DNA from: Escherichia phage wV7
Length of the DNA: 64,000 nucleotides
Sequence record: NC_019505.1
Direction: 5' to 3' (one strand)
Part shown: positions 1 to 64,000 of the stretch, piece by piece
Layout of the letters: every line of letters begins with the position of its first letter
Numbering within the stretch: the stretch's first letter is position 1
Notes under the pieces: model-generated
The model's input: only the letters and a program-made list of their open reading frames with translations
Told to the model about the DNA's origin: nothing
Database searches by the model: none
Position numbers and translations under genes: made by a program

Positions 1-1083
1 AAATTCGCTGCTTTGAAAGCAAGTGATACTCTTGAAGTCGGAACTATTTACACTCACTTCTTCCAGGACACTGGTACTGTGTATCTGCAAGCTACAGAAG
101 TTAAGCAAATTGATACTAGTGCAAATGATGCAGCTAAATTAGATGCTGAAATCAAGAAACAAATGGAAGCTGGTGTACTGGTAGAAATCGCTGAAGGTAT
201 GGCTACTTCTATCGCTGAACTTCAGGAAGGTTTCAATGGTTCTACCGATAACCCATGGAATGAAATGGGCTTCCGTATCGATAAACAAGTTATCGAAGCT
301 AAATCTCGCCAGCTGAAAGCTGCTTACTCTATCGAATTAGCACAAGACCTCCGCGCTGTTCATGGTATGGATGCTGATGCTGAACTGTCTGGTATTCTGG
401 CTACCGAAATTATGCTGGAAATCAACCGTGAAGTTGTTGATTGGATTAACTACTCAGCACAGGTTGGTAAATCTGGTATGACCCTGACTCCGGGTTCTAA
501 AGCTGGTGTATTTGACTTCCAGGACCCAATCGATATTCGTGGTGCTCGCTGGGCTGGTGAATCCTTTAAAGCTCTGTTGTTCCAGATTGATAAAGAAGCA
601 GTTGAAATCGCTCGTCAGACCGGTCGTGGTGAAGGTAACTTCATTATCGCTTCCCGTAACGTAGTTAACGTTCTGGCTTCAGTTGATACCGGCATTTCTT
701 ATGCTGCACAGGGTCTGGCAACTGGCTTTAACACTGATACTACCAAGTCAGTATTTGCTGGTGTTCTGGGTGGTAAATACCGTGTATATATCGACCAGTA
801 TGCTAAACAGGATTATTTCACTGTAGGTTATAAAGGTCCGAACGAAATGGATGCTGGTATTTACTACGCTCCATATGTAGCTCTGACTCCACTGCGTGGT
901 TCTGATCCGAAGAACTTCCAACCAGTAATGGGATTCAAAACTCGTTACGGTATCGGTATCAACCCATTTGCAGAATCCGCTGCTCAGGCTCCGGCTTCTC
1001 GCATTCAGAGCGGTATGCCTTCTATCCTGAACAGCCTTGGTAAGAACGCTTACTTCCGCCGTGTATATGTTAAAGGTATCTAA
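1..1083 (+). CDS. 23: Major capsid protein gp23, C-terminal ~360 codons (5' end lies outside the window)
   Basis: Frame is open from nt 1; protein contains the conserved T4 gp23 stretch DIYTHFFQ.TGTVYLQA and ends ...YFRRVYVKGI; followed by hairpin and late promoter as in T4. Confidence 0.93.
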   Translation, partial: KFAALKASDTLEVGTIYTHFFQDTGTVYLQATEVKQIDTSANDAAKLDAEIKKQMEAGVLVEIAEGMATSIAELQEGFNGSTDNPWNEMGFRIDKQVIEAKSRQLKAAYSIELAQDLRAVHGMDADAELSGILATEIMLEINREVVDWINYSAQVGKSGMTLTPGSKAGVFDFQDPIDIRGARWAGESFKALLFQIDKEAVEIARQTGRGEGNFIIASRNVVNVLASVDTGISYAAQGLATGFNTDTTKSVFAGVLGGKYRVYIDQYAKQDYFTVGYKGPNEMDAGIYYAPYVALTPLRGSDPKNFQPVMGFKTRYGIGINPFAESAAQAPASRIQSGMPSILNSLGKNAYFRRVYVKGI

Positions 1084-1098
1084 TCTTTGACGATTTAA

Positions 1099-1117
1099 GG
1101 GACCTTCGGGTCCCTTT
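1099..1117 (+). terminator. GC-rich hairpin GGGACC-TTCG-GGTCCC plus T-run after gene 23
   Basis: Perfect 6-bp stem with UUCG tetraloop followed by TTT, read directly. Confidence 0.7.
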
Positions 1118-1131
1118 AGTTGTTTTTATGG

Positions 1132-1139
1132 TATAAATA
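1132..1139 (+). promoter_or_regulatory. T4-type late promoter TATAAATA upstream of gene 24
   Basis: Exact TATAAATA about 28 nt upstream of the gene 24 ATG. Confidence 0.7.
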
Positions 1140-1166
1140 AATCATATAAACTGAAAGGAAAGCGCA

Positions 1167-2450
1167 ATGGCTAAAATCAACGAACTTCTGCGCGAATCAA
1201 CCACAACGAATAGCAACTCAATCGGTCGCCCAAATCTCGTTGCTTTGACTCGCGCTACCACTAAATTAATATATTCTGACATTGTAGCAACGCAAAGAAC
1301 TAATCAACCTGTTGCTGCTTTTTATGGTATCAAATACCTTAACCCAGACAATGAATTTACATTTAAAACTGGTGCTACTTACGCTGGCGAAGCTGGATAT
1401 GTAGACCGAGAACAAATCACAGAATTAACAGAAGAGTCTAAATTAACTCTCAATAAAGGCGATTTATTCAAATATAATAATATCGTTTATAAAGTATTAG
1501 AAGATACACCATTTGCTGATATTGAAGAAAGTGATTTAGAATTAGCTCTTCAGATTGCAATTGTTCTTTTAAAGGTTCGTCTATTTTCTGACGCAGCGTC
1601 AACAAGCAAATTTGAAAGCTCTGATAGTGAAATTGCGGATGCTAGATTCCAGATTAATAAATGGCAAACCGCAGTTAAATCTCGTAAACTTAAAACCGGT
1701 ATCACAGTTGAATTAGCACAAGATTTAGAAGCAAATGGATTCGATGCTCCTAATTTCTTGGAAGATTTGCTTGCAACTGAAATGGCAGATGAAATCAATA
1801 AAGATATTCTGCAGTCTTTGATTACAGTATCAAAACGTTATAAAGTTACAGGAATTACTGATACTGGATTCATTGATTTGAGTTATGCATCTGCACCTGA
1901 AGCTGGTCGTTCATTATACCGAATGGTATGTGAAATGGTTTCGCATATCCAAAAAGAATCAACTTATACAGCAACGTTTTGTGTTGCTTCAGCTCGTGCC
2001 GCTGCGATTCTTGCTGCATCTGGTTGGTTAAAACATAAACCAGAAGATGATAAATATCTTTCACAAAATGCCTACGGGTTCTTAGCTAATGGTTTACCGC
2101 TTTATTGCGATACTAACAGCCCATTAGATTATGTAATCGTTGGCGTAGTAGAAAATATCGGTGAAAAAGAAATTGTTGGATCAATTTTCTATGCTCCGTA
2201 TACAGAAGGTCTCGACTTAGATGACCCTGAACATGTAGGTGCATTTAAAGTTGTTGTTGATCCAGAAAGCTTACAACCGTCTATCGGTTTATTAGTTAGA
2301 TATGCTTTATCTGCAAATCCTTATACCGTAGCAAAAGATGAAAAAGAAGCAAGAGTAATTGATGGTGGAGACATGGATAAAATGGCGGGTCGTTCAGATT
2401 TGTCTGTTTTATTAGGTGTTAAATTACCAAAAATTATTATCGATGAATAA
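1167..2450 (+). CDS. 24: Head vertex protein gp24
   Basis: 427 aa ORF directly after gene 23, MAKINELL... start, position and size as T4 gp24. Confidence 0.9.
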   Translation: MAKINELLRESTTTNSNSIGRPNLVALTRATTKLIYSDIVATQRTNQPVAAFYGIKYLNPDNEFTFKTGATYAGEAGYVDREQITELTEESKLTLNKGDLFKYNNIVYKVLEDTPFADIEESDLELALQIAIVLLKVRLFSDAASTSKFESSDSEIADARFQINKWQTAVKSRKLKTGITVELAQDLEANGFDAPNFLEDLLATEMADEINKDILQSLITVSKRYKVTGITDTGFIDLSYASAPEAGRSLYRMVCEMVSHIQKESTYTATFCVASARAAAILAASGWLKHKPEDDKYLSQNAYGFLANGLPLYCDTNSPLDYVIVGVVENIGEKEIVGSIFYAPYTEGLDLDDPEHVGAFKVVVDPESLQPSIGLLVRYALSANPYTVAKDEKEARVIDGGDMDKMAGRSDLSVLLGVKLPKIIIDE

Positions 2451-2453
2451 AAC

Positions 2454-2477
2454 AAAGGGACCTTTCGGTCCCTTTTT
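2454..2477. terminator. Bidirectional hairpin GGGACC-TTTC-GGTCCC between convergent genes 24 and rnlB
   Basis: Stem-loop flanked by A-run and T-run, so it can terminate on both strands. Confidence 0.65.
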
Positions 2478-2479
2478 AT

Positions 2480-3484
2480 TTAGCTCACCAACTCAATCCA
2501 AGCTGGACGAAGTACATCTTGCACCATTTTAACTAATTCCTTTTTAATCAAAGAAGGATTATCTGCTTGAGTTAGAGTAATACCTTCACGAGAAGTTTCT
2601 TCCAAAATATCTTGGACAGTTAGCCCCATCACCTTTCCAAAATCCTTTGGACCAATTTCGCCAATTTTAGAAATAACGTTATTTACTCGGTTCAGTGTAA
2701 CGTAACAAGCTAAAATTCCCACCAATTTGTTATCAGCTTCTGACAATTCAACTTTAGCTTTAATAGGCTTATCAGACTTTTTCTTTTCACTAAATTTAGA
2801 ATTCTTGCATTTGATGGCTACACGATTGCGATTAGGCAGCCAAGAAGGATAACAAGGTTTCAATACATATCCTTCAGCGGTAAATACTTCGCCTTTGGCT
2901 TCGGCATTCCAAACGCATTTATTTGCATCAACTAATCCAGCATGGTCTACTGTAAAATTATAATCTTGGACGACAGAATCTAAATCATTTGGCAATTTAA
3001 TAAGCTCTTCAAATTTACCGCGACCTAAAAGTGGAGCCATTTTAAATTTAAATGTATTGCAGAATGATTCCATCATATAATCATCGACATAAGTCATGTC
3101 ACCACTTTCTGTAGTGACAATAATGTCAAATACATAGAAATCTTTATCACCATAATCAACATTCTTCTGAATGCCAGGTCCAGCGAATTCGCCAAAAACT
3201 TGATAAGATACAACCGCTGAAGTTTCCATAATATCTTGTACTGCTTTAATGGAATCAGCGTAATTCTTTAGAATAATTTCATACCCAAAGAAATCTTCAG
3301 CAGGAAGAATCGGTCCAGTACGTTTAGCGCAAGTTACTTTATCACGCTCAATAATCAATGAGAAATTTGTGCCGTGAATCTTTTCACGAGCTACCCATTC
3401 GCCGCCAGTCAATCCCAAGCTATAAAGTTTTTCAATAAATTTAGAGTTGTAATGATTTTCAAGACTGCTATACTTTTTAAACAT
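2480..3484 (-). CDS. rnlB: RNA ligase 2 (Rnl2)
   Basis: 334 aa, starts [19 protein letters not shown] and contains the KIHGTN adenylylation motif; matches recalled T4 Rnl2. Confidence 0.93.
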
Positions 3485-3493
3485 AATTAATCC

Positions 3494-3772
3494 TCAAAAT
3501 GTAATTTCTAACCAATCACCATCACGCTGATCACTATTGACTTTAAAATTAAATCCTTCTTTTCTCAGCCAATCACCAATTTCTTCAGTAATCAATTTAT
3601 CACGAGCAGTACAATAATAACTAAAATATGTTTTACCTTGTTCAGCTGCTTTATTAGCAAGTTCTGAAAAATCTTTAATAAAACACTCTAGCTTAAACTG
3701 TTTACTTTTTAATGCTTTTTCACGTAATTGATTAGCAAAAGATTCATTTTCATAAAGATCATACTGTTCCAT
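3494..3772 (-). CDS. Hypothetical early protein (24.2 position)
   Basis: 92 aa ORF in the T4 24.2 position; no recognisable motif. Confidence 0.55.
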   Translation of the reverse strand: MEQYDLYENESFANQLREKALKSKQFKLECFIKDFSELANKAAEQGKTYFSYYCTARDKLITEEIGDWLRKEGFNFKVNSDQRDGDWLEITF

Positions 3773-3974
3773 TTTTCACCTTTTTATTAATGTGTCTTTT
3801 TCTATAGACAACTTTTTCTCGAGTCTCAAATTTATTCTTTGCAGTCATAGCTCGAGCCCATAATACAGCCACTTCTTTCGCCTGTAAGTTTAATTCACGA
3901 GCAATTTCAATGAATGACTTTCCAGACTCATGAAGTGTAAACACCACAACTTCAGTTCTCATAATCAATCTCAT
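3759..3974 (-). CDS. Small helix-turn-helix-like protein (24.3 position)
   Basis: 71 aa; segment GKSFIEIARELNLQAKEVAVLWARAM resembles an HTH. Confidence 0.5.
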   Translation of the reverse strand: MRLIMRTEVVVFTLHESGKSFIEIARELNLQAKEVAVLWARAMTAKNKFETREKVVYRKRHINKKVKNGTV

Positions 3975-4043
3975 GTTATCGAGTTGGTGCCATTATATAC
4001 ATCATTTTCTGATTGTGTTTTGTGTGCTTTCAAAATGAAGAAA

Positions 4044-4060
4044 GGGGCCGAAGCCCCTTT
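4044..4060 (-). terminator. Hairpin GGGGC-CGAA-GCCCC 3' of hoc
   Basis: Perfect stem and tetraloop followed by a U-run on the minus strand. Confidence 0.65.
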
Positions 4061-4063
4061 CGA

Positions 4064-5488
4064 TTATGGATAAGTATAGATGATACCAGTTTCTAAAGCA
4101 GTTTTATGGATGATGTATCCATTACGTGATTCTTGAACATCAACTTCTGAATAATCTTTCATCATCTTCTGAAGCGTATAACGATGCAAGTAGTACTTAC
4201 TATCTGGATCTTCAGTTTTCCAATCTTTACCTTCTTCAGTCATTTTTTGGATTTCATCCATAACCCACCAACCGCACCAGATATAAGCTGAAGTACGATG
4301 TGGAAGAGGATGAACATAAGGCAATTCACCTTCTGGTTCCGGAGCAACTTTATCAGTTACCTGAACTTGACCTGTTGTTTTAACTGTTTTACTATCATAG
4401 TCGGTTGCTGTAACGACAGCAGTAACTTCAATAGTTTGACTTCCAATAGATGAGGTGTCAACGGTGTATACGTTAGTTGACCCTTCTACAGGAGAAGAAT
4501 CTTTCTTCCATGAATAAGTAATTTGTGCTGCTTCAGGTGCTCCAGTAACATTAGCCGTAAATGTAGCCGAAGCATCTTGCTGAACGTTAATAGAAGGAGG
4601 AGTCAATGTAACCTGTGGATTCATTGTCTTCTTATTAACTGTCAATGATACTTCATTAGAAGTAACTTCCTTTTCATTGTAATTTTCTGCAGTTACTTGC
4701 GCTACACATTTAATTCTTTTTACTCCACTTGTAGTTGGAGTATAGTTAAATGTAGAGTTAGTTTCTCCACCAATTTGAGAATCATCTACATACCACTTAT
4801 ATGTAGCAGACGCTCCATCAGGTTGAGAAGCTAAGGCAGCAGTAAATTGAACTGGAGTTCCAATTACTCCAGCTGAAGGACTATTAGGAGTTACAACTAA
4901 AGTAGTCGCTTGGGTTTTCTTGTTAACAGTCAGCGACACTTCGTCAGAAGTAACGGTCTTTGTATCATAATCTGTCGCAGTTACTTGAGCTACACACTTA
5001 ATTTTTTTAACTCCGCTTGTGGCAGGAGTATAGTTAAATGTAGCGTCAGTTGCTTCTCCCACAGGAGAACCGTCGACGTGCCATTGATACGTAGCAGATG
5101 CACCTGGCGGCTGTGAATCTAAGGCAGCGGTAAATTGAACAGCTGTTCCGATTACTCCTTCCGAAGGACTATCAGGAGTTACTGTTATTGTAGTAGTCTG
5201 TGTCTTATTTTGAACTGTGATAGTTGTCGTAGCTTCTGCTGTTTCAGGTTCAGATTCAGATTCTGGAACTGTATTTGTTGCAACGACTTTAATAGTCTTT
5301 TGACCGGCAGGTCCTTTTAGTACATAACTAAAAGTTGCTTCAGCTCCATCCTGTGGAACATTATCTACACTCCAAGCATAGGTAATAGTTCCACCTTCAG
5401 TTTGACCACTGGGTGCAGCAGTAAACTGCTTGGTTTCATCAATAACTCCTGTTGGGGTTTTAGGAGTTATATCAACTGTAAAAGTCAT
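4064..5488 (-). CDS. hoc: Highly immunogenic outer capsid protein Hoc, 474 aa with four Ig-like domains
   Basis: N-terminus MTFTVDITPKTPTGVIDETKQF and C-terminus ...IHKTALETGIIYTYP as recalled for T4 Hoc; internal tandem Ig-like repeats. Confidence 0.9.
   Translation of the reverse strand: MTFTVDITPKTPTGVIDETKQFTAAPSGQTEGGTITYAWSVDNVPQDGAEATFSYVLKGPAGQKTIKVVATNTVPESESEPETAEATTTITVQNKTQTTTITVTPDSPSEGVIGTAVQFTAALDSQPPGASATYQWHVDGSPVGEATDATFNYTPATSGVKKIKCVAQVTATDYDTKTVTSDEVSLTVNKKTQATTLVVTPNSPSAGVIGTPVQFTAALASQPDGASATYKWYVDDSQIGGETNSTFNYTPTTSGVKRIKCVAQVTAENYNEKEVTSNEVSLTVNKKTMNPQVTLTPPSINVQQDASATFTANVTGAPEAAQITYSWKKDSSPVEGSTNVYTVDTSSIGSQTIEVTAVVTATDYDSKTVKTTGQVQVTDKVAPEPEGELPYVHPLPHRTSAYIWCGWWVMDEIQKMTEEGKDWKTEDPDSKYYLHRYTLQKMMKDYSEVDVQESRNGYIIHKTALETGIIYTYP
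4643..5182 (-). repeat. Tandem in-frame duplication (~270 nt each) encoding two near-identical Hoc Ig-like domains
   Basis: Protein segments TPDSPSEGVIGTAVQFTAALDSQPPGASATYQWHVDG... and TPNSPSAGVIGTPVQFTAALASQPDGASATYKWYVDD... are near-identical; matching DNA around 4630-4770 and 4920-5060. Confidence 0.8.
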
Positions 5489-5497
5489 AAGTTATCC

Positions 5498-6178
5498 TTA
5501 TTTTAATGTTACGAAAGAAGAATTGCGTGTTTCACGAATTAGAACTGATCCGTCACGATTAATGTAGTAAATTAAGCTAAACAAAGTTTGATGCGCAGAC
5601 GCATGTTCAAAACTGGTTGGGCGAGATTTCCAATCTGGAGTTTCAGCAATCCATTGGTAAATCCACCAAGGAACAGTGCAGAATCCTGGATTTTTTCCAA
5701 TCAGCTGAAGATTCGGGCTAAAGTTTTCCGGAAGAGTAAATACAGACGGCTTTTCAGATTCAATAATCTTATCTACAGCTTGTTCAAACTTTTCTTCAAC
5801 AAAAGGAGTGTCTTCAATCAAAACATCAGTATTTTCAGGAATTTTATCCGTTTCTACCACTTCAATTTTAATATCAGATTTAACTGGAGAATCAATCAGA
5901 AGTGCTGCTTCTGGATTAACTTCTTCATCGTCATATTTTAATCCCTCTGCAGCATCAGCAGCATCAATTAAGTCTTTAATAGATAACCCATCAGTCTCTG
6001 GCATAGGTTCACTAGCGAGCTTCTGGAGGGCTTCTTCAATATCAACAACGATATTATCAAAAGATTTATTCTTTTTGACCTTTATACCAAATTGCTCAGC
6101 ATATTCAGCTAATTTAGCTTTAGCTTCTTTATTATCATCAAGAGCCTTTAACTCTGCAATATAATCTTTATCTATCAT
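5498..6178 (-). CDS. inh: Inh, inhibitor of prohead protease (head protein)
   Basis: 226 aa, located between hoc and uvsW as in T4. Confidence 0.8.
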   Translation of the reverse strand: MIDKDYIAELKALDDNKEAKAKLAEYAEQFGIKVKKNKSFDNIVVDIEEALQKLASEPMPETDGLSIKDLIDAADAAEGLKYDDEEVNPEAALLIDSPVKSDIKIEVVETDKIPENTDVLIEDTPFVEEKFEQAVDKIIESEKPSVFTLPENFSPNLQLIGKNPGFCTVPWWIYQWIAETPDWKSRPTSFEHASAHQTLFSLIYYINRDGSVLIRETRNSSFVTLK

Positions 6179-6191
6179 AATATTTCCTCAG

Positions 6192-6199
6192 TATAAATA
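6192..6199 (+). promoter_or_regulatory. Late promoter TATAAATA upstream of uvsW
   Basis: Exact motif about 30 nt upstream of the uvsW ATG. Confidence 0.6.
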
Positions 6200-6228
6200 T
6201 AGATATATTTATTACATGGTATTTAGAC

Positions 6229-7740
6229 ATGACTGACATTAAAGTACATTTTTATGATTTTAGTCACGTGAGAATTGATTGTGAAGAAAGTACATTTCAT
6301 GAACTCCGTGATTTCTTTAGCTTCGAAGCTGATGGGTATCGTTTTAATCCGAAATACAAATATGGCCACTGGGATGGACGAATCCGTCTTTTAGATTATA
6401 ATCGTCTTCTTCCATTCGGCTTAGTCGGGCAAATTAAAAAGTTCTGTGATAACTTTGGCTATAAAGCCTGGATTGACCCACAAATTAACGAAAAAGAAGA
6501 ATTATCAAGAAAAGATTTTGATGAATGGCTTTCTAAATTAGAAATCTATTCAGGAAATAAAAGAATTGAACCACACTGGTATCAAAAAGATGCAGTGTTC
6601 GAAGGATTAGTTAATCGTCGTAGAATTCTTAATCTTCCAACATCCGCTGGTAAATCTTTAATTCAGGCTCTGCTCGCTCGGTATTATTTGGAAAATTACG
6701 AAGGTAAAATTCTTATCATTGTTCCAACAACTGCTCTAACAACTCAGATGGCTGATGACTTCGTTGACTATCGTTTATTCAGTCATGCAATGATAAAGAA
6801 AATTGGTGGCGGAGCATCAAAAGATGATAAATATAAAAATGATGCACCAGTCGTTGTTGGTACATGGCAAACTGTAGTTAAACAACCAAAAGAATGGTTC
6901 TCACAGTTTGGAATGATGATGAATGATGAATGTCATCTTGCTACAGGAAAAAGTATTTCATCTATCATATCAGGTTTAAATAACTGCATGTTCAAATTTG
7001 GTCTATCTGGTTCATTACGTGATGGCAAAGCCAATATCATGCAGTATGTTGGAATGTTTGGTGAAATATTTAAGCCAGTAACGACTTCTAAGTTAATGGA
7101 AGATGGACAAGTAACTGAGCTAAAAATTAATAGTATTTTTCTTCGCTATCCCGATGAGTTCACTACTAAATTAAAGGGAAAAACTTATCAAGAAGAAATA
7201 AAAATTATTACGGGGCTTAGTAAAAGAAATAAATGGATCGCTAAATTAGCTATTAAGCTTGCGCAAAAAGATGAAAACGCTTTTGTCATGTTTAAACATG
7301 TATCACATGGTAAAGCTATTTTCGATTTAATTAAAAATGAATACGATAAAGTTTATTACGTATCAGGGGAAGTTGATACCGAAACCCGCAATATAATGAA
7401 AACCTTAGCTGAAAATGGTAAAGGAATAATTATAGTAGCTAGTTATGGTGTATTTTCTACTGGTATTTCAGTTAAAAATCTGCATCACGTTGTTTTAGCG
7501 CACGGTGTTAAATCAAAAATCATTGTATTACAAACAATCGGTCGTGTATTACGTAAGCATGGTTCTAAGACAATAGCAACAGTCTGGGACCTCATAGATG
7601 ATTGTGGTGTTAAGCCAAAATCTGCTAATACGAAAAAGAAATATGTTCATTTGAACTATCTTTTAAAACACGGCATTGATCGTATTCAGCGCTACGCAGA
7701 TGAAAAATTTAATTACGTAATGAAAACAGTTAATTTATAA
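6229..7740 (+). CDS. uvsW: UvsW DNA/RNA helicase (SF2), 503 aa
   Basis: Walker A-like TSAGKS, DECH box (MMMNDECHLATG), Q-type motif; size and position as T4 uvsW. Confidence 0.92.
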   Translation: MTDIKVHFYDFSHVRIDCEESTFHELRDFFSFEADGYRFNPKYKYGHWDGRIRLLDYNRLLPFGLVGQIKKFCDNFGYKAWIDPQINEKEELSRKDFDEWLSKLEIYSGNKRIEPHWYQKDAVFEGLVNRRRILNLPTSAGKSLIQALLARYYLENYEGKILIIVPTTALTTQMADDFVDYRLFSHAMIKKIGGGASKDDKYKNDAPVVVGTWQTVVKQPKEWFSQFGMMMNDECHLATGKSISSIISGLNNCMFKFGLSGSLRDGKANIMQYVGMFGEIFKPVTTSKLMEDGQVTELKINSIFLRYPDEFTTKLKGKTYQEEIKIITGLSKRNKWIAKLAIKLAQKDENAFVMFKHVSHGKAIFDLIKNEYDKVYYVSGEVDTETRNIMKTLAENGKGIIIVASYGVFSTGISVKNLHHVVLAHGVKSKIIVLQTIGRVLRKHGSKTIATVWDLIDDCGVKPKSANTKKKYVHLNYLLKHGIDRIQRYADEKFNYVMKTVNL

Positions 7741-7752
7741 GGGCTTCGGCCC
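7741..7752 (+). other. GGGC-TTCG-GCCC tetraloop hairpin at the uvsW/uvsW.1 junction
   Basis: Read directly; sits between the uvsW stop and the uvsW.1 ribosome-binding site. Confidence 0.6.
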
Positions 7753-7765
7753 TTTGGAGAAAAAG

Positions 7766-7999
7766 ATGTTACTAGAATTTAAACAATTTCTTTATGAAGC
7801 TTCTATTGATGAATTTATGGGTAAAATTGCCTCTTGCCAAACGATAGAAGGTTTAGAAGAACTTGAAGCTTATTATAAGAAAAGAGTTAAAGAAACTGAA
7901 TTAAAAGATACTGATGACATCTCTGTGAGAGATGCTTTGGCAGGAAAAAGAGCTGAATTAGAAGATTCAGACGATGATGAAGTAGAAGAAAGCTTTTAA
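7766..7999 (+). CDS. uvsW.1: UvsW.1, small protein with acidic C-terminal tail
   Basis: ATG at about 7766 (track ORF begins at an upstream TTG); ends ...AELEDSDDDEVEESF. Confidence 0.75.
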   Translation: MLLEFKQFLYEASIDEFMGKIASCQTIEGLEELEAYYKKRVKETELKDTDDISVRDALAGKRAELEDSDDDEVEESF

Positions 8000-8055
8000 A
8001 TTAAAAAAGGCCCAACCAAAAAGGAAGGGCCAAAACTATAGACTAAAGGTCACAC

Positions 8056-8223
8056 TATAGCAAAAGTTGTGTTTCATTTAATTGTTCTTCCGAACTTTCT
8101 GAAACTGGTAGTTCTTTAATGTAATTATAGCAAGGCCCAGGATGTACAGGACCTTTGTCTGTTTCAACAACCAATGCAGAATCGATTGGAGTTTTACAGA
8201 CAACACAAATCTTATCTGACATG
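8056..8223 (-). CDS. Small Cys-containing protein (~55 aa), not in the ORF track
   Basis: Hand translation: MSDKICVVCKTPIDSALVVETDKGPVHPGPCYNYIKELPV...; CxxC plus a distal C; uvsY.-2 position. Confidence 0.4.
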
Positions 8224-8345
8224 ATTGTCTCCTCTGAATTATATATCTATTTATAACCCCATCTTAAAGCGCATTTCTTGTACAAGCTTTAAACATGCTT
8301 CCATTTCTGCTAAAAGTCTAAATACTTCTTTATAATTTGTCATAT

Positions 8346-8573
8346 TTACCCCATATCTCTCATATGCATATCAATGCCCATATCTTTAGAATAAAAATAT
8401 TCATCAAGATATCCGGCAAATTTTCCTTTAATATAAAGGACATCTTCACCACACGGGTGGTCGGCCAGGATACGAATATCCTGACGCTTAAGATTATGCT
8501 TTTTCATTAAGAATTGAATTTCCGTTTCAAATTCTTCTTCATAATTAAAAGCGTCATCAATGTTATATCTCAT
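8346..8573 (-). CDS. Hypothetical protein (uvsY.-1 position)
   Basis: 75 aa ORF; its ATG overlaps the uvsY stop. Confidence 0.6.
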   Translation of the reverse strand: MRYNIDDAFNYEEEFETEIQFLMKKHNLKRQDIRILADHPCGEDVLYIKGKFAGYLDEYFYSKDMGIDMHMRDMG

Positions 8574-8986
8574 TATTTTCCAGCCTCAAATGCCCGCATG
8601 TCTTGAATATGCTTAATAGCAAATCCTCGTGATTTGATAGCATCAAGAGCTCCGCTACAGAAATCTAATAAAATTCCCCAATATTGTAATGAAGTATCAA
8701 CCTTTAAAACATCCTTATCAGCTGATAGAACTGTTTTCATTTCTGATTTCTCGTAACGATCCATACTAAATTCATCACCATCTCCTCGTCCCGAGTAGTA
8801 GTCTAATTTAGCTTTAAGAGCAACTTTTTTCTGTGCTTCAATTCTAAGCATTTCCTTTTTAATACTTGAATGCTTATTAAGCCATTTACTATATAACATC
8901 ACATTATTAGCTGCTTCATACTGTAATTTAGTCGAATCTATAAACACATCTTTCTTCAATTCTTCTTGAAGATCTTCTAATCTCAT
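8573..8986 (-). CDS. uvsY: UvsY recombination mediator
   Basis: 137 aa, starts MRLEDLQEELKKDVFIDSTKLQYEAANNV; size and context as T4 UvsY. Confidence 0.9.
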   Translation of the reverse strand: MRLEDLQEELKKDVFIDSTKLQYEAANNVMLYSKWLNKHSSIKKEMLRIEAQKKVALKAKLDYYSGRGDGDEFSMDRYEKSEMKTVLSADKDVLKVDTSLQYWGILLDFCSGALDAIKSRGFAIKHIQDMRAFEAGK

Positions 8987-9026
8987 ATTGTTCTCTATTC
9001 AATTGTTATTGGATGGACTTAGATTC

Positions 9027-9053
9027 ATTATACCACGTTTATACGTGAAGCAT
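9027..9053 (-). promoter_or_regulatory. Middle-mode promoter upstream of uvsY: MotA box ATGCTTCA, 13 nt, -10 TATAAT
   Basis: Minus-strand reading aTGCTTCAcgtataaacgtggTATAAT; matches the MotA-box consensus. Confidence 0.6.
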
Positions 9054-9451
9054 TATACTCTATTACTGGAAGCCAGTTGTAGTTTTATCTGCTCAATATC
9101 ATCAGGGTTATCGATGACTGAAAAGCGTATTTCTACTATCAAAGTATAATCATCATAAACCGGTATTACATTAACTGCTAATTTATCAATACGTGGCTCA
9201 TAGTTTCTTACTGCGCTTTCGATATTACGCTCAACCGTGTCAGCAGTAAGAGGAGTCATATTCTCAAAAAGTTGGTCAGATAAATCGCATCCAAATTCAG
9301 GGTCAAACGGTCTTGAACCTTTTCTTGTTGTAATAATTCCTAAAAGACTATTTTTAATTGACCTTAATCCAAGTGATCTTGAAACGTCTTTGTTCCAATC
9401 CATTTTCATCTCTGGGTCAATATCAGAATAAAGCTTATTAATATTTGCCAT
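9053..9451 (-). CDS. 25: Baseplate wedge protein gp25
   Basis: 132 aa, in the T4 gene 25 position between uvsY and 26. Confidence 0.88.
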   Translation of the reverse strand: MANINKLYSDIDPEMKMDWNKDVSRSLGLRSIKNSLLGIITTRKGSRPFDPEFGCDLSDQLFENMTPLTADTVERNIESAVRNYEPRIDKLAVNVIPVYDDYTLIVEIRFSVIDNPDDIEQIKLQLASSNRV

Positions 9452-10077
9452 TACAATAGCTCAAAGAATTCTTTGAGTCCTCTTATTACATGAGCGTGGG
9501 TTTTTCCACACTCTGGGCACTTAATTGGAACAGCCAAATAAACAGTAGGCTTTAAAAGCATATCTTTTATAGCTACAATATCTGACTCTGTGATGATAGA
9601 ATATAAATCTTCCAATTCTTTTTCATTTAAGTCTTCAACTGGAATGCTTTCACCGTTAGCATGAATCGTTTCTATACATGATACTATCATGTGGGCTATA
9701 TTTTTATCATCAAAAATTTTAGGGTAATGGAATTTAATTTTAATGTCACCCAGTGTATACCAGAGGTCTTCTGGTGCATCTATTTGTGTATGTAATAGAT
9801 TTATATGGGTTGGTATTTCAGTTCCACAGGTGCACTTCCAGGAGTTTTCGTGATTAACTTCTCCAAGAGAATGCGCCCATAAATGAATCAGTAATAGTTC
9901 TGATTCTTGGCGGTTTAAATCTTTTGCATTTGTGCAGTCTTTGATTAGCTTTTTAACAATTACTTCTACGGAACCATTATTTTTGGCAGTAATAAGTTCT
10001 AGATATTCTTTAAGAGTAAATGCGCGACAGTTGATTATTTTAGAACCAACTCTCACGTCAAATTTGTATTCATACAT
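9451..10077 (-). CDS. 26: Baseplate hub protein gp26
   Basis: 208 aa, in the gene 26 position; start overlaps the gene 25 stop. Confidence 0.85.
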
Positions 10078-10098
10078 ATTTAGCTCCTTTATTTATCA

Positions 10099-10110
10099 TA
10101 TTTATAAATA
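10099..10110. promoter_or_regulatory. Overlapping divergent late promoters (TATTTATAAATA) for gene 26 (minus) and gene 51 (plus)
   Basis: The 12-mer contains TATAAATA on both strands, offset by 4 nt. Confidence 0.55.
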
Positions 10111-10127
10111 GAATAAAAGGAGCATCT

Positions 10128-10880
10128 ATGGCAAACATTATTCGTTGTAAATTACCTGATGGTGTTCATCGTTTTAAACCATTTACGGTAGAAGATTATC
10201 GAGATTTTTTGTTAGTTCGAAACGATATAGAACATCGGTCACCACAAGAACAAAAAGAAGTAATTGCTGATTTAATTGCTGATTATTTTGGAGACTATCC
10301 AAAGACTTGGCAACCATTTATATTTTTGCAGGTATTTGTAGGGTCAATAGGTAAAACTAAAGTACCAGTCACATTTGTATGTCCAAAATGTAAAAAAGAA
10401 AAGACAGTTCCATTTGAAATATATCAAAAAGAATTAAAGGAACCTATTTTTGATGTAGCTAATGTTAAAATTAAATTAAATTTTCCTTCTGAGTTTTATG
10501 AAAATAAAGCAAAGATGATTACTGAAAATATTCATTCTGTTCAAGTCGATGAAATGTGGTATGATTGGAAGGAAATTAGTGAATCAAGTCAAATAGAACT
10601 TGTTGACGCCATCGAGATAGAAACATTAGAAAAAATTCTCGATGCAATGAATCCTATTAATTTAACATTGCACATGTCGTGTTGTGATAAGTACATTAAA
10701 AAATACACTGATATAGTAGATGTGTTTAAGCTATTAGTTAATCCAGATGAGATATTTACTTTTTATCAAATTAATCACACGCTTGTAAAAAGTAATTATA
10801 GCTTAAATTCAATAATGAAAATGATTCCTGCCGAGCGCGGATTCGTATTAAAACTGATTGAGAAGGATAAACATCAATGA
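10128..10880 (+). CDS. 51: Baseplate hub assembly protein gp51
   Basis: 250 aa, divergent from gene 26 as in T4. Confidence 0.85.
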
Positions 10881-12049
10881 GTATGTTACAACGTCCTGGA
10901 TATCCAAATCTCAGCGTTAAATTATTTGAGAGTTATGACGCTTGGAGTAATAATAGATTTGTTGAATTAGCTGCTACTATTACCACATTAACTATGCGTG
11001 ACTCTCTTTATGGTCGAAATGAAGGAATGCTACAATTTTATGATTCTAAAAACATTCATACAAAAATGGATGGAAATGAAATAATTCAGATTTCTGTAGC
11101 TAATGCAAACGATATTAATAATGTTAAAACCCGAATTTATGGATGCAAGCATTTTTCCGTGTCAGTAGATTCAAAAGGCGATAACATCATTGCTATTGAA
11201 TTAGGAACTATTCATTCTATAGAAAATCTTAAATTTGGTAGACCATTTTTCCCTGATGCCGGTGAATCTATAAAGGAAATGCTTGGCGTAATTTATCAAG
11301 ATCGTACATTATTAACTCCAGCGATAAATGCTATTAATGCTTATGTTCCTGATATTCCATGGACTAGCACATTTGAAAACTATTTGTCATATGTAAGAGA
11401 AGTTGCTCTAGCGGTAGGAAGCGATAAGTTCGTATTTGTATGGCAAGACATCATGGGAGTTAACATGATGGACTATGATATGATGATAAATCAAGAACCA
11501 TATCCAATGATTGTAGGTGAGCCAACTTTAATAGGTCAATTCGTCCAAGAATTGAAATATCCATTAGCATATGATTTTGTTTGGTTGACTAAATCAAACC
11601 CGCATAAACGCGATCCAATGAAAAATGCTACTATCTATGCTCATTCATTTTTAGATTCTTCATTACCAATGATTACTACAGGAAAGGGTGAAAACTCTAT
11701 TGTAGTGTCAAGGTCAGGTGCTTATTCTGAAATGACTTATAGAAATGGATATGAAGAAGCTATTCGTCTTCAGACTATGGCGCAGTATGATGGTTACGCT
11801 AAATGTTCTACTGTCGGTAATTTTAACTTGACTCCTGGCGTTAAAATTATTTTTAATGATAGTAAAAACCAATTTAAAACAGAATTTTACGTTGATGAAG
11901 TTATTCACGAATTATCAAATAATAATTCCGTAACTCATCTTTATATGTTCACTAATGCAACGAAACTGGAAACAATCGACCCAGTTAAGGTTAAAAATGA
12001 ATTTAAAACTGATACTACCACTGAAGAAAGTAGTTCTTCCGATAAGTAA
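10877..12049 (+). CDS. 27: Baseplate hub protein gp27
   Basis: 390 aa, in the gene 27 position; overlaps the gene 51 stop. Confidence 0.88.
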
Positions 12050-12530
12050 TAAAGAGGTTTCTATTCCTAAGATGGGTCTTAAACATTATAACATTTTAAA
12101 AGATGTTAAAGGTCCTGATGAAAATTTAAAGCTTCTTATTGATTCTATTTGTCCAAATTTATCACCGGCAGAAGTTGATTTCGTTTCTATTCATTTGCTA
12201 GAATTTAATGGAAAGATTAAATCTCGTAAAGAAATAGATGGTTATACTTATGATATTAATGACGTTTATGTATGCCAAAGATTGGAATTTCAATACCAAG
12301 GAAATACATTTTATTTTAGACCTCCTGGAAAATTTGAACAATTTTTAACTGTAAGCGATATGTTATCCAAATGCTTGCTTAAGGTCAATGATGAAGTTAA
12401 AGAAATTAATTTTCTTGAGATGCCAGCATTTGTTTTAAAATGGGCAAATGATATTTCTACAACTTTAGCAATTCCTGGCCCTAATGGTCCAATAACCGGA
12501 ATTGGCAATATTATTGGATTATTTGAATGA
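11997..12530 (+). CDS. 28: Baseplate hub distal protein gp28 (177 aa from ATG at ~11997; track ORF begins at 11955)
   Basis: ORF overlaps the gene 27 3' end; the internal ATG gives the size I recall for T4 gp28. Confidence 0.75.
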
Positions 12531-14299
12531 AAAAGCCACAAGAAATGCAAACGATGCGTAGAAAAGTTATTTCAGATAATAAACCAACACAGGAAGCGGC
12601 TAAATCCGCTTCTAATACTTTATCTGGTCTTAATGACATTTCTACAAAATTAGATGATGCTCAAGCTGCTTCTGAATTAATAGCTCAGACTGTTGAAGAA
12701 AAATCAAATGAAATAGTTGGAGCAATTGATAACGTTGAAAGCGCAGTAAGTGATACTACTGCCGGTTCTGAGTTAATTGCTGAAACTGTTGAAATTGGAA
12801 ACAATATTAATAAAGAAATCGGTGAATCGCTCGGAAGCAAATTAGATAAATTAACAAGTTTACTGGAACAAAAAATTCAGACAGCTGGAATTCAGCAAAC
12901 TGGAACGAGTTTAGCAGTAGTCGAAAATGCTATTCCTGTTAAAGTCGTCGAGGATGATACAGCTGAATCTGTGGGTCCTTTATTACCGGCTCCTGAAGCA
13001 GTTAATAATGATCCTGATGCTGATTTTTTCCCTACTCCTCAGCCAATTGAACCAAAACAAGAGTCTCCAGAAGAGAAGCAAAAAAGAGACGCATTTAACT
13101 TAAAATTATCTCAAGCTTTAGATAAATTAACAAAGACAGTTGATTTCGGATTTAAGAAATCTATTTCAATTACTGATAAAATATCTAGTATGCTATTTAA
13201 GTATACCGTCAGTGCTGCTATTGAAGCTGCTAAAATGGTTGCATTGATAATGGCTGTTGTTATTGGAATAGACCTGCTGATGGTTCATTTTAAATACTGG
13301 TCAGATAAATTTTCAAAAGCCTGGGATTTATTTAGCACTGATTTTACTAAATTCTCTAGCGAAACCGGAACATGGGGTCCTTTATTACAGAGCATCTTTG
13401 ATTCTATTGATGAAATTAAAAAGTTCTGGGAAGCTGGAGATTGGGGCGGATTAACAGTAGCTATTATTGAAGGGCTTGGAAGTGTTCTTTATAATTTAGG
13501 AGAGCTTATTCAATTAGGTATGGCTAAATTATCTGCAGCAATTCTTCGAGTCATTCCTGGCATGAAGGATACTGCTGATGAAGTAGAAGGAAGAGCATTA
13601 GAAAATTTCCAAAATTCTACTGGAGCATCTCTTAATAAAGAAGACCAAGAAAAAGTAGCAAATTATCAAGATAAACGAATGAATGATGATCTTGGCCCAA
13701 TAGCAAAAGGATTAGACAAAATTGCGAACTGGAAAACTCGTGCATCTAACTGGATTCGTGGTGTAGATAATAAAGAAGCATTGACTACTGACGAAGAACG
13801 TGCAGCAGAAGAAGAAAAATTAAAACAACTTTCACCGGAAGAAAGAAAAAATGCTTTAATGAAAGCTAATGAAGCTCGTGCTGCGATGATTCGTTTTGAA
13901 AAATACGCTGATTCAGCTGATATGAGCAAAGACTCGACAGTTAAATCAATTGAAGCTGCTCATGAAGACCTTAAAAAACGAATGAATGATCCGGATTTAA
14001 ATAATTCACCAGCAGTTAAAAAAGAACTTGCTTCTAGATTTGCTAAAATTGATGCCACTTATCAAGAGCTCAAGAAAAATCAACCTGAAGCAAAACCTGA
14101 AACTTCTGCTAAATCACCAGAAGCAAAACAGGTCCAGGTGATTGAAAAGAACAAAGCACAACAAGCTCCTGTTCAACAAGCATCTCCTTCAATCAATAAT
14201 ACTAATAATGTTATTAAGAAAAATACTGTCGTTCATAATATGACACCTGTCACAAGCACAACTGCTCCTGGTGTATTTGGTGCGACGGGAGTTAATTAA
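12527..14299 (+). CDS. 29: Baseplate hub / tail tube length determinator gp29
   Basis: 590 aa, exactly the recalled T4 gp29 length; extended, low-complexity middle region. Confidence 0.88.
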   Translation: MKKPQEMQTMRRKVISDNKPTQEAAKSASNTLSGLNDISTKLDDAQAASELIAQTVEEKSNEIVGAIDNVESAVSDTTAGSELIAETVEIGNNINKEIGESLGSKLDKLTSLLEQKIQTAGIQQTGTSLAVVENAIPVKVVEDDTAESVGPLLPAPEAVNNDPDADFFPTPQPIEPKQESPEEKQKRDAFNLKLSQALDKLTKTVDFGFKKSISITDKISSMLFKYTVSAAIEAAKMVALIMAVVIGIDLLMVHFKYWSDKFSKAWDLFSTDFTKFSSETGTWGPLLQSIFDSIDEIKKFWEAGDWGGLTVAIIEGLGSVLYNLGELIQLGMAKLSAAILRVIPGMKDTADEVEGRALENFQNSTGASLNKEDQEKVANYQDKRMNDDLGPIAKGLDKIANWKTRASNWIRGVDNKEALTTDEERAAEEEKLKQLSPEERKNALMKANEARAAMIRFEKYADSADMSKDSTVKSIEAAHEDLKKRMNDPDLNNSPAVKKELASRFAKIDATYQELKKNQPEAKPETSAKSPEAKQVQVIEKNKAQQAPVQQASPSINNTNNVIKKNTVVHNMTPVTSTTAPGVFGATGVN

Positions 14300-14307
14300 G
14301 GAATAAT

Positions 14308-15402
14308 ATGGCAATTGTTAAAGAAATAACTGCTGATTTAATTAAAAAGTCCGGTGAAACAATTTCAGCCGGACAGAGTACTAAATCAGAAGTAGGAACT
14401 AAAACATACACAGCCCAGTTTCCAACTGGGCGTGCTAGTGGTAATGACACTACAGGGGACTTCCAGGTAACAGATCTATATAAGAATGGATTATTATTTA
14501 CTGCATACAATATGTCATCTAGGGATTCTGGAAGTCTTAGAACGATGAGATCTAACTACTCTTCTTCATCTTCGAGTATTTTACGTACAGCCAGAAACAC
14601 TATCAGTAATACAGTATCAAAACTATCAAATGGACTAATATCAGATAATAATTCAGGAACAATAAGTAAAGTTCCTGTTGCAAATATTCTTTTACCTAGA
14701 TCTAAATCTGACGTCGATACGTCATCACATAGATTTAATGATGTTCAAGATAGTCTTATTACAAAAGGCGGAGGTACTGCTACTGGTGTGCTAAGTAATA
14801 TGGCTTCAACTGCAGTATTTGGTGCGCTTGAAAGTATAACACAAGGAATAATGGCTGATAATAATGAACAGATCTATACAACAGCTAGAAGTATGTATGG
14901 CGGTGCTGAAAATAGAACAAAAGTGTTCACCTGGGATTTGACTCCGCGCTCAACAGAAGATTTAATGGCTATTATTAATATCTATCAGTATTTTAACTAT
15001 TTTTCTTACGGTGAAACTGGTAAATCTCAATATGCTGCTGAAATAAAAGGATATTTAGATGAGTGGTATCGTTCTACATTTATTGAACCATTAACGCCAG
15101 AAGACGCGATTAAAAACAAGACGTTATTTGAAAAAATGACATCGAGTTTAACGAACGTTCTTGTAGTTTCAAACCCGACAATTTGGATGGTGAAAAACTT
15201 TGGTGCAACTTCTAAATTTGATGGAAAGACTGAAGTATTCGGTCCATGCCAAATACAGAGTATTAGATTTGATAAAACACCAAATGGTAACTTTAATGGA
15301 TTAGCTATTGCTCCTAACCTTCCAAGTTCTTTTACACTCGAGATTACTATGAGAGAGATTATTACGTTAAACCGTGCTTCTTTATATACGGGGACTTTCT
15401 AA
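14308..15402 (+). CDS. 48: Baseplate tail tube cap protein gp48
   Basis: 364 aa in the gene 48 position. Confidence 0.88.
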   Translation: MAIVKEITADLIKKSGETISAGQSTKSEVGTKTYTAQFPTGRASGNDTTGDFQVTDLYKNGLLFTAYNMSSRDSGSLRTMRSNYSSSSSSILRTARNTISNTVSKLSNGLISDNNSGTISKVPVANILLPRSKSDVDTSSHRFNDVQDSLITKGGGTATGVLSNMASTAVFGALESITQGIMADNNEQIYTTARSMYGGAENRTKVFTWDLTPRSTEDLMAIINIYQYFNYFSYGETGKSQYAAEIKGYLDEWYRSTFIEPLTPEDAIKNKTLFEKMTSSLTNVLVVSNPTIWMVKNFGATSKFDGKTEVFGPCQIQSIRFDKTPNGNFNGLAIAPNLPSSFTLEITMREIITLNRASLYTGTF

Positions 15403-16367
15403 TGTATTCTTTAGAGGAATTTAATAATCAAGCAATAAACGCAGACTTCCAACGTAATAATATGTTCAGCTGTGTTTTTGCTACAACTCCATCAACTAAA
15501 AGCTCATCGTTAATAAGCTCAATTAGTAACTTTGCTTATAATAACTTGGGTCTAAATTCAGATTGGTTGGGATTAACTCAAGGTGATATTAATCAGGGAA
15601 TTACTACGCTAATTACCGCTGGCACACAAAAACTGATAAGAAAATCAGGGGTTAGTAAATATCTTATTGGTGCCATGAGTCAACGTACAGTTCAAAGTTT
15701 ATTAGGCTCATTTACAGTTGGTACATATTTAATTGACTTCTTTAACATGGCATATAACTCATCTGGATTGATGATATATTCTGTAAAAATGCCAGAGAAT
15801 AGATTATCCTATGAAACTGACTGGAACTATAATTCTCCTAATATTCGTATAACTGGAAGAGAATTAGACCCTTTGGTTATTTCATTTAGAATGGATTCAG
15901 AAGCTTGTAACTATCGTGCAATGCAAGACTGGGTTAACGCTGTTCAAGACCCAGTAACTGGATTGCGTGCTTTACCGCAAGATGTCGAGGCAGATATTCA
16001 GGTCAATCTTCATTCTCGCAATGGATTACCACATACTGCGGTGATGTTCACTGGCTGTATTCCAATATCTGTGAGTGCTCCTGAGTTATCATATGATGGA
16101 GATAACCAAATAACTACATTTGATGTTACTTTCGCTTATAGAGTCATGCAGGCTGGAGCAGTTGATAGACAAGCTGCCCTTGAATGGCTTGAATCTGCTA
16201 CTATAAATGGTATTCAAAGCGTTCTCGGAAATAGTGGAGGTGTTACTGGACTATCTAATTCGCTTTCACGACTTAGTAGATTAGGGGGAACTGCAGGAAG
16301 CATTTCAAATATTAATACTATGACAGGAATTGTCAATTCGCAAAGTAAAATATTAGGAGCAATATAA
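15402..16367 (+). CDS. 54: Baseplate tail tube initiator gp54
   Basis: 321 aa in the gene 54 position. Confidence 0.88.
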   Translation: MYSLEEFNNQAINADFQRNNMFSCVFATTPSTKSSSLISSISNFAYNNLGLNSDWLGLTQGDINQGITTLITAGTQKLIRKSGVSKYLIGAMSQRTVQSLLGSFTVGTYLIDFFNMAYNSSGLMIYSVKMPENRLSYETDWNYNSPNIRITGRELDPLVISFRMDSEACNYRAMQDWVNAVQDPVTGLRALPQDVEADIQVNLHSRNGLPHTAVMFTGCIPISVSAPELSYDGDNQITTFDVTFAYRVMQAGAVDRQAALEWLESATINGIQSVLGNSGGVTGLSNSLSRLSRLGGTAGSISNINTMTGIVNSQSKILGAI

Positions 16368-16371
16368 CAAT

Positions 16372-16389
16372 GGGGACCGAAAGGTCCCC
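16372..16389. terminator. Hairpin GGGGACC-GAAA-GGTCCCC between convergent gene 54 and the alt block
   Basis: Perfect 7-bp stem and GNRA loop with flanking A/T runs. Confidence 0.65.
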
Positions 16390-16395
16390 ATATTT

Positions 16396-16686
16396 TTATT
16401 TACGGAATGAAATAAAAGCAGCAACTGAAGCAACAGAGGTTTCTTCAATATAAACCTCAATTTTTACCGGAGCTTCTGACTCAAATTTACCTGTTACTAC
16501 ACCTTGGAAAATACTTTCAGTCTGTTCTGGCTTTGAAAAATTTTCAGAAGGAAAAATTCCGAACTTTTTATCTGTTCCAAAAATTTTGATAAATTCATCG
16601 TAAACTGCTTCATTGAAAGCGTTATCAGCGGGAATAACGCCTTCAACGACGAGTTCTTGACCTAAAAAGCGCAAAGAAGATTTCAT
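16396..16686 (-). CDS. Hypothetical protein (alt.-3 position)
   Basis: 96 aa ORF with its own upstream early promoter. Confidence 0.6.
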   Translation of the reverse strand: MKSSLRFLGQELVVEGVIPADNAFNEAVYDEFIKIFGTDKKFGIFPSENFSKPEQTESIFQGVVTGKFESEAPVKIEVYIEETSVASVAAFISFRK

Positions 16687-16717
16687 TTTGTGTTCCTCAT
16701 GTTATGTCAGTAAGACT

Positions 16718-16747
16718 ACTATAACACAACATGAGGGACTTGTAAAC
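16718..16747 (-). promoter_or_regulatory. Early promoter (GTTTACA, 17 nt, TATAGT) inside a leader inverted repeat
   Basis: Minus strand: gTTTACAagtccctcatgttgtgtTATAGTAgtcttactgacataacatgaggaacacaaaATG. Confidence 0.6.
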
Positions 16748-18804
16748 TACATTTTGAACTTTTTAGACATTCCGTTGATGTTAACCAAAGAAGCTAAGAT
16801 TTGAGAAACTTCGTTTTCCTCTTCTTTTGATTCTTCTACAAGGAATTGATTAAATCCAGCCATTGGACGAACTTCACCAGTTTCCATTAGATGGTCGCCA
16901 TCATATACTGATTCTTCTAATTGTTCAGAAGGAGGAACGATTGTACCTTCGATTAGATACTTGTTATAAGCAGTTTCTTTCATAAAGTAAGTACTTACTT
17001 TATTAATCTTCAGTAAAATTCCACGTGGTAGAATAACTTCAGCTTCTGATGGAAATCCTGACAAATGACCTGGAACGATAACTTTAACTCGTTCAGCTCC
17101 TTTAATTACCATACCCACGCTAGTTTCAGCATCTTCATTAGCATATGTAGAATGACTACCCATATGCATCAAATCTTCTGCATCAACGGAACCTTCTCCT
17201 TCACCAGAAAATACTGCTCCGGAATTATCTAAGGCCATATAATTTTTACCATACTCACCAAAGATATTTGGTTTAAGTGATGTCGATACGAAGTTCTTGA
17301 AATAGAACATTTTATTTTCAATGTTATGACGCAAAGTTTTAAAAGTAACTTCTTGTCCACGGTAAAGTGTAGTTCCTGGAGGAAGAACTGAACCTTTAGC
17401 GAATGCAGAATCCAGCGTCTCAATATGTTTAATAGCTCGTTCCATATATTCTTCACGTGTAGAATCAGGTTTACCTAAAAGGAATGAGTTCATTTCAACA
17501 TACGAATCTGCGCAATAATCTTCAATTACATCAGACTCAGCCTGAGTCAATCCTTTTGGAGTTACTTCAGTGCTTGCATATTCATACGCCTGAGCAGCGG
17601 ATTCATCAATTAATTTATAAATGCCATTCATGACAAATTGAATAATAGCTGTCTTTTCATCTGGCGTAGCTTTAGAACCTTTAACTAAATCATTGACAAT
17701 TTTCTTAATAACATCAAAGCTATTAGAAATATTAATGTCAGCAAGATCGCTTAAAATTTTATCAGTTTTATAATCAAAAAATTCTTTATTCTTTAAATAT
17801 TCTTGAGAACTTTGATATGTTATATCGCTCTGCAACTTGATAGATGGATCACGTAAACGTGCATGGGCTAATGCAATATGATTTCGGAAGCTTTCTAGTT
17901 CATAATCGTTAGATTTAAAACGAGAAGCACTTCTCATACCACCGATAGCTCCTTTGCTGAAGTTTGAACCAATCTGAATAACGCCAGAGTTCATTGGTCC
18001 TTCTGCTTTATATACCGGAACTTTAGATTCAAACTCTTGATATTTCTTAGCAGCGAAGCTATCACCCTGAAGTGAAGCATCAACAGTAGAATATTGAGCT
18101 TGTGCTGCTAATCGACGGCTAATTTTAGTTTTCTGAATAACAGCTTGATCCGTACGCTTATCATTTTCTAAAGCAATAGAAGCAGCAACTGCGACAGCTT
18201 TAGGAACAGCATTACCTGTTTTAACGTCTACATAAACATCACCAACCTTTGATTCAACTTTTGTGAATAACTCAGTTGAAATAGGAGGTACACCTGGAAT
18301 GTCTTCTAAATTGGCATTTTTACGGTAAACCATAATATATGCATATTTCTTATCATAGTCCCAGATTTCCTTTAAAAGAACATATCGACCTGCTCCTTTA
18401 GTACGTACTAAACGGTCAGCAATAACTTGCATTTGACGAGCAGCGCCGTTTGTTTTACTTTTTAGTACGCGGAATAGGCATGCATCAATTTTATACTGTT
18501 TCATTGTTTGAAGAGCAGTATCAAAAACCGCATTAATGACGCCAATTGGATTTCCACCCAAGTTTTTAAGCTTAACTAACGATAATTTCTCGTTGACGCC
18601 TATCATTACGATATGCATCATTTTGTCGCCTGGCTTAACGTTTTTATTCGTATCACCGCCAGAGGTGTATGTACAAAATCTAAATCCAGGAAGCACGCTT
18701 TCTTCACCGGCTTGAATAGCAAAAATTTGTGGTATTTTATGCTTAGGATTTAAGTTAACAACCGGCGCCGAAGCGCCGTCAAATAATTCTGTAATAAGTT
18801 CCAT
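16747..18804 (-). CDS. Alt-like mono-ADP-ribosyltransferase, second tandem paralog (685 aa)
   Basis: N-terminus MELITELFD..., CTYTSGGDTN, YVLLKE.WDYDKKYAYI; C-terminal R...STS...EAEVILPRG motif set. Confidence 0.8.
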   Translation of the reverse strand: MELITELFDGASAPVVNLNPKHKIPQIFAIQAGEESVLPGFRFCTYTSGGDTNKNVKPGDKMMHIVMIGVNEKLSLVKLKNLGGNPIGVINAVFDTALQTMKQYKIDACLFRVLKSKTNGAARQMQVIADRLVRTKGAGRYVLLKEIWDYDKKYAYIMVYRKNANLEDIPGVPPISTELFTKVESKVGDVYVDVKTGNAVPKAVAVAASIALENDKRTDQAVIQKTKISRRLAAQAQYSTVDASLQGDSFAAKKYQEFESKVPVYKAEGPMNSGVIQIGSNFSKGAIGGMRSASRFKSNDYELESFRNHIALAHARLRDPSIKLQSDITYQSSQEYLKNKEFFDYKTDKILSDLADINISNSFDVIKKIVNDLVKGSKATPDEKTAIIQFVMNGIYKLIDESAAQAYEYASTEVTPKGLTQAESDVIEDYCADSYVEMNSFLLGKPDSTREEYMERAIKHIETLDSAFAKGSVLPPGTTLYRGQEVTFKTLRHNIENKMFYFKNFVSTSLKPNIFGEYGKNYMALDNSGAVFSGEGEGSVDAEDLMHMGSHSTYANEDAETSVGMVIKGAERVKVIVPGHLSGFPSEAEVILPRGILLKINKVSTYFMKETAYNKYLIEGTIVPPSEQLEESVYDGDHLMETGEVRPMAGFNQFLVEESKEEENEVSQILASLVNINGMSKKFKM

Positions 18805-18807
18805 GAT

Positions 18808-20904
18808 TTATCCTTGAACGAACTTGTAAGGCATGTTTGTAATATCTATGCAAGACGCAATAATTCCAAGAGATGATTCTACTTTCTGTTTAACATTTGA
18901 TGAAACAAATGATGCAAAGTCAACTCTGTCTTCTATTTCAATATCACCTGTCATTGCAACCAATTCACCAGTTTCCATTAAATGGTCTCCGTCATAGATT
19001 ACCGATTCGGTGAGCTCTTCCGTGGTCATAACTTCAGCTTGAATGAGTTTTGTATTATTAGATGTTGTTCCGTCATTATTAGAAGCATCAGTTATTTTAT
19101 TAACTTTGACCATCAATCCACGCGGTAGAATAACTTCAGCTTCTGTTGCTATTCCGAGACTTCCTGGATATACAACATTAACTTTATGAGCTCCATCAAT
19201 TGCCCATCCTATTTGAACTTTAACGTATTCAGGATTTTCTTTATACGCTCTTATTTCGTTTGGATTAATAGTTATTCCTTCTTCATTTTTATCAACTGTT
19301 AATTCATTGCGAGCTTCTGGTTCTAAAAGACCAATACCAGCATGTGTGATTCCAAAACGTCCAAAAATGATAGGAGTTAAAGAAGTAGATACAAAATTTC
19401 TGAAGTAGAACACTTTATTTTTAACTAACGCTTCATATATAGGAGCAGTCATACTTTGAGCACGATAAACTGTGATGCCTTCCGGTATGCGGTCACCATT
19501 TTCAAAAGCTGAATCTAAGTTATTTATAGCAGATTCAATTTCTTTTTCACTCATTACATCATATCGTTCTGGATTGTAACGACCTAAAAGAAGATTATTG
19601 ATGTCAGTATATCCTGAACCGCAATATTCTCTAATGCCACGCTTTTGTGATGGAGTATATTTAGAACCATCGCGGGCAATAGTAATATCAATCATTGGAC
19701 CAGCACCAATTCCAGAAAAACTGTAAATCATTCGTTTGAGGAATTTAGTTTTTGCTGCGTTCCAGGAATTTTTAGTTATTTCTTCCCAGACTTCATCTGG
19801 TTGTCCTTTACGATTTTTATTATGATTAGCAAGCCATTTATCTTTATAATCTTCAAAGAATTGATTTACAGCTGCTGCGTATTTCTCTAAACATTTTATT
19901 GAAGTAGTTGGTTCATTTTTAATTGCATTAAAAATTACTTCTTTAATTTTTTCTGAAACTTCACCGACTTGACTCATTGGAAAGAATTTATAATCATAGT
20001 GAAGTTCATCTGCCGTTCCTTCAGCAATAATTTTTGCTGCCTTTGTTTTAGAAGCTAATGAATTAATTCCAATTTTCATTTCTTCTGCTTCGGGAATTAA
20101 AGGTGCAGTAGCTGGTTTATTAAAATTAGCTGCTGTAGATTCATACTTCTGGAATAATTCACTTTCAAATCTAGAAGATTCCAATGACTGACTTTGTGCA
20201 ATTGCTCTACGGGAAATTTTAACTTTAACGATTACGGCTTGGTCAGAACGTTTATCATTTTCTTGTGCAATAGATGCAGCAATTGCCTCATTTTTGGTTA
20301 CTTGAGCTCCAGTATCTTTATTGATATAAACATCACCGACCTTCGATTCAACTTTAGTAAAGAGCTCGGTGCTAATTTCTGGAACTCCTGGAATGTCTTC
20401 TAGTGATACATTTTTACGATGTATAAGAATATATGCATACTTTTTATCGTAATCCCAGAGTTCCTTAAGAAGGACGTATCTGCCACCTGAACGACTACGG
20501 ATAAGTCTATCAGCAATAACTTGAATTTGTCGAGCTTGGCCAGCAGTTTTAGACTTAAGAATACGAAGCATACAAGCATCAATTTTATATTGACGCATTG
20601 TTTGCATTGCAACAGTAAAAACTGAATTGATATAATTAATTGGGCTTGGACCAAGACCTTTTAATTTAGCAATTGAACCTTTAGCAGTTAATGTAAAAGG
20701 AACAATGTGCATCATTTTGTCGCCCATTTTTAAATCGCGATTAGTATCACCTCCAGATGTATATGTACATAAACGAAAGCCTGGTTGTTCAATTGCATCA
20801 TCAACATGAACTGAAAAAATTTGTGGTATTTTCTTCTTTGGATTTAAGTTTGTAATCGGAAGAGTAGTATCTTCGTCAAATAATTCTGTAATAAGTTCCA
20901 TCAT
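18808..20904 (-). CDS. alt: Alt, packaged ADP-ribosyltransferase (698 aa)
   Basis: Same architecture as the downstream paralog, with YRAQ / FVSTSL / TEAEVILPRG; late promoter immediately upstream. Confidence 0.85.
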   Translation of the reverse strand: MMELITELFDEDTTLPITNLNPKKKIPQIFSVHVDDAIEQPGFRLCTYTSGGDTNRDLKMGDKMMHIVPFTLTAKGSIAKLKGLGPSPINYINSVFTVAMQTMRQYKIDACMLRILKSKTAGQARQIQVIADRLIRSRSGGRYVLLKELWDYDKKYAYILIHRKNVSLEDIPGVPEISTELFTKVESKVGDVYINKDTGAQVTKNEAIAASIAQENDKRSDQAVIVKVKISRRAIAQSQSLESSRFESELFQKYESTAANFNKPATAPLIPEAEEMKIGINSLASKTKAAKIIAEGTADELHYDYKFFPMSQVGEVSEKIKEVIFNAIKNEPTTSIKCLEKYAAAVNQFFEDYKDKWLANHNKNRKGQPDEVWEEITKNSWNAAKTKFLKRMIYSFSGIGAGPMIDITIARDGSKYTPSQKRGIREYCGSGYTDINNLLLGRYNPERYDVMSEKEIESAINNLDSAFENGDRIPEGITVYRAQSMTAPIYEALVKNKVFYFRNFVSTSLTPIIFGRFGITHAGIGLLEPEARNELTVDKNEEGITINPNEIRAYKENPEYVKVQIGWAIDGAHKVNVVYPGSLGIATEAEVILPRGLMVKVNKITDASNNDGTTSNNTKLIQAEVMTTEELTESVIYDGDHLMETGELVAMTGDIEIEDRVDFASFVSSNVKQKVESSLGIIASCIDITNMPYKFVQG

Positions 20905-20924
20905 AGCCTCTCTAGTGTTTATTC

Positions 20925-20952
20925 TATTTATAAAATTAAAGGCCCGAAGGCC
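20925..20952 (-). promoter_or_regulatory. Late promoter TATAAATA (minus strand) upstream of alt, adjacent to hairpin GGCC-CGAA-GGCC
   Basis: Plus-strand TATTTATA about 20 nt upstream of the alt start; hairpin just beyond. Confidence 0.55.
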
Positions 20953-20953
20953 T

Positions 20954-21142
20954 TTAGTAATCTAGTGGTAAGAGAGTACGATATATTTCAAACTTTGGTC
21001 CTTTTTCATAGGCATCAAATGTTTCTGTAAATTTATTGTAAGCATATGCATCTACAAATTCGAGAATGACTTGTGATACAGAAGTAGAAACATCTCCACC
21101 TTCTTTTTGAGCAATGACAATTGTTTCTAAGTAAGCTTTCAT
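20954..21142 (-). CDS. Hypothetical small protein between ligase and alt
   Basis: 62 aa ORF; start overlaps the gene 30 stop. Confidence 0.5.
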   Translation of the reverse strand: MKAYLETIVIAQKEGGDVSTSVSQVILEFVDAYAYNKFTETFDAYEKGPKFEIYRTLLPLDY

Positions 21143-22602
21143 AAACCAGTTACCTCATGAAAATCGCCAAATACATCCTCGAATGTATTAGCTTTAGTTT
21201 TATCTTCACGTAAACGAATCGCAATCGGAAGAAATAATTTAACGTAATCAGTGCGGCCATCAGATTTTAACCAACCGTTGCATTCGCACTCTAGAATTTT
21301 TCCAATATAATAATTTTGGTTTTCCATAATGCGAGTACGGTCAAGTTCATGCGATTTTACACCAGCTTTATCTTTTAAGCCTGAACCAGCATTTACTTTA
21401 ATTTTTCCACACTCTGACTCAAGAATAAATCCACCCGCTTTAGTAGGGTCTTTACGGTGAGGATAAATTCCTACAATTTTTAAATCAACATCAATTACTT
21501 CTTTAAATTTATAAAGATTTTTTGAACGAGCATTTTCCCATAATCCATCGATATTTTTGAGAATAATACCTTCAAGACCTTGGTCAATATACTTTTTATA
21601 AATTACCTTAGCTTCATCTAGGTTATTTACTACCTGGTTTTCAATTAAAATTACTTTATCATAACCTGATGTCATTTGTTCTAGTTTAGAAAAACGTACA
21701 TCATATTTCAAACGAAATGCAGGAAGACCGTATATTTCTACCAACGGGACATAATCCCAGACCTGAAACTTCATGCATTGAGCTTCTTTTTCAGAAATGG
21801 TTCCCTTTAAAGATTTATTAGCGATTCCATTAGAAGTAGTACGTGATTCAGCTACTTCGGCGAATTCTTTAGCTTTACTAATTTCAGGATAAGCATCAAA
21901 AAGAAAATCTAGGCCTTCTGGTTCCTTTTCAACTTGCTCATGGTATACCAATTCGCCATCAATTAACACACCTTCTGGATGAATCTGGCGAGCTTCTGCA
22001 GTCATTTTGATTAACTCTTCCTTGAGAAGATCTAATCCTAGATATTCATTACCAGCTCGTGATAAAAGACGAACATCATCTAATTCATCACCTCTGACTT
22101 CAGCAAAGCACCGAGCTCCATCAGCTTTTAACTGCGCAAAAGCTGGAAACTTGATATTCTTACTAATGCCTTTTTCATCATAAGAACTTGCCAGCATTTG
22201 AGGTTGTTCAGGAATTAAACCTGGCCAAACTTTGTTTGCAATAGATACTGAAGCACCGCATTCAAGGTCTCGCATCATCACCCGACGCAAAACTTCAACA
22301 TCATCTTTTTTACCGTCAGCAATATATCCAGTTAATTCCTCAATTGCCGCATTTCCGGTCAATTTCCGAGTAGCTAACGTGAATTCAATGAAGTCAAGCA
22401 TATCGGTAAGAGTCAACATTCCAAAACTCTGGGTAGCAATACCAGGTTTAGGCCATTTCTTGATATAATACTGTAACCCACGAGAATAAGTCAGACGATA
22501 TACTCGTTTAAGCAATTCATTATCTTTATTCTTTTCAAGAATTGCTTGCTTCTGCTTAGTTGAACCAATAGATGCTATTTCGTTCAGAATTTTAAGAATC
22601 AT
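21139..22602 (-). CDS. 30: ATP-dependent DNA ligase gp30
   Basis: 487 aa, the recalled T4 ligase length; adenylation-site lysine context (AFAQLKADGAR). Confidence 0.92.
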   Translation of the reverse strand: MILKILNEIASIGSTKQKQAILEKNKDNELLKRVYRLTYSRGLQYYIKKWPKPGIATQSFGMLTLTDMLDFIEFTLATRKLTGNAAIEELTGYIADGKKDDVEVLRRVMMRDLECGASVSIANKVWPGLIPEQPQMLASSYDEKGISKNIKFPAFAQLKADGARCFAEVRGDELDDVRLLSRAGNEYLGLDLLKEELIKMTAEARQIHPEGVLIDGELVYHEQVEKEPEGLDFLFDAYPEISKAKEFAEVAESRTTSNGIANKSLKGTISEKEAQCMKFQVWDYVPLVEIYGLPAFRLKYDVRFSKLEQMTSGYDKVILIENQVVNNLDEAKVIYKKYIDQGLEGIILKNIDGLWENARSKNLYKFKEVIDVDLKIVGIYPHRKDPTKAGGFILESECGKIKVNAGSGLKDKAGVKSHELDRTRIMENQNYYIGKILECECNGWLKSDGRTDYVKLFLPIAIRLREDKTKANTFEDVFGDFHEVTGL

Positions 22603-22868
22603 TGTTCATCCTTTAGAGTTTGGTTTACAGCTCTATTATAAATCAATTCATCATTAAGCTCAGTCAAAGACTTGTGGTACGTGGTTCTAACTTTATTTCC
22701 TTGCATCCAGTGCTTGACGTAAATGAAACCTTGCTCTACACATTTTTTAAAAATTCGTTCGTCTTTTTGAGCTCGGAATTCTGGATTGCATCTAAAAAAT
22801 TGATTTACGTGACCGTAATCACGTGTAGTATTACCTTCATTTTCATAAATAGTATGAACAACAAACAT
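22599..22868 (-). CDS. Hypothetical protein (30.1 position)
   Basis: 89 aa ORF. Confidence 0.55.
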   Translation of the reverse strand: MFVVHTIYENEGNTTRDYGHVNQFFRCNPEFRAQKDERIFKKCVEQGFIYVKHWMQGNKVRTTYHKSLTELNDELIYNRAVNQTLKDEQ

Positions 22869-23704
22869 TAGAATGCTCCTTGGAAAATATTATCACCACT
22901 AGTAGGTCTATTATACAAATACTCTATGCCACCGGGTTTAATATAGTTCCATGTCTGAAACGGATGCGTCTGATATGGATGATATAGATTATAAGGATTA
23001 AATCCAGGAGTTCTCCAGGTAGTGTTCCAAGGAAAAGAATCGTTTTTAATCATCTTTTCAATTACATCTTTTATAGCTTTTTCACTATCAAAACTTTCTT
23101 TATTTTCCTTCGATGGAAAAAGCTTATTCTCTACATCATTCCATGTATAAACTCGCTGCGCAGTTTTTGGAATACTGTCACGCTCCCCTCGAGCCATCCA
23201 ATAAACAGGAACATTTAATATTTCACTCGCGTGATCGCAGTGGTGAGCGAGATCGTCAATATAACAAATTACGTTATATTTCTCTTTTGCCTTTTTGAAC
23301 AACTCTTCTTTTGAAGAATCATGACCACACATCAATACTTCTGAGAAGGCACCAGGAAAAAGAGCATTCAAATTAAATTGACGATTTAGCAGAGCGTCAA
23401 TAGAATCACCCAATGCTGTAACAGCTACAAAATTATAATCTTCTTTTAATTTGTTAATTACACACAGGGCATCTTTATACGGAGACAAGTAACGAATAAA
23501 ATCTGAACGATTATACTTTTCGATTAATTTAACACCAAGTTCTTCATCGCAATTAAAGAGCTTACCAGGAGAAATAAATTTTTCGTCCTGAATCATTTTT
23601 AAAATATGTTCCAACGGAAGATTATATTTTTGGGCAAAATAAGGAAGGCCCGATTGCCAGCTTAAACACACCCCGTCAATATCAGTCAAAATAGTAGGCT
23701 TCAT
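22868..23704 (-). CDS. HAD-superfamily hydrolase-like protein (30.2 position)
   Basis: N-terminal DIDGV (HAD motif I, DxDG[TV]); 278 aa. Confidence 0.6.
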   Translation of the reverse strand: MKPTILTDIDGVCLSWQSGLPYFAQKYNLPLEHILKMIQDEKFISPGKLFNCDEELGVKLIEKYNRSDFIRYLSPYKDALCVINKLKEDYNFVAVTALGDSIDALLNRQFNLNALFPGAFSEVLMCGHDSSKEELFKKAKEKYNVICYIDDLAHHCDHASEILNVPVYWMARGERDSIPKTAQRVYTWNDVENKLFPSKENKESFDSEKAIKDVIEKMIKNDSFPWNTTWRTPGFNPYNLYHPYQTHPFQTWNYIKPGGIEYLYNRPTSGDNIFQGAF

Positions 23705-24165
23705 AGAGAGTCTCTTAATAGGTTTAACACATCAATAAATTCAGCTTCGGTTAGTATTGTATCATCTTTTGTTAGACCACTAGCCATGCTATGCTTCAAA
23801 ACTTTTCCTTTCGAGGCTAGTAATGCATCACGAAAGCCCTTGTTTTGAATCGCTGCTTCAAAATATGCATTTGTGTACAACTCTTTCCACGCTGGTGAGT
23901 ATCTTGAAAACGGAACTCCAAGCCAGAAGAGGGTCCCACGGTCCTGAGCTCTTGCATAAGACCTTCCAGCTTGTTGGGCGGCAAGTCCGGATAACCCAAA
24001 TATACGTCTTTGCTGCTCAACATTTTTCACCTTGCACCCTTGGAGAAATCCTTCAAGACCTCCAAATTGGATACCATCCATAACAAAAGGCCATTGAGCG
24101 AAATTACTTAATGCACACGATGGCCATCTAAAATTGCTTCTAATCTCTAACTCAGGCATTTTCAA
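23701..24165 (-). CDS. NADAR/YbiA-family protein (30.3 position)
   Basis: LSNFAQWPF...DG...E.F.Q..K and ...GFRDALLASKGKVLKH resemble the E. coli YbiA/NADAR signature FSNFAAWP...EHYFQAQK. Confidence 0.6.
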   Translation of the reverse strand: MKMPELEIRSNFRWPSCALSNFAQWPFVMDGIQFGGLEGFLQGCKVKNVEQQRRIFGLSGLAAQQAGRSYARAQDRGTLFWLGVPFSRYSPAWKELYTNAYFEAAIQNKGFRDALLASKGKVLKHSMASGLTKDDTILTEAEFIDVLNLLRDSL

Positions 24166-24358
24166 TGCTTATAATTTCAACATCAGCCCAATGACCATAG
24201 CAAGGAAGACGAAATTCAACTGGCCAGTTAGGGTCCTTTTCTAATATAATAGACTTAACTTGTGGTTCTTCATGTTCATCAGTATATGGATTTTTATCTG
24301 TTACTTTATATGTGACCTTAATGTACTGAATTCCAAAAATCTTATTAATTATATTCAT
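24152..24358 (-). CDS. Hypothetical small protein
   Basis: 68 aa ORF in the 30.x cluster. Confidence 0.5.
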   Translation of the reverse strand: MNIINKIFGIQYIKVTYKVTDKNPYTDEHEEPQVKSIILEKDPNWPVEFRLPCYGHWADVEIISIENA

Positions 24359-24552
24359 ACTAATTCCTTTAATCCGTAAATAGGAGATAATTCATCACCC
24401 ATACGAAGGTCTTCATTTCCATCTACCCAGGAAACAATATAAGCCTCTTTTATTTGAACACCACTCCATTTAAATGGAGGTAGAACCTTAGAAATTAATC
24501 CAGGTATACCAACTCCCTTTAATTCAACAGTTTGACCTAAAAAGAATTTCAT
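24355..24552 (-). CDS. Hypothetical small protein
   Basis: 65 aa ORF, overlapping stop/start with neighbours. Confidence 0.5.
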   Translation of the reverse strand: MKFFLGQTVELKGVGIPGLISKVLPPFKWSGVQIKEAYIVSWVDGNEDLRMGDELSPIYGLKELV

Positions 24553-24840
24553 CAGAACCTCATCTGAAAGCCATGTGATTTAACATTACCGCCGCCAATA
24601 TCAGAAATATTAATTTCACGCGCAATTGAAGGGTCAATGTCAATTTCACGATTAAGTTTAGCGATAGCTAAAGTATCACGCCCATTTACTGTACGGAATT
24701 CTAAAGGACAAACCACATCAACATAATTTTTAATCGATTCACTGGTAGGTTGCAAATGAGCAGGAAGGTCTTTAGGCGCCTTAGAGAAAACAACTTCACA
24801 GAAATTTTTGCGGGTATCAAAATAAGTAGTCATAAACATA
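24552..24840 (-). CDS. Hypothetical protein (start moved to an internal ATG downstream of the hairpin)
   Basis: Track ORF 24552..24890 runs through hairpin GGGGC-CGAA-GCCCC (24858-24871); a ribosome-binding site and ATG follow at about 24840. Confidence 0.5.
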
Positions 24841-24879
24841 GTATTTTCCTCAGTAAGGGGCCGAAGCCCCTGTTTTATT

Positions 24880-25245
24880 TTAAATATCAAATTCGTTAAG
24901 AACTACATCAAAGATTGCTTCAAGATGCTCAGGTTTAGCTCTGTTACTCAGAATATGACGAATCCAAGTTTTAACCAAAAGCTTGCGATTATCACCATTC
25001 CAGCAAGGATGAGTCCCTAAATCGCGTTGACGAAAATCATCATCCAGAGCGATTTTGAAGTTTGAACCTTCCATTGTGATTGAAACCGTGATGCCATTTT
25101 CAAATCGCATATAAACGTAGTTAGGAGTCATATACTGTTCAATTTCGCATACTGATCCATTTTGATGTTTCCAAAGGCAGATAGTATCAATAGAACCTGC
25201 AATACCATTAGAAACATATTTACGTTCAAAGTTGATGTAGTTCAT
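24880..25245 (-). CDS. Hypothetical protein
   Basis: 121 aa ORF. Confidence 0.55.
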   Translation of the reverse strand: MNYINFERKYVSNGIAGSIDTICLWKHQNGSVCEIEQYMTPNYVYMRFENGITVSITMEGSNFKIALDDDFRQRDLGTHPCWNGDNRKLLVKTWIRHILSNRAKPEHLEAIFDVVLNEFDI

Positions 25246-25313
25246 TTTTATTCTCCGAGATGTTTAATTGCGGTACAGGTATATAATATCATATCCTGTA
25301 CCAAAGTAAACAA

Positions 25314-25646
25314 TTATTTTACTACTTTCCAGTGCTTCATGTCAAGTTTACCAACTTTTTTCATCTTCTCAATCAAACGTTCGGCACGTTGGCGAGCTGT
25401 AACATAATACCATTCGCCTAATTCATTTTGTTCAATTTTTCCAACGATTACTGTATTCAATTCATAAATCCAACCAGTAAAGAAATTATGAACTTGAATT
25501 GTAAAGGTGAAATCTGTTCCCATACCTTCTGTTGTTTCTACTTCAATAATATCACCTTCAACTGCCATTAAGAACCACATAGTTTCATCATATTTACCAT
25601 TGAAGCATTTAGTTTTAACTGCAGCGTTCAGATTAATCGTTTTCAT
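25314..25646 (-). CDS. Hypothetical protein
   Basis: 110 aa ORF preceded by an early promoter and ribosome-binding site. Confidence 0.55.
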   Translation of the reverse strand: MKTINLNAAVKTKCFNGKYDETMWFLMAVEGDIIEVETTEGMGTDFTFTIQVHNFFTGWIYELNTVIVGKIEQNELGEWYYVTARQRAERLIEKMKKVGKLDMKHWKVVK

Positions 25647-25673
25647 TTTATTCTCCTTTGTTTGTGTAAGATA

Positions 25674-25751
25674 ATACTATCACAAAGGAACCATACTGTA
25701 AACAACTTTGTGCAATCTTTGGAAAATAAAAAAGGACTCCCGAAGGAGTCC
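25674..25751 (-). promoter_or_regulatory. Terminator hairpin GGACTCC-CGAA-GGAGTCC followed by an early promoter (GTTTACA, 17 nt, TAGTAT)
   Basis: Minus strand: hairpin, ttttttattttcc..., gTTTACAgtatggttcctttgtgaTAGTAT, then the ribosome-binding site of ORF 25314..25646. Confidence 0.55.
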
Positions 25752-25756
25752 TCAAC

Positions 25757-25933
25757 TTATGCTTTCTGCTTACCAAAACGAGAAGCATCATCTCGAAGAA
25801 CCGCACGTGCTCGGCGCATGATCTTCTCAACAGTTTGATTGATACGAGAGTTCGACCCACGCTTGTAACCAGCGCGTTTAGAATCACCAACTTTCTTTTC
25901 AACTGCTTTCTTTGCTTTAACTTGTTTTGCCAT
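25757..25933 (-). CDS. Small highly basic protein (~58 aa)
   Basis: MAKQVKAKKAVEKKVGDSKRAGYKRGSNSRINQTVEKIMRRARAVLRDD...; stop immediately followed by the hairpin terminator. Confidence 0.55.
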   Translation of the reverse strand: MAKQVKAKKAVEKKVGDSKRAGYKRGSNSRINQTVEKIMRRARAVLRDDASRFGKQKA

Positions 25934-25965
25934 TATAAATTCTCTTTTAAATGAAAATGCAGGAC

Positions 25966-26154
25966 TTATTGGCATTGCCTGCGCAAGCCCTCAAGGGGGA
26001 ACATAGGTTTTGTATATTTACCGACAGGATAACCATAAACCTCGTCAACATACCACCAAGACTTACACAGATAACACTTTTCTGACGCATGATAGTAACA
26101 TTCAAGAGGTACACCATAAAACTGCCGGGGTCTTAAAACTATAATGATTCGCAA
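25966..26154 (-). CDS. Hypothetical Cys-containing small protein (TTG start in track)
   Basis: 62 aa ORF with four Cys; non-ATG start lowers confidence. Confidence 0.35.
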   Translation of the reverse strand: MRIIIVLRPRQFYGVPLECYYHASEKCYLCKSWWYVDEVYGYPVGKYTKPMFPLEGLRRQCQ

Positions 26155-26222
26155 ATCATTAATCAGACAGTTCGATGGCTCCTCGATTTTAGCTCACACT
26201 AAGGCAGTGAATCTCCAATAAA

Positions 26223-26471
26223 TTACTTCAGTGTTACCACAAAGTGACGAACTGCTTTTCGTGCAGCAGAAGCCAGAGGCTTAGCATACTTAAGTTCATC
26301 TTTTTCCTGAAGCTCAGCAGCTAATGCAGTTTGAGCAGGATTTAGATGTTTGAAATAACGCAGGATTTCAAGAGCTTCGGCTTCAACATCAATAGATGCG
26401 CCATAGTTTTCGTGACCATTATTCCATGCGTTTCGTTGCAGTTCAAGAGCGTGTTGTAATTGTTTAATCAT
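26223..26471 (-). CDS. rIII: rIII lysis-inhibition accessory protein
   Basis: 82 aa, MIKQLQHALELQRNAWNNGHENYG...; matches recalled T4 rIII; located next to gene 31. Confidence 0.85.
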   Translation of the reverse strand: MIKQLQHALELQRNAWNNGHENYGASIDVEAEALEILRYFKHLNPAQTALAAELQEKDELKYAKPLASAARKAVRHFVVTLK

Positions 26472-26618
26472 TTAAAAATTCTCGTTAGAGATTAAAACTC
26501 GGTAGTCACGTTCTTCTGAATTTCATCTTCTTTCGACAGATCTCTCAGTTGTAGACTACCACATAGAATTGTTCGGTTAACTTATTATTCCGACACCCAA
26601 TTCATATTATTATTTATA

Positions 26619-26954
26619 TCACTTATAAAGACACGGAATAGCTTTATAGTGACAGGTAACGAATTTTTGTTTAATTTCTTTTGGCTGCTTAAGACCCAGA
26701 GCTACAAAAGGATGCGGAACGTTTCGAATTTGACCAACTGGAAGAGAAGTCAAATCACCAACTTCGCAGAAACCTTCAGGAACATCAGGACCGACAGAGT
26801 GAACTACACATAGTTCAGGAACTTCACCTTGAACACGTTTACCGATAATAAGTCCTGATTCTGTAACTTCTTCATCACCGGCTTGTGCAGGTTCAGAAAC
26901 TAAAATAACATATTCACCGACAGCACGAATTGGTAGCTGTTGTACTTCAGACAT
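26619..26954 (-). CDS. 31: Co-chaperonin gp31 (GroES functional analogue)
   Basis: 111 aa, [26 protein letters not shown]...; size and context as T4 gp31. Confidence 0.9.
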
Positions 26955-27010
26955 CGTTTTTCCTTTTTGTTAACAGATGAATTAATAATAACAAATAATT
27001 CTTAAAGCAT

Positions 27011-27319
27011 TTATTTACCAATAAATTGGAGTAAATGCTCAACTTTCATACCATTAACAGAAATCAATTTGTCAATAGAAAAACCTCGCCACTCGCCAAG
27101 CTCAACATCAAATACTGGAATCATATCAGTAGATTCTTTCCGAGCAGATTCAGTCAATTTACCAGTTTGCATGGTTGGCATAAAGTCAGCATCGCGAGTA
27201 CCTTTCATAGTACGAATAGTACCATCAGACTTTTCAAAAACTACGTTTGAAATACCCATGGACAATTTAGTTTTCAAAATTTCACGAATTGCTACTTTCT
27301 GTTCAGTTATCAGTTTCAT
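27011..27319 (-). CDS. Hypothetical protein (31.1 position)
   Basis: 102 aa ORF. Confidence 0.55.
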   Translation of the reverse strand: MKLITEQKVAIREILKTKLSMGISNVVFEKSDGTIRTMKGTRDADFMPTMQTGKLTESARKESTDMIPVFDVELGEWRGFSIDKLISVNGMKVEHLLQFIGK

Positions 27320-27556
27320 TTATTTACCTATTACAGTTTTAATATGAGTTATTCCACGTTCTTTAAGGGTGGAAAGTAATTTTTGACATTTTTCTAAATC
27401 AGATTTCCAACTATATGGTCTATCTATACTAGTCCAATCAGTTTTATAATACTGTTTCCATTTAGAGAAAAAATATTTCTTATACTCTACAGCAAACGAG
27501 ATGTTCTCGTTAGAATAAGAACTAATTGCTGTAAGCTTTACCAAACGAAATTTCAT
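27320..27556 (-). CDS. Hypothetical protein (31.2 position)
   Basis: 78 aa ORF. Confidence 0.55.
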   Translation of the reverse strand: MKFRLVKLTAISSYSNENISFAVEYKKYFFSKWKQYYKTDWTSIDRPYSWKSDLEKCQKLLSTLKERGITHIKTVIGK

Positions 27557-28137
27557 TATTCACCACAGAATTCGTTGATATTTTCCCAGTTTAACTTATT
27601 CAAGTTTTTCTTAGGAACATTAAACACTTCAATACCTGCATTTCGCAGAATATCATCCCAGCCAGGTTTATTTTTATCGTATGTTTCGCAATAAACCAGT
27701 TTTTTAATACCAGATTGAGCTATCGCTTTTGCACAATCTGGACAAGGAGAAAGTGTTACATACATAGTAGCACCTTCAATAGAAGAACCATTTCGTGCAG
27801 CAAACAAAATTGCATTTAGTTCAGCATGAATTTCATTTTTAGACGACCATTCAGAGTGAGCGCTCCGGTGTTCTTTTGCCAAGACAAAACGATCAGTTGA
27901 ACCAAATGATACACATTCGGGCTTATGACCTTGGATGATAGTATGTTTAGGCTTATTCAGCAACCAACCTTGCTCAGCAGCATAATCACAACAGTTCACA
28001 CCACCAGCAGGTGAACCATTATATCCGGTAGAAATAATACGTCCATTCTTTTCAATTACTGCTCCTACCTTCCAGGAGCAACATTTTGATTCCTGCGATA
28101 CTAAATATGCAATTTGAAGTACTGTACTCGCTTTCAT
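27556..28137 (-). CDS. cd: dCMP deaminase
   Basis: 193 aa; zinc-binding deaminase motifs HAELNAI and PCPDCAKAI. Confidence 0.92.
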   Translation of the reverse strand: MKASTVLQIAYLVSQESKCCSWKVGAVIEKNGRIISTGYNGSPAGGVNCCDYAAEQGWLLNKPKHTIIQGHKPECVSFGSTDRFVLAKEHRSAHSEWSSKNEIHAELNAILFAARNGSSIEGATMYVTLSPCPDCAKAIAQSGIKKLVYCETYDKNKPGWDDILRNAGIEVFNVPKKNLNKLNWENINEFCGE

Positions 28138-28472
28138 TTCATAATCACCAGATAAGCAGATTTAGCAGTTTCAACACGATAAATTTCGTGACGAAGTTTA
28201 GTTATACTTTTAATAACAGAACTAATTATATTCTGCCCATCTTTAAAGCGGTTTTTCTTATCAATAAAAATTGCGCCAACCATCTTTTTGTGAAGCTCAA
28301 CTGGATACTTCGTCACAATAATAGCATCATATACGGAAGGATGAATACTATTTACTAGAGTGTCATTCATTAAAGTTATTCTAATGAACTGTGCTGTTTC
28401 AGAGTCAAGCGCTCTATGATCGCCAGTATCATTTTCAAGACAATTATCAATTATATCAGTTAAATTCATCAT
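28134..28472 (-). CDS. Hypothetical protein (cd.1 position)
   Basis: 112 aa ORF. Confidence 0.5.
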   Translation of the reverse strand: MMNLTDIIDNCLENDTGDHRALDSETAQFIRITLMNDTLVNSIHPSVYDAIIVTKYPVELHKKMVGAIFIDKKNRFKDGQNIISSVIKSITKLRHEIYRVETAKSAYLVIMK

Positions 28473-28708
28473 AGTACGCCATACACCCTTTGTGCTTCAA
28501 CTAATCCATCAAAATCTAATTTAAGATGCGATATTTGATCGCCATCACCTGGATTCACAATTACTAATACTGAACGAGGAGTTTCAGTAATAACACGAAC
28601 CGATGTTTCAGGAAATCGTTCAGAAACCTTATTTACCAATTCCTGTGCAAATAGCTTAACTTTTTCTTGGAATTCTTTAACAGTAATCGGTTTTTCACTT
28701 AGCAGCAT
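28469..28708 (-). CDS. Hypothetical protein (cd.2 position)
   Basis: 79 aa ORF. Confidence 0.5.
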   Translation of the reverse strand: MLLSEKPITVKEFQEKVKLFAQELVNKVSERFPETSVRVITETPRSVLVIVNPGDGDQISHLKLDFDGLVEAQRVYGVL

Positions 28709-28770
28709 TTTGTTTTCCTCATTTGTTTTGGTAGAGCTATAATATCACAACTCTACCGTAAAGTAAACTA

Positions 28771-29076
28771 TTAAATTGCTTTGAATTCTGATGTCTGTGA
28801 TTCAAAACGAATGTCGCCTTTGATAACTAGCTCAGCATCAAGACCGAATACAACAATGATATGCGCGGAACCTGGATACAACGTGATGGCAACAGAATCC
28901 ACCTGGTCTGGAAGCAAAGTGTTCAATACATGAGTCACTTGAGCATGAATTCGAAGCTCGGCTGCGTTATCAAGCTTTTCAAACATATTATTAGCGATAA
29001 TTTGACTAAACACTACTTCTACAATTTTAGAATAAGTCGGAAACATATTTACCTCACATAATTTTCTTCGAGCCAA
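28771..29076 (-). CDS. Hypothetical protein (cd.3 position)
   Basis: 101 aa ORF. Confidence 0.5.
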   Translation of the reverse strand: MARRKLCEVNMFPTYSKIVEVVFSQIIANNMFEKLDNAAELRIHAQVTHVLNTLLPDQVDSVAITLYPGSAHIIVVFGLDAELVIKGDIRFESQTSEFKAI

Positions 29077-29241
29077 TCAATAACATCCAACGCATTATCA
29101 AAAGTTGAACCATCTACTTTGTCTTCTGTTTCATAATCAAGAACATCTAAACCTACTCTTCCATCAACAATAGGCCATAAACAAAATAGATATTTCTTTT
29201 CTTTTTCAATTTTATCACAAAGACGATAAATCTTTTCTATG

Positions 29242-29249
<8 letters not shown>
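29049..29249 (-). CDS. Hypothetical protein (cd.4 position)
   Basis: 66 aa ORF. Confidence 0.45.
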
Positions 29250-30639
<1,390 letters not shown>

Positions 30640-30643
<4 letters not shown>

Positions 30644-30870
30644 TTATTTTTCTCAACCAATGATTGAATATAATCATGCAGGTCTTTAGATGCTTTACCC
30701 CACTTATTTTGATATTCATTTTTGAGATTAGCGCGTGATTGAGCTAATAAAACATCATTAGTTGGAGGTAAAGATTCTAATCGTTGAATCTGTCGTCCAT
30801 AAATCATTGCAGCCATCTCGGATTCATAAATTAATCCTTTTAGATGTTCAAATTGATACCATGAAATCAT
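30640..30870 (-). CDS. Hypothetical protein
   Basis: 76 aa ORF. Confidence 0.5.
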
Positions 30871-31166
30871 TTACATTTATCCTCTTTTAGCTCTTGACGA
30901 TAATAACATATCATAGTTTTCTGGTCATGTACATATCGTTTTACATCATTAAGCCAAATACGAAATTCCTGAGAATCTTCAAATGGCATACCTACCCAAG
31001 CTTTACCATCAATAACTTTAACTTGCCAAGATAGTTTAGCTTCGTCATATGACTTTATTTGCACAGGCCAATTAGGATGAACTGTTTCTTTCTTTACTTC
31101 TAGAGGCTTTGTCGAACAACCAACTAGAAGACCAATAGATAATATTACTGCAGATAATTTAATCAT
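30867..31166 (-). CDS. Outer-membrane lipoprotein, probable o-spanin (pseT.2 position)
   Basis: Signal peptide plus lipobox (LLVGCST); start overlaps the upstream gene. Confidence 0.65.
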   Translation of the reverse strand: MIKLSAVILSIGLLVGCSTKPLEVKKETVHPNWPVQIKSYDEAKLSWQVKVIDGKAWVGMPFEDSQEFRIWLNDVKRYVHDQKTMICYYRQELKEDKCK

Positions 31167-31516
31167 TTAGAAAGGTCCTGGATGTCTTCTGCGAACTTGT
31201 TGAAGGAGTTGTTGATTTGTTTTTCAACCAATCCTGGCTTACGAGCCACCACATCCGCCTTCTTTGCATCTTTGCGCAGTTTTTCATTTTCACGCTCAAT
31301 AGCAGCAATCGCCTCACGATTTTTATTATTCATCGCATCAATATAATTATACTGAATTCGCAAATTATTTAATGCTAAGGCGTTTTCATTGGCCGTTTTT
31401 GTAATTTCTACAACAGACGTTTCTAATCTTTCTACCTTATTTTTTAAAATAATAGATGTTCCGCCAAATGCTATTACAAGTAATAGCAATCCAGCTGTAA
31501 AATTACTTACATGCAT
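31163..31516 (-). CDS. Probable i-spanin (pseT.3 position)
   Basis: N-terminal transmembrane helix followed by a coiled-coil-like periplasmic domain. Confidence 0.65.
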   Translation of the reverse strand: MHVSNFTAGLLLLVIAFGGTSIILKNKVERLETSVVEITKTANENALALNNLRIQYNYIDAMNNKNREAIAAIERENEKLRKDAKKADVVARKPGLVEKQINNSFNKFAEDIQDLSK

Positions 31517-32013
31517 AAAGTTTTAATAACCTCTATAATATCGTCTTGAGAAAGACCGTTAATTAAAATATGATGTTCAGCCGGAGATTTAGAAATTTTA
31601 AAGCACGCCGCAACATCTTCTGCCATATCCGATGCGCTACGATTTGGATTACTAATTCCAAGACGATGCTTTCCTGTCAAAGGATTAACGATGATATAGC
31701 ATTTGCAGCTATTGATATGAACATTAGGTTGAGTCTGATTAATAAACACTTCACAATCATACTTAGCGAGTTGATTTTCTAAAAAGACTTTCATCTCCTC
31801 AACCGCATCAGGAAGCATATCACGGGCTTGCTCAAGACGACGATTTCGATATTCTTTAATGGTCGTTTTCCGCTTGACTTGCTTAGCTAAATCTTTCTTA
31901 AGATCGGTGATATATCCAACTCGACGATTTCCTTTGAATACAGAAATCCCATCTGTAGTATCACCGTATGCTTCAACGACCATTTCAGTAGTAATAAGCT
32001 GCAAATCCATCAT
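31507..32013 (-). CDS. alc: Alc, inhibitor of host transcription on cytosine-containing DNA
   Basis: 168 aa, MMDLQLITTEMVVEAYGDTTDG...; size and position as T4 alc. Confidence 0.8.
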   Translation of the reverse strand: MMDLQLITTEMVVEAYGDTTDGISVFKGNRRVGYITDLKKDLAKQVKRKTTIKEYRNRRLEQARDMLPDAVEEMKVFLENQLAKYDCEVFINQTQPNVHINSCKCYIIVNPLTGKHRLGISNPNRSASDMAEDVAACFKISKSPAEHHILINGLSQDDIIEVIKTLCM

Positions 32014-32041
32014 AAAGTCCTCATGTTATGTCAGTAAGATT

Positions 32042-32071
32042 ACTATAACACAACACGAGGGACTTGTAAAC
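32042..32071 (-). promoter_or_regulatory. Early promoter (GTTTACA, 17 nt, TATAGT); near-identical copy of the 16718-16747 element
   Basis: Minus strand: gTTTACAagtccctcgtgttgtgtTATAGTAatcttactgacataacatgaggactttATG. Confidence 0.6.
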
Positions 32072-32074
32072 AGC

Positions 32075-33686
<1,612 letters not shown>

Positions 33687-33689
33687 TCC

Positions 33690-34868
33690 TTAAAAGTATT
33701 TTTTAAAACTCATCATAACTTTATCATCAACATCATTATCAATCTGTGCAACAAGATAAGATGACAGTTCTACTTCTTGCGGCGCGGATTGAACATTATC
33801 AGAATTAAGGTATTCACGAATCCAAGGATATGGATGTTTAACCGGAGCATCGGTAATCGGGCATGGAAGACCACACTGTTTCATACGAGATACAGTTAAG
33901 TAATCAATAAAGCTCCACATGCTATTTGTATTTAATCCAGGAACATCGCCATCTTTAAATAAATGAACTGCCCAATCTTTTTCTTGGCGGTTAACTTCCA
34001 TGAAAATATCAACTGCTTCTTGTTCACACTCTTTGGCAATTTTAACCCATTCATCACCATCAGTGCCAAGTTGAAGTTGACGAATAATATATTGTGTACC
34101 TTTAAGATGAAGCTGCTCATCACGTGCAATGAACTTCATAATCTTGGCATTACCTTCCATGATTTCCATGTTTTTATGGAAGTTAAAGGTACACGCAAAT
34201 GATACATAAAAACGAATAGCTTCTAATGCATTAATAACGTGCAGACAGAGATAAAGCGACTTCATCAGGTCTCGTTTACATTCTTCCAAATGAGTGAGAC
34301 TGTTTGAATATGCTTCTAAATCATATTCATTTTCAGCAAAATAACTAAAGTTTTCTTTGGCGTTTTCCCAAATACGTGTCTTGTCCAGAACATCATCATA
34401 ATAACGACCAATAGATTCAGCACGTTTCATGATAGCTTTATCTAATACAATCTCATCAAATACCTTTGACGGATCAGCATAAAGATTTCGCATAATATGA
34501 GTGTATGAACGACTGTGAATAGTTTCACTAAAAGTCCATGTAGCAACCCATGTATCAAGGCTTGGGTCTGAAATCAATGACATAAGTACAGCAGACGGTG
34601 CACGACCCTGAATGCTATCTAGAAGTGATTGATACTTCAGATTATTAGTAAAAATATTCTGCTGATATTGAGGAAGCTTATTAAACTGTGCAGCATCCAT
34701 CATTAAGTTTACTTCTTCAGGACGCCAGAAAAATGACAACTGCTTTTCGGTTAAATCTTCAAAAACTTTATGACGTTGAATATCATAACGCGCAATACCA
34801 AGACCTGAACCAAAAAACATAGGTTCTTTTAAAACATCAACTGGATTTGTATTAAAAACTGTGCTCAT
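33690..34868 (-). CDS. nrdB: Ribonucleotide reductase small subunit, uninterrupted
   Basis: 392 aa continuous ORF with ferritin-like motifs; no intervening sequence. Confidence 0.92.
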   Translation of the reverse strand: MSTVFNTNPVDVLKEPMFFGSGLGIARYDIQRHKVFEDLTEKQLSFFWRPEEVNLMMDAAQFNKLPQYQQNIFTNNLKYQSLLDSIQGRAPSAVLMSLISDPSLDTWVATWTFSETIHSRSYTHIMRNLYADPSKVFDEIVLDKAIMKRAESIGRYYDDVLDKTRIWENAKENFSYFAENEYDLEAYSNSLTHLEECKRDLMKSLYLCLHVINALEAIRFYVSFACTFNFHKNMEIMEGNAKIMKFIARDEQLHLKGTQYIIRQLQLGTDGDEWVKIAKECEQEAVDIFMEVNRQEKDWAVHLFKDGDVPGLNTNSMWSFIDYLTVSRMKQCGLPCPITDAPVKHPYPWIREYLNSDNVQSAPQEVELSSYLVAQIDNDVDDKVMMSFKKYF

Positions 34869-34920
34869 AAATTTTCCGCTTAGTTAATAGTTTGGTGACT
34901 CGTCCGTGAGTCAAATTATA

Positions 34921-37185
34921 TCATAATTTACAGGATGAACAATCTTCAGCTTTTGGAGTTTCTATTTCATAATCATCAGTACCAGAACCATCACGGGTAT
35001 TATGATAATAGAAATTTTTTCCGCCAAAATACCAAAAATACAAAAGGTCATCAATCATTATTGACATTGGAACCTTTCCTTTTGGAAAAATCTGCGGGTC
35101 ATAATATGTATTCGCTGAAGCTGATTGACATACCCATTTCAGCATAATAGCTACCTGCGTAAGATAAGGTTTATTACCTTTCTTAGCTAATTTCCATGTA
35201 TAATCATATAGGTCTATGTTATGTTCAATATTGGGCACGACTTGATTAAAGGAACCCTCTTTTGATTCTTTAACAGAGACTGGTCCACGTGGAGGCTCGA
35301 TACCGTTTGTACTGTTAGAAACTTGGGAAGATGACTCACATGGCATAAGTGCTGATAATGTGCTATTACGGATGCCAAAGAGCTTAAGGTCTTCCCGCAG
35401 CGACGACCAGTCACAAACGTATTTTGGAGATGCGATTTGGTCAATCTTTTTATTGTACCAGTCGATAGGTAATTCGCCTCGAGACCAACGAGTGTCTGAA
35501 TAATATTCACAAGGTCCTTTTTCTTTGGCGAGTTTAATGGATGCTTTAATGAGTCCATACTGTAATCTCTCAAATAGTTCATGTGTTAAATCGTTAGCAT
35601 CTTCATAAGAAGCAAAGTTACTTGCCAACCAAGCTGCATAGTTAGTAACACCTACACCGAGGTTACGACGCTTTTTAGCTTTTTCTGCTTCAGGAACTGG
35701 ATATCCTTGGTAATCCAAAAGATTATCAAGAGCACGAACCTGGACTTCTGCCAATTCATTAATTTTATCTTGGTCTTGCCAGTCAAAATTATCCAGTACG
35801 AATGCAGAGAGAGTACACAATCCAATTTCAGCATCAGGACTATTCACATCATTTGTTGGAATAGCAATTTCACAGCACAAGTTACTCTGACGAATAGGTG
35901 CCTTTTCACGAATAAACGGAGTATAGTTATTCGTATTATCAATGAACTGTACATAAATCCTTGCTGTTCCTGAGCGTTCAGTCATGAGCAATTCAAATAG
36001 TTCACGAGCTTTAATACGCTTTTTACGAATATTAGGGTCTTTTTCTGCGGCTTCATACAATTCACGGAAACGGTCTTGGTCTTTAAAATAAGAATAATAA
36101 AGCTCTCCGCCCATTTCATGGGGACTGAACAAAGTAATGTAATCGTTCTTTCCAAAACGTTCCATCATCAAATCATTCAGTTGAACACCATAATCCATAT
36201 GACGAATGCGGTTTTCTTCTACGCCTTTGTTATTTTTCAAAACAAGAAGATTTTCAACTTCCAAATGCCAAATAGGATAATAAGCAGTAGCAGCGCCGCC
36301 ACGAATTCCACCCTGTGAGCATGATTTAACAGCAGTCTGAAAATGTTTCCAAAAAGGAATAACACCAGTATGGCGTACTTCACCCATGCCAATCTTAGAA
36401 CCTTCAGCACGAATCATACCAACGTTAATACCAATTCCAGCGCGTTTAGAGATATATTCAACAATTGAAGCGGAAGCCTTATTGATAGACTTTAATGAAT
36501 CACCTGCCTCAATAACAACGCATGAACTAAACTGCCGGGTTGGAGTACGGCAACCAGCCATAATAGGAGTTGGCAATGAAATCTGTCGAGTAGATACTGC
36601 TTCATAAAAACGGATAACGTGTTTTAATCTATCAACAGGTTCATCTTGATGCAATGCCATTCCAATAGTCATAAATGCAAACTGTGGAGTTTCATAAATT
36701 TGACCAGTGGTTTTATCTTTAACTAGATATTTTTCTTTTAATTGCATCGCCCCGGAATAAGTAAATTCCATATCCCGCTCGTGCTTAATTTTTGATTCTA
36801 AAAATGTAATTTCTTCTGCAGAATATTTTGACAACAATTCAGGGTCGTATTTACCTTCATTTACACAGTAAGAAATATGGTCAATAAATGAACGTGGTTC
36901 ATACTGCCCATAAACATGCTTACGAAGAGCAAACATTAAACAGCGTGCAGCTACATATTGATAATCAGGTTCTTCAACCGAAATAGAATTCGCAGCGGCC
37001 TTAATGACAATAGTCTGAATATCATCAGTTGTCATTCCATCACGGAGATAAGATTTAATATTTTCATATAATTCATAAGGATCTACTGATGTTCCTTCAG
37101 CTGCCCAAGATAAAACTTTAATAATTTTTTGTGGGTCAAAGCTCTGAGAAACACCACTACTTTTGATAACATTAATTAATTGCAT
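34921..37185 (-). CDS. nrdA: Ribonucleotide reductase large subunit
   Basis: 754 aa; class Ia catalytic motifs (NLCCEI, C-terminal Cys pair CSSCKL). Confidence 0.93.
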   Translation of the reverse strand: MQLINVIKSSGVSQSFDPQKIIKVLSWAAEGTSVDPYELYENIKSYLRDGMTTDDIQTIVIKAAANSISVEEPDYQYVAARCLMFALRKHVYGQYEPRSFIDHISYCVNEGKYDPELLSKYSAEEITFLESKIKHERDMEFTYSGAMQLKEKYLVKDKTTGQIYETPQFAFMTIGMALHQDEPVDRLKHVIRFYEAVSTRQISLPTPIMAGCRTPTRQFSSCVVIEAGDSLKSINKASASIVEYISKRAGIGINVGMIRAEGSKIGMGEVRHTGVIPFWKHFQTAVKSCSQGGIRGGAATAYYPIWHLEVENLLVLKNNKGVEENRIRHMDYGVQLNDLMMERFGKNDYITLFSPHEMGGELYYSYFKDQDRFRELYEAAEKDPNIRKKRIKARELFELLMTERSGTARIYVQFIDNTNNYTPFIREKAPIRQSNLCCEIAIPTNDVNSPDAEIGLCTLSAFVLDNFDWQDQDKINELAEVQVRALDNLLDYQGYPVPEAEKAKKRRNLGVGVTNYAAWLASNFASYEDANDLTHELFERLQYGLIKASIKLAKEKGPCEYYSDTRWSRGELPIDWYNKKIDQIASPKYVCDWSSLREDLKLFGIRNSTLSALMPCESSSQVSNSTNGIEPPRGPVSVKESKEGSFNQVVPNIEHNIDLYDYTWKLAKKGNKPYLTQVAIMLKWVCQSASANTYYDPQIFPKGKVPMSIMIDDLLYFWYFGGKNFYYHNTRDGSGTDDYEIETPKAEDCSSCKL

Positions 37186-37502
37186 AAGTCCTCAACTTGA
37201 AAATCGTCTTTAAACAATCGGTTAACTATATGAGCTATTATATCACCATGACACGGCTTTGGTTTACATGTGCATCCTAGCCTCATTCCACGTAAAGGCT
37301 CTAAATGTGCTTTAGTTATTTCTCCGGATTTAATTCGACGTATAAAATCTTTTTTGAATAATTCAATGGCAGCCTCCCGGCTGCCAGCATCTTTACCGAC
37401 GTAATTTCCCCAAAATGTACCACGGTGAATATTAACATCAAAGTCGGATTTATATTTATTCACTACTCGGCATATACGGCCTGCGCGGTTGTAAGTGTTC
37501 AT
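37176..37502 (-). CDS. Hypothetical protein (nrdA.1 position)
   Basis: 108 aa ORF. Confidence 0.5.
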
Positions 37503-37731
37503 ATTGTTCTTCCGTTAAAACAGTAATATCGTAGTAACAGTCAGAAGAAGTTTTAACTGTGGAAATTTTATTATCAAAATACTCACGAGTCATTTTATGA
37601 GTATAATATTTTTTGCCATAAATGATAATAGGCTGATTTGGTCCTGGAACTTCTAACTCACTTGGATTAGGAAGTGTAAAAAGAACTACACCAGAAGTAT
37701 CTTTAAATCGTAAAATCATATATCCTCGCAA
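37456..37731 (-). CDS. Hypothetical protein (nrdA.2 position)
   Basis: 91 aa ORF. Confidence 0.5.
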
Positions 37732-37739
37732 TAATAAAA

Positions 37740-38600
37740 TTACACCGCCATCTTTCCTTTAATAGGAGGATGTGATTCATAGTTGTTAAGAACAAAATTA
37801 TGAGGCTTTGCAAATTGACTCAACCAAAATACCTGCGATTCTGTGTCCCATTCATCAAATTCATCTGGAAATTTTAATTGTAATTCGCATAAATCCATAG
37901 GTTCACGACATAAAATTTCTTTACATTGTTCTACGTGATTCATATAGATATGAGTATTACCACCAGAAAATATCAAATCTCCCGGAATAAGATTACACAT
38001 CTTAGCTACAATATGAACTAACGTAGCATATGATGCAATATTAAATGGAAGACCGAGGAAAACATCTACCGAACGTTGATACCACTGAAGGTCAAGGTAT
38101 CCATTACGCACATTAAACTGATAGAACATATGACAAGGCGGTAATGCCATATATTTAAGTTCAGCTGGATTCCACGCAGAAACAATTTGACGCCTATCAT
38201 TTGGCAGTTTTTTAATACGATCAATAACTTCTATAATTTGATCTACACCGCCAAAATCACGCCACTGTTTTCCATAAATTGGACCAAGTTCACCGCTATG
38301 GTATCCTAAATCTTTTGCTTGATTTTCGTAATTTTCATCCCAGACTGTTTTGCCTTGAATTAATGAATCATGTTGAATTAATCGCAAATCATTGACATTT
38401 GTGCTTCCTGATAAAAACCATATTAGCTCAGCAATGCATGCATTCCAGGCGAGCTTTTTAGTTGTTACTGCAGGAAAACCTTTGGTTAAATCCCAACGCA
38501 ATTTAGTACCGAACAAAGCAATTGTTCCTGTGCCCGTTCGGTCATCGGTTTCATAGCCATTTTCAAAAATGTCTTTAATTAAATCTTGGTATTGTTTCAT
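37740..38600 (-). CDS. td: Thymidylate synthase, uninterrupted
   Basis: 286 aa continuous [29 protein letters not shown]...; active-site region PPCH present. Confidence 0.93.
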
Positions 38601-38645
38601 TTAGTACCTTATATAAATTATAATACATTTTATGAAGCTAAATAA

Positions 38646-38993
38646 TCAATACGGTTTAGCATCAAATTTTCTCTCAATTTCAGGCGTGAAATATAATTCT
38701 TTACCGCGTTTGGAAAAGCGACCAATAATATGATAATTATTCTCATCAAACGTGATATTACCAATATCCATAGCTTTCAACCAAATATCGATATTTCTAT
38801 CCAGCTTTATGTCAAAATTCCAATACGGAGAACTATTACCGAAAATACTACAAGCGGATTCAGTGAAACAACTGCTATAAATCTTGTCTTTAGGAACTAC
38901 TAATTGATAGACACCTTTAATAAACTGAGGACCCTGCCACTTTGGCTGTTTCTCATCTTTTTCTAATAGAATAGGGTAATAATTAAAATTCAT
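38646..38993 (-). CDS. Hypothetical protein between frd and td
   Basis: 115 aa ORF with intergenic spacing on both sides. Confidence 0.55.
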   Translation of the reverse strand: MNFNYYPILLEKDEKQPKWQGPQFIKGVYQLVVPKDKIYSSCFTESACSIFGNSSPYWNFDIKLDRNIDIWLKAMDIGNITFDENNYHIIGRFSKRGKELYFTPEIERKFDAKPY

Positions 38994-39012
38994 ATTTCCG
39001 CCGCGCGTTATT

Positions 39013-39971
<959 letters not shown>

Positions 39972-40024
39972 TTTTTAAAGCATTGCATAATAGAATTCAT
40001 CATTCATAAACTCAAATACAAAAA

Positions 40025-40384
40025 TTATATTATCTCCCATCGAAAAGGGTCAGGAGCATATCCGATAGAGTTAATCATTTTAACTAAAGTTACCATTCCT
40101 TTGTTAACTGCTTGTGCGATTTCATCAAAAACTTCATCGCTATCATCATAAAGGTCATTAAAAAGTTCTAACACGTTCTTCTGAACTTTTAATTTATGAC
40201 CAACAATCTCGCCTACAGTAAATTCGTTTCCGCCGATTCCAGTGTAAAACGTAATTACACCAGTTAACAGACTTTCGCGAGAATCTAGGTCATGTGATAA
40301 ATTAATATAAGCCATCCCGGGTGCAGTTTTAAGTTGGCAACGAATTCTTACTTGGGTAATTCCGGTTACATGAATGTCGGACAT
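40025..40384 (-). CDS. Hypothetical early protein (start set at internal ATG with ribosome-binding site)
   Basis: Track ORF 40025..40549 overlaps the upstream gene; gaggaaaataatATG at about 40384. Confidence 0.5.
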   Translation of the reverse strand: MSDIHVTGITQVRIRCQLKTAPGMAYINLSHDLDSRESLLTGVITFYTGIGGNEFTVGEIVGHKLKVQKNVLELFNDLYDDSDEVFDEIAQAVNKGMVTLVKMINSIGYAPDPFRWEII

Positions 40385-40394
40385 ATTATTTTCC

Positions 40395-40634
40395 TCACGC
40401 TTTCTTAGCGACTTTCCAGTCAGCTTTAAATTGGTCAACGTCAGAGTGATGAATCCAGAAACCAGATGAGCTACCATCTTCATAAAGAGGACAACCATCA
40501 CACTCATCTTCCCATCCCATATCACGTAAAAGATGTTCAGCTTTTTCAATGAGTTCAGAATCTTTACCGATGATATTAAAATACCATTTACCTCTAACTT
40601 CTGAATCTTTGATGCTCTGGCGTTGTAATCTCAT
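40395..40634 (-). CDS. Hypothetical early protein (start at ATG after promoter)
   Basis: Track ORF 40395..40724 reads through the promoter; ribosome-binding site plus ATG at about 40634. Confidence 0.5.
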   Translation of the reverse strand: MRLQRQSIKDSEVRGKWYFNIIGKDSELIEKAEHLLRDMGWEDECDGCPLYEDGSSSGFWIHHSDVDQFKADWKVAKKA

Positions 40635-40660
40635 TTTATTCTCCTCAAGTTGATAGGGTA

Positions 40661-40690
40661 ATAGTATCACACTACTACCCTGTTGTAAAC
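40661..40690 (-). promoter_or_regulatory. Early promoter (GTTTACA, 17 nt, TACTAT)
   Basis: Minus strand: tTTTACAacagggtagtagtgtgaTACTATTaccctatcaacttgaggagaataaaATG. Confidence 0.55.
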
Positions 40691-40692
40691 AA

Positions 40693-40953
40693 TTATTTTT
40701 GAATTTTATCGAGCCACTTACCAAGCTTAATCATTTCTTTAGTAGCCTTTTCCATACTTCTGAACTTAACCAATAGAGGATAGGTATCGACACCCATAAC
40801 TAAACTGGTTACAAGACTGTGTTCACCCACAAGCCATAACGAATACGTTTGAATATCGAGTCCGTAATTTCTGTCTTTATGGACCCGTACACCCATCACT
40901 TCAAATTTCTCACTAGCTTTTTCTACCGCATCCAGGAAATCATCTTTAGTCAT
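40693..40953 (-). CDS. Hypothetical early protein
   Basis: Track ORF 40693..40995; internal ATG at ~40953 forms an ATGA overlap with the upstream stop. Confidence 0.45.
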   Translation of the reverse strand: MTKDDFLDAVEKASEKFEVMGVRVHKDRNYGLDIQTYSLWLVGEHSLVTSLVMGVDTYPLLVKFRSMEKATKEMIKLGKWLDKIQK

Positions 40954-40954
40954 A

Positions 40955-41341
40955 TTAGGCCTTAAAAGTTTTTCGCAAAAGTTCAATGATTTCATCTACA
41001 TTGTTTTCGTCAACAATGCAGTGAATTTTTGTTACGCCAGAAACTATACCTTCATTAGCGGATTGAGGCTTTTCTAAAGTTACCTCAGTAAAGTATTTGA
41101 ATTCTTCAGAGTAAATCTCAAAATACGTCTCAAGTGGGCCACCCGCCATGTATTCAGTGCCGTCTTCCATAGTTACACGTACCACACAGTCACCAGCACA
41201 ATCATCACTTTCCATTTCATCTACAACAAAACTAGGTCCGTGCTTCTCTATTAAATTTAGCATCATTACATTGCAACGGCACTCGTTAGCAAAGTCATTT
41301 TTAAATAAAGGGTTAATGATATAAGTTTTTCCAACTTCCAC
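40955..41341 (-). CDS. Hypothetical early protein
   Basis: 128 aa ORF. Confidence 0.5.
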   Translation of the reverse strand: MEVGKTYIINPLFKNDFANECRCNVMMLNLIEKHGPSFVVDEMESDDCAGDCVVRVTMEDGTEYMAGGPLETYFEIYSEEFKYFTEVTLEKPQSANEGIVSGVTKIHCIVDENNVDEIIELLRKTFKA

Positions 41342-41387
41342 TTTGATTTCCTCATTTTAACGGGGCTATCAAATAGCCCCTTGATAA

Positions 41388-41618
41388 TTATTGTTCAATC
41401 AGTCCCATGTAAAATTCTGCGTCTTCAGAATCCATGCCATCGCAATATTCATTAGCCATAAAGCGGGTAAGGTCTTCAAGAGGACCTTCAATGACAATAG
41501 AAAAATTGCAATAATTGGGATCATCATGAATACTTGTGATACTAAGTTCAGGATAACGATTACGAATAATCTCTTCAATATATTCAAAATCAACGATGTC
41601 AATATCAACTTTAGCCAT
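41388..41618 (-). CDS. Hypothetical early protein (frd.3 position), ~76 aa
   Basis: Track ORF reads through the promoter; real start [16 protein letters not shown] after ribosome-binding site gaggaaaataatATG. Confidence 0.5.
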
Positions 41619-41661
41619 ATTATTTTCCTCTTTAATCATCAGCAGTATTGCCGATAGTTGT

Positions 41662-41691
41662 ATAGTACCATGGAAGGACAAGGATGTAAAC
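41662..41691 (-). promoter_or_regulatory. Early promoter (GTTTACA, 17 nt, TACTAT) directly downstream of the gene 32 terminator
   Basis: Minus strand: ttttttattttcaaaaattttttcacaaaactgTTTACAtccttgtccttccatggTACTATAcaactatc. Confidence 0.6.
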
Positions 41692-41723
41692 AGTTTTGTG
41701 AAAAAATTTTTGAAAATAAAAAA

Positions 41724-41742
41724 GGGGACCTCTAGGGTCCCC
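41724..41742 (-). terminator. Gene 32 terminator hairpin GGGGACC-loop-GGTCCCC
   Basis: 7-bp perfect stem followed by a U-run on the minus strand, just 3' of the gene 32 stop. Confidence 0.65.
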
Positions 41743-41765
41743 AATTAATTAGTAATTATAATCTA

Positions 41766-42674
41766 TTAAAGGTCATTCAAAAGGTCATCCAGGTCCGTGT
41801 CATCAGCACTAGATGAACTACCAGAGCTTGAGCTCATAAAATCATCTTCAGTTTTTGTATTGAAGTCATCAACATTGAATGCATCCAAATCATCAGCAAC
41901 TTTATCAGCTTTCTTAGCAGCAGTTGCAGCGGCACCGCCCATCACAGCAGTTCCCATAACTTGACCGAATTTAGTATTCAGTTCTTCAAACGATTTGAAT
42001 TTATCTTTAGAAGTCATTTCAGAAAGGTCAACCATTTGTTCGAACAGTTCTTTCTGGAAAGATTCATCGTCAATGTTTGGAATCGCAGATTGATTCAGGA
42101 ATTTAGATTCGTCGTAGTTACTAAAACCAGAAACTTGTTTAACTTTCAGTACAAAGTTAGCACCTTCCCACGGACAAGTTACATCAACCGGAGTTTCACC
42201 CATTTCAACATCAACTGCAATCATTGCATTGATTTTATCCCAGATTTTCTTACCGAAACGGTATTTAAATACTTTACCTTCATTTTCTGGAGCAGCTGGG
42301 TCTTTTACTACAAGAATGTTAGCCCAGTAAGAAGTTTTACGTTTAACAAGACCGTACTCTTTATTGTCAGTGTTGTATAAATCATTTTTACTGATGTATT
42401 GACATACTGGGCAAGAATCGTAATCACCGTGGGTAGATGAACAGTTTTCAATATACCATTTACCATTTTTCTTGAAACCGTGATTTACAAGAATTGCGAA
42501 TGGTGCTTGTTCATCATTTTTAGACGGAAGAAAACGAATTACTGCTTGACCGTTACCCGCATTGTCGAGTTTCAGTTTCCACTCGCCTTTATCTTCAGAA
42601 GAAAAACCACCTTTATTTCCAGCCAGTTTAGCCATTTGTGCAGCGAGTTCAGCAGTAGATTTACGTTTAAACAT
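41766..42674 (-). CDS. 32: Single-stranded DNA-binding protein gp32
   Basis: 302 aa, [52 protein letters not shown]...; acidic C-terminal tail. Confidence 0.95.
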
Positions 42675-42773
42675 TTTTATTTCCTTTTTAATTTAATTAA
42701 CAGTTGGTGCTATGACGATGTATGACCTCATAGCTGGTCAGTGAGATAATTATAATCTATTTATAATAAGCAA

Positions 42774-43427
42774 TTAATACTTGCAAGATTTCACAGTTTC
42801 AATGAAAACATTTTTAGCTTTCTGTGAATCAATATTTAAAATTTTTCTATAAGCCTTTAACTTTATAGAATAATTATTCCAGACTAAATTATCAGTCTGT
42901 TCATCATGTTTATCAATTATATTTAAAAATGAATCAAGCAAGATAAACGTTTCAAACGAAATTATGTTCGACTGAAGCAGTTTAAAAATATAACTTGATT
43001 GAACCTTTGGATTATATTCAAAGATTTCTTTAAAAGCAGAAACTTCAACTTTTTTACTAAAATAATAAATGTTGCGAATATCTTCTTCAAACTTAAATTT
43101 AATTTGCTTTAAGCGTCCGATATATTCACGATAAAACACAAGTGCATCAGCGTCAGAGATGTCACCAATCCAAGCATCTTGGTTAGCAACCAAATTGCTT
43201 ATAAAGATTAAAGCAAGTTCCTTTAATTTATATTTTTCTGATAACTTCTGGAAAAAATACTTATCCCTTCGCTTTTGATAAGCGGCATCAGACACCCGCA
43301 TGCACCAATTATACTTAATAACATCATACTTTCCATTCATATGTTGTTTTATCATTAAGTATAATTTATAAACTGATTTACCATCAATGTATCTTTCACC
43401 ACCAGCAGGCATGCGGAGTTTAATCAT
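42774..43427 (-). CDS. 59: Helicase loader gp59
   Basis: 217 aa in the gene 59 position next to gene 32. Confidence 0.85.
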   Translation of the reverse strand: MIKLRMPAGGERYIDGKSVYKLYLMIKQHMNGKYDVIKYNWCMRVSDAAYQKRRDKYFFQKLSEKYKLKELALIFISNLVANQDAWIGDISDADALVFYREYIGRLKQIKFKFEEDIRNIYYFSKKVEVSAFKEIFEYNPKVQSSYIFKLLQSNIISFETFILLDSFLNIIDKHDEQTDNLVWNNYSIKLKAYRKILNIDSQKAKNVFIETVKSCKY

Positions 43428-43762
43428 AGTAGAAAATCTAATGTATTAGTTTTTTCACAACGAACAACAGAAGGACGTAAAAGATTTTCGTCAATAGCTT
43501 CTGACTGAATTTTTTCAATTATACCCGAAGGAATAAATTTAGCAAATTGAGTTTCAGGAATAGAATTTTCTTCCAAGAATGCTGTCGTAGCTTCAAGATA
43601 ACTCATTCCAAACTCTTCTACCATTTTTTCAATAATAAATCCATTTTCTTGGCGGTCAAGAAGCTTTGCAATTTCATCCTTTTCTTTCTTAATTGAAAGT
43701 TCTTTTTCTGAAAGCCCGGCCTCATCGACCGGGCGAATATCATTTAGAGAAAACTGTGTCAT
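43424..43762 (-). CDS. 33: Late transcription co-activator gp33 (112 aa from MTQFSLND)
   Basis: Sequence MTQFSLNDIRPVDE...RCEKTNTLDFLL as recalled for T4 gp33. Confidence 0.85.
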   Translation of the reverse strand: MTQFSLNDIRPVDEAGLSEKELSIKKEKDEIAKLLDRQENGFIIEKMVEEFGMSYLEATTAFLEENSIPETQFAKFIPSGIIEKIQSEAIDENLLRPSVVRCEKTNTLDFLL

Positions 43763-44009
43763 AAAGTTCAACTACCTCTTCAGTTTCAGCTTCAAACACA
43801 TCACGGTTATCTTTATGATATAGAGCCAAAAGACGATTAAACATCTTGCCATCAACACCAAGTTCATCTTTGGCACGAATTCGAATATCTTTAATCAATT
43901 CATTATAACCGGAAATTTTCAGTTTATGATCAGATGCTTCTTTAATAAATTTAGCCAAGTCTTCGCCGTGGATAGCTTCATCAAATTCAACCATTTCTTT
44001 TTTAGCCAT
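43740..44009 (-). CDS. dsbA: DsbA, dsDNA-binding late-transcription enhancer
   Basis: 89 aa ORF between rnh and gene 33. Confidence 0.8.
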   Translation of the reverse strand: MAKKEMVEFDEAIHGEDLAKFIKEASDHKLKISGYNELIKDIRIRAKDELGVDGKMFNRLLALYHKDNRDVFEAETEEVVELYDTVFSK

Positions 44010-44017
44010 TATTCACC

Positions 44018-44935
44018 TCAAAATTCATTAATGCTATTAGTTAATTTAGAAAGACCCGCTTTTACAAAATATGAATAAATTTTGCCACGCGGTGGTAATT
44101 TATATGAATTATAGTAATTCACAATGTTTGAAGCAATATTATCAGGAATATAATCAAAATCAATTAGAACTAAATTTTCTTTATAACGATTATATTCAGA
44201 TTCTGTTAGAAGCACCTTAGCTTGCTCACGGTCATTAGCAATAGCTTCAACGATTGAAGTTTTCATTGAAGGGGTTCGTTCACCTTCAACTTTGGTAAAC
44301 CAAAAGTCAGATCGTACTTTAACTGAAGCAACGTTATCCTTTTTGTCGCCTTTAAGGATTTTAGTCATACAGTCAATTTCAGCAGAACCGCTTTTAATTT
44401 TAACCCATTTCTTGTGCATCGGTGACCATTGCTTAACATTTGGATATTTGTGAAGTTGAGTAAAGTCACCATCAGATGAAATGATTAAAATCTTGTGTCC
44501 TTCTAAAGAGAACTTTTTAACAAGAACAGCAATGTGGTCATCTGCTTCATACTTATCGATATCCATAACAATGTATGGCATATAAGCTTTCAATTCATCT
44601 ATAACTTTATGACTGGATTCAAAATAACCTTCCCAGTCCCAAGTAGATTCTTCTCGTGCTTTTCCACGGTTTTTCTTATAATAATACGCGAAATCACGAC
44701 GCCAATATCCAGATTTCGCATTATCAATACACAGTACAATTTTAGTGTATCCAAGAGTTTTTGCTTTTTTGACATTAAACTTAATTGAGTTCAATATCAA
44801 ATGACGAACCATTGATAAATTAATTTTTTCTTTATCTGGAAAGTTTACCAAAGCAGTTGAAAGCGCAATTTGACTAAAGTCAATAAAGCAAATTCCTTCT
44901 TTGTAATCTTCATCCAGCATCATTTCTAAATCCAT
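44018..44935 (-). CDS. rnh: RNase H / 5'-3' exonuclease (FEN family)
   Basis: Starts MDLEMMLDEDYKEG... at an internal ATG (305 aa); the track ORF adds 5 upstream codons. Confidence 0.9.
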   Translation of the reverse strand: MDLEMMLDEDYKEGICFIDFSQIALSTALVNFPDKEKINLSMVRHLILNSIKFNVKKAKTLGYTKIVLCIDNAKSGYWRRDFAYYYKKNRGKAREESTWDWEGYFESSHKVIDELKAYMPYIVMDIDKYEADDHIAVLVKKFSLEGHKILIISSDGDFTQLHKYPNVKQWSPMHKKWVKIKSGSAEIDCMTKILKGDKKDNVASVKVRSDFWFTKVEGERTPSMKTSIVEAIANDREQAKVLLTESEYNRYKENLVLIDFDYIPDNIASNIVNYYNSYKLPPRGKIYSYFVKAGLSKLTNSINEF

Positions 44936-45006
44936 ATGAACCTCGTTCAATTAGTGAGATTTCTATTATATACCATCCAAATCTTAAAGTAAACAAGTAT
45001 AAATAC

Positions 45007-45014
45007 TTATTATT
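45007..45014 (+). promoter_or_regulatory. Late promoter TATAAATA upstream of gene 34
   Basis: Exact motif about 25 nt upstream of the gene 34 ATG. Confidence 0.65.
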
Positions 45015-45039
45015 GAAAACACAATAGGAGCCCGGGAGA

Positions 45040-48000
45040 ATGGCCGAGATTAAAAGAAAGTTCAGAGCAGAAGACGGTCTGGACGCAGGTGGTGATAAAA
45101 TAATCAACGTAGCTTTAGCTGATCGTACCGTAGGAACTGACGGTGTAAACGTTGATTACTTAATTCAAGAAAACACAGTTCAACAATATGATCCAACTCG
45201 TGGATATTTAAAAGATTTTGTAATCATTTATGATAACCGCTTTTGGGCTGCTATAAATGATATTCCAAAACCAGCAGGAGCTTTTAATAGCGTACGATGG
45301 AGAGCGTTACGCACTGATGCAAACTGGACAACTGTTTCGTCAGGACCCTATCAATTAAAATCAGGCGAATCGATTTCAGTTAACACCGCAGCGGGTAATG
45401 ACATTACATTTACTTTGCCATCTTCTCCAATTGATGGTGATACTATCGTTCTCCAAGATATTGGAGGAAAACCTGGAGTTAACCAGGTTTTAATTACAGC
45501 TCCGGTACAAAGCATTGTAAACTTTAGAGGTCAACAAGTACGCTCAGTACTAATGACTCATCCAAAATCACAGATAGTTTTAATTTTTAGTAATCGTCTG
45601 TGGCAAATGTATGTTGCTGATTATAGCAGAGAAGCGGCAGTTGTAACACCGGCAAGTCTTTATCAAGCGCAATCAAACGATTTTATCGTGCGTAGATTTA
45701 CTTCTGCTTCAGCAATTAATATTAAACTTCCTAGATTTGCTAATCATGGGGATATTATTAATTTTGTTGATTTAGATAAATTAAATCCGTTATATCATAC
45801 TATCGTTACTACATACGATGAAACTACTTCTGTACAAGAAGTTGGAACTCATTCCATTGAAGGTCGTACATCTATTGATGGTTTCTTGATGTTTGATGAT
45901 AATGAGAAATTGTGGAGATTGTTTGACGGGGATAGTAAAGCACGTTTACGCATTATAACGACTAATTCTAATATTCGTCCAAATGAAGAAGTCATGGTAT
46001 TTGGCGCGAATAATGGAACAACCCAAACAATTGAACTTCAGCTTCCAACTGATATTTCTATCGGTGATACTGTTAAGATTTCCATGAATTATATGAGAAA
46101 AGGACAAACAGTTAAAATCAAAGCTGCCGGTGAAGATAAAATTGCTTCTTCAGTTCAATTGCTGCAATTTCCAAAACGTTCAGAATACCCACCTGAAACT
46201 AAATGGGTGACTGTTCAAGAATTAGTTTTTAATGGCGAAACCAATTATGTTCCAGTTTTACAGCTTGCTTATATCGAAGATTCTGACGGAAAATATTGGG
46301 TTGTACAGCAAAACGTTCCAACTGTAGAAAGAGTAGACTCTTTAAATAATTCTACTAGAGCAAGATTAGGGGTAATTGCTTTAGCTACACAAGCTCAAGC
46401 TAATGCTGATTTAGAAAATTCTCCACAAAAAGAATTGGCAATTACTCCAGAAACGTTAGCTAATCGTACTGCTACAGAAACTCGTAGAGGTATTGCAAGA
46501 ATAGCAACTACTGCTCAAGTTAACCAGGATACTACATTCTCTTTTGCTGATGATATTATCATCACTCCTAAAAAGCTGAATGAAAGAACAGCTACTGAAA
46601 CTCGTAGGGGTGTCGCTGAAATTGCTACGCAACAGGAAACTAATACAGGTACTGATGATACGACAATCATCACTCCTAAAAAGCTTCAAGCTCGCCAAGG
46701 TTCTGAATCATTATCTGGTATTGTAACTTTTGTATCTACTGCAGGTGCTACTCCAGCTTCTAGCCGTGAATTAAATGGTACGAATGTTTATAATAAAAAC
46801 ACTAATAATTTAGTTGTTTCACCTAAAGCTTTGGATCAGTATAAAGCTACTCCAACACAGCAAGGTGCAGTAATTTTAGCAGTTGAAAGTGAAGTAATTG
46901 CTGGTCAAAGTCAAGAAGGATGGGCAAATGCTGTTGTAACTCCAGAAACGTTACACAAAAAGACATCAACTGATGGAAGAATTGGATTAATTGAAATTGC
47001 TACGCAAAGTGAAGTTAATACAGGAACTGATTATACTCGTGCAGTCACTCCTAAAACTTTAAATGACCGTAGAGCAACTGAAAGTTTAAGTGGTATAGCT
47101 GAAATTGCTACACAAGTTGAATTCGACGCGGGCGTCGACGATACTCGTATCTCTACACCATTAAAAATTAAAACCAGATTTAATAGTACTGATCGTACTT
47201 CTGTTGTTGCTCTATCTGGATTAGTTGAATCAGGAACTCTCTGGGACCATTATACCCTTAATATTCTTGAAGCAAACGAGACACAACGTGGTACACTTCG
47301 TGTAGCTACACAAGTCGAAGCTGCTGCAGGAACATTAGATAATGTTTTAATAACTCCTAAAAAGCTTTTAGGTACTAAATCTACTGAAGCGCAAGAAGGT
47401 GTTATTAAAGTTGCAACACAAACCGAAACTGTTGCTGGTACATCATCTAATACTGCTGTATCTCCAAAGAATTTAAAATGGATCGTGCAGAGTGAACCTA
47501 CTTGGGCAGCTACTACTACAGTAAGAGGCTTTGTTAAAACTTCATCTGGTTCAATTACATTCGTTGGTAATGATACAGCCGGTTCTACTCAGGACTTAGA
47601 GCTATACGAGAAAAATAGCTATGCAGTATCACCATACGAATTAAACCGTGTATTAGCAAATTATTTGCCATTAAAAGCAAAAGCTGCAGATAGTAATTTA
47701 TTGGATGGTCTAGATTCATCTCAGTTCATTCGTAGGGATATTGCACAGACGGTTAATGGTTCACTAACCTTAACCCAACAAACGAATCTGAGTGCCCCTC
47801 TTGTATCATCTAGTACTGCTACGTTTGGTGGATCAGTTTCGGCAAATAGTACATTAACTATTTCTAATACTGGAACGGCAACTCGTCTGATTTTTGAGAA
47901 AGGACCTCAAACTGGAACAAACCCAGCCCAAACGATGACTGTTAGAGTGTGGGGAAATCAATTTAGTGGGGAATTAGATACAACACGTTCTACCGTATTT

Positions 48001-48909
48001 GAAGTTAGTGATGAAACATCTAGTCATTTTTATTCTCAGCGCAATAAAGCTGGAAATATAACATTTAATATCAACGGTACAGTAACACCTATAAATGTTA
48101 ATGCTTCAGGAACATTGAATGCAAATGGTGTAGCAACATTTGGTAATTCAGTCACTGCAACTGGTGAAATTATTTCTCGAAGCGCAAATGCTTTCCGTGC
48201 TATTAACGGAAATTACGGTTTCATTGTTCGCAATGATGGATCAGTAACGAATTTTATGCTTACTGCATCGGGTGATCAGACTGGTGGATTTAATGGATTA
48301 CGCCCATTAGCTATTAATAATGCATCTGGCCAAGTAACGATTGGTGAAAGCTTAATCATTGCCAAAGGTGCTACTATAAATTCAGGTGGTTTGACTGTTA
48401 ACTCGAGAATTCGTTCTCAAGGTACTAAAACATCTGACTTATATACACGTGCGCCAACATCTGATACTGTAGGATTCTGGTCAATTGATATTAACGATTC
48501 AGCTACTTATAACCAGTTCCCAGGTTATTTTAAAATGGTTGAAAAAACTAATGAAGTGACTGGTCTTCCATATTTAGAACGTGGCGAAGAAGTTAAATCT
48601 CCTGGTACACTGACTCAGTTTGGTAACACACTTGATTCGCTTTACCAAGATTGGATTACTTATCCAACGACACCAGAAGCGCGTACCACTCGCTGGACAC
48701 GTACATGGCAGAAAACCAAAAACTCTTGGTCAAGTTTTGTTCAGGTATTTGATGGAGGTAACCCTCCTCAGCCATCTGATATTGGTGCTTTACCATCTGA
48801 TAATGCTATAATGGGGAATCTTACTATTCGTGATTTCTTACGAATTGGTAATGTTCGCATTATTCCTGACCCAGTGAATAAAACTGTTAAATTTGAATGG
48901 GTTGAATAA
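45040..48909 (+). CDS. 34: Long tail fibre proximal subunit gp34
   Basis: 1289 aa; repeated (T/E)ATETRRG...ATQ...ITPKKL motif units; first gene of the tail-fibre operon. Confidence 0.92.
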   Translation: MAEIKRKFRAEDGLDAGGDKIINVALADRTVGTDGVNVDYLIQENTVQQYDPTRGYLKDFVIIYDNRFWAAINDIPKPAGAFNSVRWRALRTDANWTTVSSGPYQLKSGESISVNTAAGNDITFTLPSSPIDGDTIVLQDIGGKPGVNQVLITAPVQSIVNFRGQQVRSVLMTHPKSQIVLIFSNRLWQMYVADYSREAAVVTPASLYQAQSNDFIVRRFTSASAINIKLPRFANHGDIINFVDLDKLNPLYHTIVTTYDETTSVQEVGTHSIEGRTSIDGFLMFDDNEKLWRLFDGDSKARLRIITTNSNIRPNEEVMVFGANNGTTQTIELQLPTDISIGDTVKISMNYMRKGQTVKIKAAGEDKIASSVQLLQFPKRSEYPPETKWVTVQELVFNGETNYVPVLQLAYIEDSDGKYWVVQQNVPTVERVDSLNNSTRARLGVIALATQAQANADLENSPQKELAITPETLANRTATETRRGIARIATTAQVNQDTTFSFADDIIITPKKLNERTATETRRGVAEIATQQETNTGTDDTTIITPKKLQARQGSESLSGIVTFVSTAGATPASSRELNGTNVYNKNTNNLVVSPKALDQYKATPTQQGAVILAVESEVIAGQSQEGWANAVVTPETLHKKTSTDGRIGLIEIATQSEVNTGTDYTRAVTPKTLNDRRATESLSGIAEIATQVEFDAGVDDTRISTPLKIKTRFNSTDRTSVVALSGLVESGTLWDHYTLNILEANETQRGTLRVATQVEAAAGTLDNVLITPKKLLGTKSTEAQEGVIKVATQTETVAGTSSNTAVSPKNLKWIVQSEPTWAATTTVRGFVKTSSGSITFVGNDTAGSTQDLELYEKNSYAVSPYELNRVLANYLPLKAKAADSNLLDGLDSSQFIRRDIAQTVNGSLTLTQQTNLSAPLVSSSTATFGGSVSANSTLTISNTGTATRLIFEKGPQTGTNPAQTMTVRVWGNQFSGELDTTRSTVFEVSDETSSHFYSQRNKAGNITFNINGTVTPINVNASGTLNANGVATFGNSVTATGEIISRSANAFRAINGNYGFIVRNDGSVTNFMLTASGDQTGGFNGLRPLAINNASGQVTIGESLIIAKGATINSGGLTVNSRIRSQGTKTSDLYTRAPTSDTVGFWSIDINDSATYNQFPGYFKMVEKTNEVTGLPYLERGEEVKSPGTLTQFGNTLDSLYQDWITYPTTPEARTTRWTRTWQKTKNSWSSFVQVFDGGNPPQPSDIGALPSDNAIMGNLTIRDFLRIGNVRIIPDPVNKTVKFEWVE

Positions 48910-48917
48910 GAGGTATT

Positions 48918-50033
48918 ATGGAAAAATTTATGGCAAAGTTTGGACAAGGATATGTCCAAACGCCATTTTTATCGGAAAGTAATTCAGTAAGATATAAAAT
49001 AAGTATAGCGGGTTCTTGCCCGCTTTCTACAGCAGGACCATATGTCAAATTTCAGGATAATCCTATCGGAAGTCAAACATTTAACGCAGGTCTTCATTTA
49101 AGAGTTTTTGACCCTTCTACAGGAGCATTGGTTGATAGTAAGTCATATGTTTTTTCTACTTCAAATGATACAACATCTGCTGCTTTTGTTAGTTTCATGA
49201 ACTCTTTGACGAATAATAGACTTGTTGCTATATTAACTAGCGGAAAGGTTAATTTTCCTCCTGAGGTAGTATCTTGGCTAAGAGTTGCGGGAACGTCTGC
49301 TTTTCCATCTGATTCTATATTGTCAAGATTTGACGTATCATATGCTGCCTTTTATACTTCTTCTAAAAGAGCTATTGCATTAGAACATGTTAAACTGAGT
49401 AATAGAAAAAGCACAGATGATTATCAAACTATTTTAGATGTTGTATTTGACAGTTTAGAAGACGTTGGAGCTACCGGGTTTCCAAGAAGAACATATGAAA
49501 GCGTTGAGCAGTTTATGTCAGCGGTTGGTGGAACTAATAACGAAATTGCACGTCTACCAACTTCATCCGCGATAAGTAAACTTTCTGACTACAATTTAAT
49601 TCCTGGCGATGTTCTTTATCTTAAAGCACAACTATATGCTGATGCCGATTTACTTGCTCTTGGAACTACAAATATATCCATCCGTTTTTATGATGAATCG
49701 GATGGATATATTTCTTCAACACATGCTGAGTTTACTGGACAAGCTGAGTCATGGGAATTAAAGGAAGACTATGTAGTTGTTCCTGAAAATGCAGTAGGAT
49801 TTACGATATATGCACAAAGAACTGCACAAGCAGGTCAAGGTGGCATGAGGAATTTAAGTTTTTCTGAAGTATCAAGAAATGGCGGAATTTCAAAACCTGC
49901 AGAATTTGGCGTCAATGGTATTCGAGTTAATTATGTCTGTGAATCTGCTTCACCTCCAGATATAATGGTATTTCCTACACAAGCATCGTCTAAAACTGGT
50001 AAAGTGTTTGGACAAGAATTTAGAGAAGTTTAA
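48918..50033 (+). CDS. 35: Long tail fibre hinge protein gp35
   Basis: 371 aa in the gene 35 position. Confidence 0.85.
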   Translation: MEKFMAKFGQGYVQTPFLSESNSVRYKISIAGSCPLSTAGPYVKFQDNPIGSQTFNAGLHLRVFDPSTGALVDSKSYVFSTSNDTTSAAFVSFMNSLTNNRLVAILTSGKVNFPPEVVSWLRVAGTSAFPSDSILSRFDVSYAAFYTSSKRAIALEHVKLSNRKSTDDYQTILDVVFDSLEDVGATGFPRRTYESVEQFMSAVGGTNNEIARLPTSSAISKLSDYNLIPGDVLYLKAQLYADADLLALGTTNISIRFYDESDGYISSTHAEFTGQAESWELKEDYVVVPENAVGFTIYAQRTAQAGQGGMRNLSFSEVSRNGGISKPAEFGVNGIRVNYVCESASPPDIMVFPTQASSKTGKVFGQEFREV

Positions 50034-50038
50034 ATTGA

Positions 50039-50061
50039 GGGAGCCTTCGGGTTCCCTTTTT
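50039..50061 (+). terminator. Hairpin GGGAGCC-TTCG-GGTTCCC plus T-run after gene 35
   Basis: Stem with one G-U pair, UUCG loop, T5 run. Confidence 0.6.
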
Positions 50062-50064
50062 CTT

Positions 50065-50072
50065 TATAAATA
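50065..50072 (+). promoter_or_regulatory. Late promoter TATAAATA upstream of gene 36
   Basis: Exact motif about 24 nt upstream of the gene 36 ATG. Confidence 0.65.
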
Positions 50073-50095
50073 CTATTAAAATAAAGGGGCATACA

Positions 50096-50752
50096 ATGGC
50101 TGATTTAAAAGTAGGTTCAACAACCGGAGGCTCTGTCATTTGGCATCAAGGAAATTTTCCATTGAATCCAGCCGGTGACGATGTACTCTATAAATCATTT
50201 AAAATATATTCAGAATATAATAAACCACAAGCTGCTGATAACGATTTCGTTTCTAAAGCTAATGGCGGTACTTATTTAAATAAAGTAATTTTTAATAAAG
50301 GAATGACTGTTCCTGGCGCAGGGTCAGGTGATAATGGTATTTTTGCTGGTCCTGGTGATAGTGCCACGTATGATACTACAAATATGGATATTGTTTCGTG
50401 GTATGGTATTGGTTTTAAATCATCACAAGGAACAGCAGGTAGAACTGTAGTAATTAACACACGAAATGGAGATATTAGCTCAAAGGGCGTAATTGAAGCA
50501 TCACAAATCCGTGTAACTTCGTTATCACCAGTAAATAATTATGACCTTACGCGGAAAGATTATGTTGATGGAGCAATAAATATTGTTACAGCAAACGCAA
50601 ACTCTAGGGTATTACGCTCTGGAGACACTATGACAGGAAATTTAACTGCGCCAAACCTTTTTTCACAGAATCCTGCATCTCAACCCTCGCATGTTCCACG
50701 ATTTGACCAAATTGTTATTAAGGATTCTGTTCAAGATTTCGGCTATTATTAA
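50096..50752 (+). CDS. 36: Long tail fibre distal connector gp36
   Basis: 218 aa in the gene 36 position. Confidence 0.85.
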   Translation: MADLKVGSTTGGSVIWHQGNFPLNPAGDDVLYKSFKIYSEYNKPQAADNDFVSKANGGTYLNKVIFNKGMTVPGAGSGDNGIFAGPGDSATYDTTNMDIVSWYGIGFKSSQGTAGRTVVINTRNGDISSKGVIEASQIRVTSLSPVNNYDLTRKDYVDGAINIVTANANSRVLRSGDTMTGNLTAPNLFSQNPASQPSHVPRFDQIVIKDSVQDFGYY

Positions 50753-50760
50753 GAGGACTT

Positions 50761-53700
50761 ATGGCTACTTTAAAACAAATACAATTTAAAAGAAGCAAAA
50801 CTGCAGGAGCACGTCCTGCCGCTTCAGTATTAGCCGAAGGTGAATTGGCTATAAACTTAAAAGACCGTGTACTTTTTACTAAAGATGACCAAGGAAATAT
50901 TATTGATCTGGGTTTTGCTAAAGGCGGTAGTATTGACGGGAATGTTATTCATACAGGCAATTATAACCAAACTGGCGATTATACTTTAAATGGCACATTC
51001 ACTCAGACAGGTAATTTTAATTTAACTGGTATTGCTCGAGTAACTCGTGATATTATTGCCGCCGGGCAGATTATGACTGAAGGCGGAGAACTTATTACAA
51101 AAAGTTCAGGTACAGCGCATGTTCGTTTTTTCGATGGCAATAGTCGCGAACGTGGAATCATTTATGCCCCGGCTAATGATGGTTTAACTACACAAGTACT
51201 TAATATCAGGGTTCAAGACTACGCCGCTGGTAGCGAAAGCACTTATGCATTTTCAGGCAGTGGCCTATTTACTTCACCTGAAGTATCAGCATGGAAATCT
51301 ATTTCGTCTCCACAAATTCTGACCGATAAAGTTATTACAAATGGGAAGAAGACAGGCGATTATGACATCTATTCATTAGCAAATAACACCCCATTATCTG
51401 AAAGCACTACTGCTATTAATCATCTTCGTGTCATGCGTAATGCCGTTGGTTCTGGTATTTTCCATGAAGTTAAAGATAATGATGGGATAACCTGGTATGC
51501 CGGTGACGGGTTGGAGGCTTATCTTTGGTCGTTTACGTGGTCCGGTGGGTTGAAAGCGGGTCATTCTATTTCTATAGGTACCCCAGGCGGTCCAAAAGGA
51601 TATTCTGAATTAGGAACTGCTTCGATTGCTCTTGGTGATAATGACACCGGGTTAAAATGGCACCATGATGGATATTATTTCAGCGTCAATAATGGAACGA
51701 AAACATTTTTATTTAGTCCTAGCGAAACAACTAGCCTAAGAAAATTTGTAGCTGGATATTCTACTAACGGAACCGATTTAACTACTCCTCCGACTGAAAA
51801 CTATGCTCTTGCTACTGTCGTGACATATCACGATAATAACGCGTTTGGAGATGGTCAAACTCTTTTAGGATATTATCAAGGCGGTAACTATCATCACTAT
51901 TTCCGCGGTAAGGGTACCACAAACATTAATACTCATGGCGGTTTGTTAGTTACTCCAGGTAATATTGACGTTATTGGTGGTTCTGTTAATATCGATGGTA
52001 GAAATAATTCTTCTACACTGATGTTTAGAGGTAACACAACTGGTAGTAGTTCAGTTGATAATATGACAATTTCCGTTTGGGGCAATACGTTTACTAATCC
52101 TAGTGAAGGTACCCGTAAAAATGTTATGGAAATTTCTGATGCAACTAGCTGGATGAGCTATATTCAACGAACAACTGCAGGTAAAGTTGAATCGGTTATA
52201 AATGGCACCCAGATTGTTAATGAAAACTTGACCGTAGTAAAAAATGCTACATTTGATGGTACAATCAGCGCAGCAGGTGAAATTTCATCTGGTGCAGTGA
52301 ATGCGCTTCGCATTTGGAACGCAGATTATGGAGCCATTTTTAGACGTTCAGAAGGTAGTCTTCATATTATTCCAACTGCTTATGGTGAAGGCAAAAATGG
52401 TGATATCGGTCCACTTCGCCCGTTTAGTATGGCTTTAGATACTGGTAAAGTTACTATTCCAGATTTACAATCAAGTTACAATACGTTTGCTGCTAACGGT
52501 TATATTAAATTTGTTGGTCATGGAGCGGGTGCAGGTGGTTATGATATTCAGTATTCACAAGCTGCTCCTATTTTCCAAGAAATCGATGATGCTGCTGTAA
52601 GCAAATATTATCCTATTGTTAAACAGAAGTTTTTAAATGGTAAAGCTGTCTGGTCTTTGGGTACTGAAATTAATTCAGGTACATTTGTTTTACATCATTT
52701 GAAAGAAGATGGTTCACAAGGCCATACATCAAGATTTAATGCTGATGGTACAGTTAATTTCCCCGATAATGTTCAAGTCGGCGGCGGTGAAGCTACTATT
52801 GCTAGAAACGGTAATATCTTCTCTGATATTTGGAAAACATTTACTTCTGCCGGAGATACTACAAATATTCACGATGCGATAGCTACTCGTGTTGCCAAAG
52901 AAGGCGATACGATGACTGGCAAATTAATCGTTAGAAGAGGCTCTGACGCTATTAACATTGCTGCCGATGAAAATGATTCTTGCTATTTACTTGGAACATC
53001 GGGTGGAGCGAATTCATGGTACATCGGTAAAGGAGGAGCAGATGACACTGCTTCATTTTATAATTTCAAAACTACCGCAGGAATTACTCTTAATAGTGTT
53101 GGTGATATTGATTTTAACGTCAAAAATCAAGCTACTGCAGCTTCATTAAATTTTTATCGTTTATATTTAAATGGAAGACAATGGACAGCTACACAAGGTC
53201 ACGGCTATAATAATCAATGGCAAACAGAAGCCCCATTCTTCGTTGACTTTGGTGAATCTGTTCCGAAAGATAGTTATATGCCTATAATTAAAGGAAGAAG
53301 CCAAATCATTAACGAAGGATATGCCACAAAGGCAGATTTTGGTATTATTCGATTGGGTGGAAATGCTACTTGGGGAAATGCAGTAATTCGTGTTGGTTCT
53401 GCGGAAAGCGGAGATAGCAGTCATCCTAATGCAATATTTGTGTTTCAGGCTAATGGTGATTTTAAAGCTCCGGTTGGCCTTCGTGCTGGTGTTAACTTGG
53501 GCGTCGGCACAATTCCAGTATGGGGCGGAGCATCTATCGCCATCGGGGATGATGATACCGGTTTAGTTCATGGCGGCGATGGTCGAATTAATATGTATGC
53601 TAACTCGCAGCATATAGCATCATGGGGCACGATGTATCAATCTCATCCAGGCCTTTGGGATTCAAATGGAGCTTTTTGGACAGAAGTTGGCAAAGCAATT

Positions 53701-54105
53701 ATTTCTCATGGCCATTTAGTTCAGGCGAATGACAGCTATTCAACGTATGTCCGCGATGTTTATGTCCGCTCTGATATTCGTGTTAAAAAGGACCTAGTTA
53801 AATTTGAAAATGCTTCTGAGAAGCTTTCAAAAATTAATGGTTACACTTATATGCAGAAGCGAGGCCTAGATGAAGAAGGTAATCAGAAATGGGAACCAAA
53901 CGCTGGGTTAATTGCTCAAGAAGTTCAAGCTATTTTACCTGAATTGGTTGAAGGCGATCAGGATAGTGAAGCTTTACTTCGTTTGAACTATAACGGTGTA
54001 ATTGGTTTAAATACAGCTGCAATCAATGAGCATACTGCAGAAATTGCAGAACTTAAGTCAGAGATTGAAGAGCTTAAAAAATTAGTTAAATCATTGTTAA
54101 AATAA
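50761..54105 (+). CDS. 37: Long tail fibre distal subunit gp37 with C-terminal chaperone-like module
   Basis: 1114 aa; N-terminus shares motifs with gp34; C-terminus ...[15 protein letters not shown]...[22 protein letters not shown]. Confidence 0.9.
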
Positions 54106-54110
54106 AATGA

Positions 54111-54124
54111 GGGGCTTCGGCCCC
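54111..54124 (+). other. GGGGC-TTCG-GCCCC hairpin between genes 37 and 38
   Basis: Perfect stem and UUCG loop, followed by ribosome-binding site GGAG and the gene 38 ATG. Confidence 0.6.
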
Positions 54125-54136
54125 TTGGAGGTTTAT

Positions 54137-54931
54137 ATGGCAGTTGAAGGACCGTGGGTAGGATGGTCTGCGAGGGTACAAACTGGAGACCCTTGGATGG
54201 GTGGTGCCGCGCTGAGATTGAGAATGGGAATTCCGTTTTGGATGAGTAATATGATAGGTCGATCTGTTGAAGTAATTCACACCCTTGGAGCGGACCATAA
54301 CTTCAATGGTCAATGGTTCCGAGATAGATGTTTTGAGGCAGGTAGTGCACCTATAGTGTTTAATATTACCGGAAATTTGGTATCATATTCTAGAGACGTT
54401 CCTTTATTCTTCATGTACGGAGATACACCTAATGAATATGTTCAGTTGAATATTGGTGGCGGCGTCCATATGTGGGGTAGAGGTGGACAAGGTGGATGGA
54501 CTCATTCCGGCGGAGATGGTAATGGTCAACAAGGTGGTCATTGTATTCAAAATGACATCGGTGGACGATTAAGAATTAATAACGGTGGAGTAATTTGTGG
54601 TGGAGGTGGAGGTGGAGGTGGTATCGCTTATCGTCCTCACTCTGGTGCAAAATGGCAAGATATTGGTGGTGGTGGAGGAAGACCATTTGGCCCAGGAGGA
54701 GGCGGAGGTTATTCCGGCGGCGCAGCTTCTTATGATGGCCCAGGAGGTGGTTATAATTATGGTAATGCTCACTCTGGCCAGGGTGGTGATGCTGGCGCAA
54801 ATGGACAAAATGCCTGGCATGATGGCGGTAAAGTTCTAAAAGTTGGAGCTGGTGGCGCTGCCGGATATGCTGTTATAGGATCAGCTCCAACATGGCAAAA
54901 TGTTGGAGTAATATATGGTCCAAGGGTATAA
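54137..54931 (+). CDS. 38: gp38 receptor-recognising adhesin (T2-type, glycine-rich motifs)
   Basis: [10 protein letters not shown]... start after a ribosome-binding site (track ORF starts at 54107); conserved N-terminal block [32 protein letters not shown]; poly-Gly islands separating variable segments. Confidence 0.88.
54597..54625 (+). repeat. GGT/GGA trinucleotide tract encoding poly-glycine in gp38
   Basis: ggtggaggtggaggtggaggtggt read directly; further GGN runs at about 54660-54740. Confidence 0.8.
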
Positions 54932-54962
54932 TTTTGAATAAATATCCTTAAAAGGAGGGTCT

Positions 54963-55625
54963 ATGGCAGCACCTAGAATATCATTTTCGCCCTCTGATAT
55001 TCTATTTGGTGTTCTAGATCGCTTGTTCAAAGATAACGCTACCGGGAAAGTTCTTGCTTCCCGGGTAGCTGTCGTAATTCTTTTATTTATGATGGCGATT
55101 GTTTGGTATAGGGGAGATAGTTTCTTTGAGTACTATAAGCAATCAAAGTATGAAACATACAGTGAAATTATTGAAAAGGAAAGAAACGCACGCTTTGAAT
55201 CTGTCGCCCTGGAACAACTCCAGATAGTTCACATATCATCTGAGGCAGACTTTAGTGCGGTGTATTCTTTCCGCCCTAAAAACTTAAACTATTTTGTTGA
55301 TATTATAGCATATGAAGGAAAATTACCTTCAACAATAAGTGAAAAATCACTTGGAGGATATCCTGTTGATAAAACTATGGATGAATATACAGTTCATTTA
55401 AATGGACGTCATTATTATTCCAACTCAAAATTTGCTTTTTTACCAACTAAAAAGCCTACTCCCGAAATAAACTACATGTACAGTTGTCCATATTTTAATT
55501 TGGATAACATCTATGCTGGAACAATAACCATGTACTGGTATAGAAATGATCATATAAGTAATGACCGCCTTGAATCAATATGTTCTCAATTCGTCGATGA
55601 GGGTTTTCTTATCTTCTTGGGTTAA
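54963..55625 (+). CDS. t: Holin t
   Basis: 220 aa; MAAPRISFSPSDILFGVLDRLFKDNATGKVLASRVAVVILLFMMAIVWY, single transmembrane segment, large C-terminal domain. Confidence 0.9.
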   Translation: MAAPRISFSPSDILFGVLDRLFKDNATGKVLASRVAVVILLFMMAIVWYRGDSFFEYYKQSKYETYSEIIEKERNARFESVALEQLQIVHISSEADFSAVYSFRPKNLNYFVDIIAYEGKLPSTISEKSLGGYPVDKTMDEYTVHLNGRHYYSNSKFAFLPTKKPTPEINYMYSCPYFNLDNIYAGTITMYWYRNDHISNDRLESICSQFVDEGFLIFLG

Positions 55626-55805
55626 TTCAGAAACAATTTTACGGAATGAATTCTGATTTAATTTTCTACCTTCATGCGTTACTCCAATCTCATTCAGAAA
55701 TGCAATAAAATTAGCACGATTCTCAACAATATCTTCTCTGGAAAATTTAATCAAAATAGACGCAACAGTAATAATTTCACGAACTGTATCAATATTTTTA
55801 TTCAT
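55575..55805 (-). CDS. asiA: AsiA anti-sigma-70 factor (76 aa, C-terminus differs from recalled T4 AsiA)
   Basis: MNKNIDTVREIITVASILIKFSREDIVENRANFIAFLNEIGVTHEGRKLNQNSFRKIVSELTQEDKKTLIDE, then LRTY*. Confidence 0.85.
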   Translation of the reverse strand: MNKNIDTVREIITVASILIKFSREDIVENRANFIAFLNEIGVTHEGRKLNQNSFRKIVSELTQEDKKTLIDELRTY

Positions 55806-55817
55806 TAACTATACCAC

Positions 55818-55970
55818 TCAATTAGTTGACTTTGTTATAATATCATCAGACGCTTGATTTGTAAACTGGTCTGTGTTATTTTCTTCAAAAATTTTTTCTA
55901 CGAATTCCTTGAACGACTCACGTTCCTGAGCTACATTATGCTCGATTACCATTTCAAGATTATGACTCAT
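55818..55970 (-). CDS. Small acidic protein (~50 aa), not in the ORF track
   Basis: Hand translation MSHNLEMVIEHNVAQERESFKEFVEKIFEENNTDQF...; ATG overlaps the arn stop (ATGA). Confidence 0.35.
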   Translation of the reverse strand: MSHNLEMVIEHNVAQERESFKEFVEKIFEENNTDQFTNQASDDIITKSTN

Positions 55971-56245
55971 TCGAAATAATCTTCAATTTCGTAATCATGG
56001 ACGTAAATCATTATAGTTTTTAATACATCATCAATACTTTTTCCTGGAGCTGGAATTACATAAAAATATCCTGCTTTTGAGAGGTCTTTATAAGTTCCAA
56101 CCAAGAAATCGTTATTCTCAAGATGTAGTTCTTCAACTAATTCATTGACAATTGAGTGGTATAAATTTGGTAGAAACTTATATAGCTTTTCTAGAATATC
56201 AATTTTGATTGTATATTGAACCACGGATTGAGAATCAATAATCAT
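55967..56245 (-). CDS. arn: Arn, anti-restriction (McrBC inhibitor) protein
   Basis: 92 aa acidic protein, position next to asiA. Confidence 0.75.
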   Translation of the reverse strand: MIIDSQSVVQYTIKIDILEKLYKFLPNLYHSIVNELVEELHLENNDFLVGTYKDLSKAGYFYVIPAPGKSIDDVLKTIMIYVHDYEIEDYFE

Positions 56246-56328
56246 AGACCTTCCCCTTATGTTTCTGTTTGCGATTAGATTCTTTAAACGCTTTCTTCTT
56301 ATCCTTATGAACAGAAGCTTTATTAAAA

Positions 56329-56547
56329 TTATGTTTTGCGACTAAATTGTTCATAGTGCTGAATTACCTCTCTTAAACATTTGCATGTGAATGAAAACTT
56401 TTTAGCTACACCACATTCAAATATATGTTCTCTTAAATCACGTGTATCGGTATATCCCATCTCAACAATAAAATGCCGTATTAAATTTTTATCTTTATCA
56501 TTGAGAGAATTAAAATAGTCAGATTTTGAATTAATTTCCCTGGCCAA
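56329..56547 (-). CDS. Hypothetical protein (arn.x position)
   Basis: 72 aa ORF. Confidence 0.45.
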   Translation of the reverse strand: MAREINSKSDYFNSLNDKDKNLIRHFIVEMGYTDTRDLREHIFECGVAKKFSFTCKCLREVIQHYEQFSRKT

Positions 56548-56827
56548 ATTGAATCACCTTCAGTTGACGTTTTAATTCTTTTATCATTTCTTCGTTCATC
56601 GCAATATAAAGATCGCGTAAAGCAGGTTTTAGCATTCCATTTATTGGAGAACTAAATGGACATACATAATCTTTTCCTACGAGCTTTTTGGTGAATTCCA
56701 TATCACAGAACTTAAATCCCGGCTCATTGGTATAAATTCCCCAATTAGTTGACATCATTTTATTAGCATATTCCAGTGCCTGGATTTGATTCATAATTCC
56801 ATCAATTTGAAACTTTTTAATATTCAT
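56531..56827 (-). CDS. Hypothetical protein (arn.x position)
   Basis: 98 aa ORF. Confidence 0.5.
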   Translation of the reverse strand: MNIKKFQIDGIMNQIQALEYANKMMSTNWGIYTNEPGFKFCDMEFTKKLVGKDYVCPFSSPINGMLKPALRDLYIAMNEEMIKELKRQLKVIQFGQGN

Positions 56828-57288
56828 TAGTAAAGGTCCTCAGAGTAAAGTTCTTTTTCACTACCACCACGTTCAATACGTACTTGTCCAGCGTAAGTTG
56901 CAATAATCATTGCTTCTTCACGTGTCCAATAATTACTATATTGGTCAATAAACCCTTGGTCATCATCACAAACTTGCTGAGTAACTAATTGAGGTTTAAC
57001 TACATCTAAAACTTCTGCCATATCTTTAGAATAATGACGAGCACCTGGAATAACAAGAGTTCGTCCATCTTTTAATTTAAAACGATTAGCTGCACAGACA
57101 ATTCGTCGTTGATACTTTTGGTTTTCATCCCAGTACGCAGTCTGCCAACAGATTTCAGGAACTTCTTTCAGAATATCTTCTTCTGTGCATTTATAACCAT
57201 GCGCTTTAAATTTTTGAACAAGACTCTCCGGAGTCTCACGAGATAAAGGCACATTCAGCATTTTTAAACGATTAATAAATGGGTTCAT
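56827..57288 (-). CDS. Hypothetical protein (arn.x position)
   Basis: 153 aa ORF. Confidence 0.55.
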
Positions 57289-57614
57289 TTAAACCATCCT
57301 TTAATACGTTGCCACAAAGTTTTCTGCTGAGCTTTGTTAACACCAATTGAACGAATAACCGGTTGAGATTCCTGGAATTCTTTATAATCGGCAAGGTAAA
57401 TTTCGTAAGCTGCATCCGTAAATGAACTTATCGCTGCCATAAAATTATTGCGAATACCTACTGGAGCATCTTTACTTTCACGAATAATCATGTATTTACC
57501 AGTCTTAATCTTTACAATAGTTCCAAGATAAGCTCCATGGTACCAAATATCCCAACCCTCTTGAGTAGGTTCTGCGCAACGACGAAGTTCATTGACAATT
57601 TCTAACTTGTTCAT
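57285..57614 (-). CDS. Hypothetical protein immediately downstream of motA
   Basis: 109 aa ORF; start overlaps the upstream gene. Confidence 0.55.
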
Positions 57615-57624
57615 TATTTATTCC

Positions 57625-58260
57625 TCACAGTTCAGATGCTACAGTGATTACAGCTTCAATGTTTTCTACCGAGCGTTTAATGTCAAGATACACATTGCCG
57701 TTTTTAGCGATTTTACAAGACATTCCGATGTCAGTAAATTTCTGAATATGATGTTCCATCATTTTATATCCAAAAATTCGCATATTTCCATTGTTGTTAA
57801 TTTCAAAATTACGAATTCCGTGAGTGCGTTTTTCTAAAATAGCAAGATAGTTACTGCGATAAGTTTCAACCTTTTTAAGAACAAATCCATTTTCATCCAA
57901 AAGTTTTAACATGAGGTCTTTATCTTCTTCCATATCAGAAGTAATCTCGCGAGCTTTACGAGTTGCTCGTTTTTTCAGCAGTTCCGGAGCATTTTCCTGT
58001 GCGTATAAAGTTGCTGCGTTTGAAATAATATCCTGAGCTTCACCTGTAATGATTAATCCATCACCAGATTTCTCCACCAGGCCTTTTTTAATCAATACCC
58101 CAATATTACTATTAACTACTGCGTTACCTAAATCTGGATGCACCTCACGAACTTCTGCAGCTGTAATGAAATCTTTCTTAGCAATGGTAATTAAAATCGC
58201 AGCAGTTTTTTCATTCAGAACATCGTTAGAAGCTTTGATGATGTAAGTTACTTTAGACAT
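57625..58260 (-). CDS. motA: MotA, middle-promoter transcription activator
   Basis: 211 aa, MSKVTYIIKASNDVLNEKTAAILITIAKKDFITAAEVREVHPDLGNAVVNSNIGVLIKKGLVEKSGDGL... Confidence 0.92.
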   Translation of the reverse strand: MSKVTYIIKASNDVLNEKTAAILITIAKKDFITAAEVREVHPDLGNAVVNSNIGVLIKKGLVEKSGDGLIITGEAQDIISNAATLYAQENAPELLKKRATRKAREITSDMEEDKDLMLKLLDENGFVLKKVETYRSNYLAILEKRTHGIRNFEINNNGNMRIFGYKMMEHHIQKFTDIGMSCKIAKNGNVYLDIKRSVENIEAVITVASEL

Positions 58261-58301
58261 TTTCTAATCTCCGTAATTCTGTATCAGTAGTTGATAGTTG
58301 T

Positions 58302-58331
58302 ATAGTACCATAGAATGCTTTGGTTGTAAAC
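58302..58331 (-). promoter_or_regulatory. Early promoter for motA (GTTTACA, 17 nt, TACTAT)
   Basis: Minus strand: ttttttatttcaaaaattttttcacaaaacggTTTACAaccaaagcattctatggTACTATAcaactatcaactac. Confidence 0.65.
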
Positions 58332-58362
58332 CGTTTTGTGAAAAAATTTTTGAAATAAAAAA

Positions 58363-58382
58363 GGGAGAGCCTCGGCTCTCCC
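58363..58382 (-). terminator. Hairpin GGGAGAGC-CTCG-GCTCTCCC upstream of the motA promoter
   Basis: 8-bp perfect stem, then a U-run on the minus strand. Confidence 0.6.
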
Positions 58383-58387
58383 TAAAA

Positions 58388-58537
58388 TTACTGCATGACT
58401 GTGATAACTGTCATGATAACACGTTGAATTCCGAACGCAAGAAGACCTCCTGCTACGGCTGGAACAACACCTAAACCCGCCAGTAAAATGCTACCAGATA
58501 CTAATGCAGCGCTTGTAATACCTATGAATGGACTCAT
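58388..58537 (-). CDS. Small hydrophobic peptide (49 aa), not in the ORF track
   Basis: MSPFIGITSAALVSGSILLAGLGVVPAVAGGLLAFGIQRVIMTVITVMQ; ATG overlaps the gene 52 stop. Confidence 0.45.
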   Translation of the reverse strand: MSPFIGITSAALVSGSILLAGLGVVPAVAGGLLAFGIQRVIMTVITVMQ

Positions 58538-59862
58538 TTGATTTCCTCTAAATCTTTGGTGTATTCTGTAACTACATCAGTAGTTTTCCAATATTCGTTT
58601 TCTTCTTTTTTGGCTTTAGCTTCTTCAGCAAGTTTCTTCGCTTCATCGGAAGTCATATGAAAAATATTCATTCCGACTAGTTTATCAACATAAGAAGAAT
58701 ACATCTCAATTTTAGAAAGTTCTTCGGTCAGTTCTTTGCGAGTTTTACCCTGTACAACAATTTCACCTGAAATTACTTTCTTAATGAAATGCGCCTTGGC
58801 AAAGGCTAAACGAAATGCTGACTCAGTTTCTTTGATTTTGTTATCAATTCGTTTTTGGACATAAGTTTTACGAACTTCAACAAAGTCTTTAATTAAATCG
58901 ACTACGTTATCGTAAACTTGTAGTTTTCCTTTCTCATTAATAACCGTAATATTCTGAGAACGACGCTCAATCAACCCGAAGTCTTTCATAATTTTTGCAT
59001 GACGTTCTTCTTCATTATCGCTCAAAGAATATTCTTTGCGGAATTTAACTTTGAATCCAAAACCATGCTCACCACAAGCATCATCCCATGTAATGAAGCC
59101 TTTATCTTCAAGTGGGTCTAAGATTTTACTCACATAAGTTTCACGATCATACTTATACGGAATCTCAGTGATATGCATTTGAGTTCGTGAAGTAAACTTA
59201 TATGTTCCACGAATTTCATATTGCCCATCAATTTCAACGACTTCACCACGAAATTCTGGGAATTCTACCTTCGGTTTAGTTACTTTCTTTCCTTGAAGAG
59301 CTTGTAGTACAGCTTTCTTGACAGAAGAAACGCTATGAGGAAGAATGTAAGTTGCATAACCAGTTGCAATACCGGAAACGCCATTAAGAAGAACAGTAGG
59401 AATAATAGGCAAATAGAAAGCAGGCGGAATGTGTTCTTTATCTTGATGTACCGGAGCATATTCAGTATCTTTATATACGTTATAGAAATTTTTACTTACA
59501 CGAGCAAAAATATAACGACTTGCTGCTGCCTTTTGGACAGTACGAGAACCAAAGTTTCCTTGACCATCTAACAGAGGAAAGTTATTATTCCAAGTGTTAG
59601 CCATCAAAGCACCTGCGTCTTGTGCAGAGTTTTCGCCATGATGATATCCAAGGTCCGCTACACCGCCTGCGATAGAAGCGAGTTTGTGAAACTTATCTTT
59701 ATTTCCTCGTGCCAAATCAAGAGCTCGAGCAATAACAAATCGTTGAACTGGCTTAAATCCATCAATCATATTTGGAATAGCACGATTTTCAACCGTGTAC
59801 ATAGCATAAGCCAATGCTTCATTATCAATGATACTTTTTAAATCGCGATTATTCAGTTGCAT
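58534..59862 (-). CDS. 52: DNA topoisomerase II medium subunit gp52
   Basis: 442 aa; gyrase A-like N-terminal region with catalytic-tyrosine context (AASRYIF). Confidence 0.9.
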   Translation of the reverse strand: MQLNNRDLKSIIDNEALAYAMYTVENRAIPNMIDGFKPVQRFVIARALDLARGNKDKFHKLASIAGGVADLGYHHGENSAQDAGALMANTWNNNFPLLDGQGNFGSRTVQKAAASRYIFARVSKNFYNVYKDTEYAPVHQDKEHIPPAFYLPIIPTVLLNGVSGIATGYATYILPHSVSSVKKAVLQALQGKKVTKPKVEFPEFRGEVVEIDGQYEIRGTYKFTSRTQMHITEIPYKYDRETYVSKILDPLEDKGFITWDDACGEHGFGFKVKFRKEYSLSDNEEERHAKIMKDFGLIERRSQNITVINEKGKLQVYDNVVDLIKDFVEVRKTYVQKRIDNKIKETESAFRLAFAKAHFIKKVISGEIVVQGKTRKELTEELSKIEMYSSYVDKLVGMNIFHMTSDEAKKLAEEAKAKKEENEYWKTTDVVTEYTKDLEEIK

Positions 59863-59866
59863 AAAT

Positions 59867-60007
59867 TTACCATACTAGTGAATGTAGTGCCATAATAACA
59901 TCAGAAATGAAAAGCACGACTTGAATTAATCCGAACATTACTCCATAATATAGTGCTACTAATAAAGCAGCAAGGGCTAATGAATAGCCCAAGATTTTCT
60001 TAATCAT
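59867..60007 (-). CDS. Small hydrophobic peptide (46 aa), Ac-like position
   Basis: MIKKILGYSLALAALLVALYYGVMFGLIQVVLFISDVIMALHSLVW, hand translation. Confidence 0.4.
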   Translation of the reverse strand: MIKKILGYSLALAALLVALYYGVMFGLIQVVLFISDVIMALHSLVW

Positions 60008-60152
60008 TTTTATTTAATAGCCAAAACAATAATAAAATTGCTAATACGCCTTGAGCTGTTGCTTGTAAAAATACTGAAGTTTCTCCAGTTATTACTGTTC
60101 CGGCGAATAAAAAGGACCAGCAGAAAAAGGCTATACCATAAACAAATTTCAT
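60000..60152 (-). CDS. Small hydrophobic peptide (50 aa)
   Basis: MKFVYGIAFFCWSFLFAGTVITGETSVFLQATAQGVLAILLLFWLLNKND, hand translation; overlaps the next ORF. Confidence 0.4.
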   Translation of the reverse strand: MKFVYGIAFFCWSFLFAGTVITGETSVFLQATAQGVLAILLLFWLLNKND

Positions 60153-60162
60153 ATTTTCCTCA

Positions 60163-60240
60163 TTAGCGTCCGAAGACGCCTTTAGTTTTAAAATTATTAC
60201 GATAGAACTGCATCACATGTTCGTTATGGAAATTACTCAT
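60163..60240 (-). CDS. stp: Stp peptide (25 aa), activator of host PrrC anticodon nuclease
   Basis: [25 protein letters not shown] closely matches the recalled T4 Stp; TAATG overlap with the ndd stop. Confidence 0.7.
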
Positions 60241-60683
60241 TAATATGCCTGCAAAACGAATTTAAAGTTATCAGCCAACATACGGTTCATTTCTTCAAGT
60301 GTTTGATACTCAGAATGATGATTACGAGTAAACGCTAAAGCTAACTGACCTTTACCAAATCCCGTCGTCAGAGGTTTCATCTTAGAAGCAGGCAGATAAA
60401 ATACTGTGTATGCCATATTGTTATTTGCAATAGTACGCGCAAGCTGAGACCGGCGTTGACGAATATGACTTAGAACTGCGCTGAATCCTTGCTTAGAACG
60501 CTGATTACCAACATAAAATCGTGCAGACACACATGAACCATCGAATTCACTTACTAAAAAGTAAAATCCAGGTTTAGACAAAATGTCTTTATGCGGAGTT
60601 CCCAAAAACCACTCACCGCCCTTGATTGTACCAATAACAGTAGCGCCTGCATTATTTAGATCAGTAACAGTCATATATTTCAT
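60240..60683 (-). CDS. ndd: Ndd nucleoid disruption protein (147 aa from MKYMTVTD)
   Basis: [33 protein letters not shown]...; the track ORF extends upstream through a hairpin. Confidence 0.85.
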
Positions 60684-60716
60684 ATTAATTTCCTCTAAAT
60701 TATTTTCTACTCCAAG

Positions 60717-60736
60717 GCCGCATGAATACGCGGCCA
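60717..60736 (-). other. Hairpin GGCCGC-(8 nt)-GCGGCC upstream of ndd
   Basis: Inverted repeat read directly between ORF 60742..60957 and the ndd ribosome-binding site. Confidence 0.5.
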
Positions 60737-60741
60737 TTAAA

Positions 60742-60957
60742 TTAATCGTCGCAGTCGACGCTCAATTCCCAAAACTCTTCTACGGTATAAGTTTCAGTAT
60801 CATTTTCAATACAGAAACGTTCATTACTGTTATTTGCTAAAGTAGCGTTAACTGTCGGTTTCTCGCTAGTGCTCTTAAGAGGTGAAATACGAATTAACTG
60901 ATCACCGTTATCTAAACAGAAAATTTCACCAACTTTTACATCTTTAAAACTTTTCAT
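60742..60957 (-). CDS. Hypothetical protein (ndd.x position)
   Basis: 71 aa ORF. Confidence 0.5.
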
Positions 60958-61072
60958 AATTCACCTCAAGGAGTATAAAATCCAAATGCAGTTGTTGACC
61001 ATCCCATCCAATATGGAAAATTTGCACCAATGTAAAACATAAGAATATAAAACCAACCGCTCAACAAATTCA

Positions 61073-61291
61073 TCATTTTACACCATTCCAAATTGTTTCA
61101 ACTACGGATTTTAAACCATTTTGATGAATATCCATTCCGACTACTGCCATCAAATAGATTCCAACTACAACTGAACCTAAGGCAAAAATCAGCATGAAAA
61201 TGAATAAAGCCGGAAAAATATTATCGAAAAACCATTCAATAAATGTAAAAGCACTGCGTTTACGCTTCATATTTTCCTCACATAAATCCAA
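61073..61291 (-). CDS. Small membrane protein (ndd.x position)
   Basis: 72 aa with a central hydrophobic helix. Confidence 0.5.
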   Translation of the reverse strand: MDLCEENMKRKRSAFTFIEWFFDNIFPALFIFMLIFALGSVVVGIYLMAVVGMDIHQNGLKSVVETIWNGVK

Positions 61292-61391
61292 AGTAAACGT
61301 TTAATACATCAATCATTAAAACGATTGGGAATATACTCAAAACTATTAGTATTATAACTACATTCCATATAGCTTTAACAATCTTTTTCAT
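61278..61391 (-). CDS. Small membrane peptide (~37 aa from MKKIVKAIW)
   Basis: Track ORF reads through the promoter; real start follows ribosome-binding site ggaggaacagaaaATG. Confidence 0.45.
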   Translation of the reverse strand: MKKIVKAIWNVVIILIVLSIFPIVLMIDVLNVYFGFM

Positions 61392-61419
61392 TTTCTGTTC
61401 CTCCGTAGTTGATAGGGTA

Positions 61420-61449
61420 ATAGTACCACGGAAGAACAGTCTTGTAAAC
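61420..61449 (-). promoter_or_regulatory. Early promoter (GTTTACA, 17 nt, TACTAT)
   Basis: Minus strand: gTTTACAagactgttcttccgtggTACTATTaccctatcaactacggaggaacagaaaATG. Confidence 0.55.
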
Positions 61450-61633
61450 AACTTTTTAAAAATATTCGTAATAAATGTGAATACCAATCACCACTGCTGA
61501 AACCTGTGCAACCCACCACGCACAAGCAATAAGTACAGAATTCAAAATTTTCATAATAACCTCATCACAAAAGTAAATGTTAAACAAATTAATGGAATAC
61601 TAATTAACCAAACGAAACACCACCATAATGAAC

Positions 61634-61897
61634 TCATAGCTCAATCTCAGCGATTTTCATTTCATTACTATTAATAGCCGCTTTAAGACTATCTGAAAGA
61701 ATTACATTCCAGTGGTCATTCATATGACCATTAACTAAGCGTGTAATTTCTTCGGGAGTTGAAAAATAAGGCGTATCAGACTCCCAATGCGATAATCCTA
61801 AGCGAGTATAAATCATACCTTCATCATCGCTAGAATATTCAACTGACACAAACTCATCAGTTATTTTATGTTTAGCGTAATAAAATTTAAATTTCAT
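61634..61897 (-). CDS. Hypothetical protein (~87 aa from MKFKFYYAKH)
   Basis: Track ORF reads through the promoter; real start follows ggaggagcggaaaATG. Confidence 0.5.
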   Translation of the reverse strand: MKFKFYYAKHKITDEFVSVEYSSDDEGMIYTRLGLSHWESDTPYFSTPEEITRLVNGHMNDHWNVILSDSLKAAINSNEMKIAEIEL

Positions 61898-61925
61898 TTT
61901 CCGCTCCTCCGTAGTTGATAGTTGT

Positions 61926-61955
61926 ATATTACCACGGTCCTTGTGGTATGTAAAC
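61926..61955 (-). promoter_or_regulatory. Early promoter (GTTTACA, 17 nt, TAATAT)
   Basis: Minus strand: aaaattttcacaaaacggTTTACAtaccacaaggaccgtggTAATATAcaactatcaactacggagga. Confidence 0.55.
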
Positions 61956-61971
61956 CGTTTTGTGAAAATTT

Positions 61972-62529
61972 TTAAATGGAAAGATACCATCCGCTGTAGT
62001 TGCTTTTTCTTACAACTTTACGAAGGTCTTCTCTGTCACCGATGAACTTCGGAGTGTACTGGATGACACCTGGATGAATTTCTTTAGTGTTGAATATAAT
62101 TATACAGTCAGCGACTTGATGATTTAGAATGGGCCCTAGATTTATTCCAGAACCATATGGATACTCTCCGCTGCATCCCGTTGTTACCGAAATCCAACGC
62201 GAGTCAGTTTGATGTGTCTTAACTTCTACACGAAGCCCGCAGTATCTTGGATGCGCCAATACATCCCATGCGTATGTATACGGGTCATTAACGTCCTCTT
62301 GGCCTTTGTTAACATACCCGCTTAGCCAATCTGCTACAAAAAACTCTGCGTACACCGCGATACGGCATCTTTCGATAACTTCTGCTTTATCCTGGTTCGG
62401 GTTTTGTTTTAAAGAGTATCTTGCTGTATCAGCAATTTTGACCTTCATTTCACTAGTCAAATCACTGTTCGATAGGGTAAATGTCGGAATCTGAAATAGT
62501 CTCTGTAAACCCGGATTCGTTTTCTGCAT
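61972..62529 (-). CDS. denB: Endonuclease IV
   Basis: 185 aa in the denB position between rIIB and ndd. Confidence 0.8.
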   Translation of the reverse strand: MQKTNPGLQRLFQIPTFTLSNSDLTSEMKVKIADTARYSLKQNPNQDKAEVIERCRIAVYAEFFVADWLSGYVNKGQEDVNDPYTYAWDVLAHPRYCGLRVEVKTHQTDSRWISVTTGCSGEYPYGSGINLGPILNHQVADCIIIFNTKEIHPGVIQYTPKFIGDREDLRKVVRKSNYSGWYLSI

Positions 62530-62791
62530 TTAGACTTTCCTTTTTACCGCTGAGATAAGCGTTATATACTTTAAGAGTGCCGTAATAAATTCGGTCATTT
62601 TCATCTAAAGACTCACGGTCAAGTTCATCGAGTTCCTTTTTATCCATGACTATAACATCATTGCAATAAAGAAACCCAAGTTTTTTGTGTCCAAACTCAA
62701 ATTTATTACAGTACACAATATTAGCGTGATGATTACCATGTAGAGAAATTTCTTTTATGTCGGAATCACCGATATTCATACAATAAATCAT
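62462..62791 (-). CDS. Hypothetical protein (denB.1 position)
   Basis: 109 aa ORF; 3' end overlaps the denB 5' end. Confidence 0.5.
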   Translation of the reverse strand: MIYCMNIGDSDIKEISLHGNHHANIVYCNKFEFGHKKLGFLYCNDVIVMDKKELDELDRESLDENDRIYYGTLKVYNAYLSGKKESLNAENESGFTETISDSDIYPIEQ

Positions 62792-62810
62792 AATTCACCT
62801 TAAAACAAAA

Positions 62811-62822
62811 GGGCCGAAGCCC
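62811..62822 (-). other. GGGC-TTCG-GCCC hairpin (minus-strand reading) upstream of ORF 62462..62791
   Basis: Same 22-nt element as at 63039-63050. Confidence 0.55.
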
Positions 62823-62827
62823 TTATT

Positions 62828-63022
62828 TTATTTGAATTGTGCAATTCTTTTCTCTAAACAATCTGCATAAGATTTCATTGAGATGAACTGTGAAAGCAGC
62901 AGTTCTTGCTCAACTGCACTAACCGTTAGAAACTTTGCGCTTTCTAAAAATTTGCTCAGTGCATTAATTTTGAGCATTAATTGATCGTATTCTTCTTTTA
63001 CTCGTGCTTGATAACCTAACAT
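62828..63022 (-). CDS. Hypothetical small protein bracketed by identical hairpins
   Basis: 64 aa ORF with ribosome-binding site. Confidence 0.5.
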   Translation of the reverse strand: MLGYQARVKEEYDQLMLKINALSKFLESAKFLTVSAVEQELLLSQFISMKSYADCLEKRIAQFK

Positions 63023-63038
63023 AATTTTCCTTAGTTAA

Positions 63039-63050
63039 GGGCCGAAGCCC
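63039..63050 (-). other. GGGC-TTCG-GCCC hairpin immediately 3' of rIIB
   Basis: Abuts the rIIB stop codon. Confidence 0.55.
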
Positions 63051-63989
63051 TTATTTAAATTGTTCAGTAACGTCTTCAATTACTTCGTATTGGCAGGTAC
63101 GCATTTTAGCGTCGTTGTAATCAATCGGAATTGATACTACATCACGAGGATGAACTTTAACTTTTACAACTCGGCTGGTTGAACCACCGAAGTGACGAAT
63201 ATAAGATTTAGAACACACATGCAGACCACGAGAACAAGTTTGTGTATCATCGTCATTCACACGAGTACGCGGCATTTTAACTACTTTACCAGGACTGTTA
63301 TCAAAGGTATTTGAGTGACAGTCAAAGTAATTATTGCGAACTACTTTCCAAGCATAGAAGTAACCATCTTCTGTAATTTCAATATCGTTTGCTACCAAGA
63401 AATCAAAAAGTCGAGATACCGCTTTCTGGCTTGGGTTTTCCAGCAGATTTTCCAAGAACGGAAAATAAAATTCAAAGTTTTCGCCTTTTTCCATCGAATC
63501 AAGAATACGATCAACCAAACCAGACCGCAATTCAATATTTTGATAGAATAAGCTTCCACCTTCAATTCGAACATCGCCGGAAATATATTTTTCAACAGCG
63601 CGACGAACATTAATTTTTTGTGCCGCTTCTTCCAGCTTATCCGCTACAAGCAGATTGAGAATTTCCTGGAAGTTTGAATGAGTATTAGGTGTTGCATTAT
63701 AAGTTACACCATCGACAGTAATCGAAATGAATTTTTTAGATGCATTCCAAATAATGTCAGATTTAGTAACTGGAGCAATAACTGCATCGCTATTAACTTT
63801 AACTGTAATATCACCGCTAATAGTAACTTTAGAGCGTTTAGCTTCTTCAGCATTTTTCAAAACACGACGGATTGTATCAACCGATACACCTTGCCAATCA
63901 GCCAATTCCTGCTGAGTATAATTACCGCTTGAATACAGTTTAACAATTTCAGCTTGTTCGTTTTTGGTCAGGCATTTAATATTGTACAT
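63051..63989 (-). CDS. rIIB: rIIB protein
   Basis: 312 aa, MYNIKCLTKNEQAEIVKLYSSGNYTQQELADWQGVSVDTIRR...; size as recalled for T4 rIIB. Confidence 0.9.
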   Translation of the reverse strand: MYNIKCLTKNEQAEIVKLYSSGNYTQQELADWQGVSVDTIRRVLKNAEEAKRSKVTISGDITVKVNSDAVIAPVTKSDIIWNASKKFISITVDGVTYNATPNTHSNFQEILNLLVADKLEEAAQKINVRRAVEKYISGDVRIEGGSLFYQNIELRSGLVDRILDSMEKGENFEFYFPFLENLLENPSQKAVSRLFDFLVANDIEITEDGYFYAWKVVRNNYFDCHSNTFDNSPGKVVKMPRTRVNDDDTQTCSRGLHVCSKSYIRHFGGSTSRVVKVKVHPRDVVSIPIDYNDAKMRTCQYEVIEDVTEQFK

Positions 63990-64000
63990 AATTTTCCTTA

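Follow-up and report, generated by a model that had tools for sequence, protein, structure and literature searches.

The gene 37–gene 38 region of Escherichia phage wV7: a tail-fibre chaperone domain, a junction hairpin and a glycine-rich adhesin with OmpA as its predicted receptor

Organisation of the Locus

The window considered here is the whole analysed stretch of 64,000 nucleotides from Escherichia phage wV7 (NC_019505.1), and all positions refer to it. Gene 37, which encodes the distal subunit of the long tail fibre, is followed in the same direction by gene 38, the product of which is an adhesin of the fibre tip, and a C(UUCG)G hairpin and a Shine-Dalgarno sequence lie between the two genes (Table 1). 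The first approximately 650 amino acids of gp37 show 35% identity to gp37 of T4. A single late promoter (TATAAATA at 50065) apparently serves genes 36, 37, 38 and t; sites of the late-promoter consensus were found in the tail-fibre region only at 44998 and 50065. Farther downstream, at 55588, an apparent 87-bp deletion shortens asiA as well as the holin gene t; it was seen in none of the phage records searched.

Table 1. Features of the gene 37–gene 38 region, with positions in the window and the basis of each assignment.
Feature	Position	Strand	Basis or remark
Gene 37, distal long-tail-fibre subunit, 1114 aa + stop	50761..54105	+	Open reading frame; near-identical records annotate large distal long tail fibre subunit
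DVYVR (gp37 residues 999–1003), predicted new C-terminus of mature gp37 and gp38 docking strand	53755..53769	+	Aligned with DLNVS of S16 and DVYIR of fPS phages, directly preceding the autocleavage site (PMC7917993)
Peptidase_S74 intramolecular-chaperone domain, gp37 residues 1004–1114, 111 aa	53770..54102	+	Pfam PF13884, 6f45_A match, profile hits
Ser1004; Lys1009	53770-53772; 53785-53787	+	Dyad within the gp37 chaperone domain
In-frame ATG, one base past the gp37 stop, probably unused	54107..54109	+	Without Shine-Dalgarno; common to TP7 and Sa45lw
C(UUCG)G tetraloop hairpin AGGGGC-UUCG-GCCCCU	54110..54125	+	With G.U pairs extends to 54108-54127
Gene 38 Shine-Dalgarno GGAGG, 5 nt before ATG 54137	54127..54131	+	Read from the sequence
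Gene 38, tail-fibre tip adhesin, 264 aa + stop	54137..54931	+	Pfam GP38 and Gp38_N; PDB matches; 'tail fiber adhesin' in KP869105
gp38 N-terminal attachment domain, residues 1–40, with W7, W20, W35	54137..54256	+	Pfam Gp38_N
gp38 variable segment, residues 121–132	54497..54532	+	Low conservation among 29 adhesins
gp38 variable segment, residues 163–176, between the G8 and G5 runs	54623..54664	+	Low conservation among 29 adhesins; PMC12032242
gp38 variable segment, residues 192–202	54710..54742	+	Low conservation among 29 adhesins; D200V, G201A vs AV119
gp38 variable segment, residues 206–215	54752..54781	+	Low conservation among 29 adhesins; N207Q vs AV119
gp38 variable segment, residues 218–238, with D218 = AV119 D217 (predicted contact)	54788..54850	+	Low conservation among 29 adhesins; PMC12032242

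The C-Terminal Chaperone Domain of gp37

In the initial annotation, about 110 residues at the end of gp37 were said to resemble the intramolecular-chaperone and autoprocessing domains of other phage fibres, and similarity to such domains was indeed found by profile methods. The Pfam family PF13884 (Peptidase_S74, 'Chaperone of endosialidase') matches residues 1004–1063 with E 1.2e-12 and 48.3 bits, the curated cut-off being 22 bits, and the alignment with S16 gp37 (6f45_A, E 7e-34) runs through the whole domain of 111 residues. A profile search of the PDB with the gp37 C-terminus gave the autoprocessing domain of MYRF (7dc3, E 2.6e-9), a phage tail-fibre chain (8jov, E 1.1e-5) and the chaperone domain of phage GA-1 (3gud, E 6e-4). 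The domain occupies the extreme C-terminus of the protein (1004–1114 of 1114), and the part upstream of it is homologous to the beta-helix of S16 gp37. Membership of this region in the Peptidase_S74 intramolecular chaperones is thus supported by the sequence comparisons.

The catalytic serine and lysine of the SDxxxK motif, five residues apart, are present at the start of the domain as S1004 and K1009 in SDIRVK. This motif is aligned with ADLRAK of MYRF 7dc3, with ASDERLK of 8jov and with SDERHK, the first residues of 3gud, the chain of which begins at the aligned serine; S, D and K are nearly invariant among the homologues. Together with the preceding residues, DVYVR|SDIRVKK of gp37 is aligned with the autocleavage site DLNVS|SDRRIKK of S16. 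In the latter phage, the last 113 residues of gp37 autocleave at DLNVS^SDRRIKK and expose the docking site for gp38 (PMC7917993), and gp37 of T2 and T6 is likewise cleaved and then capped by gp38 (PMC3157838). By analogy, R1003|S1004 is the predicted maturation site of gp37.

Structure prediction, proposed as a check of the domain, was carried out and gave little. AF2 monomer models of the gp37 C-terminus had a pLDDT of 51.8 when a single sequence was used and of 65.2 (pTM 0.51) with an alignment of 11 sequences, and a Foldseek comparison of the monomer model with the PDB found nothing below E 0.6, the ribosomal proteins and MarR regulators returned being noise. A homologue search with the C-terminal 125 amino acids yielded 10 proteins, mostly near-identical, and the alignment was therefore too shallow for a good model. 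A long C-terminal helix (about residues 1077–1113) is seen in the low-confidence model. As a model of the monomer is uninformative for an obligately trimeric domain, its assignment was based on the profile evidence.

The gp38 Adhesin

The product of gene 38 belongs to the adhesins of the fibre tip, as had been suggested. The family GP38 (PF05268) covers residues 45–264 with E 9.7e-69 (232 bits) and Gp38_N (PF21721) covers residues 1–40 with E 2.3e-19 (69.5 bits), the cut-off being 25 bits for each. The best PDB match is gp38 of PP01 (9v85, 1e-73), and gp38 of S16 (6f45_D) was matched at 3e-48. A chaperone-only gp38 of the T4 type was ruled out along with these matches, BLASTP having found no similarity to the T4 gp38 chaperone (best E 0.8, 14% identity over 50 amino acids). 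The name 'T2-type' is appropriate for the architecture of the protein but not for the closeness of its sequence, since it is 42.5% identical to T2 gp38 versus 95% to the AV119 adhesin.

The open reading frame listed by the program begins at ATG 54107, and this codon was rejected as the start of gp38: it is unconserved, it has no Shine-Dalgarno sequence, and TAATAAG or another sequence is found in its place in the relatives other than TP7 and Sa45lw. Position 54137 was taken as the start because Gp38_N matches from the first residue (M54137), public records annotate it so and ATG 54107 is mostly absent in relatives.

Within the N-terminal attachment domain, W7, W20 and W35 are invariant among 12 diverse gp38 adhesins, including those of S16 and T2. 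In S16, the three tryptophans act as prongs inserting into gp37, and the gp38 monomer sits on the gp37 trimer (PMC6851490). Judging from the structures of the S16 and PP01 proteins and from the genetics of AV119 and FL08, gp38 would be present in the virion as a monomer that caps the gp37 trimer and binds an outer-membrane protein.

The conserved N-terminal block is followed by poly-Gly islands separating variable segments, an arrangement first noticed in the initial annotation and recovered in an alignment of 29 adhesin sequences, where the glycine runs do not vary and the five segments that they separate show poor conservation. The runs include G8 at 155–162, G5 at 177–181 and G5 at 187–191, in addition to shorter ones, and a C-terminal motif of 11 residues is also conserved. 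Residues R166–A171 of the segment 163–176 are equivalent to R165–A170 of AV119 and FL08, predicted to contact OmpA. The same segment contains K172, which is unique to the window among the 29 aligned adhesins (K172N in comparison with gp38 of TP7, Sa45lw, AV119, FL08 and WFK). This lysine in the main predicted contact loop is a candidate host-range substitution.

Prediction of the Receptor

The delimitation of the five segments was accompanied by a prediction of the receptor. The identity of gp38 is 94.7% to the AV119 protein and 92.4% to that of FL08, both being 'type 1' adhesins that were experimentally found to be OmpA-dependent (PMC12032242; Lutz et al. 2025). Because of this 95% and 92% identity to adhesins requiring OmpA, OmpA is predicted as the receptor, and in our opinion it is probably the right one, gp38 being a putative type 1 adhesin. 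The predicted contacts R165, H167–A170 and D217 of AV119 are kept as R166, H168–A171 and D218.

Another receptor, such as Tsx, OmpC or an O157-specific variant, might be bound owing to substitutions in the variable segments, and we regard this as rather unlikely. Of the 14 differences from AV119, 10 are in or beside variable segments; among them are P167, which occupies a predicted contact position, and K172, which is specific to the window, both belonging to the loop expected to make the main contact. According to PMC12892980 (citing the Ox2 work) and PMC3157838, the receptor of gp38 can be switched by single changes in variable segments. Moreover, Tsx binders are phylogenetic neighbours of the type 1 OmpA adhesins (PMC12032242), and the nearest relatives of the window were isolated on O157:H7, like the OmpC-binding PP01. 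Against this stand the 92–95% identity to two adhesins experimentally requiring OmpA and the retention of most predicted contact residues, whereas gp38 of PP01, with other variable segments, is 68% identical.

The Junction Hairpin: Structure and Conservation

The hairpin is situated where it had been reported, between the gp37 stop and the ribosome-binding site of gp38. It starts 4 nt past the stop codon (54103-54105) and ends 1 nt before GGAGG, and it consists of six Watson-Crick pairs, or eight if G.U pairs are counted, with a free energy of −11 to −13 kcal/mol. An UNCG-type hairpin is also found at the 37/38 junction of T2, T4, S16, PP01 and about 20 IMG/VR loci, the stems being different. 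In 5 of 7 stem pairs both sides change, 92% of cells pair, and none of 500 shuffles matches this covariation, although these counts lean towards structure because the alignment was anchored on the loop by the analyst. The hairpin was missing in the most distant gp38-encoding loci (L042, L045-L051) and is therefore not obligatory for the gp37–gp38 module.

A shuffle test of folding energy in the 81-nt context of the hairpin was not significant (z = −0.93), so that its support comes from comparison between phages and not from thermodynamics; a search of Rfam at the hairpin gave no match. From these comparisons we conclude that the hairpin exists and is under selection. It is no peculiarity of this junction but one of about 14 sense-oriented C(UNCG)G hairpins in the window, which are nearly all intergenic and have the loop in the sense of the flanking genes. 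Perfect hairpins of at least 5 bp with a TNCG loop occur nine times on the + strand of the window, compared with 0.96 expected from shuffles.

Intercistronic C(UUCG)G hairpins are a classic feature of T4, and CUUCGG hairpins in its mRNA were reportedly described by Tuerk and co-workers in 1988 (see also PMC4371310).

The Junction Hairpin: Possible Functions

The hairpin may act in the sense RNA by folding quickly, so that the ribosome-binding site next to it stays free of structure and the cistrons on either side are shielded from decay that is exonucleolytic or depends on the 5' end. This is a tentative preference, held with less than even confidence. Gene 38, beginning 31 nt past the gp37 stop, has its own strong Shine-Dalgarno at ideal spacing, and an SD-like motif stands 0–3 nt past the hairpin in all T2-type relatives. 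Comparison in silico of the accessibility of the Shine-Dalgarno and AUG in the wild type and in arm-disrupted mutants gave an outcome that varied with the sequence context. In T4, the equivalent hairpin is experimentally required for translation of gene 38 (PMC3014915). A role as a strong terminator or as a coupling device is unlikely.

As a partial intrinsic terminator or attenuator, the hairpin would lessen read-through into 38 and t and help to set a 3:1 ratio of gp37 to gp38, and this we consider improbable. It is GC-rich and very stable, the related record MK373775 annotates it as 'putative transcriptional terminator, -10.10', a distant relative (L043) has UUUUCUU after the hairpin, and the stoichiometry of a gp38 monomer on a gp37 trimer agrees with such a role. 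However, the + strand continues past the stem as UUGGAGGUUUAU, which is not a U-tract, and no call was made there by the terminator scan; a Rho-independent terminator on the + strand was rejected on account of this tail. There is also no late-promoter consensus between the hairpin and t, so the holin would rely on read-through, and the same layout of a hairpin followed by a Shine-Dalgarno is found at many other gene pairs for which there is no stoichiometric logic.

The C(UUCG)G hairpin is kept at the 37/38 boundary although the flanking modules have been replaced (T4-type versus T2-type tips) and the Shine-Dalgarno has moved from its 5' to its 3' side. This retention could mean a function of its own, either tuning of the gp38:gp37 output (1:3) or service as a conserved border or landing pad at which adhesin cassettes are exchanged by recombination, a thought to which we assign distinctly low probability.

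Coupling of gene 38 translation to that of gene 37, with ribosomes terminating at 54105 melting the hairpin and thereby controlling gp38 initiation, is judged quite improbable. A terminating ribosome must unwind the 5' arm because the stop is 4 nt from the stem, and in T4 the equivalent hairpin controls initiation of gene 38 as a split ribosome-binding site (PMC3014915). In the window, however, the Shine-Dalgarno is 3' of the hairpin, has the ideal distance of 5 nt and, according to prediction, stays largely unpaired next to the folded hairpin, so the hairpin neither masks nor bridges the ribosome-binding site. The geometry of the T4 split site is absent, since GGAGG, 5 nt from the AUG, is on the 3' and not on the 5' side of the hairpin, and this type of site was rejected. 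The translational coupling envisaged in the initial annotation is therefore unsupported, gp38 having a strong Shine-Dalgarno of its own.

Termination of antisense early transcripts from the convergent asiA side is very improbable and was rejected: asiA and t are convergent and the scan called a terminator-like element on the − strand (stem, then CATTTTATTT), but the conserved loop is UNCG only in the + sense and CGAA on the − strand, the T-rich − strand tail is unconserved in T2 and in one group of relatives (L025/L027/L033), and all other such hairpins of the window are oriented with the flanking genes.

Proposed Mode of Action

Summarizing these data, it may be stated with high confidence that the module is the standard receptor-recognition end of a T-even phage of the T2/S16 type (Tequatrovirus). 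By homology, gp37 would fold as a trimeric beta-helical fibre with the aid of its own C-terminal chaperone, and once the trimer is formed, the Ser1004/Lys1009 dyad would cut the Arg1003–Ser1004 bond. Departure of the chaperone would expose the DVYVR tip, on which one gp38 monomer is expected to dock via its N-terminal helical bundle with W7, W20 and W35. The Gly-rich motifs of gp38 may form a polyglycine-II sandwich, and its five variable loops would contact an outer-membrane protein, most probably OmpA.

The practical value of these results is small and consists in the prediction of OmpA as the receptor and of the gp37 maturation site for a genome resembling that of an O157-typing phage.

Comparison with Known Phages

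The module with its chaperone domain and junction hairpin, as well as the principle of the variable loops, has already been described for T2, T6, S16, PP01 and related phages, and none of this is new. The closest record is KP869105 (E. coli O157 typing phage 7, TP7), which differs from the window by two bases over 7.6 kb (48000-55580) and is 99.9% identical in nucleotides over 53400-55000. Sa45lw (MK977694) and KIT03 (AP018932) are similarly close, the identity of the three phages across the module being 99.4–99.9%, and gp38 is annotated in them as a tail fibre adhesin. The TP7 protein differs from gp38 of the window by one amino acid (K172N) and that of Sa45lw by three.

In the Gly motifs, the adhesins of AV119 and FL08 match gp38 of the window, and their variable segments are almost the same. 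They differ by 14 and 20 substitutions, respectively, most of which are located in variable segments; V166P (AV119 numbering) and N-to-K at position 172 of the window protein are among them. The junction hairpin and Shine-Dalgarno of FL08 are identical to those of the window, and AV119 differs by one deleted C of the stem. In PP01 (PDB 9V85; PMC12892980), the junction is identical and the N-terminal and beta-helix parts of gp38 are nearly so, but the overall identity is 68%, the variable segments show no relationship, and OmpC of O157 serves as the receptor.

The gp37–gp38 tip of S16 (PDB 6F45; Dunne et al. 2018) has the architecture predicted for the window: gp37 consists of a beta-helix and a C-terminal chaperone domain that is cut off before SDxxxKK, while gp38 combines an attachment domain with three tryptophans, a beta-helix and a polyglycine-II sandwich bearing variable loops. 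The C-terminal 194 amino acids of gp37 align with the S16 protein at E 4e-45 and gp38 at E 3e-48. The S16 junction likewise has a UNCG hairpin, with a different stem and the loop UACG. In contrast, S16 gp38 is 45.5% identical, has other variable loops and binds OmpC of Salmonella.

The chaperones of the endosialidase type, such as the GA-1 neck appendage (3GUD) and the MYRF ICA (7DC3), share with gp37 the Pfam family, the Ser-x4-Lys dyad, a C-terminal location in a trimeric fibre and, apparently, a coiled-coil helix at the end. Their similarity is distant (profile E 6e-4 to 2.6e-9), and in contrast to them, the cleavage of gp37 would make a docking site for a separate adhesin.

In T4, a nearly identical split-site hairpin, AGAGGGGC-UUCG-GCCCUUCU, occupies the same place, past the stop of gene 37 and ahead of the start of gene 38 (PMC3014915). 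The T4 Shine-Dalgarno is on the 5' side of this hairpin and is carried by it to within 5 nt of the AUG, whereas that of the window is on the 3' side. The S74 domain is missing from T4 gp37, and the gp38 of that phage is a chaperone unrelated to the adhesin.

Tail-Fibre Locus and Nearest Genomes

The region is part of the T-even phage late tail-fibre operon, and the remaining expected Pfam families were found across the locus beside the two entered in the table of features. By megablast, positions 53400-55000 are 99.9% identical to KP869105 (E. coli O157 typing phage 7, TP7), 99.5% to phage Sa45lw and 99.4% to phage KIT03, in all of which a 'tail fiber adhesin' is annotated 3' of a 'large distal long tail fiber subunit'. 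Because of these identities, and because only two positions differ from KP869105 over 48000-55580 (7.6 kb), the sequence is a near-copy of annotated published genomes. Residues 58-112 of the hinge connector gp35 gave an unexpected match to Pfam PF15711 ILEI ('Interleukin-like EMT inducer'; E 1.4e-7, 32.3 bits, cut-off 27).

Features of the tail-fibre locus and related elements of the window
Feature	Position	Strand	Remarks
late-promoter consensus	44998	+	before gene 34
gene 35	48918..50033	+	ORF
late-promoter consensus	50065	+	before gene 36
gene 36	50096..50752	+	ORF; Pfam Phage_T4_gp36
gene 37	50761..54105	+	ORF, 1114 aa
gene 37/38 hairpin	54110-54125	+	AGGGGC-UUCG-GCCCCU
gene 38	54107 to 54931 (mechanical ORF)	+	ORF; 264-aa reading starts at ATG 54137
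gp38 variable segments	residues 121-132, 163-176, 192-202, 206-215, 218-238		29-adhesin alignment
holin gene t	54963..55625	+	ORF; Pfam Phage_holin_T
asiA	55575..55805	-	convergent with t
GC-rich C(UUCG)G hairpins	1097-1116, 7739-7754, 50037-50058	+	intergenic
GC-rich C(UUCG)G hairpins	4040-4061, 20937-20956, 24856-24871, 25732-25753, 60165-60180, 62809-62824, 63036-63053	-	intergenic

Genes 36-37-38-t are probably read as one late transcript, since the T4 late-promoter consensus TATAAATA, present on the + strand before genes 34 and 36, has no further exact match from 50072 up to where t ends. The gap separating genes 35 and 36 holds a terminator-like 9-bp UUCG hairpin with TTTCTTT behind it, and then the late-promoter consensus at 50065 (50037-50072 in all).

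Relative to KP869105, 87 bp are missing where the 3' ends of t and asiA converge, the junction lying at about 55588/55589. The missing segment encodes T4-like C-terminal ends of both genes, and T4 has the same longer t C-terminus. The holin ends in ...ESICSQFVDEGFLIFLG instead of ...ESICSQAARILGRAK (also given as ...SQFVDEGFLIFLG instead of ...SQAARILGRAK), and AsiA has 76 aa instead of 90, its last 18 residues, FNEGFEGVYRYLEMYTNK, being lost. The contiguous junction occurs in 0 records among 50,697 phage genomes. The deletion could belong to a real mutant or could be an assembly artefact; a viable phage carrying it is plausible, because AsiA without its C-terminal 17 residues was reported to be still active (PMC2988021).

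C-Terminus of gp37 and Architecture of gp38

The chaperone-like character ascribed to the gp37 C-terminus in the initial annotation is borne out by profile searches. A Pfam Peptidase_S74 match ('Chaperone of endosialidase') covers residues 1004-1063 with 48.3 bits and E 1.2e-12 (cut-off 22 bits), and the last 194 residues align, up to the very end of the protein, to the S16 gp37 construct (PDB 6F45, E 4e-45). A profile built from 11 homologues also reached three more remote structures: 7dc3 (autoprocessing domain of MYRF, E 2.6e-9), 8jov (phage tail fibre, E 1.1e-5) and 3gud (neck-appendage chaperone domain of phage GA-1, E 6e-4), the first residue of the last chain being exactly the one aligned with Ser1004. 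Structure prediction, proposed along with that annotation, gave no confirmation: the AF2 models had pLDDT of 52 and 65 and Foldseek gave no significant match, so support for the fold comes from the sequence profiles only.

S1004, D1005 and K1009 are near-invariant in homologues. In S16, gp37 cuts off its own last 113 residues at DLNVS^SDRRIKK, exposing the docking surface for gp38 (PMC7917993). The window has DVYVR^SDIRVKK at the corresponding site, and we therefore predict a cut at R1003/S1004 that would release 111 residues.

Further upstream, gp37 residues 450-556 form a Gp34_trimer-like domain (E 5e-8). The alignment with T4 gp37 is confined to the first ~650 residues (35% identity), the distal half being unrelated, a mosaicism typical of fibres. 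Several database entries matching the C-terminus are 170-210-aa 'tail fiber domain-containing protein [Escherichia coli]' records, most on ~166-kb contigs, and seem to be incomplete gene calls from phage genomes under the host's name.

The protein gp38 carries Pfam Gp38_N (residues 1-40) and GP38 (residues 45-264, E 9.7e-69), and hits the adhesin structures of PP01 (9v85, E 1e-73) and S16 (6f45_D, E 3e-48); no similarity links it to the T4 gp38 chaperone. Its W7, W20, W35 and glycine runs are invariant in a 12-sequence alignment; in S16, the three tryptophans are prongs inserted into the gp37 tip (PMC6851490). In an alignment of 29 adhesins, conservation is poor in five segments set between the glycine motifs. 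The initial annotation had also placed variable segments between Gly islands, and the layout of motifs and variable segments is the one known from Henning's group, Trojet et al. (PMC3157838) and Dunne et al. One base past the gp37 stop (TAAAATG) there is an in-frame ATG, 54107-54109, without a Shine-Dalgarno sequence, the use of which would add ten residues read through the hairpin; it is common to TP7 and Sa45lw, and most relatives have TAATAAG there.

Receptor Prediction

OmpA is the most likely receptor, and we hold this with moderate confidence. The closest of the reference adhesins tabulated belong to AV119 and FL08, which Lutz et al. 2025 (PMC12032242) class as OmpA-dependent phages of 'type 1', and the contact residues predicted there (R165, V166, H167, S168, G169, A170 and D217) correspond to R166, P167, H168, S169, G170, A171 and D218 in the window, all kept save V-to-P. 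Confidence is limited by the 14 differences from AV119, most of them in or beside variable loops. One of the 14, Lys172 (A at 54652), sits in the ten-residue variable loop predicted to contact OmpA, is one of the two differences from KP869105, occurs in none of the other 28 aligned adhesins, and is Asn in all close relatives examined (TP7, Sa45lw, AV119, FL08, WFK). Receptor switches through minor changes in variable segments are known, and K172 is a possible host-range substitution.

Adhesins and gene 37/38 junction hairpins, all at the same position, in related phages
Source	gp38 identity to window	Receptor	Junction hairpin
AV119	94.7%	OmpA (experimental)	
FL08	92.4%	OmpA (experimental)	identical to window
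WFK	87%	none given in sources	identical to window
PP01	68%	OmpC	identical to window
S16	45.5%	Salmonella OmpC	GAGCC-UACG-GGCUC
T2	42.5%	FadL (PMC3157838)	AGAGGGC-UUCG-GCCCUCU
T4			AGAGGGGC-UUCG-GCCCUUCU
IMG/VR loci			GGGCC/GGCCC, GGGGC-AUU-GCCCC, GGGGGC-AAC-GCCCCC, GGGGCUC-CGAA-GAGCCC

Junction Hairpin

The hairpin lies between the gp37 stop, 4 nt upstream, and the gene 38 Shine-Dalgarno sequence GGAGG, 1 nt downstream and 5 nt from the ATG, as had been noticed at first. Folded in isolation it has -11 to -13 kcal/mol; its 81-nt context is no more stable than shuffles. The decisive evidence is the phage-to-phage comparison. When 11 distinct tetraloop versions are aligned on their loops, pairing holds in 92% of cells and both sides have changed in five of seven pairs, a covariation equalled by 0 of 500 shuffles and by no slid register. 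In the most distant gp38 loci the hairpin is absent.

The element is not unique to its junction. The window has about 14 GC-rich hairpins of the C(UNCG)G type, almost all of them between genes and with a loop that reads UNCG in the direction of the adjacent genes; one of them (24856-24871, -) repeats the 16-nt junction sequence exactly. The listed C(UUCG)G members always have the orientation of the flanking genes, often with a Shine-Dalgarno sequence directly downstream, within a few bases in several cases (e.g., 7739-7754, 24856-24871). Tuerk et al. 1988 reportedly described such hairpins in T4 mRNA. It was in T4 mRNA that the class first drew notice (PMC4371310).

As to function, we tentatively favour, at somewhat less than even chances, a generic RNA-level role: the hairpin would act as a fast-folding insulator keeping the adjacent ribosome-binding site unstructured, and as a barrier to RNA decay. 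This preference follows from the difficulties of the other readings. An attenuator is unlikely, even though the exact element is annotated as 'putative terminator' in a Mosigvirus record, as efficient termination at 54125 would leave the holin gene short of transcript and no U-tract follows the stem on the + strand. Coupling of gene 38 translation to gene 37 termination, suggested initially, now seems improbable: the Shine-Dalgarno sequence comes after the hairpin and is ideally spaced, and coupling is not needed. An antisense terminator is very improbable, because the conserved loop is UNCG in the + sense only.

Comparison with Known Systems

In T4, the equivalent hairpin stands between the Shine-Dalgarno sequence and the AUG and is required for gene 38 translation (PMC3014915), whereas in the window the Shine-Dalgarno sequence follows the hairpin, so the T4 mechanism does not apply and the generic role is preferred. 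The hairpin is kept when the T4-type module is exchanged for the T2-type one, with the Shine-Dalgarno sequence now on its other side; this could point, at low probability, to a separate function or to a boundary for recombination, and the persistence is only a mildly new point. The module itself is already known, with direct published precedent for every element and a sequence nearly identical to deposited genomes.

Follow-up and report, generated by a model that had tools for sequence, protein, structure and literature searches.

The phage gene t encodes a late-acting holin and asiA encodes an early anti-sigma-70 co-activator, and in Escherichia phage wV7 the two convergent genes overlap at their 3' ends while AsiA appears to be shortened. 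The question raised by this locus is whether the arrangement is an evolved overlap of two coding sequences, a mutation carried by one phage stock, or an error in the sequence record. We analyzed a 64,000-nt stretch (hereafter the window) of the wV7 record NC_019505/HM997020, which belongs to a Tequatrovirus. wV7 is the E. coli O157 typing phage V7, whose sequence was determined by Kropinski et al. 2012 (cited in PMC4429339); the accession HM997020 is given in PMC5201272, and V7 has been described as a broad-host-range, strongly lytic phage (PMC7943454). An earlier note on this DNA had proposed that AsiA is shortened with a divergent C-terminus and that the two genes overlap by about 50 nt (~17 codons), and it had offered a frameshift or sequencing error, a real truncation, or a real dual-coding overlap as candidate causes.

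The description of AsiA stands. The asiA ORF encodes 76 aa, of which residues 1-72 are identical to T4 AsiA and the remainder is LRTY. This identity is based on a phmmer search against the PDB, in which 1jr5 (90 aa) was matched with divergence from residue 73. At the nucleotide level, codons 1-72 run from 55805 down to 55590, codons 73-76 (55589-55578) are the antisense of t codons 206-209, and a TGA stop codon follows at 55577-55575. The length of about 90 aa given for T4 AsiA in the earlier note is confirmed by both the T4 reference record and PDB 1jr5, which give 90 aa, and the alternative that T4 AsiA would also be 76 aa with the same ending thus fails. An exact-sequence look-up identified the 76-aa protein as the annotated wV7 protein AEM00912.1 / YP_007004992.1. 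It scores 131.2 bits against the Pfam AsiA family (PF09010, cut-off 25) and covers profile positions 1-73 of 85. The residues listed in PMC2988021 as contacts for sigma-70 region 4 (E10, V14, I17, L18, K20, F21, F36, and I40) are all kept, with residues 1-72 being identical to PDB 1jr5/1tlh. wV7 AsiA is a truncated member of the AsiA anti-sigma-70 family and not a non-member; what differs is the C-terminus, where residues 73-90 are replaced by LRTY and the C-terminal helix A6 (about residues 74-90) is missing.

The holin is changed too, which the earlier note had missed. Codons 1-209 of t (54963-55589) are native, residues 1-209 being identical to the KP869105 holin, and codons 210-220 (55590-55622) encode FVDEGFLIFLG, the antisense of asiA codons 62-72, with the stop codon at 55623-55625. 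Beyond Q209, its last native residue, the protein accordingly ends in 11 foreign residues instead of AARILGRAK, the native end of the 218-aa T. The 220-aa product is an exact match to the annotated wV7 holin AEM00911.1. Residues 5-209 match Pfam Phage_holin_T (PF11031) with 374.8 bits, and the PDB 6pxe holin aligns to ~209/210, with residues 56-209 matching except for N75 in place of T and S208 in place of A. By the family profile, the cytoplasmic N-terminus, the transmembrane domain, and the periplasmic domain are intact. Among the members listed for the holin cluster, the other full-length proteins are all 218 aa, the one exception being a partial 75-aa fragment.

Table 1. Features of the t/asiA locus in the wV7 window, with positions numbered from the first nucleotide of the window
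Feature	Position	Strand	Details and basis
t, holin gene, deletion allele, 220 aa	54963..55625	+	ORF list, Pfam, PDB 6pxe, KP869105 alignment
asiA, anti-sigma gene, deletion allele, 76 aa (...TQEDKKTLIDELRTY, then stop)	55575..55805	-	ORF list, PDB match, Pfam
Overlap of the convergent t and asiA ORFs	55575..55625	.	51 nt; six-frame ORF list
Deletion junction, TGTTCTC/AATTCGTC	55587..55588	.	Alignment and BLAST of window against KP869105
Remnant of terminator-like hairpin	55589..55617	+	Loop 55589-55593, 3' arm TCGATGAGGGTTTT 55594-55607, T-rich tail 55608-55617
Retained 5' arm and loop (CCGCCT TGAATCAATATGTTCTC) of weak second parental hairpin	55565..55587	+	ssDNA fold, predicted

To compare this locus with its wild-type form, window positions 55480-55720 were aligned with the corresponding loci of KP869105 and RB5. 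The KP869105 sequence of O157 typing phage 7 was assembled later, from Illumina data on another stock (PMC4429339). The alignment revealed a single clean 87-bp gap with flanks that are 100% identical to KP869105. The missing segment corresponds to KP869105 10193-10279 or 10194-10280, the junction having a 1-nt 'A' ambiguity that makes a placement between 55588 and 55589 equally possible, and to T4 160846-160932 (T4 positions derived from the reference record). The wV7 allele reads TGTTCTCAATTCGTC across the junction. Lost with the segment are the last 9 codons and the stop codon of t as well as codons 73-90 (the last 18) and the stop codon of asiA, and the missing DNA is present nowhere else in the whole 64-kb window.

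The wild-type junction, as found in T4 (NC_000866 160221-161150) and KP869105 (9568-10497), has the same genes in the same order and convergent orientation. In KP869105 the DNA is 100% identical on either side of the wV7 junction, and T residues 1-209 and AsiA residues 1-72 are the same. The T4 and KP869105 forms, however, have abutting stop codons, an AsiA of 90 aa, a T of 218 aa, and a 14-bp hairpin with a T-run, whereas wV7 lacks the 87 bp. RB5 shares the arrangement of T4 and KP869105, in which t and asiA converge with 0 nt of spacer or overlap. The overlap in wV7, which had been put at about 50 nt and ~17 codons and amounts to 51 nt and 17 codons in the ORF list (55575-55625), arises because each gene reads over the deletion junction into the antisense of its partner until the first stop codon; it is the sum of two read-throughs, 11 codons for t and 4 codons for asiA. 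The t/asiA overlap is therefore a by-product of the deletion, a trivial consequence rather than a new gene arrangement.

The locus was also compared with sequence collections. Matches to the locus were obtained in 487-571 phage records, and every match listed spans the locus in two pieces with an additional 87 bp. A 40-mer over the junction had no match in 50,697 phage records, and a 37-mer over the junction had no match in IMG/VR, metagenome contigs, or genome contigs. With the junction lacking a match in the phage, IMG/VR, metagenome, and genome collections, a recurrent or evolved arrangement was dropped. At the protein level, the AsiA 90% cluster has 132 members, and among the 15 listed the other full-length proteins are all 90 aa, with one exception, a partial 70-aa fragment. 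A contig search for a 76-aa AsiA found none, the exact cluster match being wV7 itself, and a search for naturally short AsiA homologs returned only fragments or chimeras (P0009, 50 aa, and the fusion P0010) plus a read-through protein (P0003). Across 9 homologs, down to 58% identity, the C-terminal motif EFNEGF..YR..M shows almost no variation. Because the relatives examined all carry the additional 87 bp, the junction is unique among the sequences searched, and this motif is nearly invariant, the sequence comparison identifies the long AsiA as the ancestral form and as one under purifying selection. The short form, by the same comparison, either arose recently in a single lineage or is a mistake in a single record.

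Two of the homologs deserve a brief description in their own right. P0010 (71 aa, from an ENA contig of 880 nt) joins AsiA residues 1-28 to the C-terminal portion of a small ORF upstream of arn (EMGYTDTRDLREH...; compare the window ORF 56329-56547 on the minus strand), and a rearranged or chimeric metagenomic contig is its probable source. In P0003, an AsiA homolog of 132 aa with 75% identity (ENA contig, 10,075 nt), the stop codon has been lost and the frame continues for 42 more codons antisense to the 3' end of t, a stretch that includes ...YLARPNILAAW.... Whether real or a sequencing error, P0003 could represent a second, independent route to overlap at the convergent t/asiA junction.

With the gap and its distribution in hand, the candidate causes can be weighed. 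A frameshift or base-call error of 1-2 nt within 55560-55660 would account for the shortened asiA ORF taken alone, yet the alignment contains one 87-nt gap and no small indel, FNEGFEGVYRYLEMYTNK is encoded in no frame past the junction, and the missing DNA is absent from the entire window. As the gap is clean, no 1-2-nt correction restores the long frame, and we regard the probability of this explanation as negligible. An overlap that evolved and was selected as dual coding, with the short AsiA and the re-tailed holin being natural to the phage group, is very improbable as well. It would agree with the observations that both ORFs stay open and end shortly past the junction and that the distant homolog P0003 (132 aa) also runs into antisense t, which indicates that overlaps can occur here. 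However, the arrangement is present in one record only, and all of the listed relatives, including a sister sequence that is >99.99% identical, have abutting and non-overlapping genes. In addition, each of the new tails matches the antisense strand of the partner gene exactly and ends where the first stop codon occurs, and the A6 motif that would have been given up is nearly invariant throughout the AsiA family. Convergent genes with an evolved overlap are expected to keep that overlap among relatives and to maintain both frames; such a pattern was not found at this locus. Of the causes suggested in the earlier note, a real truncation comes closest, although it is incomplete in that t and one arm of a hairpin were hit by the same gap.

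This leaves the question of whether the gap exists in the phage or only in its record. It may be that the 87-bp gap is a sequencing, assembly, or editing artefact and that the phage has a normal 90-aa AsiA and a 218-aa T. In favor of this are the presence of the 87 bp in KP869105, which is an independent Illumina assembly of typing phage 7 and is otherwise identical nearby, and the absence of the junction from every other sequence searched. The lost AsiA segment is also strongly conserved, and the breakpoints lie at predicted loop/stem boundaries of hairpins, where polymerase jumping during library amplification could be favored. Against it, the window is otherwise of high quality, with no frameshifts relative to KP869105 and just 3 nonsynonymous SNPs in tail-fiber genes, and it runs unbroken through the KP869105 contig break. 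Assembler or homopolymer errors do not typically remove 87 bp from a site that lacks flanking repeats and has just 1 nt of microhomology, and both truncated products are of kinds that work experimentally, so nothing forces the artefact reading. Taken together, we consider an artefact unlikely, though by no means far-fetched, and favor as the probable explanation a real 87-bp deletion that arose recently as a derived mutation within a single laboratory or stock lineage and does not represent an evolved architecture.

The comparison with KP869105 over the 64 kb provides the context for this judgement. The two sequences differ by 1 mismatch in 45,453 nt, 2 in 9,898 nt, and 0 in 8,413 nt; the other differences are a region of KP869105 with a contig break in gene 34 and the 87-bp deletion. 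The three SNPs, at window positions 45311, 53474, and 54652, are all nonsynonymous and fall in the long-tail-fiber genes 34, 37, and 38, where the window (KP869105) residues are R (H) in gp34, V (A) in gp37, and K (N) in gp38. Random sequencing error explains them less well than the separate propagation of two lineages does, and they look like host-range adaptation of separately propagated stocks of one typing phage. In gene 34, KP869105 is broken at the position of window 45453-45833, both ends of its record falling inside the gene, while the window is contiguous there. About 316 nt of KP869105 (L005 46600-46915) are absent from the window and the first 285 nt of KP869105 duplicate window 45549-45833, and KP869105 thus seems to carry a contig-joining artefact in this gene. 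It should be noted that gp38, a T2-type glycine-rich adhesin, appears in the mechanical ORF list at 54107-54931 with an upstream ATG (274 aa), whereas the annotated wV7 and KP869105 start is at 54137 (264 aa); by exact-sequence look-up, gp38 is the annotated wV7 protein AEM00910.1.

The sequence around the breakpoints was examined for features that could explain the deletion. A search for repeats or microhomology found 1 nt at the junction only. A TTGAAT direct repeat is present but is out of register with the junction, and it was rejected as the cause. In the predicted ssDNA fold of the parent (L001:1715-1850), the left breakpoint falls where the loop meets the 3' arm (AGGCGG) of a weaker hairpin, CCGCCT...AGGCGG, and this arm is the first part deleted. 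The right end of the deletion is at the boundary between the 5' arm and the loop of the hairpin downstream of t described below. With both breakpoints at hairpin boundaries in the predicted folds, the deletion may have had a structure-associated origin, although this is speculative. Separately, the right breakpoint coincides with the cleavage position of a parental EcoRI site (GTTG^AATTC; window 55587-55593, parent L001 1824-1831), and the left breakpoint is inside a DdeI site (C^TCAG). DdeI/EcoRI fill-in ligation was considered as a source of the junction and rejected, as it would leave one A more than is observed; for this reason the match to restriction sites is probably a coincidence.

The deletion also affects a hairpin 3' of t. 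In the parent, AAAACCCTCGTTGA-ATTCG-TCGATGAGGGTTTT is followed by CTTATCTTCT, forming a stem of 14 pairs with a loop of 5 (terminator scan, L001 1813-1845). This hairpin is on the t-sense strand, 43 nt 3' of the t stop codon and within asiA codons 68-78, and together with the T-run it occupies L001 1813-1855, which corresponds to KP869105 10267-10309 and about T4 160920-160962. The 5' arm was deleted in wV7. Consistent with this, RNA folding of the window, in comparison with the parent, gave z = +0.66 and no predicted hairpin, and the combination expected of an intrinsic terminator (a G+C-containing stem-loop followed by a U-run on the t-sense strand) is present in the parent and absent from the window. 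The match to this consensus and the annotation as 'terminator' in one GenBank record, MT682709, suggest that the parental hairpin is a putative terminator of t transcripts. Loss of the hairpin would probably allow late t transcripts to read further antisense into the early region.

Conservation of the hairpin in distant relatives was checked as a test of its function. The hairpin within asiA is present in Tequatrovirus, where t and asiA have no spacer, and it was found in Tequatrovirus only, which provides no covariation support. At AsiA loci of 60-73% identity, the asiA hairpin is absent and several loci (e.g., L023, L015) carry hairpins in an intergenic spacer, one of them with a clear T-run. 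The coding sequence of the early gene asiA in Tequatrovirus thus contains a terminator-like element that would serve the convergent late gene t.

What the loss of the C-terminus would mean for AsiA can be judged from published work on the T4 protein. AsiA binds sigma-70 region 4 via residues 10-42, and deletion of the whole asiA gene is lethal (PMC2988021). AsiA lacking its C-terminal 17 residues is as toxic in vivo as the wild type (PMC2988021), and the Δ74-90 and Δ79-90 variants co-activate PuvsX normally in vitro, according to the account of Pal et al. 2003 reviewed in PMC2988021. In the appropriation complex as solved by cryo-EM, helix A6 moves into the RNA exit channel, with R82 paired with β D1310, M86 contacting β Y1305, and N74 bonded to the flap-tip residue E898; with ΔA6 AsiA, the complex is reduced but not abolished (PMC6755090). 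N74, R82, and M86 are conserved, and replacing any one of them weakens the flap interaction or MotA-dependent activation in some assays (PMC2988021, PMC6755090); on these grounds, a phage without all of A6 might be handicapped.

By analogy with these proteins, AsiA(1-72)LRTY should still bind sigma-70 and co-activate MotA-dependent promoters. The N-terminal half that binds sigma-70 region 4 is retained, and the protein would thus be expected to remodel sigma-70 and to serve the MotA-dependent middle promoters. The sigma-appropriation complex would probably be formed less efficiently, because helix A6, with its contacts of R82 and M86 to the C-terminal region of β, and the flap-tip contact of N74 are lost. 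No compensatory change in motA accompanies the deletion, window 55588-64000 being identical to KP869105. The laboratory variants Δ74-90 and ΔA6 (PMC2988021; Shi et al. 2019, PMC6755090) are almost the same protein, ending at ∼residue 73 without A6, and they keep sigma-70 binding, toxicity, and co-activation along with a reduced but notable appropriation complex. The wV7 protein differs from them in having four extra residues, LRTY, with F73 changed to L. Furthermore, the laboratory truncations were plasmid-expressed or purified, whereas the wV7 allele is part of a phage genome and comes together with an altered holin.

A parallel in living phages is provided by AsiA mutants of the T4-like Serratia phages PhiCHI14 and PhiCBH8, which are viable, are truncated near the equivalent position, and escape ToxIN abortive infection (PMC5449768). 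The E71stop mutation corresponds to approximately T4 residue 72, based on the equivalence of V13 to T4 V14 in that paper, and a T4-like Serratia phage that carries it reaches >1e9 pfu/ml (PMC5449768). In other PhiCHI14 and PhiCBH8 escape mutants, the AsiA C-terminus is extended by a frameshift (PMC5449768). The Serratia mutants were selected on a ToxIN-expressing host and have point mutations or small indels within asiA, in contrast to the 87-bp deletion of wV7, which also hits t.

Upstream of the asiA coding region, a promoter-like sigma-70 site was observed at window 55837-55865 on the minus strand (L001 2075-2103), overlapping the 3' end of asiA.1. It is a match to the consensus only, made up of TTTACA, a 17-nt spacer, and TATTAT with an upstream TG (10/12 matches), and the number of promoter-like sites in the asiA region is not above the shuffled expectation.

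The altered holin can be evaluated in a similar manner. The truncations Δ19C, Δ70C, and Δ125C of T still lyse with only a slight delay (PMC12162936), and the functional interface between T and RI (R104, Y110, and F111) is away from the C-terminus (PMC11413866). As C-terminal truncations lyse and the RI interface lies elsewhere, hole formation and RI binding should survive in wV7 T. The 209 native residues retain the cytoplasmic helix, the transmembrane domain, the bridge helix, and the RI-binding surface, and the protein with its 11 additional residues would be expected to form holes. The new C-terminus is hydrophobic, and it may alter periplasmic stability or lysis timing; altered stability is conceivable because DegP prefers hydrophobic C-termini (PMC12162936), and by analogy a lysis-timing phenotype of the wV7 t allele is possible. 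Some t alleles (rV) abolish lysis inhibition (PMC6832632). The known C-terminal truncations of T and the rV alleles resemble wV7 T in having a C-terminal change in the periplasmic domain, but in wV7 just the last 9 residues are swapped, for 11 that are mostly hydrophobic.

On the favored explanation of a real deletion, a single 87-bp event would have taken the stop-to-stop meeting point of t and asiA. A phage with both truncated proteins is expected to be viable by analogy, because AsiA without residues 74-90 and C-terminally truncated T still function in published work. Moreover, since the loss of asiA is lethal and V7 is nevertheless strongly lytic, the asiA allele must work if the deletion is real. 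It could further be supposed that the deletion was not only real but selected, one event having removed A6 and re-tailed the holin, either as an escape from a host defense or as an rV-like allele. We consider this doubtful. In the first case, a system of the O157 hosts used for propagation could, by analogy, sense AsiA or its takeover of transcription; the idea is suggested by the AsiA truncations at nearly the same residue that free Serratia phages from ToxIN. In the second, the change in the holin could alter lysis timing or lysis inhibition and have been picked up during plaque propagation.

Much of the background to this locus is known already. Both genes are textbook genes, equivalent AsiA truncations are known as laboratory constructs and as selected mutants of other T4-like phages, and the two wV7 proteins are in public databases. 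In the literature searched, we found no description of the 87-bp deletion in the wV7 reference that clips t, asiA, and a putative terminator.

The significance of the allele depends on which explanation is correct. Should the gap prove to be an artefact, two protein sequences are in error in NC_019505/HM997020 and UniProt G0X5A0. A real deletion would mean that the conserved helix A6 of AsiA, the final 9 residues of holin T, and the hairpin 3' of t are all missing from an effective biocontrol phage that grows well. The role of A6 in sigma appropriation is disputed, with substitution data speaking for it and truncation data against it, and wV7 and KP869105 would provide a nearly isogenic pair for in vivo tests. 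Were the deletion also selected, wV7 and TP7 (typing phage 7) would be a near-isogenic natural pair that settles the importance of A6 in vivo. The wV7 allele is chiefly useful as a natural test of A6 in vivo, or as a correction to the reference record.

Follow-up and report, generated by a model that had tools for sequence, protein, structure and literature searches.

Three small T4 genes, stp, ac and 52.1, in the interval between ndd and gene 52 of Escherichia phage wV7

The interval between ndd and gene 52 in Escherichia phage wV7 (NC_019505.1) raises the question of whether the very short reading frames found there are genes or accidents of the sequence. The initial annotation of the 64,000-nucleotide stretch analysed here (hereafter the window) had reported three small ORFs in this interval as an unannotated cluster encoding a peptide resembling T4 Stp and two hydrophobic peptides. 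We found all three ORFs on the minus strand where they had been placed, with peptides exactly as described. The attribute "unannotated" applied only in part. Positions 59700-60800 are 100% identical in DNA sequence to E. coli O157 typing phage 7 (KP869105.1), a record that has no CDS from 'gyrA' to ndd and in which stp, ac and 52.1 are missing. In T4 and RB51, on the other hand, the three genes are annotated; ndd is annotated in all three records. In many other T4-like records, the spot is either blank or carries a nonsensical label. A 'naphthalene 1,2-dioxygenase' label was found at or near the stp locus in OL631483.1, OL964735.1, OP856590.1 and PV287714.1, and the feature lies directly under stp in OL964735.1 and OP856590.1; at this locus it is evidently an automatic mis-annotation. 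stp, ac and 52.1 are absent from KP869105.1 and many T4-like records because they are shorter than the cut-offs of gene callers. The gap in KP869105.1 is a matter of annotation, not of biology.

The opposite explanation would be that the three ORFs are chance frames in an AT-rich intergenic spacer and were left unannotated for that reason. All of them fall under the usual length limits of gene callers, many spurious ORFs of 20-60 aa exist near the locus on both strands, and the gap in KP869105.1 was left empty. However, the three peptides gave strong profile matches to curated families, and they are the same as, or nearly the same as, the products of annotated, genetically defined T4 genes. 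Purifying selection is evident from the comparison of pN with pS for 52.1 and stp, conservation extends to the start contexts and to the ribosome-binding site, and scanning of 59500-61000 identified no Rfam RNA family at the locus. Homology and pN/pS already refute an origin of these ORFs by chance, to which we assign next to no probability. We conclude with high confidence that the wV7 region is the canonical T-even early block ndd-stp-ac-52.1-52 of Tequatrovirus, in which stp, ac and 52.1 are genuine minus-strand genes (Table 1). The gene order matches those annotated in T4 (NC_000866) and RB51; gene identity, synteny and coding constraint were all observed directly.

Table 1. Features of the ndd-52 block and the tRNA-repair genes in the wV7 window
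Feature	Coordinates	Strand	Description
ndd	60240-60683	minus	nucleoid disruption protein, 147 aa from MKYMTV; Pfam PF06591 (Phage_T4_Ndd) E=3.8e-87
stp	60163-60240	minus	25 aa; ORF and profile match
C(UUCG)G tetraloop hairpin	60165-60180	minus	GGCGUC-UUCG-GACGCU on mRNA; MFE and centroid folds
ac Shine-Dalgarno GAGG	60158-60161	minus	5 nt upstream of ac ATG, within the 10-nt stp-ac spacer
ac	60000-60152	minus	50 aa, MKFVYGIAFFCWSFLFAGTVITGETSVFLQATAQGVLAILLLFWLLNKND
52.1	59867-60007	minus	46 aa, MIKKILGYSLALAALLVALYYGVMFGLIQVVLFISDVIMALHSLVW
MotA-box-like middle-promoter motif	59945-59969	minus	TGCTTTA-N12-TATTAT, inside 52.1, pattern match
gene 52	58534-59862	minus	DNA topoisomerase II medium subunit, 442 aa; Pfam PF00521 E=1e-76, phrog_551; annotated in T4/RB51
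rnlA	32075-33235	minus	RNA ligase 1; Pfam T4_Rnl1_C E=1.4e-39 and RNA_lig_T4_1
pseT	29439-30344	minus	polynucleotide kinase/3'-phosphatase, 301 aa; Pfam HAD_PNKP E=1.8e-59 and AAA_33
rnlB	2480-3484	minus	RNA ligase 2, 334 aa; Pfam T4_Rnl2_C E=6.2e-24 and RNA_ligase

The cluster had also been described as having overlapping stop and start codons. This is correct for ndd/stp, where one nucleotide is common to the ndd stop codon and the stp ATG (TAATG), and for ac/52.1, which overlap by 8 nt (ATGATTAA), but not for stp/ac, where a spacer with GAGG intervenes. 52.1 is followed by gene 52 after 4 nt. The GAGG upstream of ac is kept as (U)GAGGAAAAUAUG in all the Stp-bearing T4-like loci examined. 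stp, ac and 52.1 would be translated from one minus-strand mRNA; the stop-to-start overlaps of ndd/stp and ac/52.1 suggest translational coupling, and ac would be served by its own GAGG ribosome-binding site. An in-frame ATG upstream of ndd at 60737 (60684-60737, 18 codons) would extend its product to 165 aa; the MKYMTV start is common to T4, RB51 and the Pfam model. Further upstream of ndd, 60742-61640 on the minus strand contains more very small ORFs, mostly hydrophobic and several of them below 45 aa, which correspond to the ndd.1-ndd.6 cluster of predicted membrane or periplasmic peptides in T4.

The initial annotation had described the 25-aa peptide as a close match of T4 Stp, a description that was borne out by the profile search, by direct peptide comparison and by the canonical gene order. 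The peptide matched Pfam PF08133 ('anticodon nuclease activator') with 68 bits against a cut-off of 25 (E=4.4e-19), spanning residues 1-25 of the 26-position model, as well as phrog_6763 ('activator of host PrrC lysyl-tRNA endonuclease') with E=1.4e-19. With T4 Stp (NP_049878) it has 24/25 identical residues, including all of residues 1-16; both genes are located directly after ndd with the TAATG overlap, both end in a C(UUCG)G hairpin, and wV7 likewise has the partner genes pseT and rnlA. The wV7 peptide differs from T4 Stp by L17F and by a stop one codon earlier (CAG->TAA), which removes Q26, and is identical to the Stp allele of RB51/RB68 (25/25 to the annotated RB51 peptide). The 25-aa form with F17, or a sequence within 1% of it, was found by tblastn in 28 records of the phage collection. 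Matches at 95-99% identity amounted to 438 records versus these 28 at >=99%, making the F17 form a minority. Across the family, position 17 is L, F or I, distant siphophage members included. Comparison of wV7 Stp with a siphophage copy gave pS of 0.60 and pN of 0.06. Among 36 IMG/VR loci encoding Ndd homologues, Stp is present in 13, and at these Ndd loci more distant T4-like phages lack Stp but retain 52.1. A sequence search of the PDB for Stp found no structure.

T4 Stp is necessary and sufficient for the activation of latent PrrC, which it brings about by inhibiting the PrrC-bound type IC enzyme EcoprrI (Uzan & Miller 2010, PMC3014915), and it also inhibits EcoR124I (PMC3014915). The mechanism of EcoprrI inhibition was still called unknown in a 2025 review (EcoSal Plus 2025, PMC12707154), and both type IC inhibition and PrrC activation have been demonstrated only for T4 Stp (PMC3014915, PMC12707154). 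We infer from this and other literature every biochemical activity that is assigned here to Stp, Ac and the neighbouring products. Following the published T4 model, wV7 Stp would bind and inhibit type IC restriction enzymes such as EcoprrI and EcoR124I. In prr+ hosts, inhibition of EcoprrI would unmask the latent PrrC anticodon nuclease held on it, PrrC would then cut tRNA-Lys, and PseT together with Rnl1 would repair the cut tRNA. That pseT, rnlA and rnlB are encoded in the same window, as the initial annotation had proposed, was confirmed by their Pfam matches (Table 1); the rnlA ORF begins with GTG, and its real start may be internal. We also sought proteomic detection of Stp in a T4 omics paper and found no mention of stp, 52.1 or ndd there.

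Could the two differences from T4 Stp have altered this function? Loss-of-function (suppressor) mutations in T4 Stp cluster at residues 4-14, and deletion of eight C-terminal codons reduced the activity only moderately (PMC3014915). Because this much larger deletion is tolerated to such an extent, the absence of Q26 is unlikely to matter. L17F is conservative and lies outside the zone of residues 4-14, and we expect the F17 variant to be active on these sequence grounds. Its full PrrC-activating potency is only assumed, since residue 17 falls within the N-terminal 18 residues that were described as 'almost absolutely conserved' (PMC3014915). One might instead regard the F17 form without Q26 as a natural escape allele that either keeps anti-restriction without triggering PrrC or is wholly inactive. 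Selection of loss-of-function stp alleles by prr+ hosts would favour such an allele, as would the location of residue 17 in the nearly invariant N-proximal part and the minority status of the F17 form. The location of the suppressor mutations argues against it, as does the finding that the residues required for activation of the anticodon nuclease (ACNase) mostly coincide with those required for EcoprrI inhibition (PMC3014915). Moreover, position 17 is hydrophobic throughout the family, the C-terminal deletion is tolerated, and the phage still has pseT and rnlA. We consider an escape allele very unlikely and regard wV7 Stp as a variant that would probably act as T4 Stp does.

The presence of a hairpin at the 3' end of stp was likewise observed directly. 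The initial annotation had written it as GCGTC-CGAA-GACGC; folding showed that the hairpin is real, but this notation is that of the antisense strand, and the mRNA carries the UUCG loop (Table 1). It is built from Stp codons 21-25, which encode GVFGR, and from the initial U of the UAA stop codon, with a 6-bp stem and a free energy of -9.3 kcal/mol in the window, compared with -11.5 in T4. Tuerk et al. are said to have described C(UUCG)G hairpins in T4 mRNA in 1988. CTTCGG occurs 31 times in the window, about twice the expected 14.2 +/- 3.2, and 14 of the 31 copies have a stem of at least 5 bp (5-9 bp), most of which follow a stop codon on the coding strand at a distance of 4-35 nt. Examples of such stem-loops are found at 1104, 4053, 7744, 20949, 24866, 25745, 50045, 54115, 62819 and 63047. 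The C(UUCG)G loop closes an extraordinarily stable hairpin that was first noticed in T4 mRNA (for the history, see PMC4371310). The stp hairpin belongs to this known T4 class. Like about 13 further hairpins of the window, it stands at the 3' end of a cistron, with a 6-bp stem rich in G+C; unlike most of them, which are located in intercistronic spacers, it is inside the coding sequence.

Does the hairpin terminate transcription? A terminator would act either on the early mRNA or on antisense plus-strand transcripts, and on the plus strand a consensus scan did flag GCGTCCGAAGACGC with CTTTAGTTTT after it as resembling one. However, what follows the hairpin on the minus strand is AAUGAGGAAAAUAUG, a sequence that contains no U-run and continues into the ribosome-binding site of ac. 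The neighbouring genes are all encoded on the minus strand, and a U-tail is likewise missing from several other C(UUCG)G hairpins of the window. We therefore rejected a Rho-independent terminator on the coding strand, where the tail is AAUGAGGAAA without a U-run and a T-rich tail exists only in antisense; without a U-tail, the stp hairpin is not an intrinsic terminator on the transcribed strand. A terminator in either orientation is highly improbable, and the hairpin probably serves in mRNA folding or stability instead.

The overlap of the hairpin with Stp codons makes it necessary to ask which of the two is conserved. Comparison of 11 distinct T-even stp sequences showed just two changes within the hairpin, GGC->GGU and UUCG->UUUG, both of which keep the pairing; the sample is small, and conservation of the peptide is a confounder in it. 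We rejected the hairpin as the sole reason for the conservation of GVFGR, since siphophage stp copies encode GVFGK with entirely different codons and form no hairpin. Their retention of this tail indicates that the Stp peptide tail itself is constrained.

The two hydrophobic peptides of 46 and 50 aa in the initial annotation proved to be gp52.1, which had not been named there, and Ac, respectively. The peptide in the Ac position, encoded between stp and 52.1, is a homologue of T4 Ac: it matched phrog_2501 with 81 bits (E=7.5e-23), and BLASTP against T4 Ac gave 38% identity over 47 aa (E=6e-8). T4 Ac (NP_049877, 51 aa), the acridine sensitivity determinant, is of a similar size class, occupies the same slot, overlaps 52.1 by the same 8 nt, and likewise has two hydrophobic segments, an SVF.QA.AQG centre and a C-terminal ND. 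For the wV7 peptide, a hydropathy profile revealed the two hydrophobic segments, with a GRAVY of 1.12. The nucleotide identity of ac is only 62.8% to T4 in addition to the low amino-acid identity, whereas it is 86.5% to RB51 ac ('acridine resistance protein'), placing the wV7 gene in an RB51-like allele group; homologues in RB51, RB33 and others are annotated as ac. The flanking ndd, stp, 52.1 and 52 have 91-99% nucleotide identity to T4. ac thus appears as a sharp island of divergence in an otherwise near-identical neighbourhood. Only 14 phage records contain this allele at >=95% identity. Many ac alleles were seen across T4-like phages by tblastn. Against RB51, pN/pS of ac is about 0.46, a weaker constraint than for 52.1 and stp. 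These comparisons suggest either cassette-like exchange of ac or fast evolution of a membrane peptide.

Ac would be a small membrane peptide with two segments, which in T4 makes infected cells sensitive to acridines; according to a recent hypothesis, it would block AcrAB-TolC efflux. T4 ac knockouts are resistant to acriflavine, and interference with AcrAB-TolC has been proposed as the explanation (bioRxiv 10.1101/2025.06.30.662393; PMC13250531). The acriflavine phenotype has been shown only for ac alleles of the T4/T2 type with 93-100% identity (bioRxiv 10.1101/2025.06.30.662393). Because all the acridine genetics refers to T4 Ac, with which the wV7 peptide has only 38% identity, the acridine phenotype of wV7 Ac may differ from that of T4.

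In gp52.1, all 46 residues are identical to those of T4 gp52.1 (NP_049876), the two genes differing by two synonymous substitutions and both being located directly upstream of gene 52. The peptide matched Pfam DUF7396 with 81 bits against a cut-off of 27 (E=6.2e-23), and comparison with T4-like phages that are more distant gave a pN/pS of 0.07-0.12, with pS about 0.4, which indicates purifying selection on what would be a conserved small membrane peptide, as predicted. The MotA-box-like motif inside 52.1 precedes the gene 52 ATG by ~80-100 nt and is a weak candidate for a gene 52 middle promoter; it is only suggestive because the same motif has eight matches in the whole window against 2.4 expected. 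A literature search for a gene 52 middle promoter gave no support, its main match being silent on 52.1, stp and ndd.

The same small genes are rearranged in a group of T4-like relatives. L010:2941-3620 (as well as L011, L095 and L105) contains a tandem duplication in the order stp-ac-[52.1 fragment fused to a second stp lacking its start]-ac'-52.1. The junction is located at a GAGTAAT microhomology common to 52.1 and stp, and the two ac copies are different alleles.

How far does Stp extend beyond T4-like phages? We surveyed the family by tblastn on the GenBank phage collection and with a degenerate DNA pattern on IMG/VR. The tblastn search also matched small ORFs in phages unrelated to T4, and the core MS[NS][FW]HNEH[VI]MQ[FW][YH]R was found in ORFs of 25-30 aa in Drexlerviridae (T1-like; Braunvirinae and Tempevirinae) and Swiduovirus. 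Representatives from Veterinaerplatzvirus (30 aa), Bas11 of the Tempevirinae (26 aa) and Swiduovirus (MSNWHNEHIMQWYRRRIKAIINSYEV) scored 52.6, 36.1 and 35.1 bits against PF08133, all three over the threshold. The pattern scan of IMG/VR yielded 72 loci, of which about 12 arose by chance, the match either lacking a start codon or falling inside a longer ORF. In about 60, an ORF of 25-30 aa begins four codons before the match; a ribosome-binding site can be recognised for most of these, and most are on contigs of 43-53 kb. These siphophage ORFs are located at L040:1483-1575, L041:1501-1581, L042:1501-1581 and in about 60 of L043-L114. Two siphophage Stp types matched 120 and 181 GenBank records, respectively, in overlapping sets that are nearly all unannotated at this ORF; at least two records (OQ469755.1 and PQ850630.1) already label it as an anticodon-nuclease activator. 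A literature search pairing Stp with Drexlerviridae found no paper.

Four of the contigs (L080, L091, L092 and L098; 43-45 kb) encode a peptide with 23/25 residues identical to wV7 Stp and 24/25 to T4 Stp, while about 60% of the synonymous sites in stp are changed and no UUCG hairpin is present. This pattern points to an old horizontal transfer followed by strong selection at the peptide level. In Tempevirinae (L041:2058-2594 and 12 IMG/VR loci, e.g. L055, L058, L089 and L110), the Stp-like ORF is always followed, at a distance of 0.5-1.3 kb, by the gene of a 178-aa protein annotated 'polynucleotide kinase', whose alignment with PseT is confined to the 3'-phosphatase domain (residues 157-300). 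This neighbour hints that PrrC-type tRNA damage and repair matter for siphophages too. The linkage was found only at class B (Tempevirinae) loci and was absent near class C and T145P1 Stp copies; because of this confinement, the proximity may reflect clade synteny rather than a functional link. We propose only tentatively, as a possibility that falls somewhat short of an even chance, that Stp is a horizontally mobile micro-peptide directed against type IC restriction, common to T-even phages and to the siphophages of Drexlerviridae and Swiduovirus that infect E. coli, Salmonella and Citrobacter, whose records usually leave it unannotated, and that its tail was recruited as a C(UUCG)G hairpin in T-even phages only.

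For the wV7 window, the outcome is a repair of annotation, in which three genetically defined T4 genes missing from records are restored. stp, ac and 52.1 are long-known genes of textbook T4 biology and are not new. The divergent ac allele is of relevance to acriflavine selection in the engineering of T4-like phages. The Stp-family ORFs of siphophages provide a modest lead for catalogues of anti-defence genes and leave the verdict on wV7 unchanged. Stp itself is a classic phage anti-restriction factor that is sensed by a guard nuclease, and its identification in wV7 is relevant to predicting how the phage would behave on prr+ hosts.
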